A DNA stretch of 64,000 bases from Centroscyllium fabricii (lineage: Eukaryota): contig JBNRSN020000009.1 of NCBI GenBank assembly GCA_051313645.2, positions 149,916,001 to 149,980,000 on the forward strand. Reading direction: 5' to 3'. Positions 1-64,000 of this stretch are shown piece after piece. Position numbers and translations under genes: made by a program. The notes beneath the pieces were generated by a model. It was not told where the DNA came from. It made no database searches and saw nothing but the letters and a program-made list of their open reading frames with translations. The number at the start of each line of letters is the position of its first letter. The stretch's first letter is position 1.

Positions 1-558
1 TCTTTATAAACGGGTTTCCAATTTCAGTGTGCTGAGGAAACCGCCATTTGAAGCGCACTGGTCAACACATTAGTTCATCCTAGCCATCTTCACCCTTTGT
101 CTGCAATCACTAGAATCAGGCCCTTTGAGGGCTTGGCTGGCTTCTTCAGCTTTCAAAGCACAGAATTTAATCCCCCTTGGACGTCCCACTGAAAATTTCC
201 TACAAATACCTCATAAAATGTAATTGTTAAAATTAGAGTCAATCCCAACTCTGAGGAACGTTTCAGTTCCGATGATGGTGGAACCATGCTGCCAGGAAGT
301 GAATTACTTCAATTGGATTTCCACAGCACACGATGAAAGAAAATTTGAAAATTCCTGTAACCCAATTCACTCAATCACCTTCTCTAAAGAGAAACAGAAA
401 TCTGAAAACCGCAGAAAAATTCTAACAGGAGCAATATTTCGAGTTTGATCTACACTTAACATGTTCAGTAGTTTTTGCTCTTATTTATTATGCAGCAGGA
501 TATAAAACAGATTTTAAAACTATTGAGCAAGAAAAGGTCAATTGTCCCATCCACCCTA

Positions 559-660
559 CTCCTCCCACAGCCCCTGTACACTCTACCTATCATGGACTCT
601 GCACGCCCATTCAATCTCCTCCCACAGCCCCTGTACACTCTACCTATCATGGACTCTACC
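559..660. repeat. 57-bp tandem duplication
   Basis: CTCCTCCCACAGCCCCTGTACACTCTACCTATCATGGACTCT occurs twice, 57 nt apart. Confidence 0.85.
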
Positions 661-1039
661 TGTCCATTTAATCTGAGTGGACATGTTGCTGTTTGTCTTT
701 AGTGAGAATGACCAGATGGATTGGGTTAAAGCCACCTTCTAATTGTCTCTTTTGACCTAATTAGCAATAGCTCAATAAGTAACCATCAGCATGGCTTTAG
801 AAGGTCAAGATTATCCTTTACTTCTTTTGAGGACATTACAAATAAAATAGATATGGCCTCTCCCTCTGACAGGTTATTTGGATTTTTTAACAGAGCTCTC
901 TCCGAGGCTGGCCACTGTCCAAGAGGGAGTGCTCATTGGAGAGTTGCTCCTAGCAGCGGGATGAAGACCAGCATTGACAAGGAGAAGACTTAGCCGCTTT
1001 TATTTGGAATATGATATCTTGGCACAGAAGCCAGTGAAG

Positions 1040-1510
1040 GGGAGAATGGTTCCAGGGACGAGGGATTTACAATTACGTGGATAGACTGGAGAAGCTGGGG
1101 TTGTTCTCCTTGGAGCAGAGAAGGTTGAGAGGAGATTTGATGGAGGTGTTTAAAATCATGAAGGGTTGAGACAGAGTAAATAAAGAGAAACTGTTTCCAA
1201 TGGCTGAAGGGTCGATAACCAGAGGGCCCAGAGTTAAGGTGATTGGCAAATGAACCAGAGGCGACATGAGAAAAACTTTTTTACACAACGAGTGGTGAGG
1301 ATCTGGAACCCGCTGCCTGATCGGGCGGTGGATACAGATTCAGTCGGAGCCTTCAAAAGGGAATTGGATAAATACATGAAGGAGAAAAAAATCCTGAGAT
1401 GTGGGGAAAGAGCGGGGGAGTGGGACTGACTGGATCGCTCTTCGAAAGAGTTGGCACGGACTCGATGGGCCGAATGGCCTCCTCCTGTGCTGTCCTATTC
1501 TATGATTCTA
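1040..1510 (+). mobile_element. CR1 LINE 3' fragment
   Basis: [21 protein letters not shown]-type coding remnant; ATTCTATG tail. Confidence 0.85.
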
Positions 1511-1724
1511 TAAGCCTTTAATGAGCATTGTCCTATATGAGGCAGGCATGGGCTGATTACAACTGGATTTTTATTCTGTACATCACCATTCAGAACGGCT
1601 TATGGAGATTAAAATCTGAATGGAAAAGAACATCTCGGCCCAGTGCCCACTATAAATATGATACATCACATGGCCGGTCCTGTCACTCAATACCCACACT
1701 TACTGTTTGATTCTACATTACTAT

Positions 1725-2005
1725 CAACAACAACTTGCATTTATAGTGCTTTTCAGGAGCGATTATCAGACAATGTTTGACACTGAGCCACATAAGGACA
1801 TAATAGGCTGGGTGACCAAAAGCTTGGTCAAAGAGGGAGGTTTTAAGGAGCGTCTTAAAGGAGGAGAGAGGTGGAAAGATTTAGGGAGGGAATTCCAGAA
1901 CTTAGGGCCAGGCAGCTGAAGGCACGGCCGCCAATGGTGGAGCGATTAAAATCGGGGATGCGCAATAGGCCAGAATTGGAGGAGCGCAGAGATCTGAGGG
2001 TTACA
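1725..2005 (-). mobile_element. L2-type LINE 3' fragment (similar copy at ~13688-13980)
   Basis: LRSS..GLL..GGRAFS..WNSLP..FKTLLKT remnant; (GTT)n tail. Confidence 0.7.
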
Positions 2006-2007
2006 GG

Positions 2008-4850
2008 TGATGTGCCATCAATGATACAATGTGCCATCAATGAGGTTTAAGAACTTAAAGGAAGGCTTTTAATAACTAAGAACTGTGGTACATGATCCCA
2101 CACAGAGTTCTCCAGGTCTAATGACTCATATCATTCTGGAGTGCTTTATAAGCCAAAAGGCAGGGGCGGAGCCCAATATATACAATAGAAAGGTGGGCGG
2201 TACATACACTCACATTACAGGTAAGTCCAGGTGAAAGCACAGGCTGGTGAACATTTATATATTTCATCACATTCACCCCTTCTAAAGATTTAGTCTGACC
2301 GGGGGTGTGATGGTCTGCCCTGACCTGCGCAACGGTACCTCGGGTTCAGGCTGGGTGTCTGCGGTGCCCTCCTGGGCATGCCCATGTGCTGGGGGTGGTG
2401 AGGGCAGGATGTCGTCACTTCCTGCCGGGGCAAGGTCCTTTATGGACACAGTGTCTTCACGCCCGTTGGTGTGCTTGACCTACGTGTACTGTGGGTTCGA
2501 GTGCAGTAGATGTACCGCCTCCACCAGGGGGTCCGTTTTGTGGCCCCTCACATGCTGCCGTAGTAGGGCAGGTCCTGGGGTAGAGAGCCACGAGGGTAGG
2601 GACACCCCCGAGGTTGATTTGCGGGGGAACGCAAACAATTTCTCGTGAGGGGTGGTATTGGTCGCGGTGCACAGGAGCGACCTGATTGAGTGGAGTACGT
2701 CTGGGAGTACCTCCTGCCAGCGGGGGGTAGGGAGGTCTCTAGACCTTAATGCTAAGGTGACCGCCTTCCACACTGTCGCGTTCTCCCTCTCCACTTGCCC
2801 ATTACCCCGGCAGTTATAACTCGTGATCCGGCTCGTGGCTATCCCTTTTGACAGCAAGTATTGGCGCAGTTTGTCGCTCATAAACGACGCCCCTCTGTCA
2901 GAGTGGATGTAATTTGGCATGCCAAACATGCAAAATAGGCTGCCGAGGCACTTGATGACTGTGGCACTGGTCATGTCTGGGTAGGTGAATGGGAAGCGGG
3001 AGTACTCATCCACAATATTGAGGAAGTACACATTGCGATTGATGGAGGGGAGGGGTCCCTTGAAGTCTAAGCTCAGGCACACGAATGGCCATGTAGCTTT
3101 GATCAGGTGGGCTCGGTCGGGCCTATAAAAACGGGGCTTACATTCCGCGCAGATGCGGCAGTTCCTGGTCATGGACCGGACCTCTTCAATGGAATAGGGC
3201 AGGTTACGGGATTTTATCAGGTGGAATAGCCGGGTGACTCCCGGGTGGCAGAGATCATGGTGGAGGGCCTGTAGCCTGTCTCCCTGGGTGCTGGCACACA
3301 TCCCTCGTGATAGGGCATCGGGGGATTCGTTGTGGGCCCCCGGCCTATGTATAATATCATACTTGAACGTAGAGAGTTCGATCCACCACCTGAGGATTTT
3401 GTCATTTTTGATCTTCCCCCTCTGTTGGCTATTGAACATGAAGGCTACCGACCGCTGGTCGGTAAGCAGGGTGAAGCGTTTTCCGGCTAGGTAGTGCCTC
3501 CAGTGCTGCACTGCCTCCACTATAGCCTGGGCCTCTTTCTCTACCGAAGAGTGCCTGGTCTCGGGTCCTTGGAGGGTTCTTGAGAAAAAGGCCACAGGCC
3601 GCCCACCCTGATTGAGGGTAGCTATAATCTATCACCATCCGCTTCTTTTCGCTTCCCTTGACTAGTACCACCTGGGTGCGCCACGGGCTGGTACTGCATT
3701 CAATAATGCCCTCCCGCCGTAGTCTTTCCACTTCCGTCGCAATGAACCGTCTGTCCTCCCGGCTGTACCGCCTGCTCTTGGTTGCTATGGGGCGACAGTT
3801 TGGTGCGAGATTGGCGAACAGGGAGGGCGGCTTGACCTTTTTTTTTTATTATTATTATTTGTTGATGGGATGTGGGCGTCGCTGGCTGGGCCAGCATTTA
3901 GTGGCCATCGCTAATTGCCCTTGAGAAGATGGTGGTGAGCCGCCTTCTTGAACCGCTGCAGTCCATATGGTGTAGGTACACCCACAATGTTGCGTAGCGG
4001 TTGTTTACAACTGAGTGGCTTGCTAGGCCATTTCAGAGGGCATTAAGAGTCAACCACATTGCTGTGGGTCTGGAGTCACATGTAGGCCAGACCAGGTAAG
4101 GACGGCAGATTTCCTTCCCTAAAGGACATTAGTGAACCAGATGGGTTTTTGCAACAATCGACAATGGTATCATGGTCGCCATTACTAAGACTAACATTTA
4201 ATTCCAGAATTAAATTGAATTGAATTTAAATTCCACCAGCTGCCGTGGTGGGATTTGAACCCATATCCTCAGAGCATTTGACTGAGCCTCTGGCTTACTA
4301 GTCTAGTGACATAACCACTACGCCACCGCCACCTTCAGGGTAGCCAGACCGCACACTGTGAGGGGCGGCTGGGACCCACCGAAGGTAAGCGTGATACTTT
4401 GGTGGTGGCACTGAAAATCCAGACCCAAGATCACGCTCACACAGAGATCTGGCATTACCAACAGTTTGAAGTCTTTATAATCGTTGCCTTTTACTGACAA
4501 CATTACCACGCAAAACACTGTAATATGGGAGGTATGCGTTTTATCCGCCGTGGCGATTTTGCCCTGTGTAGGGACCACCGTCAGTGAAAGTCGCTTCACC
4601 AGGCTGGGATGGATGAAGCTTTTGGTGCTCCCGCAGTCAATCAGGCATTTGACATTGTTCCCGTTGACTCTCATGTCCATCATCGATTTAGACAACGGGT
4701 GTGGCCAGGACTGTTCCACCGTGATCGAGGCCACCAACAGGTCCTGGGGGTCCATGGAGTTGGGACAAGATGGCGTCCAAGCTGGACATAGCGCGGTCGC
4801 TAGATATGGCCCAGAGGAACGCTGAGTCTTATTCCTCAGGCCACGCGGCC
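2008..4850 (-). mobile_element. Truncated, internally deleted Gypsy (Mag-like) element A: 3' LTR 2008-2271, PPT, RNaseH-integrase, RT and protease remnants
   Basis: ORF 2480-3595 has RNaseH (EKEAQAIVEA, FTLLTDQ), HHCC and DDE integrase motifs. Protease LIDCGS lies in 4318-4977. PPT AGAAGGGGTGAA abuts a TG..CA LTR. A LINE/SINE fragment interrupts at ~3839-4326. No 5' LTR found. Confidence 0.85.
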
Positions 4851-5493
4851 CACCCGCGTCAGCGAGCACAGGGGTGATGGGTGAACGGGACTTGCTGCGA
4901 GTTAGGACACGGGCAGCAGAAATGTGGATATGCTCTCTGCCCCTACAAAGAGGCCAGCCCCTCGTGAGATTGTACACAGTTTAGTTGAGAAGATCATGTG
5001 CAGAATCAAGCCCTCTGCCCTCAGAGGACTTGCCTCTGAACCGGTTCAGCTTTCCGGAGCTCCCAATTCAACACTACAGTCATACAGGCAAGGAGTTACT
5101 GTGGCACCAGTCTCAGACTGTCTTAAGGTAGCAACTCTCAGGGCAATGTTTGTGGTGCTATGATTTGCTAGAGCCTCAAGCACAAAATCCAGGCTGGCAC
5201 TCCCAGTGCAGTACTGATGGGGCGCTGCACTGTCAGAGGAGGTACTGTCTTTTAGATGATATTTTAAACTGAGATCCCGTCTGCCGTCTTATGTGGATGT
5301 AATGAATCCCACAGCACTATTTTGAAGATGATATGGGGAATTCTCCCTGGTGTCCTGGCCAATACTTTTCCCTCAGTCAACATCACTAAAAATAAGATTA
5401 TCTGATCATTATCATGTTGCTATTTGTGGGAGCTTGTTGTGTGCAAATTGGCTGCTGCGTTTCCTACATTACAACAGTGACTACACTTCAAAA

Positions 5494-6480
5494 GTCGTCT
5501 TCTTCTTAGGCAGTCCCTCGGGAACTGAGGATGACTTGCTTCCACATTAAAAATGAGTTCTCAGGTGACTGATGAGTCCAATGCGGGACCTACAGTCTCT
5601 GTCACAGGTGGGGCAGACGGTGATTGAAGGGGTGGGTGGGTGGGGTGCTTGGGTTGATGTGCGCTCCTTGTGCTGCCTGCGCTTGGCTTCCGCTTGCTCC
5701 CGGCGAAGAGACTCAAGGTGTTTGGCGGATGCTTCTCCTCCACTTTGTGCGGTCTTGGGCCAGGGATTCCCAGGTGTCAGTGGGAATGTTGCACTTTTTC
5801 AAGGAAACACAGAAACACAGAAGATAGGAGCGGGAGTAGGCCATTCAGCCCTTCGAGCCTGCTCTGCCATTTTGATGAGATCATGGCTGATCATCCAAAC
5901 CCAGCACCCCCCTCCTACCTTCTCCCCATATCTCCCGACACCTCCAACTCTAAGAACTATATCTCACACACATACTCATGGGCAATTTTTAGTATCTCCA
6001 ATTCACCTAACCTGCATGTCTTTGGGTGGTGGGAGGAAACCGGAGGAAAACCACACGAACACGGGGAGAACATGCAAACTCCACGCAGAGGTGTCCCGGG
6101 CCAAGCAGGATTCGAACCCAGGAGCTCCTTATTGCGAGGCAGCAGTGCTAAGCACTGCGCCACCGTGTCGTCCGAAGGAGGCTTAGAGGGTGTCCTTGAA
6201 GCATTTCCTCTGCCCACTTGGGTCTCTCTTGCCGTGTCGGAGCTCCGAGTAGAGCACTTGTTTTGGGAGTCTCGTATCAGGCATGCGGATGATGTGACCC
6301 ATCCATCGGAGCTGATTGCATGGTCAAAGCTTCAATGCTGGAGATGTTGGCCTGAGCTAGAACACTGCCGTTGGTGTGCCTATCCTGCCAATGGATTTTC
6401 AGGATTTTGCGGAGGCAGCGTTGGTGGTACCTCTCCAGTGTTTGAGGTGCCTGCCGTATATGGTCCATGTCTCTGAGGCA
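5494..6480 (-). mobile_element. RTE-clade LINE 3' fragment (interrupted by a SINE); same 3' end again at ~63920-64000
   Basis: LERYHQRCLRKILKIHWQD..TN..VL is a typical RTE C-terminus; (GAA)n tail. Confidence 0.8.
5804..6169 (-). mobile_element. tRNA-derived V-type/HE1-like SINE with CR1-derived tail
   Basis: A/B-box head (GGTGGCGCAGTG..GGTTCGAATCC), GGAGTTTGCATGTTCTCCCCGTG core, CR1 3' tail. Confidence 0.85.
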
Positions 6481-6784
6481 CACTTCAAAGGTTTTTCATC
6501 GGCTGTAAAGCTCCTTTGGGATGTCCTGAGGTCATGAAAAGTACGATAGAAATACTGATATAAATAGTCCTTCTCTTCTTTCTTTCTCAGCGTTCTCAGG
6601 TTAGCCAGGAGTTAAAATCAACGAGAGTTTTGACTTTTACCCTATGTGTGTGTATATTTGATTATTGGGTGAGTTTAAAAAAAAATTAATTCCTGGGAAG
6701 TGGGTGGCGCTGTGGCTGCCACAGTGCTGTTAGGGAGGGAGTTCCAGGAGTTTGATCCAGCGACGAAGAAGGAATGGCGATATA

Positions 6785-7346
6785 GAGGCTGAGCACCGGT
6801 AATCCATTACCCGAAACGCCGGCAAGTTCAATATTCCGGAACAAATTGCCCCGACTGCCCTGCGCATGCGCAAAATGGCAGCTGGGATCAAGGCTTCGGC
6901 GAATGATCTGTGCATGCGGCGCCAAACGGCGAGCGCATGCGCAGATCATTCAAAACGGCTGCCGGATGTTTTGAATGATCTGCACACGCGCTGCCGGACG
7001 GCGAGCGCATGCGCAGATCATTCAAAACGGCCGCCGGACGAGCCGGGCCTTCTGTGGCGTCAGGGCACGGCGGCTTGCGCCGCGTTTTGAACGTGCGAGT
7101 CCCGAGCGCCTGCCATGGTGAAGTGCCCGGTTCCCCGGAGCAGCCCGCTGGCCGTCATCAGAAGGCACAAACCGCAGCTGAGACTCAACAAGGACGTTCG
7201 GCAGCCATTTCCAATGTTGTGCGCATGCACGCGGCCATTTTGAATGGTACGCGCATGCGCATCTGACCGACTTCATTCTACTGGTTTTTTCACTTTCCCG
7301 GCACGGGCCTGGTCCCGCCCGTGCCGGATTACCGGTGCTGAACCTG
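6785..7346. mobile_element. Tc1/mariner(pogo/Tigger)-type MITE, ~21-bp imperfect TIRs, TA TSD
   Basis: TA|GAGGCTGAGCACCGGTAATCC ... GGATTACCGGTGCTGAACCTG|TA; the host LINE sequence is continuous on both sides. Confidence 0.8.
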
Positions 7347-7563
7347 TATTTCCAAATCAGGATGGTGTGGGACTTGGAGGGTAATTGGAGGTGGTGGTGT
7401 TCCCATGCGCCTGCTGCCCTTGTCCTTCTAGGTGGTAGAGGTCGCGGGTTTGGGAGGTGCTGCCGAAGAAGCCTTGGCGAGTTTCTGCAGTGCACAGAGC
7501 TTGGTGATTCACTGTCGAGCTCGCCCATGAAAAGTGACATCTGGGGTGAGCTACCAGAGAGTG

Positions 7564-8205
7564 GTTCAAGATTCAAGATAATTTTATTGCCATGTGTAAC
7601 TCGTACAATGGAATGCTTACTCCCCATTCACTCCCACAATTATAAATGTAGAAAAGCAAAAAGTAAAAAGTGAAAAAAAAACAAGTATAAATATAGAAAA
7701 AATAATAATCAAATAAACAAATAAGTAACGAGTGCAGTTAGCAGTTCAGTAGGCGCACTGCCTGTGGGTAGAAACTGTTTTTGAACTTGCTGGTCCTGGT
7801 TCGGATGCTGCAGTACCGACGGCCGGACCGCAGGAGGGAGAACAGATCATGCCCAGGGTGATTGGGGTCCTTGATGATGGAGCGGGCCTTGTTCCAACAT
7901 CTGGTCTGGAAGATCTCCTCGATGGATGGAAGTGCACACCCGATAATTTTTTCTGTCGTCCTCACGACCCTCTGAATGGCTTTCCTGTCCTGAGCAGTGG
8001 TGTTGCCATACCACACAGTGACGCCACCCGACAAGACGCTCTCTATGGTGCCGCGGTAAAAGTTCACAAGCCATTGTGTGATTATGCCGCATTTCCTCAG
8101 GCACCGTAGAGGTTAGAGGCACTGGTGTGCCTTCTTCAGCATTGCCTCGGTGTTATAGTTCCAAGTCAGATCGTCAGAGATCTGCAGACCTAGGATGGTT
8201 GGTAC
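7564..8205 (-). mobile_element. Rex1/Babar LINE 3' fragment
   Basis: NFYRGTIESVL..WYGN..HPGH..SGRRY..NSFYPQAVRLLN; tail of TCTTGAA repeats. Confidence 0.88.
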
Positions 8206-9145
8206 CTGTGAAACCTCAGCAAGAATTAGCACCGTCGGGAGAGAATGGGGAGAAAAACAGGCAAAGGACAAAGAAAAAAGAAACCAGATTTGGATGTATC
8301 GGAGCAACAAACAGTGAACCAAACAGAGTGCTGAAAGGATTCCAGTAAACGGATCCATTATTCCCGCGCAGGCACCCTCTCATTTTTCAAAGACTGTTTA
8401 TTGTTCGAAGCAGATTTTATTTTTTCTTTAAAAGATATCTTTATTTGGAGAATCCAGACTCTCCTTGTCTGCATTCGAAATCGGAATCGGGCAAAGATCT
8501 GATGTCGGAGATTGTTCTCACACGAGCTGTACAAGGTAACTGTAACTGGCTCTTTCAGAAGGACGCCTTTCACTGTGACTCATTGAAAGGTTTAAACGCA
8601 GGCTTCTAAAACCCTTGAGGTAGGATCCATCTGCTGGAAACCCAATCTGGTAATTATACTTCAGTAAACCATGTTTCATGATGTGATTTAAGTGGATTAG
8701 AATCTGGGAGAATTTAACGCTCAATGCAGTAGCACTCACCAAGCAATGGGGAAAAAATTGCTTCATTTATAGACTCACCGTGTAAAATTCCAGGGCCAGC
8801 CCATGATAATGCAGCTAGGACACTCAACCACAGTAAAAAAAATATTTGCATTTATATAGTACCTTTAATGTAGCAAAATATCCCAAAGCGCTTCACAGCT
8901 AATGAAGTACATTTTGAAATGCAGTCACTGTTGTAATGTAGGGAAGCGGTAGCCAATTTGCGCACAGCAAGATTCCACAAACAGCAATGAGATAATGACT
9001 AGATAATCTGTTTTAATGACGTCGGTTGAGGGATAAATACTGGACCAGGACACTGGGGAGAACTCCCCTGCTCTCCTTCAAAATAGTGTCATGGGATCTT
9101 TTATGTTCACTGAGGGGTTTAATGTCTCATCAGAAAAATGGCACG

Positions 9146-9930
9146 TCCGACAGTGCGGCGCTCCCTCAGTACTGCCCCTCCGACAGTGCGGCCGTCCCTC
9201 AGTACTGCCCCTCCGACAGTGCGGTGCTCCCTCAGTACTGCCCCTACGACAGTGCAGCGCTCCCTCAGTACCACCCCTCCGACAGTGCGGAGCTCCCTCA
9301 GTACTGCCCCTCCGACAGTGCGGCGCTCCCTCAGTACTGCTCCTCCGACAGTGCGGCACTCCCTCAGTACTGCCCCTTCGACAGTGCTGCGCTCCCTCAG
9401 CACTGCCCCTCTGTCAGTACAGCGCTCCCTCGGTACTGCCCCTCTGACAGTGCGGCGCACCCTCAGTACTGCCTCTCCGACAGTGCAGCGCTCCCTCAGT
9501 ACTGCCTCTCCGACAGTGCGGTGCTCCCACAGTACTGCCCCTCCGACAGTGCGGTGCTCCCTCAGTACTGCCCCTCCGACAGTGCGGCGCTCCCTCAGTA
9601 CTGCTCCTCCGACAGTGCAGTACTCCCTCAGTACTGCCCCCCCAACAGTGCGGCGCTCCCTCAGTACTGCTCCTCCGACAGTGCAGTACTCCCACAGTAC
9701 TGCCCCCCCAACAGTGCGGCGCTCCCTCAGTACTGCCCCTCCGACAGTGCGGCGCTCCCTCAGTACTGCTCCTCCAACAGTGCAGTACTCCCTCAGTACT
9801 GCCCCCCCAACAGTGTGGCACTCCCTCAGTACTGCCTCTCCGACAGTGTGGCACTCCCTCAGTACTGCCCCTCCGGCACTCCCTCAGTACTGCCCCTCCG
9901 ACAATATGGTGCTCCCTCAGTACTGCCCTG
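9146..9930. repeat. 33-bp minisatellite (CCCTCCGACAGTGCGGCGCTCCCTCAGTACTGC, ~24 copies) expanded inside a DeuSINE
   Basis: Tandem unit visible directly; it matches the single-copy segment in other DeuSINE copies. Confidence 0.95.
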
Positions 9931-10629
9931 GAGTGTCAGTCTTGATTTTTGTGCTCAAAATCTCTGGAGCGGGACCTGAACCCAGAACCTTCTGACTCAG
10001 AGTGGCATGTAAATGTTTAACATCGTGGGAGAATGCTGATGGTTTTTTTAAAATTGAGAAGCTTAAGTGGAGAGTCTAGGCAAATCACAAGGGACATCAG
10101 AATGGTTGAAAAGGAGAGAAGTTTGGATAAATCAAGAAATAATGCTTGGTCGACACCAAGATTTGGGTTTTTAGTTTGGAGAAGGGAGGGAACACTGAGG
10201 GAGGCAGGGAGTCCCATAGTTTTGTGATCATTGAAGGATTTGGAACAGGGAATGCTGGAATAAATCTGGTTTTCTGGACGTAGGGAGGAATAAGAACTTG
10301 TGGGCTCGGAACAGGAGGCCATTCAGCCCCTCAAACCATTCCGCCATTCAACGAGATCATGGTGGCTGATCTGTATCTCAACTCCAGCTATACGCCTTGG
10401 TTCTGTAGCCCTTATACAGTTGATGTATTGTAAAACGGAGGTGGATCAAGAGGAGGATATTCAGAGGAACACTGACCATCAACGCATCAATAATACAAAG
10501 ATGAGAAAGATTGTGATGAAGAGAGGGTGGTGATGGAGAGAGTGGAGGCTAGGCATAAGAGAACAATCGGTGACCAGAGAACAAGTTATTCCTTGCATCC
10601 TGTCCGGGAATGTACAAGAGGTGTTGCAG

Positions 10630-11130
10630 AACCTGCATTGGAGGCAGTTCAGAGAAGGTTCACGAGGTTGATTCCTGAGATGAAGGGGTTGAGCAGGTTG
10701 GGCCGATACTCATTGGAGTTTAGAAAAATGAGAAGGGATCTTATTGGAACGTATAAGATTCTGAGGGGGCTTGACAGGGAAGATGCTGAGACGATTTTTC
10801 CCCTCGTGGGGGAATCGAGAACTAGGGGCCATAGTTTCAGAATAAGGGGGTACCCTTTTAAAACAGAGATGAGGAGGAATTTCTTCTCTCAGAGGGTCAT
10901 GAAACTTTGGAATTCTCTACCCCAGAGAGCTGTGGAGGAGGAGTCAGTGAATATATTCAAGACAGAGATTGACAGATTTTTGAACGATCGGGGAGTCAAG
11001 ACTTATGGGGAGCGGGCAGGGAAGTGGGGTTGAGGCCGAGGCCAGATCAGCCCTGATCTTATTGAATGGCGGAGCAGGTTTGAGGGGCCGAATGGCCTAC
11101 TCCTGCTCCTATTTCTTATGTTCTTATGTA
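10630..11130 (+). mobile_element. CR1 LINE 3' fragment
   Basis: ALEAVQRRFTRLIP..TRGHS..NFFSQRV..WNSLP; TTCTTATG tail. Confidence 0.9.
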
Positions 11131-13021
11131 GAAGATGTCCCTGATATGGGAGCTTGGGCTTGTTATGTGTTATGCATGGATGTACTTACAATGCAGGATT
11201 GGCACGATAACATCATTACTACAGTGATGGAATAGAGTGGAGGTGGGGAGGCGCTTTTCTGTGGTTTTTAAGTTTTAGGAAACTAATAAATAATGTCAAT
11301 GCATATTGCTGGCAAAGTCTGCTGTTCATTATGTGCTGCCCAGGGACTGTAGATCACCATTAGCAGAGAAGCCAAATTGCTGCACTGACAGCTGTATTTT
11401 TAGCATTTTGAAAAAACTAATAAATAAAATTGGTTTTTTTGGGTTCTTGCAGAGAGCAGAGATCATTTTCTGACTCCCAGCTCAGGGTTTTACATTGCGA
11501 TGTGCTACATCACCAGCGAAGGCATCATCAGTTCTCCAAAGCGAATGTTTCAAAGGGCTGGTGTGAAAATATGCTGAAATACAAATTATTGGGTCTGGCT
11601 GGGTGAACGGGAAAGGGCTGAGAGAGGAATCAGCGCACCGAGTTCCTGATCTCGCCCGAGTCACCGTGAGCAGGGACTTGGCTTCAGCTCGCCAACCCTC
11701 CAAGACTGCTCTGGAGTCTCCTGGAATTAAAGTTTAATCACTGTCGCAAGCAAAACCCGGGAGAAAAACCATAAGGGAATTTTTTTAAATGTGGTTTTAT
11801 TAATTTTCTTTGAACACTTATGTTTATTAGTTATAAAAATATTGGAGATGTCGGACGACCAAAGGCAGGATTGCGGGGACGGGCAGTTGGCGGTTGGGGG
11901 TCATGTGATGAAACCTCCGGGAATATACCCAACCAGAATTAAGTACTTTTGAACAGTGCTGCACTGTCGGAGGTGCTGTCTTTCGGATGAGACGTGAAAC
12001 CGAGGCCACACTTGCTCTCTCGGGTGAATGTAAAAGGTCCCACGACCACTAATTCAAAGAAGAGTTCTCCCCGGTGTCCTGTGGCCAATATTTATCCCTC
12101 AACCAATATCAGTAAAATGGATTATCACATTGCTGTTTGTGGGAGCTTGCTGTGCACAAATTGGCTGCTGCATTTCCTACATTACAACAGTGACCACACT
12201 TCAAAACTACTTCATTGGCTGTAAAGCGCTTTGGGACGTCCTGAGGTCGGGAAAGGCACTATAGAAATGCAAGTCTTTCTTTTTGTCAGTGCTGGTGGAT
12301 CAGTGTCCCTGCACCTTGAGGATAATATTAATAAAAGGATATTGTGGTACAGTGCAGAGCCAGTCAGAGGTAAAGTGACCTGTGTAATCTCCCTTGCAGG
12401 TTAACAGGCCAGGGCTGATGGAGGAGGGCCAACCTGTAATCTGCAGGTCAGTCAGTTCAAAAGAATTCAAAGGGGACAGACTGCTGGTAGACAATAGCTG
12501 GACATGCAGTGACACGGGAACCAGGCAGGAAGGGAAATAAGGAAAGCAAACAGCCGCCTCTCTCTCAATTGTCTGGAAACCTCATTACTTATAAATACCT
12601 TCACGTTCACACAGTTATTCCGGATCTGGCTCCTGCTCCCTTTCCAGAGCCACAGTGCCAGGGGGCACAGGGATTTGAGAAGGAGGGAAAAATGGTGGTT
12701 TATTAAAGCCCATTCAGAGAGCGGAATGAGCTTCCTTGCGACCAGTAAAGCCCAGCATGGGGTGATCATTAGCATCCACATGCCAGCAAGTAATGAAATA
12801 CACCCCTGCGATGCCGAATCTGTGCAGCACTCTGGTCCCCGATTTAACTCATTGCCTCTAATAGGCGGATCCACCATTAGCAAACGCAATCCGAGCCCTT
12901 CAAATTATTTAATACCGCAGTGGTGACTCAGGCAGTCTCAGCCCGCGCATGGTGATTGCAGGAGAGAGCTTTTCTTATACTTTATCCTCAGCGCTACCCA
13001 CTGTAGACAGCCTGCAATAGA

Positions 13022-24864: not shown

Positions 24865-26404
24865 GTAAATATCTGTCCCCTCATTCACTGCAGGGTGTGA
24901 GGAAACACCCAGTCTGGTATGATCTATCACCGGGGAGAGTGTAGATATCCAAACATTGCTGTCAGGCACACATCGATCACCAGACCCACTTTAAAAATCT
25001 TTGAACATATGCAGGAAAATTTCAAGTTGTCTGTTTCCAGCATGATTGACACGGGATTAGGCACAGTGTGTATCACGGACGATACAACTGGGTGCTTATT
25101 CAGCAGGGTAAGGGTCACTCACTGTAACTGTACAGTCACTGTTTATTCAGGGTAAGGGTCACTCACTGTAACTGTACAGAGTCACTGTTTATTCAGGGTA
25201 AGGGTCACTCACTAACTGTACAGAGTCACTGTTTATTCAGAGTAAGGGTCACTCACTAACTGTACAGAGTCACTGTTTATTCAGGGTAAGGGTCACTCAC
25301 TAACTGTACAGAGTCACTGTTTATTCAGGGTAAGGGTCACTCACTGTGTAACTGTACAGAGTCACTGTTTATTCAGGGTAAGGGTCACTCACTGTAACTG
25401 TACAGAGTCACTGTTTATTCAGGGTAAGGGTCACTCACTGTAACTGTACAGAGTCACTGTTTATTCAGGGTAAGGGTCACTCACTGTAACTGTACAGATT
25501 CACTGTTTATTCAGGGTAGGGGTCACTCACTGTAACTATACAGAGTCACTGTTTATTCAGGGTAAGGGTCACTCACTAACTGTACAGAGTCACTGTTTAT
25601 TCAGGGTAGGGGTCACTCACTGTAACTATACAGAGTCACTTTATTCAGGGTAAGGGTCACTCACTGTAACTGTAGAGTCACTGTTTATTCAGGGTAAGGG
25701 TCACTCACTAACTGTACAGAGTCACTGTTTATTCAGGGTAAGGGTCACTCACTGTAACTGTACAGAGTCACTGTTTATTCAGGGTAAGGGTCACTCACTG
25801 TAACTGTACAGAGTCACTGTTTATTCAGGGTAAGGGTCACTCACTGTAACTGTACAGAGTCACTGTTTATTCAGGGTAAGGGTCACTCACTGTAACTGTA
25901 CAGAGTCACTGTTTATTCAGGGTAAGGGTCACTCACTGTAACTGTACAGAGTCACTGTTTATTCAGGGTAAGGGTCACTCACTGACTGTACAGATTCACT
26001 GTTTATTCAGGGTAAGGGTCACTCACTGTAACTGTACAGAGTCACTGTTTATTCAGGGTAGGGGTCACTCACTAACTATACAGAGTCACTTTATTCAGGG
26101 TAAGGGTCACTCACTGTAACTGTACAGAGTCACTGTTTATTCAGGGTAAGGGTCACTCACTGTAACTGTACAGAGTCACTGTTTATTCAGGGTAAGGGTC
26201 ACTCACTGTAACTGTACAGAGTCACTGTTTATTCAGGGTAAGGGTCACTCACTGTGTAACTGTACAGAGTCACTGTTTATTCAGGGTAAGGGTCACTCAC
26301 TGTAACTGTACAGTCACTGTTTATTCAGGGTAAGGGTCACTCACTGTAACTGTACAGTCACTGTTTATTCAGGGTAAGGGTCACTCACTGTGTAACTGTA
26401 CAGA

Positions 26405-27947
26405 TGCAAGAAGTCACACAACACCAGGTTATAGTCCAGCTGTGTATCTCCAACCAACACAGTACCTCCAGCCAACGCTGTACACCAGATACATCAACGA
26501 CATTTTCCTCCTGTGGACCCACGGCGAAGAATCACTGAAAAGACTACACGATAACATAAACAAGTTCCATCCCACCATCAAACTCACCATTGACTACTCC
26601 TCAGAATCGGTTTCATTCTTGGACACACGAATCTCCATCAAAGACGGACACCTCAGCACTTCCCTTGACCGCAAACCCACGGACAACCTCACGGTGCTCC
26701 ACTACTCCAGCTTCCACCCAAACCACGTTAAACAGCCATCCCCTATGGACAAGCCCTGCGAATACACAGGATCTGCTCAGACGAGGAGGAACGCGACGGA
26801 CACCTACAGACACTGAAAGGCGCCCTCGTAAGAACAGGATATGACACTCGACTCATCGATCGACAGTTCCGAAGGACCACAACGAAAAATCGCATAGACC
26901 TCCTCAGAAGACGACCACGGGACACAACCAACAGAGTACCCTTTGTCGTCCAGTACTTCCCCGGAGCGGAGAAACTACGCCATGTTCTTCGCAGCCTTCA
27001 ACATGTCATTGATGACGACGAACACCTCGCTAAGGCCATCCCCACGCCTCCACTACTCGCCTTCAAACAGCCACCTTAACCTCAAACAGACTATCGTTCG
27101 CAGCAAATTACACAGCCTTCAGGAGAACAGCAACCACGACACCACACAACCCTACCACAGGAACCTCTGCAAAACGTGCCAAATCATCAGCACAGATACC
27201 ATCATCACACGTGAGGACACCACACACCAGGTACATGGTACATACTCATGCAACTCGACCAATGTTGTCTACCTCATACGTTGCAGGAAAGGATGCCCCG
27301 GGGCATGGTACATCGGCGAGACCATGCAGACACTTCGACAACGGATGAATGGACACCGCACACCAATTGCCAGGCAGGAGTGTTCCCTCCCAGTCGGGGA
27401 ACATTTCAGCAGTGAAGGACATTCAGCCTCCGATCTTCGGGTAAGCATTCTCCAAAGCGGCCTTCGAGACACACGACAACGCAAAATCGTTGAGCAGAGG
27501 CTGATAGCCAAATTCCGCACCCATGAGGACGGTCTCAACCGTGATATCAGCTTCATGTCACACTACATGTGACCCTGCCTGACGTAGAGTCATCCAGACC
27601 AGAGACATCTTTGTCTTGTAAGGAAATTCCTTTGTTAAAAATCATTCTGTGTGTTTTGCAGCATTTGACCCCTTGTGACTGTGCCTCATTGATCTCAGAC
27701 TGATATGTTAAAATATGTTAATACGCCTTTGTGTGCTCTGTCTATCTCTGCTAAGGTGAGATGTGGGAGATCAGATTTCTCTCTCCCTTCCATATGTGCG
27801 TTCTTTAAGTCAGCTTCTCTTTCGCCTGATGAAGGGGCAGACGCTCCGAAAGCTTGTGATTTAAAATAAAACTGTTGGACTATAACCTGGTGTTGTGTGA
27901 CTTCTTGCATTTGTCCACCCCAGTCCAACACCGGCATCTCCACATCA
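26405..27947 (+). mobile_element. 5'-truncated Penelope-like element (RT C-terminus + GIY-YIG endonuclease) inserted in the 46-bp satellite
   Basis: RYIND..FLD..KPT RT motifs and NVVYLIRC..YIGET..RMNGH..GLN GIY-YIG motifs. Short inverted copy of the 3' end at the 5' end. TSD TAACTGTACAGA. Confidence 0.92.
27822..27859 (+). ncRNA. Minimal type I hammerhead ribozyme in a Penelope terminal repeat
   Basis: TCGC-CTGATGA-A-GGGGC(AGAC)GCTCC-GAAA-GCTT-GTGA: catalytic core, stem II, palindromic AAGCTT stem III and stem I TCGC/GTGA. Confidence 0.75.
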
Positions 27948-29920
27948 TAACTGTACAGAGTCACTGTTTATTCAGGGTAAGGGTCACTCACTGTAACTGT
28001 ACAGAGTCACTGTTTATTCAGGGTAAGGGTCACTCACTGTAACTGTACAGAGTCACTGTTTATTCAGGGTAAGGGTCACTCACTGTAACTGTACAGAGTC
28101 ACTGTTTATTCAGGGTAAAGGTCACTCACTAACTGTACAGAGTCACTGTTTATTCAGGGTAGGGGTCACTCACTGTAACTATACAGAGTCACTGTTTATT
28201 CAGGGTAAGGGTCACTCACTGTAACTGTACAGAGCCAATGTTTATTCAGGGTAAGGGCCACTCACTGTGTAACTGTACAGAGTCACTGTTTATTCAGGGT
28301 AAGGGTCACTCACTGTAACTGTACAGAGTTACTGTTTATTCAGGTTAAGGGTCACTCACTGTACCTGTACAGAGTCACTGTTTATTCAGGGTAAGGGTCA
28401 CTCACTAACTGTACAGAGTCACTGTTTATTCAGGGTAAGGGTCACTCACTGTAACTGTACAGAGTCACTTTATTCAGGGTAAGGGTCACTCACTGTAATT
28501 GTACAGAGTCACTGTTTATTCAGGGTACGGGTCACTCACTAACTGTACAGAGTCACTGTTTATTCAGGGTAAGGGTCACTCACTGTGTAACTGTACAGAG
28601 TCACTGTTTATTCAGGGTAAGGGTCACTCACTGTAATTGTACAGAGTCACTGTTTATTCAGGGTAAGGGTCACTCACTGTAACTGATAAGAGTCACTGTT
28701 TATTCAGGGTAAGGGTCACTCACTAACTGTACAGAGTCACTGTTTATTCAGGGTAGGGGTCACTCACTGTAACTATACAGAGTCACTGTTTATTCAGGGT
28801 AAGGGTCACTCACTGTAACTGTACAGAGTCACTGTTTATTCAGGGTAGGGGTCACTCACTGTAACTATACAGAGTCACTTTATTCAGGGTAAGGGTCACT
28901 CACTGTAACTGTACAGAGTTACTGTTTATTCAGGTTAAGGGTCACTCACTGTACCTGTACAGAGTCACTGTTTATTCAGGGTAAGGGTCACTCACTAACT
29001 GTACAGAATCACTGTTTATTCAGGGTAAGGGTCACTCACTGTAACTGTACCGAGTCACTGTTTATTCAGGGTAAGGGTCACTCACTAACTGTACAGAGTC
29101 ACTGTTTATTCAGGGTAAGGGTCACTCACTGTAACTGTACAGGGTCACTGTTTATTCAGGTTAAGGGTCACTCACTGTAACTGTACAGAGTCACTGTTTA
29201 TTCAGGGTAAGGGTCACTCACTGTGTAACTGTACAGAGTCACTGTCTATTCAGGGTAAGGGTCACTCACTAACTGTACAGAGTCACTGTTTATTCAGGGT
29301 AAGGGTCACTCACTAACTGTACAGAGTCACTGTTTATTCAGGGTAAGGGTCACTCACTGTAACTATACAGAGTCACTGTTTATTCCGGGTAAGGGTCACT
29401 CACTAGCTGTACAGAGTCACTGTTTATTCAGGGTAAGGGTCACTCACTGTGTAACTACAGAATCCATGGTTTTCCATCCAGAATGGATCCTCAATCCCAG
29501 CGGAAGGCTCCATTTCAGGAGCGCCATCACATACCAGCTCTTCCTGACGGACTGGCACAAAAAGAGACCTTTGCCACTTTGGTGCACCCGGTGCTGAGCT
29601 GCACCCACTGGTAAACCTCCCCCCCACCAGCCATCTGCTGTTATTTTTGGGTGGACAATCATGGGCTGGTGATGCGCGACCTCCCGATATGTGCTCACGG
29701 TGGGTACAGCTCCACACTGGGAGTGCTGCAATGGAACGTTTCCACTTGAAATTGTCAGTCTCATTCACAGACCACAAGGACATCTTGTGTGGGAAATGGG
29801 AATGTCAGACTGGGCCAGAAGGGGATACTCCTGATCCTAAGGCTGAAGGTTAGTGCAGAGTAGGTGAAAAATCAACTACCTGTTCAAAATAGAACAAAGA
29901 TTGAAGGACTGTGATGGACT

Positions 29921-30264
29921 ACACGGTGTCGCAGTGGTTAGCACTGCTACCTCGCAATAAGGAGCTCCTGGGTTCGAATCCTGCTTGGCCCGGGACCTCT
30001 CTGCATGGAGTTTGCATGTTCTCCCCGTGTTCGTGTGGGTTTCCTCTGGTTTCCTCCCACCACCCAAAGACATGCAGGTTAGGTGAATTGGAGATACTAG
30101 AAATTGCCCATGAGTATGTGTGTGAGATATAGTTCTTAGAATTGGGGGATATGGGGAGAGGGTAGGAGGGGGGTGCTGAGTTTGGATGATCAGCCATGAT
30201 CTCATTGAATGGCAGAGCAGGCTCGAATGGCCGACTCCTGCTCCTATCCTCTGTGTTTCTGTGT
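29921..30264 (+). mobile_element. tRNA-derived V-type/HE1-like SINE, same family as 5804-6169
   Basis: Near-identical to the reverse complement of 5804-6169. Confidence 0.85.
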
Positions 30265-30406
30265 TTAAAGACTCCGCGCCATCATTGATTTTGTTGATTG
30301 ATTTTTTATACAAATGAAGTTTTTCTTCATCTAAATCCCTGGTGACAGATTCCAGGGGTGCTGTGAATCGACAACTTATTCCCGTTGTTCCCGTTGCTTT
30401 GTTTAG

Positions 30407-30483
30407 ACTGCGGTGGACTTCTGACCGCTCTGGAAGGATCTCTGGCCACTCCCAAACACCCCGAGCAGTATCCACACAGGCAG
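30407..30483 (+). CDS. MFRP: MFRP exon, start of CUB2 (DCGGLLTALEGSLATPKHPEQYPHRQ)
   Basis: Acceptor gtttag, donor CAG|gtaggt, 77 nt, phase 1/0. Resembles the recalled human MFRP segment [24 protein letters not shown]. Confidence 0.92.
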
Positions 30484-31075
30484 GTAGGTAAACTGGGCAC
30501 AGCATTAATAAAATCCCATCCCCTTTACTGATCCTTCACCTCCGCCAGTCCCAGCCTGACTCTACTATCCACCAGCCCCAGACTGACCATTGTAGCACCT
30601 CACCATTCCAGACCGAGGCCCAGCGATCGACCTCTTTCTCCAGTTTTATCCACTCCTCTCCTGGGGTTGGTCCAATGGGCACCAGTCCCGATGGCACCTC
30701 ACCTAAAGTAGAAATTCTTCATCTGTAAGAGAGAAAGATTTGCACCCATCAGTGTGGCTAGGCAATGCAGTTCCAGAAATGGAGATTTTAACAGTCACTA
30801 TGAAAGAAAGAAAGACTTGACTTTATATAGCGCCTTTCATGGCCTCAGGATGTCCCAAAGTGCTTTACAGCCAATTAAGTACATTTTTGAAATGTAGTTA
30901 CAATTGTACTGTGGGGATCGCAGCAGCCAATTTGCGTGCAGGAAGATCCCACACACAGCAATGATATAATGACCAGAAAATCTGCTTCAGCAATATTGGT
31001 TAGGAACCTGGGAGCACTCCCCTGCTCTTCTTTGAATAATGTTACAGGATCTTTTATGTCCACCTCAAAAGCAGA

Positions 31076-31205
31076 ATTCAATTCAATTCAATTCAAGTTT
31101 TATTGTCATTGCAGAGTACTAGTACAATACAACGAGACGAAGACTCACCGCTCCCGAGAGTAGTGCAAATAATTTACATGCAAATTGCATACAGTAAAGT
31201 ACAGT
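31076..31205 (-). mobile_element. Rex1 3' UTR stub inserted in a DeuSINE
   Basis: Near-identical to 14319-14450, including the (TTGAA)n tail. Confidence 0.8.
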
Positions 31206-32467
31206 AAAGAAGGGGCCTTGGTTAACATCTTAACTGAAAAACGGCACCTCGACAGTGCAGCACTCCCTTAGTACTGCACTGGGAGTGTCCGCCTGCCTTC
31301 TGTGCTCAAGTCTCTGGAATGGGACTTGAATCTATGACCTTCTGACTCAGAGGCGAGAGAGCTGCCCCCTGAGCCACGGCTGACCCCTATTAAACTACAT
31401 GGCAAGCGTTGGAAAGCTATTTGACGATTCTAATGCCTGAGATTAACCACCAGGGCACAGATCGGGGCCTGACTCTGGGCTCTTGTGGTCAGAGACAAAT
31501 TGTCCTCGACAACTGAGCATCAAAGGAGCAAGCAGGAGGTGTGAGACGCAAACAAACTCTGTACGGCAGAACGAGACGGTTTGTAACATGGGCTGTGCCA
31601 CTATAAGAAACTCCAGATGTTCATGTGCATTTGATTAATGCACATTGTTCAGTCTGGTCTGTGTGTGGTCAGAGTAGCAGCAGCTCCATTACTAATACAT
31701 TTTGATATATGACTAGATGGAAAAATAAAAATACTTTGCTCCACTTCATCTGTGCCCGTCTGTCTCGCTGTTTCTCTCCAGTTACCCATCTAACTGTGCC
31801 CGTCTGTCTCGCTGTTTCTCTCCAGTTACCCATCTAACTGTGCCCGTCTGTCTAGCAATTTCCCATCTTAAGCTTCTCCTCTTCTCTCCTGAAGGCACTG
31901 ATTCTTATTGGGGCATAGTTCCAAGGGTGCACACCAGAACCAAGTGGCCATTCTATGTGAGCCTAGGCTGAGAGTGTTGACAGGCTATTTGACCATGGGA
32001 GGCATGACAACTGAGCCCCCATCGCAACTTCACCCGACGTTAACACAGGAGCATTTTCCAGCTGGAAGTGCTAGATACTAATGAGGAGAAAGAATGTGTC
32101 TGTGTCTGTTTCTCCCCTCTCCATCCCAGAGGTACTGAGACCAACTGTCCTGCTCCAACCAAGATCAGCTATTTCAGCACAGACCAGCGATTGAACTTGG
32201 GTGTCAGGCTTGGCTCGGTGGTAGCACGCTCACTGCTGAGTTAAAAGCGCCACTCCAGAGACTTGAATACATAACCAAGGCTGACACTTCAGCGCTGCAC
32301 TGTCGGACGTGCTGTCTTTCAGATGAGGTGTTAAACCGGACCCCGTCTGCCCTCTCGGGTGGATGTAAAAGATCCCAATGGCACTATTTTGAAGAAGAGC
32401 AGGGGAGTTCCCTTGCAGTCCTGGCCAATATTTATTCCTCAACCAACATCACTAAAACAGTTTAATT

Positions 32468-32646
32468 GCAAGAAGTCACACAACACCAGATTATAGTCCA
32501 ACAGTTTTATTTTAAATCACAAGCTTTCGGTTTTATTTTAAATCACAAAGCTTTTTTGATTTAAAATAAAACTGTTGGACTATAATCTGGTGTTGTGTGA
32601 CTTCTTGCATTTGTCCACCCCAGTCCAACACCGGCACCTCCACATT
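32468..32646 (+). mobile_element. Mini palindromic Penelope-like insertion (terminal repeat only) inside a DeuSINE
   Basis: Inverted repeat of the same 3' terminus as 26405-27947 plus the same tail. TSD ACAGTTTAATTG. Confidence 0.85.
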
Positions 32647-33017
32647 ACAGTTTAATTGGTCATTGATCCCATTGCTGTTTGTGGGATCTTGCTGTGTGCA
32701 AATTGGCTGCTGCATTTCCTACATTACAACAGTGATTACACTTCAAAAAGTATTGTAAAGCACTTTGGGATGTCCTGAGATGTGAAAGGTGCTATATAAA
32801 TGCAAGATCTTCCTAACGTGTATGCATCTACCCACAGAGCCTTGGCAATCCGTGCATCGACAGGCCACTCTATCAGCTCCTCTCTTTGTCTATTTATCTC
32901 TTTCCCAATGTAAGTAGTAATTAGAATTGCCTCAATGAAGGACTCTCAATAAGTTGATGGTATAATCTTACACAGACTGTGTTATTCGGTAATTCCTGTG
33001 TTCTGTTGTTATTGTAG

Positions 33018-33166
33018 GTGTGTGTGTGGCACATCTCAATCCCTCAGGGTCACGTAGTCCAGTTGTTGTTCCACAACTTCAGCCTGGAGTCCGCGGCAGA
33101 CTGTCGCTATGACTTTGTGGAGGTGCATGACCGAGCCAGCAGCAGTCCCAGCAGCCTCATGGGCAG
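33018..33166 (+). CDS. MFRP: MFRP exon, CUB2 middle (VCVWHISIPQGHVVQLLFHNFSLESAADCRYDFVEVHDRASSSPSSLMGR)
   Basis: Acceptor ttgtag, donor AG|gtaatg, 149 nt, phase 0/2. CUB motifs CxWxI, FxxFxLE and CxYDxVEV. Confidence 0.95.
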
Positions 33167-33597
33167 GTAATGTGTACAAAATACCCACAGTGTGGAATTA
33201 ACAGGCTCCGTGCAGTATAACAGTCACCTTTCACCTCTGGGACCCAGATTTAAAGCTCCCGCCTGCGGAAGGTCTCTTCCCTCACATGGCGAATGGGGTG
33301 ACCACAAGCGAGCTGGCACACAGCGTCGTGCGGAGGAGAGGAAGGGTTTGAGTTGCACGCTGCTCCGGTCCTGGCCTGAGCCATGTTGAGTAGAGGCTGC
33401 TGTGTCTTACAGCCCTGGGGACAGGAGGAATAGTCAGAGGGGAGAGTGACACCTAGGCGGTCCCAGGAGCCTCCTGACGGCCAGTTACAAGGGGACGGGG
33501 GTAGCATGTGTGCCTGAACTCTCAGCTGCATGAGACCAGGTGGGAAAAGAAATGGGAGTAAAAAGCACAAAGTAAAGCTGCTCCTTTTCTTTTAAAG

Positions 33598-33728
33598 ATA
33601 CTGTGGGGACTTGCTCCCCCCGACTCTGACGTCGCCCCGACACGAGATGTTGGTTCTTTTTGTGGCTGATGAGGGCGAATCAGACGTGGGATTCTTTGCC
33701 ACCTACCGGTCAATCAACAGAAGCGAGA
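33598..33728 (+). CDS. MFRP: MFRP exon, CUB2 end (YCGDLLPPTLTSPRHEMLVLFVADEGESDVGFFATYRSINRSE)
   Basis: Acceptor ctttttaaag, donor A|gtaaga, 131 nt, phase 2/1. CUB motifs YCG, FxxD and GFxAxY. Confidence 0.94.
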
Positions 33729-33974
33729 GTAAGAAATGGCGCTCAAACAAGCCTCACGGAATTGTATTTATTAATCAATTCTGTTTAAGGTTTCTGATTT
33801 GCTTTGGTTTCTTCCTGTGCTGTACAACCTCAAGAAAGGAAACAAGTGGCCCAGCTCCTCTCGGGACCATCAGTGTACAAATGACAGAGTGGATGAGAGG
33901 AGTTTGCTCTCGCCCTCAATGACCCTTCATACTATACCGGCTAATGCCCTGGAGTGCTCACTTGGCACATCAAT

Positions 33975-36180
33975 GCCAACTTGTGCAGAATTTGAAACAT
34001 AAAATTCTGGCAGGGCTAGACAGACTGGATACAGGGAGGATGTTTCCCCTGGCTGGGAGGTCTAGAACGAGGGGACACAGTCTCAGGATATGGGGTAGGA
34101 CATTTAGGACTGAGATGAGGAGAAAGTTCTTCACTCAGAGGGTGGTGAACCTGTGGAATTATCTACCACAGAAGGCTGTGGAGGCCAGGTCACTGAATAT
34201 ATTTAAGAAGGAGATAGATAGATTTCTAGACACAAAAGGCATCAAGGGGTATGGGGAGAGGGCGAGAATATGGTATTAGAGTCATAGAATCATAGAAAGT
34301 TACAGCATGGACGGAGGCCATTTCAGCCCATCGTGTCCGTGCCGGCCAACAAAGAGCTATCCAGCTTAATCCCACTTCCCAGCTCTTGGTCTGTAGCCCT
34401 GCTGGTTAGAGCATCCCAAGAGCACATCCAAGTACTTTTTAAATGCGGTTAGGGTTCCTGCCTCTACCACCCTTTCAAGCAGTGAATTCCAGACCCACAC
34501 AACCCTCTGGATGAAGACATTTCCCCTCAAATCCCCTCTAAACCTTCCACCAATTACTTTAAATCTGTGCCCCCTGGTTTTTGACCCCTCTGCTAAGGGA
34601 AATAGGTCCTTTCTATCCACTCTATCTAGGCCCCTCATAATTTTATACACCTCAATAAGGTCTCCCCTCCCCAAGTCAGCATGGATTTGTGAAAGGGAAA
34701 TCATGCTTGACAAATCTTCTGTAATTCTTTGAGGATGTTTCCAATAGAATAGACAAGGGAGAACCAGTGGATGTGGTGTACTTGGACTTTCAGAAGGCTT
34801 GCGACAAGGTCCCACACAAGAGATTGGTGTGCAAAGTTAAAGCACATGGGATTGGGGGTAATGTATTGACGTGGATTGAGAACTGGTTGGCACACAGGAA
34901 ACAAAGAGTAGGAGTAAATGGGCAGTTTTCAGAATGGCAGGCAGTGACCAGCGGGGTACCGCAAGGTTCGGTGCTATGGCCCCAGCTGTTTACATTATAT
35001 ATTAATGATTTGGACGAAGGTATTAAATGTTGTATCTCCAAATTTGCGGATGACACTAAATTGGGAGGCAGTGTGAACTGCGAGGAGGATGCTAAGAGGC
35101 TACAGAGTGACTTGGACAGGTTAGGTGAATGGGCAAATGTATGGCAGATGAAGTACAATGTGGATAAATGTGAGGTTATCCACTTTGGTGGTAAAAATAG
35201 AAAGACAGACTATTATCTGAATGGTGACAGACTAGGGAAAGGGGAGGTGCAATGAGACCTGGGATACATGGTACATCAGTCACTGAAGGTGGAAATGCAG
35301 GTACAGCAGGCAGTTAAGAAAGCAAATGGCATGTTGGCCTTCATAGCGAGGGGATTTGAGTACAGGAGTAAGGAGGCGTTGCTACAGTTGTACAGGGCCT
35401 TGGTGAGGCCACACTTGGAGTATTGTGTGCAGTTTTGGTCTCCTAACTTGAGGAAGGACATTCTTGCTATTGAGGGAGTGCAGCGAAGGTTTACTATATT
35501 GATTCCCGGGATGGCCGGACTGACCTATCAAGAAAGACTGGATCAACTGAACTTGTACTCTCTGGAGTTCAGAAGAATGAGGGGGGATCTCATAGAAACG
35601 TTTAAAATCCTGACTGGTTTAGACAGGTTCGATGCGGGCAGAATGTTCCCAATGTCGGGGAAGTCCAGAACCAGGGGGCACAGACTAAGGATAAGGGGTA
35701 TGCCATTTAGGACCGAGATGAGGAGAAACTTCTTCACCCAGAGAGTGGTGAACCTGTGGAATTCTCTACCACAGAAAGTTGTTGAGGCCAGTTCACCAAA
35801 TATATTCAAAAGGGAGTTAGATGTAATACTTACAACTAGGGGGATCAAGGGATATGGCGAGAAAGCAGGAACGGGGTACTGATGTAGCATGTTCAGCCAT
35901 GAACGTATTAAATGGCGGTGCAGGCTCGAAGGGCCGAATGGTCTACTCCTGCACCTATTTTCTATGTTTCTATGTTTCTCAGCCTCCTCTGTTCCAAGGA
36001 AAACAGCCCCAGGCTATCCAGTCTTTCCTCATAGCTAAGGTTATCTACTCCCGGCAACATCCTTGTAAATCTCCTCTGTACCCTCCCTAGTGCAATCACA
36101 TCTTTCCTGTAATGTGGTGACCAGAACTGCACGCAGTACTCTAGCTGAGGCCTAACTAGTATTTTTCTATGTTTCTATGT
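33975..36180. mobile_element. Cluster of nested CR1 LINE fragments: + ~33975-34277, - ~34278-34665, + ~34670-35977, - ~35978-36160
   Basis: ORFs 34767-35255 (YLDFQKA, GVPQGS, KFADD) and 35268-35882; the minus-strand CR1 resumes after the inserted plus-strand copy. Confidence 0.9.
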
Positions 36181-38957
36181 CATTTCTTTTTTGAATTTAA
36201 ATTATTAACATCTGTTCTCCGATGTGAGAGAGACTCTGTTGTAGGTTGCATTCATGAGGGTGAAGTTGTGAGCTACATGTACCAGTGGAGATCAAAGAAT
36301 TGTGTGAGGGACCATGAGCTTAAATTCTATGCCCTGCCATTACAAAGTATTTTCCCCAGGTGGAAAAAGAGATTAAAATTCTTAATGTGATTTGAACACT
36401 GCCAGGTTATACCAATATTTCCAGGCTATCCTGCTTCAGTTTTAAACTTTTGACCTCCCTTTGTTTTTCCATCAATCCCCCTTCTCCAAAAAAGGAAAGT
36501 GAGAAAGAAAAGAAAAAAATGTTTCATTTCTGTAGCGCCTTTCCCCACCTCAGGACGTCCCAAAATGCTTCACAGCCAATAAAGTATTTTTGAAGTGTTG
36601 TAATGTAGGTTGGGCAGGTGACCTGGCCCCAGTAACCTCGGGCAGTGGGCTGGAATTACTCTTTTTTTCCACACTCACTAGAAAGGTCCTGTACTTCAGC
36701 TGGGCGCATCTACCAAACATAAGAAGCAGGAGCAGGAGTCGGCCATACGGCCCTTCGTGTCTGCTCCGCCATTTAATAGGATCAGGGCTGATCCGAACTT
36801 AGATTCATATCCACTTCCCTGCCCGTTCCCCGCAACCTCTTATTCCCTTGTCAGCTGGGAAGCTGTCTATTTCTGATTTAAATTTATTTAATGTCCCAGC
36901 TTCCACAGCTCTCTGGGGCAGCAAATTCCACAGACCTACCACCCTCTGAATGAAGAAGTTTCTCCTCATCTCAGTTTTGAAAGGGCAGCCCCTTATTCTA
37001 AGATTATGCCCCCTAGTTCTAGTCTCACCCATCAGTGGAAACATCCTCACCGCAACCACCCGATCAAGCCCCCTCACAATCTTATATGTTTCGATAAGAT
37101 CGCCTCTCACTCTTCTGAACTCCAATGAGTAGAGGCCCAACCTACTCAACCTTTCCTCATAAGTCAATCCCCTCATCTCCGGAATCAACGGAGTGAATCT
37201 TCTCTGAACTGCCTCGAGAGCAAATATACCCTTTCTCAAATATGGAAACCAAAACTGTACGCAGTATTTCAGGTGTGGCCTCACCAATACCCTGTATAAC
37301 TGCAGCAAGACTTCCCTGTTTTTATACTCCATCCTCCTTGCAATAAAAGCCAAGATTCTATTGGCCTTCCTGATCACCTGCTGTACCTGTATACTAACCT
37401 TCTGTGTTTCATGCACCAGGACCCCCAGATCCCTTTGTATTGTAACACTTTGAAGTTTCTCTCCATTCAGATAATAACTTGCTCTTTGATTTTTTTACCA
37501 AAGTGCATAACCTCACACTTTCCAACATTATATTCCATCTGCCAAATCTTTGCCCACTCACCTAGCCTGTCTATGTCCCTTTGCAGGTTTTTGATGTCCT
37601 CCTCACTCACTGCTTTCTCTCCCATCTTAGTATCTGTAGTGAACCCAATTAAAGAGGCTACGAGTTTGTACCGAACAATAAGGCTTTTAATTACTAAATA
37701 ATGGAACTACACTTCAAGCAACAATCATAACAGAACTGGGTGGAGCCCCGGTCAGACCACACCTATATAGAGCCCCACAAGGGGAGGAGTCGGGGGTGTG
37801 GCTGATCTGGCTCCCAACAAGATCACAGTAAAACAGGGCTGTGCCTAACATCAGCACCGCCCACAATCAGTCATGGCAATACATAGGAACAACTGTGGAA
37901 TACAGTGGAACAGAACGGTTACCACATTCACCCCTTCTTAAAAACTTTGAGTCCGGGGGGGGGTGAATGGATCGAACAGTTCATTATAAGACGGTCCGGC
38001 GGTCGTTTCTTCCTGGAGGACTGTCGGCGCACCGGTGTAGAAGGTGATGCCTCCATGATTGAATAGTCCGCCTCTGCCGGCGCTGTGACTTCCGGTGGCG
38101 GAGCGCTCGTTGGATCGCCGTCAGGGGAACTCGGGGGCAATCCTGTGTCTGGTGGGTGAACAACTTGGTGGCTGGCGGAGGGTGCTGTCGTGGTGTTTCC
38201 GGCCGGGGCCAGGTCCCTGATGGACACGGTGTCCTCACGCCCGTCTGGGAACTGCACGAATGCGTAGTGCGGGTTGGCGTGAAGTAGCTGTACCTTGTCC
38301 ACCAGGGTGTCCGTTTTGTGGCTCCGGACGTGCCTCCTAAGCAAAACCGGCCCCGGAGTCGTCAGCCATGGGGGAAGGGCTGTTCCAGAAGTGGACCTCC
38401 TGTGGAAGGAAAAAATGAGATCATGCGGAGTGGCGTTAGTAGCTGTACACAACAGTGACCGGATAGCGTGCAGCGCATCTGGGAGGACTGCCTGCCAATG
38501 GGATACTGGAAGGCCTCTGGACTTGAGAGCCAGGGTGACCGCCTTCCAAATGATCCCATTCTCCCTTTCTACCTGGCCGTTCCCCCGGGGGTTATAACTG
38601 GTCGTTCTGCTCGTGGCAACCCCTCTCTGGAGCAGATACTGGCGCAGTTCATCGCTCATGAACGATGACCCCCGGTCGCTATGGATGTAGCCGGGGAGAC
38701 CGAAAATGGCGAACAGCGTGGTGAAGTGTTTGATCACCGTTGCGCTCGTCATATCTGGGCAGGGGAAAGCGAAGGGGAAGCGGGAGAACTCATCCACTAC
38801 CGTGAGGAAGTACGAGTTGCGGTCGGTGGAGGGAAGGGGGCCCTTTGAAATCAACGCTGAGACGTTCAAACGGGCGGGTGGCCTTGATGAGGTGCGCCGT
38901 GTCTGGCCGGAAAAAGTGGGGTTTGCACTCAGCACAGACAGGGCACTCTCGGGTTAT

Positions 38958-41900
38958 TGTGGTGCTGCAGGTATTCAGAAACCACACAGAGTCAGAGCTA
39001 AGGAAAAACACACCTTTACTCAACAGTTATAAACATGGAAGAGACAGAACCACGAGGTACAAACATATTTAAACAGTCCCGCCGTTGGTGACGTCATCAC
39101 GTCCGCCGACGTGGTGACGTAATCGCATCCCGCGGATGAGCGGGCTGCGCTCCGCAGAGCCCCGTTGGCGGATTCGATCTCCCAGCGGGTGTGCCGCTAC
39201 ACAGCTCCCCCCAGAATCCGTCCGGGAGAAATAGATTAAAGTGTCTATGTGTGCCGTTGGGGCGGTCGGATGATGCGGCCGGACCGTGTTGCTAGCTGTT
39301 GCTGGTTCTGCGTTGGAGTGTGGGCGGGTTTTGGTGCGGGAGGGCGACCGCATTGTGGTGGTTGTGCGGGGACCGTGGTCTCGCCCGCTGTCACATGTGC
39401 CGGCTTGAGCCGGTCTATTGTTACTGTTTCAGTCCTTTTGCCCATTTGCAATTCAAAAGTCTTGTTTCCCGCCCGAAGCACTCTATAAGGGCCATCGTAA
39501 GGTGGCTGTAAAGGGGCTCGGTGCCCGTCTCGTCGGATGAACACCCATTTGGCGTTTTTGATGTCTTCTGGCACCCGAGCTGCCGGCTCTCCATGCCGGG
39601 CCACTGGTAATGGTTGAAAAGCTCGTGCCGGGTTTGCCCAGTCCTTTAAATACTGGTCTGCTGACCAGGGGGTGTTGGCCTCAGCCAAAAATTCGCCCGG
39701 TACCGTTAAAGCCTGGCCGTAGACGAGCTCTGCTGCTGAGGCATTGAGGTCCTCTTTAACTGCCGACCGCAGCCCGAGGAGAACCCATGGAAGGCGATCG
39801 GTCCATGAAGCGTCTTTCATTGTGGCCCGAAGCGATGCCTTCATTGAGCGGTGGAACCGTTCGCATAGGCCGTTCGCCTGTGGATGGTATGCGGTGGTCC
39901 TGTGTAGTGTCACCCCAAGGTCGCGGGCGATGGCCGCCCATAATGTCGACGTGAACTGGGGTCCTCTGTCGGAGGTGATGTCCGTGGGCACGCCAAATCG
40001 GGCGACCCATGTGGCGATGAACGCCCTGGCCAGGTCCGTGGTGTTGGTGGCAGTAAGGGGCACTGCTTCAGGCTAGCGAGTGTTGCGGTCGACCATGGTC
40101 AGTAGGTGCGTGTGTCCGCGGGATGGTGGTAGTGGCCCGACGAGGTCGATATGGACGTGGTCAAAGCGTCTGGCCGGTACCTTAAAATTTTCCAGCGGTG
40201 CCCTAATGTGCTTGTGCACTTTGGAGCGCTGGCAGGCTATGCAGGAAGTGGCCCAGGCGCGGACGTCTTTGCGCAGGCCGCGCCATACAAACCGGGCCGA
40301 TATAAGTTTAGTGGACGCGCGGACGCCGGGGTGGGACAGGTCGTGGAGGGTCGTAAAGATTCGTTCCCTCCAAGCGGGGGGTACGACGGGCCTGGGTTGC
40401 GATAACGAAACGTCGCAGCAAACGACGGTGGCAGCGGGGCCGTGCGGGACATTGGCCAAGCGTAGGCCGGGAAGTTTGGTGGCGGCGTTGAGTAGGTCGG
40501 GGTCGGTCAGCTGGTCCACGGCCAGCTGAGCGTAATCAACTGCCATTTGGGCGGCGTTGATAGTGGGGCGTGAAAGGCAGTCAGCGACCACATTGTCGCG
40601 GCCGGAAATATGTTGAATGTCGGTTGTAAATTCCGACACGGCCGTGATTTGGCGCTGCTGCCTGGCCGACCAGGGTTCAGCGGCCTTAGCCATCGCAAAC
40701 GTGAGTGGCTTGTGGTCGGTGAAGACTGTAAAGTGTCGGCCCTCCAGGAGGAAACGGAAGTGTCGCACCGCCAGATGGAGAGCTAGTAGCTCCCTATCGA
40801 AGGCGCTGTATTTTACCTCTGGGGGCCGGAGTTGCCGGCTGAAAAAGGCCAGGGGTTGCCATGCGTTGCTGGTCCACTGCTCAAAAACGGCCCCGACGGC
40901 GTAGTCGGAGGCGTCGGTGGTGAGGGCTACTCTGGCGTTGGGCCTAGGGTGGGCTAGGAGGGTGGCGTTTGCCAGGGCGGTTTTGGTTGCAGTGAATGCG
41001 GTGGCGGCTTCGGCCGTCCACTCGACTGCAGCCTTGTTGGACTGCCCGCGGGTGGCCTGGTATAAGGGGGCCATGAGAGCGGCTGCTCCCGGGATGAAGC
41101 GGTTATAAAAGTTGACCATGCCTAAAAATTCCTGCAGCCCCTTAATAGAGTGCGGGCGGGGAAATTCCTGTACCGCCTGTGCCTTAGAGGGTAGGGGTAT
41201 GGCCCCTGCTTGGGAAATACGGTGGCCGAGGAAGTCGATAGTCTCTAGGCCGAATTTACACTTGGTGGGGCTAAGGATAAGGCCGTGTTCGGTGAGGCGC
41301 TGGAACAGGGTCCTGAGGTGCAGGAGGTGTTCCTGAGGGGAGGAGCTGGCCACGAGGATGTCATCTAAATAAACGAAAATGAACTTCAAGTCCCGTAGGA
41401 CTGAGTCCATGAGGCGCTGGAAGGCCTGGGCCGCATTTTTAAGGCCGAAGGGCATCCTCATGAATTCGAAGAGGCCGAAGGGGGTAATCACGGCCGTTTT
41501 GGGAATGTCCGCCGAGTGTACGGGCACCTGGTGGTAGCCACGCACCAGGTCGATCTTAGAAAAGATCGTACGCCCTGCCAATCTGGCGGAAAAATCCTGG
41601 ATGTGGGGTACGGGGTACCTATCCGGGGTGGTGGCGTTGTTGAGGCGGCGATAGTCGCCGCAGGGGCACCAACCTCCGTCGGGCTTGGGGGCTATGTGGA
41701 GCGGGGAGGACCAGGGGCTGCTGGAGCGGCGAATTATACCGAGTTGTTCCATAGTGCGGAACTCGGTGATTGCGATCTCCAGCTTGGCTGGGTCGAGCCT
41801 ACGGGCATGTGCGTGCACGGGAGGACCTGTGGTAGTTATATAGTGTTCCACCCCGTGTTTGGCCTTGCGGGCGGTGAACGTGGGGTTGGTAAGGGCGGGA

Positions 41901-43409
41901 AATTCCGCCAGGAGCGTGCCGTAGGCATCGCGGTCCTTGGAGCGGCATTGGGCTGCCGCGTGGGCCAGGAGTGCGGGCCCTGTGGAACATGGGATGGTCG
42001 TCATGGTGTTTAAGTTCACCAAGCGGCGCCGAGTTACATCGACCATTAGGCCGTTAGCGCAGAGGAAGTCTGCCCCGAGGAGGGGAGAGGTGACCTGGGC
42101 CGTTACGAACTCCCAGGTGTACGTGTGGCTTGCAAGGGTAATGGTAAGCTCGCGGGTGCCATACGTTTTAATGTTGGACCCGTTGGCTGCCGCTAGTGGC
42201 GGGCCCCGGGTGCCCCGTTTGGTTTCTGCGGGGGAGGCTGGCACGATGCTGTGCTGCGCGCCTGTGTCGCAGAGGAACCTGAGGCCGGTGCCGCTGTCTG
42301 TGGCGAAGAGGAGTGCTCCTGTGTGGCCTACAGACATGGTGGAGGCTGAGTTGGGTCTGGGCTTAAAAGTGCATGGCTGTACGCAGCGGTGCGCTTTGTG
42401 CTCAAACCGCGTGTGATAGTAGCACCAGCCGGTGCTAGAGGGACGCGGTTGTCTAGGCGGGCGCGGGGCCCTAGGTTCGGGCGTAAAATTGTGCCTGGGG
42501 GGTGAATAGTTGCGCTCTACCGATGCCGAGTTAGGGGCGCACGTGGTGGAGCTGGTGCGCTGCGCTGCCATCAGCCTGTCGGCTTCCTCGCCGAGTTCAT
42601 CGTCGCTACGATGGGCTAGGGCCGCCAAGGCCGGTCTGATGGCGCGGGGCAATTTGAGGAGGAAGACTGTGCGGAATAGGGTGGCAGGATTGGGAGTGAG
42701 CGCCTGCATCTGACCTAGGAGGTCCGATGGGTCGGTGTCCCCGAGTTCGGGGAGGTCGAGGAGCTGGCAGTCGCGCTCAAACTGGGAAGGGGTAAACTTT
42801 TTAATTAGCGCGGCCTTAAGCGTTTCGTACCTGCCTGCAGAGGGCACGCGCTGGATCGTTGACCACATCCTATCGACGGTCGTTTGGGGCAGGGCTGTGA
42901 ACACCAAGTCGTAGCGGTCGTCCTCGTTGATGCCATTTGAACGGCAGCTGGCTTCTATGCAGCTGAGCCAGGCCGCTGGCCGTTGCTCCCAGAACTCGGG
43001 CAAAACAAGTCCGCGCCCGGTGCTCCGTCCAGCTCCCTGTGATCGTGGAGCTTGGTTCCTTGTGTTGGACATGTTTTTTTTTTTAAAGTCCTTGGCTGGG
43101 GTTCCTAAATCCTGTAGCAGCTTTTTTCTTCACTGGAATTCGTTCCAGTCGTCGAGGGTCACCACTGTGGTGCTGCAGGTATTCAGAAACCACACAGAGT
43201 CAGAGCTAAGGAAAAACACACCTTTACTCAACAGTTGTAAACATGGAAGAGACAGAACCACGAGGTACAAACATATTTAAACAGTCCCGCCGTTGGTGAC
43301 GTCATCACGTCCGCCGACGTGGTGACGTAATCGCATCCCGCGGATGAGCGGGCTGCGCTCCGCGGAGCCCCGTTGGCGGATTCGATCTCCCAGCGGGTGT
43401 GCCGCTACA
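38958..43409 (-). mobile_element. CsRn1-clade Gypsy element nested in element B: 244-bp LTRs (38958-39201, 43166-43409), 4-bp TSD TTAT, tRNA-Trp-like PBS
   Basis: Gag-pol ORF 40073-43072 continues after one in-frame TAG into 39245-40063. CHCC gag motif CYYHTRFEHKAHRCVQPC, protease DTGA, RT YLDD, integrase with GPY/F. PBS TGGTGACCCTCGACG at ~43150-43164. LTRs differ at 2 positions. Confidence 0.93.
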
Positions 43410-45295
43410 TTATATCCTTTATCTCCGTGATGGAGTAGGGGAGACTACGGGATTTAACAAAGTGGGCGAGTCTGGTGACACCCGGGTGGCAAAGGCGATC
43501 GTGGAGGTCCTTCAGCCGGTCTAGCTGGGCACTGGCGCACGTTCCCCTGGACAGTGCGTCCGGGGGTTCGTTGAATTTACCTGGTCGGTAAAGAATGTCG
43601 TACTCGTAAGTCGAGAGTTCGATCCGCCACCGCAGGATCTTATCATTCTTGATCTTACCCCGTAGTTTATTATTAAACATAAACGCCACCGACCGTTGGT
43701 CGGTGAGCAGGGTAAAACGCTTACCGGCCAGGTAATGACGCCAGTAGCGCACGGCCTCCACGATGGCCTGGGCCTCCTTTTCCACTGCTGAGTGGCGAGT
43801 TTCGGGTCCCTGTAAGGTGCGGGAGAAAAACGCTACGGGCCTGCCTGCCTGATTCAGGGTGGCAGCAAGGGCAAAGTCCGAAGCGTCACTCTCCACCTGG
43901 AAAGGGATGGATTCGTCAACAGCGAGCATGGTCGCCTTGGCGATGTCTTCCTTAATCCTTGCAAAAGCTGTCTGTGCTTCTGCAGAAAGGGGGAAGGCGA
44001 CAGCCTTGAGGAGTGGTCTAGCCTTATCTGCGAACTGTGGGACCCATTGTGCATAATAGGAGAAAAATCCTAGACATCTCCTCAAGGCTTTGGGGTTGTG
44101 AGGTAGGGGCAGTTCTTGCAGGGGTCGCATACGCTGTGGGTCGGGGCCGAGGACCCCGTTCTCCACCACGTATCCGAGAATGGCGAGCCGGGCTGTATTA
44201 AAGACACATTTGTCTTTGTTATACGTGAGGTCTAGCTTAGCCGCCGTATCGAGGAATTTGGCCAGATTGGCATCGTGGTCCTGCTGGTCGTGGCCGCAGA
44301 TGGTCACGTTGTCCAGGTAAGGGAAGGTGGCCTGCAATTCATGGTGATCAACCATACGGTCCATCTCCCGCTGGAACACTGACACTCCGTTGGTCATGCC
44401 AAAGGGGACCCGGAGGAAGTGATAGAGCCGACCGTTCGCCTCGAAGGCGGTGTAGGGGCGGTCGGCTTTCCGGATTGGGAGCTGATGATACGCCGATTTA
44501 AGGTCGATCGTGGAGAACACCTTGTACTGGGCGATCTGGTTGACCATTTCTGAGATGCGGGGAAGGGGGTAGGCGTCGAGCCCGGTGTAGCGGTTGATAG
44601 TCTGGCTATAGTCGATCACTAGCCGTTGTTTCTCGCCAGACTTCACCACTACAACTTGGGCGCGCCAGGGGCTGGTGCTGGCTTCAATTATCCCCTCCTT
44701 CAGCATCCGCCCGACCTCCGACCTGATAAATGTGCGATCCCCCTCACTGTACCGCCGACTCTTAGTAGCAATGGGCTTGCACTTCGGATCGAGGTTGGCG
44801 AACAGCGAGGGGGGGTCGATTTTCAGTGTGGAGAGGCCGCAGGCCGGGCTCCGCTTTGGGGGGTAATTGTCCCGGCTACTGACGGTGAGGGGGGTCAAGG
44901 TCCCGCCGAACTCCACTGTCACACTCTGGAAGTGGCACTGGAAATCCAAGCCTAGTAAGGCTGGGGCACACAACTGTCGGAGGGTATACAATTTAAAATT
45001 ATGGTACACGCGTCCCTTGACGGTGAGCGTGACGGAGCAGTAGCCGGTAACGTCCGCGGTGTGGGACTATGAAGCTAGGGAGATTTGGTAGTTAGTGGGC
45101 AGGATCTGCAGTCCGCAGCGCCGCACGGTATCCGGGTGAATGAAACTCTCCGTGCTGCCCGTGTCAAAAAGACAGTCAACATTAAAATTATTAATTTTCA
45201 CCGGAACAATCGAATTGGACAGGGTATGAGGCCTGTCCTGGTTAACTGTAATTCTGGCTGTGCACAAGATGATTTTTTTGAAAACAAAATGGCGC

Positions 45296-45640
45296 TGAGG
45301 GGCACTGGACCGGAAATAGCGTCGCCCCTGCCCCGCACTGGACCGGAAGTAGCGTCACCCCTGCCCCGCACTGGACCGGAAATAGCGTCGCCCCTGTCCC
45401 GCGCTGTGAGGGGCACTGGACCGGAAGTAGCGTCACCCCTGCCCCGCACGGGACCGGAAGTAGCGTCACCCCTGCCCCGCACTGGACCGGAAATAGCGTC
45501 GCCCCTGTCCCGCGCTGTGAGGGGCACTGGACCGGAAGTAGCGTCACCCCTGCCCCGCACTGGACCGGAAATAGCGTCGCCCCTGTCCCGCGCTGTGAGG
45601 GGCACTGGACCTGAAATAGCGGCGTCCCTGCTGCGCGCTG
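45296..45640. repeat. 33/48-bp in-frame tandem repeat in the gag-protease spacer of element B
   Basis: Repeated GCACTGGACCGGAAATAGCGTCGCCCCTG unit. Confidence 0.85.
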
Positions 45641-47903
45641 CGAGGGGAAAACCCCGTACATCTGGCGCCATTTCTGACTGTGAGGGGAAACCCCGTAGAT
45701 CAAATGGCTTTGTCTCTGCACCGCATGTAGTCGGGCCTCTGGTGCTAAAAGACGTCTCTGGCCCGCCCGTGGAGGGGCTCTGGCCCTGTAAACGCGCTGG
45801 CGGCGCCCGTGGTTCGCACGCAGCGGACCGCGATGATCGGGTTGGCGGTGCCCGTGGTTCGCACGCAGCCGGCAGCGTTGAGGGGTCACGCTTGGCCGGC
45901 CTTCTCTGCATCAGGTAAGAAGGGGTGGGGGGTGGGGGCGCTCGTTGTCTACCCCCGTACCGTCGCTGGATCGCGCTGCCAATGCATCTTACCTGGTCGG
46001 TGCTCTCACAGGCTGCACTTTTATACCTTCGGTTAGGCGCTGGTGGAGATGTTGTTGAACCTTACTTACAGGCTTTAGCGAAGTGTCCCTTCTTTAAGCA
46101 TTTGATACAGGTCGCTGTCCTGGCTGGGCACTTCGCTCTCGGGTGCAGTCCTTGGCCGCAGAAGTAGCAGAGCTTGGCTCTAGTGTCTTTAGTGGCCGTC
46201 GCGGCCATCGTGGGGCTCTCGGCCCGTGGCGCCCAGGCTTGGGCCTGTTGTGGCGCGGCCCATACACTGTAGGCTTGCGGGTTTGTGCCGCCGTACGCCT
46301 GTAGTTTATTATGGGCCCCCTCTACCGATCTGGCTAACGTGGTCGCCTCCTCGAGGGTCAAATTGTCTCTTTCCAGCAGCCTCTGACGGGACTCTACGCA
46401 TCGCAGTCCCGTAACATAAGCGTCCCGAACGAGGAGTTCTTCCTCCTGCGCAATAGTTGTACCCTTGCAGCCACAGGCCTGCACCAGAGCCAGGAGCGCT
46501 TGCTCAAACTCCTCGTTTGACTCACCCGGTAGCTGGGATCGGGTCGCTAGCACATGTCGGGCGAAGACGGAATGGACCGGGCGCTCGTAGCACTTCTTGA
46601 GGATCGCTACGGTGTCCCCATAGGTTGAAGCGTTCATGACGAGGGTAAAAACCCTGCTGGAGATCCTTGATCTCAGGACCTGTAGCTTGTCCTCGTCCGT
46701 AGTAGCCTTGGCAGCTGCTGTATAGGCCTGTAGTAGGCCGAACCAGTGTATGAAGGTAGCCGGTGCAGCCGCATCCTGGGGACTAACGTCCAGCTTTTCA
46801 GGCTTCACCGTGTTGCTATCCATTTTAAATTAGTAATTAAAATTGTAGTGAACCCAATTAAAGAGGCTACGAGTTTGTACCGAACAATAAGGCTTTTAAT
46901 GACTAAATAATGGAACTACACTTCAAGCAACAATCATAACAGAACTGGGTGGAGCCCCGGTCAGACCACACCTATATAGAGCCCCACAAGGGGAGGAGTC
47001 GGGGGTGTGGCTGATCTGGCTCCCAACAAGATCACAGTAAAACAGGGCTGTGCCTAACATCAGCACCGCCCACAATCAGTCATGGCAATACATAGGAACA
47101 ACTGTGGAATACAGTGGAACAGAACGGTTACCACAGTATCGTTGGCAAACTCGGATACGTTGCATTCGGTCCCTTCCTCCAAATCGTTAATATAGATTGT
47201 AAAGAGTTGGGGTCCCAGCACTGACCCCTGCGGAACACCACTAGTCACTGATTGCCAATCCGAGAATGAACCATTTATCCCAACTCTCTGTTTTCTGTTA
47301 GATAGCCAAACAATCTTCCACCCATGCCAGTATATTACCCCCAATCTCGTGATTTTTTAGCTTGAGCAGTAATCCTTTGTGTGGCACCTTGTCAAATGCC
47401 TTTTTGAAGTCCAAATACACCACATCCACTGGTTCCCCTTTATCCACCCTGTTTGTTATGTCCTCAAAGAATTCGAGCAAATTTGTCAAACATGACTTCC
47501 CTTTCGTAAAACCATGCTGACTCTGTCCGATTAAATTATGCTTATCCAAAGCAGTGGTTATACCAGGAATATACCAGCTGATGTCTCGTGGGTGTTAACC
47601 CCGGTGATATGGCTCCAATGTTCAAGGATTCAGAGGAGCAAAAATAAAAAATGAAACTTCAACTCCCCTTTCCTTTGGATCAACCCCATGTGGTGTATCC
47701 TAAACCCTTGTCAGGGTTAGTGATTTGTTATCACTTAGGTCTTCTCAAATCCAACATTTTCCCTGCCTCTATGACCTTTTAACCCACATTTGTGTTATTT
47801 GGGGAGCAAATCAGGCTGCATGCAGTAAGTCTAGAAGTTCACAGGTCAGATTGTGTTAAGTCAGTCACCCTGATCATTCTTACTTGTTTCTTCTTTCTCT
47901 CAG

Positions 47904-48038
47904 CGACGTGCAGCCCTCATGAGTTCAGCTGTATAAATGGGCAGTGTGAAGCAATGCAGTGGGTGTGTGATGGCTGGAACGACTGCTCGGATGGGAGTGA
48001 TGAGATGAACTGCAGTGGTGTCATGCACCTGCCTTATG
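47904..48038 (+). CDS. MFRP: MFRP exon, LDLa domain 2 ([45 protein letters not shown])
   Basis: Pyrimidine-rich acceptor ctctcag, donor G|gtatga, 135 nt, phase 1/1. Canonical WxCDGxxDCxDGSDE motif. Confidence 0.95.
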
Positions 48039-48629
48039 GTATGAACCTGCGAATGGAGTTAAATGGAAACCGCTACCTATAGGAACATAGGAATTACTAG
48101 ATGAAAATAGAGCAAGGCCCATCTAGTTCGCCTTCTACCAGCCTGGGACTCGCATGATACAACAATAATGGAGTCGTTGACTAATCAATCAATCAATCTC
48201 CATCAATGAGTCTACAACAGATCCAGACAGAAGGCGAGGAAAATCCCAGTGGTGGAGATCTTTGGGAGTCACAGGTCCAAAGTCACCTATTCCTCCCGAG
48301 CACGCTGCACTCACCACACGTCACGTCTCCAATTACTCATACAATAAATCCCAAAATATTATTTTCTGAAAAAAATCTATCTAATTTGCATTTGAATGGA
48401 TCAATATTAACTGCTTCACTGTCTCACCAGGGAGCCTGTTCCATAGATCGACCACTCACTCACAGAAATATGTTTCCGCAGATTAGTTTTAAATTTACTC
48501 CCCTTCCAGCGCAGGTTCTGTACTTATTACTGTAACTCATTAGATAAATGTATGGAGAAAGCAAGTAGTTTATGTTCTAAATTCATGCTAAATGGAGGTG
48601 GGCTGAGAATACTGACAAACCTGAAAAAG

Positions 48630-49238
48630 AGTCTACTCATTGGAGTTCAGAAGAATGAGAGGCGATCTTATTGAAACATACAAGATTGTGAGAGGGCTTG
48701 ATCGGGTCGATGCGGTGAGGATGTTCCCAATGGTGGGTGAAACTAGGACTAGGGGGCATAATCTTAAAATAAGGGACTGCCATTTCAAAACTGAGATGAG
48801 GAGAAACTTCTTCACTCAGAGGGTGGTGGGGCTGTGGAATTTGCTGCCCCAGAGAGCTGTGGAAGCTACTACGTTGAATAAATTTAAAACTGAGATAGAC
48901 AGTTTCCTGGAATTAAAGGGAATTAGGGGTTATGGTGAGCGGGCAGGTAAGTGGACGTGAGGCTAGGTTCAGATCGGCCATGTGATCTCCTGGACCAGTT
49001 TTCGATCGCCTAGATGGGTCGGAGAGGAATTTTCCTGATTTTTTTTCTCCCAAATTGGCTACTGGTTTTTTTAATCTGGTTTTTCGCCTCTCCCAGGTGA
49101 TCACATGGGTCTGGGCGGGGTGGAGAGTAAAAATAAAATTGAGGTTAGGATCAGATCAGCCATGATCTTGTTGAATGGCGGAGCAGGCTCGAGGGGCCGA
49201 TTGGTCTACTCCTGCTCCTATTTCTTATGTTCTTATGT
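48630..49238 (+). mobile_element. CR1 LINE 3' fragment
   Basis: EFRRMRGDLIETYKI..TRGH..NFFTQRVV; TTCTTATG tail. Confidence 0.88.
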
Positions 49239-49524
49239 CCCATCAGGTCAGGCTGACCTCAAACACAGGACCCAAAGACAAAAGGTCATGGTTCTAACTG
49301 ACTGCATGTTCATTTTCCACAGCGCTACACCAGTAAACCGAGCACAGACCACAGACCACAACCTGGTATCTTTCTGGTCAATGCTCAGTACCACGCTCAG
49401 CAGTACATGTACCCACCGAGCCATGGCAGGGACGGTGGACACGGGGATTTGTGGAGCTGCCGCATGATCTGGGAAACTCAGATTTATTCAGAATATGTCA
49501 TGAATATTTTGCTCTTCTGCCCAG

Positions 49525-49652
49525 AAACCGATTGTGAGAAGATTGAGGTGGAGATGTGTCAAGGCCTCAGTTATAATGAGACTTCGTTCCCCAATATCTG
49601 GCTCGGAATTCCAGATCAGCGAAGTGCTATTTCTACCCTGAAGGACTACAAG
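49525..49652 (+). CDS. MFRP: MFRP exon, Frizzled CRD N-half (ETDCEKIEVEMCQGLSYNETSFPNIWLGIPDQRSAISTLKDYK)
   Basis: Acceptor cccag, donor AAG|gtgaga, 128 nt, phase 1/0. VEMCxGLSYNxTxFPNIW is characteristic of MFRP. Confidence 0.96.
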
Positions 49653-50371
49653 GTGAGAGGGCAGAGCTATGCCCACCATACCTACTGATCTCACCGCTCA
49701 CTGCTGATGCGAATTCTCAGTGTAAGACACGGTTGTGTCGTGGAGTGTCAGCAATGTGCTGTTCTCTATTTGTCTCACTGGTTTAACTTCTGTAAATATA
49801 TTTAGTTAGTTAATTTTAAACCGGAGTCCAACTCAGTTGTACTGTGCTAATAATATCATCTCCCAGAGCACTTTGCAGAGAAATGAAATGCACTGGGCAC
49901 TAGCGATCGAGGATTGTGTTGAGTCCTAAAGGGCACAAGGTCTTTGCAGAAGCAAAAAAAAGCTACAGGTCTTCCAGTTTGTAGGGGATAAGGTCCACTT
50001 ATGAGAAATGCAACAAGAGGAACTAACTCATTAAATATCCTGAAATTAAATCACGCTGTGATCAGTGAGCTGTGAGGGATGTCTGTCCCATCACACACCT
50101 AGTAACAGAAGCTCAAGTGTTATACCAGCTTGCAGTTTTATTACCTTAAGAAAATATAGAATGTGGAAAGAGCATTCTGTCCACCTATCCCACTCCTTCC
50201 CCGTGCCATGGATGCCCCAGCCCTGACTCCACTCCAATCATTTATTCTCCTGTGGGGAAAATCTGCATCAATACTCCCTGATACCCAAAGGCAATCAAGA
50301 AAATCTCCAAGATATTCTGCCAACTTCACACCCTAGAGACTGCTGCCTTTCACAGACAACACCTACCTCTC

Positions 50372-50700
50372 TCTCAGTGAAGGGATCCCCTCCCTCAGTA
50401 TAGGGATGTCCCTCACTCAGTGAAGGGAATCCCCTCCCTCAGTATAGGGATGTCCCTCACTCAGTGAAGGGAAGCCCCTTCCCAGTGTCAGGAAGCCCCT
50501 CCCTCAGTGAAGGGAATCTCCTCCCTCAGTATAGGGATGTCCCTCACTCAGTGAAGGGAATCCCCTCCCTCAGTATAGGGATGTCCCTCACTCAGTGAAG
50601 GGAAGCCCCTCCCCAGTGTCAGGAAGCCCCTCCCTCAGTGAAGGGAAGCCCCTCCCTCAGTGAAGGGAAGCCCCTCCCTCAGTATAGGGATGTCCCTCAG
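50372..50700. repeat. Compound ~21-23-bp minisatellite (CCCTCAGTGAAGGGAAGCCCCT / CCCTCAGTATAGGGATGTCCCTCA)
   Basis: Directly visible. Confidence 0.9.
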
Positions 50701-53700
50701 TCGATGACCTTTCATCAGAACTGGAAAGAAGCCGGAAATGGAGCAGATTTAAAAGCATGTTTCGGGGCTGGGAAATGGGGGAGGGGTTAAAGAACAAAAG
50801 GGAAGGTCTGTGATAGGATAGAAAGCGGGAGAAGTAAAGAGGCTTTAAGAGATATTCACAGCGAGAGGAGATGGTGATGGGACAGGTTAAGGAACAAAGG
50901 ATGGCTCTGGATGGGGTGTGAATTGCACTGGCAGAATGAAGGACAGCTGCCATGTGGGAGACAAGAACAGAAGACTAAAAAACAGTGTGGGTAAAAAATA
51001 TATCAATATAATCGGGGCCGAGGTTATGATCTGAGATTGTTGAACTCGATATTGAGTCCAGAGGCCTGTAGAGTGCCTAATGGGAAGATGAGGTGCTGTT
51101 CCTCGAGCTTACCCTGAGCTTCCGTGGAACGATGCAAGAGGCTGAGGACGGTGAGGTCTGAGTGGGAATGGAGCGGTGAATTAAAGTGACAGGCCACCGG
51201 GAGCTCGGGGTCCCCCTTGTGGTAAACCACTGTTTCCATTGTATATACTCACCCTATGATGTATCTCTGTAATCGTGCTTATATCTATGTTTGTATATAA
51301 CCTGTTTAACCTGTTGTACGATTACCTGGACATGCCCAGGCTGTCTCCACCCGCGACTCCTCCCTCCCAGGAGGAGGTATAGAAGTGGCCGTCTCCCATC
51401 CCTCAGCCATTCCTGGGGACGGTCGACTACCTGGTGCATGTGCACCATTTAGTGAATAAAAGCCGTATTGTTTCACCCTTATAACTACTCGTCCACGAGG
51501 TCGTTATTTCGGTCACAATTTTATTCACTAAATTTTGAAGATGGAAGCGATGCTCAAGCCAGCAACGTTTGAACTGGATCCCCGGACACCAGGCGCATCA
51601 AACACATTCTCGCACTGGTATGATGTTTTCGATGCGTACCTGAGAGCGAACGCAGCGGTCGTCAGGACCGAAGAGGACAAACGGCGGCTCCTCAACGCCC
51701 GGGTGGGCCCTCAGGTGTACTCTATGATCGTGGACGCTTCATCCTTTTTGGATGCTATCAGGATCCTCAAGGCAGAGTACAATCGGGCCCCCAATATCGT
51801 CCACGCCAGACACCTCCTAGCCACCAGGAAGCAGCAACCCGGTGAGTCCAGTGTGGAATTTTTAAGAGCGCTGAGAGTGCTCTCACGGGCCTGCGAATGC
51901 AGAGCGTTATCGGCCCAGCTCCATGTGGACAGTCTCATTAGAAATGCATACGTTACAGGCCTCAGGTCGGACTATATCAGACAGAGGCTGTTAGAGCAGA
52001 ACGGCCTTGACCTGCAGGCAACAACGGATCTGGGACACGCGCTGGACGTGGCCTCACTAAATCTTTCATCGTATTCCGGCAATTATACAGGCCCAGCCCC
52101 GCCATCTTGGACAGTGCCGGTGCAACGGCCGGTGGAAGAAATGATCGCAGCCGCTCACGCGAAGACGGCAAAATGTTACTTCTGCGGGCAGTCTCAGCAT
52201 CCGAGACGTAGCTGCCCGGCAAGAGAAGCGGCCTGCTCAAAATGTGGAAAAAAGGGACATTACGCCAAAGTCTGTAAGGCGACCACATCAGCCCCTAAAC
52301 CGAAACCGGGCAGTGCCGCGTGTGGAACATGGGAGCAGCCATATTGGACTCAACCATCCCCCACTCAGCACCCCGCATGGCAGCAGTCGCCATATTGGAC
52401 CCAGCCACCCCCTCCGCAGTACACCGCATGGCGGCAGCCATCTTGGGGACCGGCCCCGGAGGACTACTCTTCGGATCAAGAGGAATCGGCTGACCCAATA
52501 TTGGCATTGGTGACTCTCGACCAGAACAAGGCCCAATCGCTCGGGAAATCGATGATGCCGGTGGGAGTAAACGGACAGGACGTGGTGTGCCTTTTCGACA
52601 GTGGGAGCACGATGAGTTTTGTTCATCCTGAGACAGTAAAGCGCCTCTCCCTTAAGGTTATGCCAGCGAGTCAAAGAATTTCAATGGCTTCTAAATCTGA
52701 ATCTGCGGACGTCTCTGGGCGTTGCGCAGTGGCCCTAACGGTGCAGGGCGTGCATTTTAATAATTTTAGCTTTTTCGTGCTGCCGCAGCTCTGCGCTCCA
52801 TTACTATTGGGACTGGACTTCCAGTGCCATCTCCAAAGCGTTACCATGGCGTACGGTGGGCCCCTTCCCTCGCTCACGGTCAGCAACCGGCGCTCAGCGC
52901 CGCACCCCCGGCGTGCTACCTGTGGCCTCTCGACCCTTAAGGTCGCCCCTCCCTCGCTCTTTACCAACCTCACCCCAGACTGCAAGCCCATCTCCAAAGC
53001 GTTACCATGGCGTACGGTGGGCCCCTTCCCTCGCTCACGGTCAGCAACCGGCGCTCAGCGCCGCACCCCCGGCGTGCTACCTGTGGCCTCTCGACACTTA
53101 AGGTCGCCCCTCCCTCGCTCTTTACCAACCTCACCCCGGACTGCAAGCCCGTCGCCACCAAGAGTAGGCGCTACAGTGCTGGGGACATGGACTTTATCAA
53201 GTCCGAGGTGCAGCGCCTCCTGAAGGAGGGGGTTATCGAGGCCAGTAATAGCCCCTGGAGGGCGCAGGTAGTGGTGGTGAAAACCGGAGCGAAGAACCAG
53301 ATGGTGGTAGACTACAGTCAGACCATCAATCGGTTCACCCAGCTAGACGCATACCCCCCTCCCCCGGATAGCGGACATGGTGAATCAGATCGCGCAGTTC
53401 CGGGTGTTCTCCACCTTAGATCTGAAGTCCGCATACCACCAGTTTCCCATTCGCCCAGAGGACCGTCTCTATACTGCCTTCGAGGCTGACGGTCGCCTCT
53501 ACCACTTCCTCAGGGTCCCGTTTGGCGTCACGAATGGGGTCTCGGTCTTCCAAAGGGAGATGGACCGAATGGTCGATCAGTATGGGCTGCGAGCCACTTT
53601 CCCGTACCTCGATAACGTGACCATCTGCGGCCACGATCAGCAGGACCATGACGCCAACCTCCAGAAATTTCTCCACACCGCCAAAACACTCAATCTGACG

Positions 53701-54338
53701 TACAACACCGAAAAATGTGTGTTCAGTACCACTCGCCTTGCCATCCTCGGCAGTGTTGTGGAGAATGGGGTCATCGGTCCCGACCCGGACCGCATGCGCC
53801 CCCTCATGGAGCTCCCCCTCCCCCACTCCCCCAAGGCCCTTAAACGGTGCTTGGGGTTCTTTGCCTATTATGCCCAGTGGGTCCCCAATTACGCGGACAA
53901 AGCTCGCCCACTGCTTAAATCCACCTCATTCCCCCTGTCAGCAGATGACCGCGTGGCGTTCTGCGGCATTAAAGACGACATCGCGAAGGCTACGATGCAC
54001 GCTGTGGACGAATCTGTCCCATTCCAAGTAGAGAGCGATGCATCGGATTTTGCCTTGGCCGCCACGCTTAACCAGGCGGGCAGACCCATGGCCGCCTTCT
54101 CGCGTACCCTCCAGGGCCCCGAGACCCGTCACTCCTCAGTCGAAAAGGAGGCCCAGGCCATCGTTGAAGCAGTGCGTCACTGGAAGCACTACCTGGCCGG
54201 CAAGCGTTTTACCCTGCTGACTGACCAACGATCAGTCGCTTTTATGTTCATAATGCGGAGGTGCCGGTGTTGGACTGGGGTGGACAAATGCAAAAAGCCA
54301 CACAACACCAGGTTTAAAGTCCAACGTTTTATTTTAAA

Positions 54339-54376
54339 TCACAAGCTTTCGGAGCTTTTGCCCCTTCGTCAGGCAA
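54339..54376 (-). ncRNA. Minimal hammerhead ribozyme, inverted partner of 54981-55018
   Basis: Reverse complement of the 54981-55018 motif. Confidence 0.7.
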
Positions 54377-54980
54377 AGAGAAACTGAACTCAAAGATCAC
54401 ACATGGGGGAGGGGAGAAATCTGATCCAACCCTAGAGCACACAAGCATATCAGCATACCGTAACACCTCAGTCTGCGAACAATGGGGCACAATTGCAGGG
54501 GGGTCACATGCTGCAAAACACAGAGTGATTTTTTTTCCTTTTTTAAAAGCAAAAAAAAAGACACATCAAAGGGGTGCAGTCACAGGGCCTAACGCTAGTC
54601 TGCTGTAAATCCCACAGAATTACTTTTTTTATAAAAAAGCCGAAGATGGTTCGGGTCTGGACGACTCCACGCCAGGCGGGGTCACATGTAGCGTGACATA
54701 AACCCAATATCACGGTTGAGGCCGTGCTCATGGGTGCGGAACTTGGCAATCAGCCTCTGCTCGACGATTTTGCGTTGTCGTGTATCTTGAAGGCCACCCT
54801 GGAGAATGCTCACCCGAAGATCGGAAGCTGAATGTCCTTGACCGCTGAAATGTTCCCCCTGCAATTGTGCCCCATTGTTCGCAGACTGAGGTGTTAAGGT
54901 ATGCTAATATGCTTGTGTGCTCTAGGGTTGGATCAGATTTCTCCCCTCCCCCATGTGTGATCTTTTAGTTCAGTTTCTCT

Positions 54981-55018
54981 TTGCCTGACGAAGGGGCAAA
55001 AGCTCCGAAAGCTTGTGA
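54981..55018 (+). ncRNA. Minimal hammerhead ribozyme in a Penelope repeat
   Basis: TTGC-CTGACGA-A-GGGGC(AAAA)GCTCC-GAAA-GCTT-GTGA. Confidence 0.7.
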
Positions 55019-58000
55019 TTTAAAATAAAACGTTGGACTTTAAACCTGGTGTTGTGTGACTTTTTGCTTTTATGTTCAACAACAAAGAGCGGGGTAAAAT
55101 AAAGAACGACAAGATATTAAGGTGGAGAATTGAACTCTCCGCGTTCAACTATGATATCTTGTACCGGCCCGGGAAATTTAACGAACCCCCAGATGCCCTA
55201 TCTCGCGGTACCTGTGCCAGCGCACAGACAGACCGCCTCCAAACCTTACACAATGACCTCTGCCACCCGGGGGTCACCAGGTTGGTTCACTTTGTGAAGT
55301 CCCGCAACCTCCACTACTCCATCGAAGAGGTCAAGACCCTGACCAGCAATTGCCAGGTCTGCGCGGAGTGCAAGCCGCACTTCTATCGGCCAGATCGGGC
55401 GCATTTGATTAAGGCCACTCGCCCCTTTGAACGACTCAGCGTCGATTTCAAAGGACCCCTTCCCTCCTCCAACAGGAATGTGTACTTCCTCAACGCAATT
55501 GACGAGTACTCCCGCTTCCCCTTTGCCATCCCCTGCCCGGACATGACCTCCGCCACGGTCATCAAAGCCCTCCACAGCATCTTCTCCCTGTTCGGCTATC
55601 CCAGCTATATCCATAGCGACCGGGGGGCGTCCTTTATGAGTGACGAACTGCGTCAGTTTCTGCTAGCCAAAGGCATCGCGACTAGCAGGACTACCAGCTA
55701 CAACCCCCGGGGGAACGGACAGGTAGAGAGGGAGAACGCCACTGTCTGGAAGGCCATCCTGTTAGCCCTACGGTCTAAAGGTCTCCCAGTCACCCGCTGG
55801 CAGGACGTCCTCCCTGAAGCGCTCCACTCCACCCCTCACGAACGACTTTTTGCCTTCCCCAGGAAGTCGGCTTCCGGGACCTCGCTACCATCATGGCTGC
55901 TATCCCCGGGACCAGTCCTACTCAGGAAGCACGTGAGGGGCCACAAGGCAGATCCCCTGGTCAAACGGGTCCACCTCCTGCACGCCAATCCCCAGTACGC
56001 CTACGTGGCGTACCCCGACGGGAGGGAGGACACCGTGTCAATCAAGGACCTGGCGCCAGCGGGAGTCCCCAAACCCAGCCCTGCCCAGCAGCCCGCGCAC
56101 CCAAGACGCCCCGCCCAGCAGCCCGCGCACCCAAGACGGCCAGCCACTCCGCCCGGGCCACCGCGGCCAGCCACGCCACCCCAGCCACCGGCGCCAAGGT
56201 ACGCTCCCCGGCACGAGGACCCGGCACCTGCGAGCAGCACGGCATGGCCTCCAGCATGGCTCCACAGTGCACGCCCCCTAGAGTCCGACGACGAGGGAGA
56301 GAGTGTGCCTCCTACTGTCACTACAAGGGCACCACCACCCAGAAACCAATCGACGCTGTCAATCACCGCTCGCCAACCAGCATCAGCACCATCGACACAA
56401 CCAACTCGGCCGGCCACTCCACGACCGCGGACACCACCAGCGGCGCGACGCTCAACCAGGATCACCAGGCCGCCGGAGCGCCTTAATTTGTAAATTTAAA
56501 AGAACTGTCGCGTTCACCCCGCCGGACTTTTGTTTTAAAGAAGGGGTGAATGTGGTAAACCACTGTTTCCATTGTATATACTCACCCTATGATGTATCTC
56601 TGTAATCGTGCTTATATCTATGTTTGTATATAACCTGTTTAACCTGTTGTACGATTACCTGGACATGCCCAGGCTGTCTCCGCCCGCGACGACTCCCTCC
56701 CAGGAGGAGGTATATAAGTGGCCGTCTCCCATCCCCCAGCCATTCCTGGGGACGGTCGACTACCTGGTGCATGTCCACCATTTAGTGAATAAAAGCCGTA
56801 TTGTTTCACCCTTATAACTACTCGTCCATGAGGTCGTTATTTCGGTCACACCCCTTATGGACTGAACGGAGGTGTTCCACAAAGCGGTCGCCCAATCTGC
56901 ATTTGGTCTCCCCGATGTAGAGGAGACCACATCGTGAGCAGCAAATACAGTATACTAAATTGCAAGAAGTACAAGTAAATCGCTGCTTCACCTGGAAGGG
57001 GTGTTTGGGGCCCTGGAGAATGGGAAGGGGGGAGGTATAATGGCATATGCTGCATCTCCTGCACTTGCACAGGAAGGTGCCGGGCGAGGGGTGAGGGGTG
57101 CTGGGGGTGATAGAGGAGTGGACTAGGATGTCGCAGAGAGAGCGACCCTAACGGAATACTGAAAGGGGAGGTGAGGGGAACATGCGTTTGGTGGTGAGAT
57201 CGCGCCGGAAATGGCGGAAGATGATCTGTTGAATGTGCAGGCTGGTGGGGTGAAAGGTGAGGACAAGAGGAACTCTATCGTGGTTTCGGGGGGGAGGGGC
57301 AGGGGTGAGGGCAGAAGTGCGGGAGATAGAACAGACACGGTCGAGGGCCGTGTCAACCACAGTAGAGGGGAATCCTCAGTTGAGGAAAAAGGAAGACATG
57401 TCGGAAGCACTAGTGTGGAAGGTGACATCATCAGAGCAGATGCGGCGGAGACAGAGAAACTGGGAGAATGGAATAGAGTCCTTACAGGAGGTGGGGTGGG
57501 AGGAAGTGTAGTCCAGGTAGCTGTGGGAGTCAGTGGGCTTGTAGTGAATGTTGGTCAATAACCTGTCCCCAGAGATGGAGACGGAGAAGTCGAGGAATGG
57601 AAGGGAAGAGTCGGAGATGGACCATGTGAAGGTGAGGGAAGGGTGGAAATTGGAAGCAAAGTGAATAAAATTGTCTAGTACAGGGCGAGAGCAGGAAACG
57701 CCACCGATACAGTCATCAATACTGGAGCATCTCGCCCCTTGAGGAACACAGGATAAGACCCACAAGTCAGGATTAAAGCAAGGTTTAAAAGAGTAGATGA
57801 GATGAACCAAGTATTAGTTAGGTTACACCAAGCTTGGGTTGTAGATTGCAGGGGGAAGGGGAGACTGAGGGACCTGTGGAGTTCCACAGTTTTGCGGTGT
57901 TTGTAAAGAAAGACGTGCATTTATATCGTGCTTTTCATGACCACTGGACATCCCAAAGCGCTTTACAGCCAATGACGTGTTGTCACGGTTGTAATGTGGG

Positions 58001-58118
58001 AAACACGGCAGCCAAATTGCGCACAGCAATGATAATGATTAGAATATCTGTTTTAGTGAGGGATAAATATTGGTCAGGACACTGGGGATAACTTCCCTGT
58101 TCTTCTTTGAAATAGTGC

Positions 58119-58515
58119 GGCACGGTGGCATAGTGGTTAGCACTGTTGTCTCACAGCACTGGAGACCCGGGTTCAAATCCAGCCTCGGGTGACTATCTGT
58201 GTGGAGTTTGCACATTCTCCCCGTGTCTGCGTGGGTTTCCTCCGGGTGCTCCGGTTTCCTCCCACAGTCCAAAGATGTGTGGGTTAGGTTGATTGGCCAG
58301 GATAAATTAACCCTTAGTGTTAGGGTGATTGAAAATGTGGGGATACGGGGATAGGGTGGGGTATGTGTTGGTGCAGGCTCGATAGGGATCGAGGGATATG
58401 GGGACAAGGCAGGGACAGGGTGCTGGGTTTGGATGATCAGCCATGATCTCATTGAATGGCGGAGCAGGCTCGAAGGGCCGAATGGCCTACTCCTGCTCCT
58501 ATCTTCGATGTTTCT
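58119..58515 (+). mobile_element. HE1-like V-SINE inserted in a DeuSINE, TSD ATAGTGC
   Basis: tRNA head, V-domain core, CR1 tail, flanking duplication. Confidence 0.85.
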
Positions 58516-58751
58516 ATAGTGCCTTGGAATCTTTTATGTCCACCTGAGGGGGGCAGACGGGGCCTCGGTTTAACGTCTCATCCGAAAGACGGCACCTCCA
58601 ACAGTGCAGCACTCCCTCAGTACTGCCGAGTGTCAGCCTAGATTTTTTGTGCTCGAGCCTCTGGAGTGGGGCTTGAACCCTCAACCTTCTGCCTCAGAAG
58701 CAAGTGTGCTACCCACTGAGCCACAGCTGACACTGAGTTGAGTAGAAAAGT

Positions 58752-61700
58752 TGACGTATCGTCAATACCTTAGATTAAAAGAGTCGACGAGTAGTTACCG
58801 AAACTAAAGGCTTTTAATCGCTAAAGAACGGAGCTACCCTCCGGAACGAACTTCTGTACAGGAATGAGGAGCCTCGGTCAGTTTCCACCTATAAAGGGGC
58901 CTCACCTGGGGGAGGAGTTAGAGGTGTGGCTGACCTGGCTCCCAACAGTATTATACAGTATACAGGGCTGTGCCTTACATCCGCACAGCTCATTATTGTT
59001 ACAATAATAACAGTGGTAAACAACGATACAAGGGTTACCACATTCACCCCTTCTTGAAAATTTTAAGTCGGGTGGGGAGGGGGGTGAATGGGCCGAACAG
59101 TTCATGATCAGTCTGTCCGGCGGTCGTGTCTGCCTGGAGGACCGCCGGCGTTCCGGTGTTGGTGGTGGTGCCTCCTGGTTCGTACCACTTGCATCTGCCA
59201 GTGGTGACCGCTGATCGGGTGCCGTGGATTCTGGTGGCGATGGATCCGGCTGGTCCCCGCCGTCCGGGTCGTAGTTCAGTACTGGCCGGTGCTCGGGGAA
59301 ACTCGGGGGCCATCGTGTGTCTGGTGGGTTTTCTGGATACCGCGGCTGAGCGGCCTGCTGGCCGGCCAGGGGCTCTGCGGTGGTGCTTCCTGCGGGAGCC
59401 AGGTCCCTGATAGACACGGTGTCCTCACGCCCGTCCGGGAACTGCATGAATGCATAGTGGGGGTTCGCGTGTAGGAGCTGTACCTTGTCCACCAGGGGGT
59501 CTGTCTTGTGGCTCCGGACATGCCTTCTAAGCCAAACCGGCCCCGGAGTCGTCAGCCATGGAGGAAGAGCTGTCCCCAAAGTCGATTTCCTAGGGAAGGA
59601 GAAAATCAGATCGTGCGGGGTGGCGTTACTAGCAGTACATAATAGAGAGCGTATAGAGTGCAGCGCGTCTGGGAGGACTGCCTGCCAATGGGACACTGGA
59701 AGGCCTCTGGACTTGAGAGCCAGGGTGACCGCCTTCCAAATAATCCCATTCTCCCTTTCTACCTGGCCGTTCCCCCGGGGGTTATAACTGGTCGTTCTGC
59801 TTGTGGCAACCCCTTTCTGGAGCAGAACCTGGCGCAGTTCATCGCTCATGAACGATGACCCCCGGTCGCTATGGATGTAGCCTTTAGTTTCAGTAACTAC
59901 TCGTCGACTCTTTTAATCTAAGGTATTAACGATACGTCAATTTTAATCACTAAAGAACGGAGCTACCCTCCGGAACGAACTTCTGTACAGGAATTTGGCC
60001 AGATTGGCATCGTGGTCCTGCTGGTCGTGGCCGCAGATGGTCACGTTGTCCAGGTAAGGGAAAGTGGCCTGCAAGTCATTTTGGTCAACCATACGGTCCA
60101 TCTCCCGTTGGAACACTGACACTCCGTTGGTCACGCCAAAGGGGACCCGGAGGAAGTGGTAGAGCCGACCGTTCGCCTCGAAGGCAGTGTAGGGGCGGTC
60201 GGCTTTCTGGATCGGGAGCTGGTGATATGCCGATTTAAGGTCGATCGTAGAGAACACCTTGTACTGGGCGATCTGATTGACCATTTCCGAGATGCGGGGA
60301 AGGGGGTAGGCGTCGAGCCCGGTGTAGCGGTTGATAGTCTGGCTGTAATCGATAACCAGCCGCTGTTTTTCGCCAGACTTCACCACTACAACTTGGGCGC
60401 ACCAGGGGCTGGTGCTGGCTTCAATTATCCCCTCCTTCAGCATCCGCCCGACCTCCGACCTGATAAACGTGCGATCCCCCTCACTGTACCGCCGACTCTT
60501 AGTAGCAATCGGTTTGCACTTCGGATTGAGGTTGGCGAACAGCGAGGGGGGGTCGATTTTCAGGGTAGAGAGGCTGCAGGCCGGGCTACGCTTTGGGAAG
60601 GGATTGTCCCGGCTACTGACGGTGAGGGGGGGCAAGGTCCCGCAGAACTCCAATGTCACGCTCTTGAGGTGGCACTGGAAATCCAAACCTAGTAAGGCTG
60701 GGGCACACAACTGCTGGAGGGTATACAATTTAAAATTACGGTACACGCGCCCCTTGACGGTGAGCGTGACGGAGCAGTAGCCGGTGACGTCCGCGGTGTG
60801 GGACTGTGAAGCTAGGGAGACTTGGTAGTTAGTGGGCAGGACCTGCAGTCCGCAGCGCTGCACTGTATCGGGGTGTACAAAACTCTGTGCTTCCTGTGTC
60901 AAAAAGGCAGTTAACAGTGTAGTCATTAATCAAAATTGGCATTATAGAATTAGACAGGGTATGTGGCCTGTCCTGGTTCACTCTGATTCTGGCTGCCGCA
61001 GCCGTGCGTTTCTGTGTGCGTGGGGCCCTTGCTGGTCGGGGCTGTACACAAGATGGCGGCGCCCCTGGCCCGCACATGGTGGGGCCCTGCTTAAAAAATG
61101 GCGGCGCCCCTGGCTCGCACATGGAGGGCCGCTGTGAGCGCGCTGGCGGCGCCCGTGATTCGCACGCAGCGGACCGCGGTGATCGGGTTGGCGGTGCCCG
61201 TGATTCGCACGCAGCGGGCCGCGGTGGTCGGGTTGGCGGTGCCCGTGATTCGCACGCAGCCGGCCGCGTTGGGGGGTCGCGCTTGGCCGGCCTTTGCCGC
61301 ATCGGGGTGGGAGATGGGGGTGCTTGTTGTCTACCCCCGGACCGTCGCTGGATCGCGCTGCTATTGCAGCTTACCTGGTGTCTGTCGGTGCTCTCACAGG
61401 CTGCACTGTTGTACCTTTGGTTAGACGCTGCTGGAGCTGATCTGCAGGCTTTAGCGTAATGACCTTTCTTAGCGCATCTCTCACAAGTCGCTGTCCTGGC
61501 TGGGCATTTCGCTCGTGGGTGCAGTCCCTGGTTGCAGAAGTAGCAGCGCTTATCTTTTGTGGCTGTCGCAGCCATCGTGGGGGTCTCGGCCCGTTGTGGT
61601 GCTGCCCAGGCCTGGGCCTGTTGTGGCGCGGCCCATATGTTGTAGGCTTGCGGGTTAGTGCCGCTGTACGCCTGTAACTTGTTTCGGGCCCCCTCTACTG

Positions 61701-62511
61701 ATTTGGCTATCTTAGTCGCCTCCTCGAGGGATAGATTGTCTTTCTCAAGTAGCCGCTGGCGGGCTTCCACACACCTTAGTCCCGTAATGTAAGCGTCCCG
61801 AACGAGGAGTTCTGCCTCCTCTTCAGCTGTTCTGGCTTGGCAGCCACAGACCCGTACCAGGGCCAGGAGCGCTTGCTCGAACTGCTCATTGGACTCACCC
61901 GGTAGCTGAGATCTGGTCGCAAGCACATGCCGGGCGTAGACCGAATGGACCGGGCACTCGTAGCATTTTCGTAGTTGTCGTACGGCCGCTATGTAGGTTG
62001 AGGCGTTCCTGATGAGGGAGAATACCCTGCTGGAGATCCTCGACCGGAGGACCTGCAGTTTGTTCCTGTCCGATGTAGCCTTAGCGGCGTCCATGTAGGC
62101 CTCCAGGAGGCCGAACCAGTGTTCGAACGTGGTAGCAGCGGCAGGGTCCTGGGGACTGATGTCCAGCTTCTCAGGTTTAACTGCGCTGCTCTCCATTTAA
62201 AAATATTTAGCGATTAAAATTGACGTATCGTCAATACCTTAGATTAAAAGAGTCGACGAGTAGTTACCGAAACTAAAGGCTTTTAATCGCTAAAGAATGG
62301 AGCTACCCTCCGGAACGAACTTCTGTACAGGAATGAGGAGCCTCGGTCAGTTTCCACCTATAAAGGGGCCTCACCTGGGGGAGGAGTTAGAGGTGTGGCT
62401 GACCTGGCTCCCAACAGTATTACACAGTATACAGGGCTGTGCTTTACATCCGCACAGCCCATTATTGGTACAATAATAACAGTGGTAAACAACGATACAA
62501 GGGTTACCACA
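58752..62511 (-). mobile_element. Internally deleted Gypsy (Mag-like) element D with 291-bp LTRs (58752-59042, 62221-62511), 5-bp TSD AAAGT
   Basis: gag 60829-62196, pro-RT ~59995-60926, integrase C-half ~59050-59880. About 1.1 kb of RT-RNaseH-IN (by comparison with element B) is replaced by an LTR-derived insert. Confidence 0.95.
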
Positions 62512-62828
62512 AAAGTGGGATTATTTTAGGGGGCACAGACCAAATAACCTGTTTCTGTGCTGACGATTTGAGAGATGGTGAGATCCTGCTCCCAATCACA
62601 TATTTATCCAAATCCTTTCTGAGGATGGGAAATGACATAGCCCCAGAAACACTTTCATGGAGTCTGTTACCGTTACCAGGAATCGTTTCCACTCTTGTCA
62701 ACTTTCTGCTGGATGGTTGGGTGTTTGATCCAGTCTAACAAGGTCCCAGTGCGAATGATTCTGACCAGTTCTAACACTTTGATACCTGGATGTCCCGGAA
62801 CTAACAGTGTATACTTTCATTCCGACAG

Positions 62829-63053
62829 CTCCTGACCGGGTTGGTTTGCTATGAGAATCTTCGCCTGCTGACCTGCAGCATCTTTGTGCCCAAGTGCACA
62901 CGGGACGGTGGGGTAGTGCCACCCTGCCAGTCCCTCTGCCTGTCTGCTGAGAAACGGTGCCAGCACTCACTCGAGACCCTGGGCATAATGTGGCCTTTCA
63001 ACTGTAACCTTTTCCCAGACTCTGATGACCCCATTGAATGCGTGAGGCCATAG
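62829..63053 (+). CDS. MFRP: MFRP last coding exon, Frizzled CRD C-half (LLTGLVCYENLRLLTCSIFVPKC...PPCQSLC...WPFNCNLFPDSDDPIECVRP*)
   Basis: Acceptor gacag, phase 0, 225 nt to TAG. Fz cysteine pattern and WPFNCN motif. The domain order LDLa-CUB-LDLa-Fz-stop is diagnostic of MFRP. Confidence 0.96.
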   Translation, partial: LLTGLVCYENLRLLTCSIFVPKCTRDGGVVPPCQSLCLSAEKRCQHSLETLGIMWPFNCNLFPDSDDPIECVRP

Positions 63054-63180
63054 TCAGAGAGGTAACTCCCCAACCCGATTCATAGCTACAGCGACCACTC
63101 ACCTTAACAACAGAAACAGAAATTGTTATAATTGCAACTCCCATAACACCAGCGGCTGGGAGACCCCATGACCGGTCCTC

Positions 63181-63186
63181 AATAAA
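63181..63186 (+). promoter_or_regulatory. Candidate polyadenylation signal for MFRP
   Basis: AATAAA about 130 nt after the stop codon; no transcript evidence. Confidence 0.35.
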
Positions 63187-63467
63187 ACGCTAATTACATA
63201 TTTCTTAGTTAAAGCGAAGACCTTGTGGAGTTTTATTCTTCCTTTGACAAGAGCAAGGTTGTGATGCTGGAACTCCGATTTAAAGACACCTGGAGACAGA
63301 CCTATGCAAGATCGGAATGTCACAGCCGCCACAATGGGAACATTTGCGCTGATCGGAATGTCACAGCCACAACAATGGGAACATTCACGTTTTGAAGCAG
63401 TGCCAACTATGGCTATGGGGCTTTCGAGCAGCCATTTTAATTTATCTTCAACATGAACATATTTTAC

Positions 63468-63915
63468 AATACACTACAATACAATACTTTATTTGTCATA
63501 TGTACTAAAATACAACAGGTGCAATCTAGACAGTGAAATGCTTTCTTTACGAGCCGAATGCACCGTGCAACAAAGGACACTAAGCTGCCCGGCACGCACG
63601 GAGCCTGTAAGACAGCAGCCATATTTCGGCGCCATCATCACAGGTCCTGTTCGCGCACTGTTCCGGCTTCTCCTGCTCTCAAAGTTTGATGTTCTTCAGA
63701 TGCTCTGTTCACCCGCCACTGCGGCCTCTTCCTCCTTCTTCATGCCCAGCTCCCCCTCCTCCCAGTCGGTACCTCGAGCCTCCCGCCGAGGAGTTGCCGG
63801 CCGACGTGCTACAGCGGGTCGTCGTCGCCGCTGCCGCTTCTGCTGCTTCACTGCCTCCACCCGACTCGCCAAACTCATCGGCGCAGATGTGAAGCTCCGA
63901 TAGCGGTTATGACGA
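63468..63915 (-). mobile_element. Probable Rex1-type 3' end / non-autonomous derivative
   Basis: (ACAAT)n followed by TTTTATTTGTCATATG, like the other Rex1 ends; no RT ORF seen. Confidence 0.4.
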
Positions 63916-64000
63916 CACAATCTTCTTCTTAGACAGTCCCTTGGAGCCGAGGAGGACTTGTTTCCACATTAAAAATGAGTTCGCAGGTAACTGATAAGTC

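Follow-up and report, generated by a model that had tools for sequence, protein, structure and literature searches.

Self-priming of reverse transcription has been demonstrated experimentally for the fission-yeast retrotransposon Tf1, and elsewhere it has been predicted from base-pairing, as far as the accessible portions of the papers cited here and below go. The initial 11 bases of Tf1's RNA act as the primer, and RNase H cuts between bases 11 and 12 (PMC7175516). Tf1, a member of the chromoviruses, needs a structure of three duplexes, known as the pretzel (PMC10085805), and about 50% of its cDNA retains a copy of the primer-binding site, or PBS (PMC11042837). Self-priming has also been predicted for Tj1 (PMC4600332). 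The TAR/Houba/Osr-1 Copia elements and Tcn1 are likewise predicted self-primers; these belong to other lineages, and in the available part of that account the prediction is made from LTR-PBS complementarity alone, with the primer ends unmapped (PMC6317226).

The element described here lies on the minus strand (62511-58752) of the window, by which we mean the whole stretch of 64,000 nucleotides of Centroscyllium fabricii DNA that was analysed. Like Tf1 and Tf2 of Schizosaccharomyces pombe, Tj1 and the Tf1/sushi group, it has no tRNA site, and its PBS is complementary to the RNA of its own 5' LTR. The PR-RT-RH-IN order, the TG...CA LTRs, the polypurine tract and the target-site duplication identify it as a Ty3/Gypsy LTR retrotransposon. 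Its two LTRs (5' LTR, 62221-62511; 3' LTR, 58752-59042) measure 291 nt each, differ from one another at 5 positions and are flanked by the 5-bp duplication ACTTT (58747-58751 and 62512-62516). Between them, on the same strand, lie a gag with two Cys-His boxes (60829-62196), whose frame in this copy stops within the protease region, a protease remnant with RT (59995-60929) that is broken off at the insert described below, the 3' part of the integrase core with the C-terminal region (59056-59881), downstream of that insert, and a polypurine tract (59043-59055) ending in AA before the TG of the 3' LTR. The C-terminus of gag carries 45-nt repeats (61054-61271), the copy number of which differs among family members. 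The RT catalytic motif (at about 60050 in the window) reads YLDN, and not YXDD, in both Gypsy families considered here; a literature search on the YLDN RT motif gave no relevant match.

The family to which this element belongs (family 1) is very large. Its normal U5-PBS boundary has 35,249 matches in the 7.2 Gb genome, a count that indicates family size only and not chimeras, because the pattern fits every such boundary. The copies are ~4.8 kb long, with a single gag-pol frame, two Cys-His boxes (which we take to be a Mag-like feature), the YLDN motif and 5-bp duplications. Their best PDB match is the Ty3 RT (E 7e-49). Pfam finds PR, RT, RH and IN in two single-frame copies, the RNase H domain thus being present in family members other than the window copy. 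A chromodomain was found neither by Pfam in these two copies (E up to 0.05) nor in the precomputed domains of the best 120 of 1,134 protein homologues (E up to 1e-40). Sharks, rays, a sea anemone, a damselfly and a whipworm are among the matches listed, again the best 120 of 1,134, with 56-83% RT-RH identity. A metagenome search gave three related loci, and the leader is readable in one of them (L190, 47% RT identity), where it has the same layout; no relatives were found in viral contigs. Judged by the lack of a chromodomain and by a duplex that is not 5'-terminal, the element is not assigned to Tf1/sushi. It resembles Mag-lineage Ty3/Gypsy elements in its ~4.8 kb, short LTRs and mostly 5-bp duplications (PMC3286476), and an affinity to the Mag lineage is a lead drawn from such general features in the accessible portions of three papers (PMC3286476, PMC8220671, PMC3601003). 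In the same comparison of general features, the family-1 lineage is unlike mosquito Mag elements, which have tRNA-Leu/Ser/Arg primer sites (PMC3286476), in that it has no tRNA site.

The leader of the window element consists of a 1-nt spacer (62220) and a PBS (62219-62206; 62206-62220 together, on the minus strand), recognised by complementarity to the LTR and judged to be a non-tRNA site because it does not start with TGG. This PBS is complementary over 14 nt to 62294-62281 of the element's own LTR, a stretch that includes a poly(A)-type hexamer, ATTAAA. This primer-PBS duplex is part of the predicted leader fold (z -2.41) and, in the predicted folds, encloses U5 hairpins. U5 also contains, at 62243-62251 of the minus strand, CTTTTAATC, which is likewise complementary, over 9 nt, to the hexamer region and could form an alternative hairpin. 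A second Gypsy family is found in the window as a plus-strand element at 51218-56850, whose leader (51409-51533) follows the same plan, with ATTCC, a 15-bp duplex ending AATAAAA|GCC, CA, a 1-nt spacer and the PBS. The comparison of leaders indicates that the duplex is kept by two-sided changes across families and in L190, its two sides changing together across subfamilies and families (CG/CG, TA/TA, CA/TG, TG/CA, and ATTAAA versus AATAAA). The families also have in common GCC after the duplex and CA followed by a 1-nt spacer. Measured from the end of the duplex, ATTC usually lies 52-54 nt upstream and TATA usually 80-85 nt upstream. The leader scan admitted only sequences with GCC, the spacer and no fewer than 9 pairs, and this pairing threshold inflates the apparent pairing.

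This layout departs from that of Tf1 in several respects. In Tf1 the primer comprises the RNA's first 11 nt, all of them paired, whereas the putative primer described here would measure 53-54 nt, with ~40 nt unpaired with the PBS and a poly(A)-type hexamer as its 3' end. Its paired segment would thus not be the extreme 5' end of the RNA, as it is in Tf1, the likely end being placed ~40 nt upstream. Unlike Tf1/sushi elements, the family shows no chromodomain and has a 1-nt spacer after CA, and a three-duplex pretzel is not evident in the predicted folds.

Our attention was drawn to this element by a 115-nt insert in pol, which the sequence-only reading had described as 54 nt of sense LTR joined to antisense spacer and U5. 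This description is confirmed by comparison with the LTR. The first block (59994-59941, minus strand) equals LTR 62334-62281 in sense orientation, starting with ATTCC and extending over 54 nt through the last base of the ATTAAAA run, and is likely a copy of self-primer RNA. The second (59940-59880, or to 59879 with the T of its GGC(T) end) is the 61-nt reverse complement of the spacer A at 62220 and of U5 62221-62280, and is likely minus strong-stop DNA; bases 59879-59881 at its edge are common to insert and pol. Against the 5' LTR, the insert shows 4 differences, and its first block shows 1 against the 3' LTR. Three changes occur in the insert alone, two of them being CpG transitions. As judged against other copies, it stands in place of ~1.1 kb of RT-RH-IN, and the proposed loss of pol is borne out: most of the 20 other fetched copies continue for ~1.1 kb at this position, as does L074, whose aligned flanks are 1,103 nt apart. 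Microhomology with pol is present at both junctions, as had been claimed, and on the left it has the expected 6 nt (ATTCCT); on the right it is G-C-T, within the pol sequence CCCAGC|TACATCC, and not GCC. The blur had been described for the 5' boundary, by up to 6 nt, but the right-hand microhomology means that the 3' boundary is likewise blurred, by 3 nt. Meanwhile, the inner junction sits inside the 14-nt inverted repeat (LTR 62294-62281 against PBS 62219-62206) and hence cannot alone fix the 3' end of the primer. We consider it likely that the insert is a copy, made by reverse transcriptase, of a whole priming intermediate, in which a primer from the element's own 5' RNA was joined to minus strong-stop DNA.

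The insert had been treated as a lone fossil. A search of the genome for further copies with its chimeric junction shows instead that it is one member of a large class, with 62 loci in family 1, all of which were fetched, and 145 in the second Gypsy family, 70 of which were examined. The common order along the element strand is 5' LTR, PBS, antisense leader back to ATTCC, and then a jump into internal sequence; on genomic evidence, the combination of LTR, PBS and antisense leader ending at ATTCC occurs at many loci of the two families. Such an ending is as expected if the plus strand copies an unremoved primer to its end, and most of the ~200 junctions probably represent plus-strand read-through of this kind. 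The window insert and L123 are the only two of the 62 family-1 loci bounded by both of the proposed ends. They have the left junction in common and their right partners are different; the AU test does not reject their common origin (p 0.35). At L188 and L189 (G000 C335 139983550-139984705), the family-2 primer junction is found in four tandem copies, 378 nt apart.

The ends of the sense blocks point to the 5' end of the RNA. All 62 family-1 loci, including L126, L127 and L140, were curated by eye, and in 33 of them the sense block stops short of U3. Among these 33 informative blocks, 22 start between -3 and +2 of the A of ATTCC, at 12 distinct partner sites, and 11 start between +5 and +29, at 10 sites, while none starts upstream of ATTCC within U3. 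The probability of this pile-up is 4e-12 against a uniform distribution over 210 nt, and 3.5e-4 over the nearest 40 nt. Ten loci jump to one site in gag. In nine of these ten, the A of the LTR is kept against a G of the partner and the preceding T comes from the partner, which means that the copied strand ended exactly at +1. The gag-hotspot loci do not form one clade and have at least three origins (AU p 5.7e-5; tree of nine, L081 being too short and omitted). Among the 70 family-2 loci, 31 sense blocks start between -5 and +2 of ATTCC, with 27 different flanks, 23 start between +3 and +36, and 16 start further upstream. Thirteen of the latter reach the LTR start and three appear to be broken in U3 (L179, L214 and L220), so the wall at ATTCC is not absolute. 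At two family-2 loci (L176 and L216) the join is blunt at +1, and the preceding C is included in a few blocks of this family. An extra G before the start, a candidate for copying of the cap, is present in L134; no pattern is shown, and partners often supply that base.

Rather than being scattered in the other copies, as the sequence-only reading had expected of ordinary hairpin inversion, the 5'-side ends concentrate at ATTCC in two LTR families that are unrelated to each other. Since an RNA that starts ~30 nt past TATA ends at ATTCC and a DNA template does not, we infer an RNA 5' end at this point, which corresponds to 62334 in the window; the TATA-position motif lies at 62359-62364, ~30 nt before it, with a spacing that is kept across families. 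ATTCC thus likely marks both the RNA 5' end and the end of an unremoved primer of 53-54 nt (62281-62334, minus strand). A self-derived primer of about the ~54 nt originally claimed is strongly supported by the sense-block ends of both families, as is its apparent retention on the cDNA.

The opposite end of the intermediate was sought among the antisense blocks. Eighteen of these stop short of the LTR start in family 1, with L137 omitted on account of a 17-nt slip between repeats. Seven of the 18 end within -6 to +3 of GCC, each with a partner of its own (L096, L097, L108, L123, L125, L132 and the window); the probability of this cluster is 1.5e-6 over 285 nt and 2.7e-5 over 110 nt. The T after GGC is kept in five of the seven junctions at the duplex edge, L244, a new chimera, ends in GGC without T, and an A precedes GCC in 16 of the 17 matches of a genome scan at the cut site. 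The cut had been placed at AUUAAAA|GCC, which these ends support to within a few nt. Its exact register does not hold up as well: the cut may fall 1 nt to the left, at AUUAAA|AGCC, which seems to fit the T-keeping junctions at least as well (62281/62282 or 62280/62281 in the window). With the cut at AUUAAA|AGCC, two additional bases would remain past CA, the counterpart of the AA that precedes TG at the opposite end. The poly(A) machinery normally cleaves 10-30 nt after the hexamer, and a cut by this machinery was set aside, as the distance does not fit.

The genome scans show no peak at the cut site, with 17 matches there against 11 at 6 nt and 16 at 19 nt inside U5. Of the 17, nine represent deletions within the LTR and one a point variant, and joins to element-internal sequence make up 7 of 17 at the cut, 3 of 11 at 6 nt and 6 of 16 at 19 nt inside U5. 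At 24 nt upstream of the cut, 33 matches were found, 24 of them from another related family, and none of the 30 examined is a join to internal sequence (Poisson 0.005). A further scan, placed within the duplex as a control, was confounded by indels in the T run (317 matches) and excluded. In family 2, three of about 10 informative antisense ends fall within +6 of the cut (L199, L209 and L214), and four antisense blocks end or skip inside U5, three just past the duplex. The signal at the cut site thus appears to be a step and not a peak, with a template that seemingly ends at the duplex edge, and the exact position of the cut is moderately supported. Early transfer from within U5 is common.

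The same data bear on the possibility that the primer is a separate capped transcript of ~54 nt, paused or prematurely ended, which anneals in trans to uncut genomic RNA without self-cleavage. Such a primer would account for the ATTCC wall equally well, its 3' end could not be fixed from the inner junction either, and the step-like signal, weak in family 2, would suit it. On an uncut template, however, strong-stop synthesis could reach the cap, yet none of the 18 truncated family-1 antisense blocks ends at the likely RNA start and seven end at the duplex edge, and the lack of internal partners 24 nt upstream of that edge also counts against it. We therefore regard a primer acting in trans as improbable.

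A further alternative is ordinary template switching at the DNA level, in which the 14-nt inverted repeat gives rise to hairpin inversion or plus-strand fold-back and the ends are set by chance microhomology. DNA fold-back does occur, since the 29 of 62 family-1 loci whose sense blocks reach the LTR start, with the whole U3, need pairing of DNA. Six loci (L082, L083, L104, L114, L118 and L135) are palindromic insertions of 523-525 bp that begin and end with U3 and are flanked by a 5-bp duplication, exact in five and with a mismatch in one. They are likely fold-back products that became integrated, of a kind peculiar to self-priming elements, and pairing of the plus-strand copy of the primer with LTR sequence likely gave rise to them. 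One clean inversion (L122) and the microhomology at both window junctions, which blurs most single junctions elsewhere too, are likewise compatible with DNA switching. A DNA template, however, has no end at ATTCC, where the 12 of 22 distinct family-1 partner sites and the 27 family-2 flanks stop, in some cases blunt or with a terminal mismatch, and the reciprocal junction that plain hairpin inversion requires is found at one locus (L122) against 62. The distribution of endpoints largely refutes this explanation, which we hold to be quite unlikely for the window insert. An assembly artefact joining LTR pieces into pol is hardly credible. The family does have a very high copy number, but the insert carries private, CpG-type changes, and the 62 loci of one family and 145 of the other show the same type of junction with consistent ends. 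To our knowledge, collapse errors of assembly do not usually take the form of antisense-sense joints of 54 and 61 nt. Among the pieces listed from contigs of four runs (at most 2 samples, 1 study), none crosses the junctions of the insert.

For the self-primed intermediate, we propose the following series of events. The RNA would start at the A of ATTCC or 1 nt before it, and its nucleotides 41-54, which are complementary to the PBS, are predicted to pair with it. It would then be cut at the 3' edge of the duplex, at AUUAAA|AGCC or AUUAAAA|GCC, possibly by RNase H, a role suggested by analogy with Tf1 alone, and reverse transcriptase would extend the primer by ~61 nt to the cut, giving strong-stop DNA. 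The primer would often be left on, so that the plus strand reads through to the 5' end of the RNA and sometimes lands wrongly. In the window copy, reverse transcriptase likely jumped onto the intermediate at the 3-nt match and off it at the 6-nt match, with loss of the ~1.1 kb of pol; a double jump of the minus strand, or a strong-stop end priming on minus DNA, would be equally compatible with this. The presence of both LTRs and of the 5-bp duplication shows that the damaged cDNA was integrated normally.

The proposed cut at the 3' edge of the duplex and the copying of the primer into the plus strand are both reminiscent of Tf1, where they come from biochemistry and not, as here, from genomic junctions. 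Judging by the title of a 2006 study by Atwood-Moore, the primer is reportedly copied into the Tf1 plus strand. The element thus likely works like Tf1 without being Tf1/sushi. The errors themselves are comparable to the aberrant strand transfers of retroviruses, in which template switches of reverse transcriptase yield deletions with insertions (PMC3187697), and reverse transcriptases are able to restart on terminal matches of 2 nt (PMC3035444). Unlike in the retroviral cases, the piece inserted here corresponds over its whole length to one predicted intermediate, and what appears to have been copied as primer is self RNA and not a tRNA.

Taken across both families, it seems probable that a widespread, non-chromoviral lineage of animal Gypsy elements primes with a capped, 53-54-nt piece of its own 5' RNA, which is cleaved immediately behind the poly(A) hexamer and stays on the cDNA. 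The start and the cut would be recorded at near-nucleotide resolution by hundreds of integrated errors of reverse transcription, so that the mode of priming could be read from assemblies alone. The junctions would be in vivo records of self-priming in such a lineage, with a self-derived primer five times the length of that of Tf1. If so, a single stretch of 14 nt would be both the end of the primer and the poly(A) signal, and its pairing would hide the 5' hexamer. R would extend only from GCC as far as the poly(A) site and thus be very short for the first strand transfer, and the first 54 nt of both daughter LTRs would be copied from the 3' end of the RNA. In the literature within our coverage, which left out subscription journals and Repbase notes, we found no report of genomic self-primer fossils or of such junctions, nor, within the same coverage, of self-priming by a poly(A) signal in animal Gypsy elements. 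Counting of junctions is applicable to any LTR family of high copy number, other predicted self-primers included.

Several further rearrangements were observed around U5. Nine loci (L233-L235, L237-L239 and L241-L243) have LTR deletions of 10-21 nt in which the hexamer is lost and which end at AGCC, several of them at AGC microhomologies; these may be strong-stop ends that mis-annealed in the 3' LTR. At another nine (L251, L253, L255, L292, L295, L299, L300, L302 and L306), internal sequence is joined directly to the last 41-54 nt of U5, in most cases at the right end of the element, and these joins are likely early, misplaced first-strand transfers that still integrated. In L094, antisense U5, ending 7-9 nt early, is fused to an antisense polypurine tract.

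The second Gypsy element of the window has also been rearranged. Its pol is interrupted by a 786-bp, MITE-like insert (54286-55071) with inverted arms of 217 nt (98%), and a tandem duplication of 161 nt is located in the protease-RT linker (52827-53148). Elsewhere in the window, minisatellite arrays occupy 9014-10006, 15333-16300, 23523-24400 and 25060-29600, with units of 33, about 12, 19 and 46 nt, respectively.
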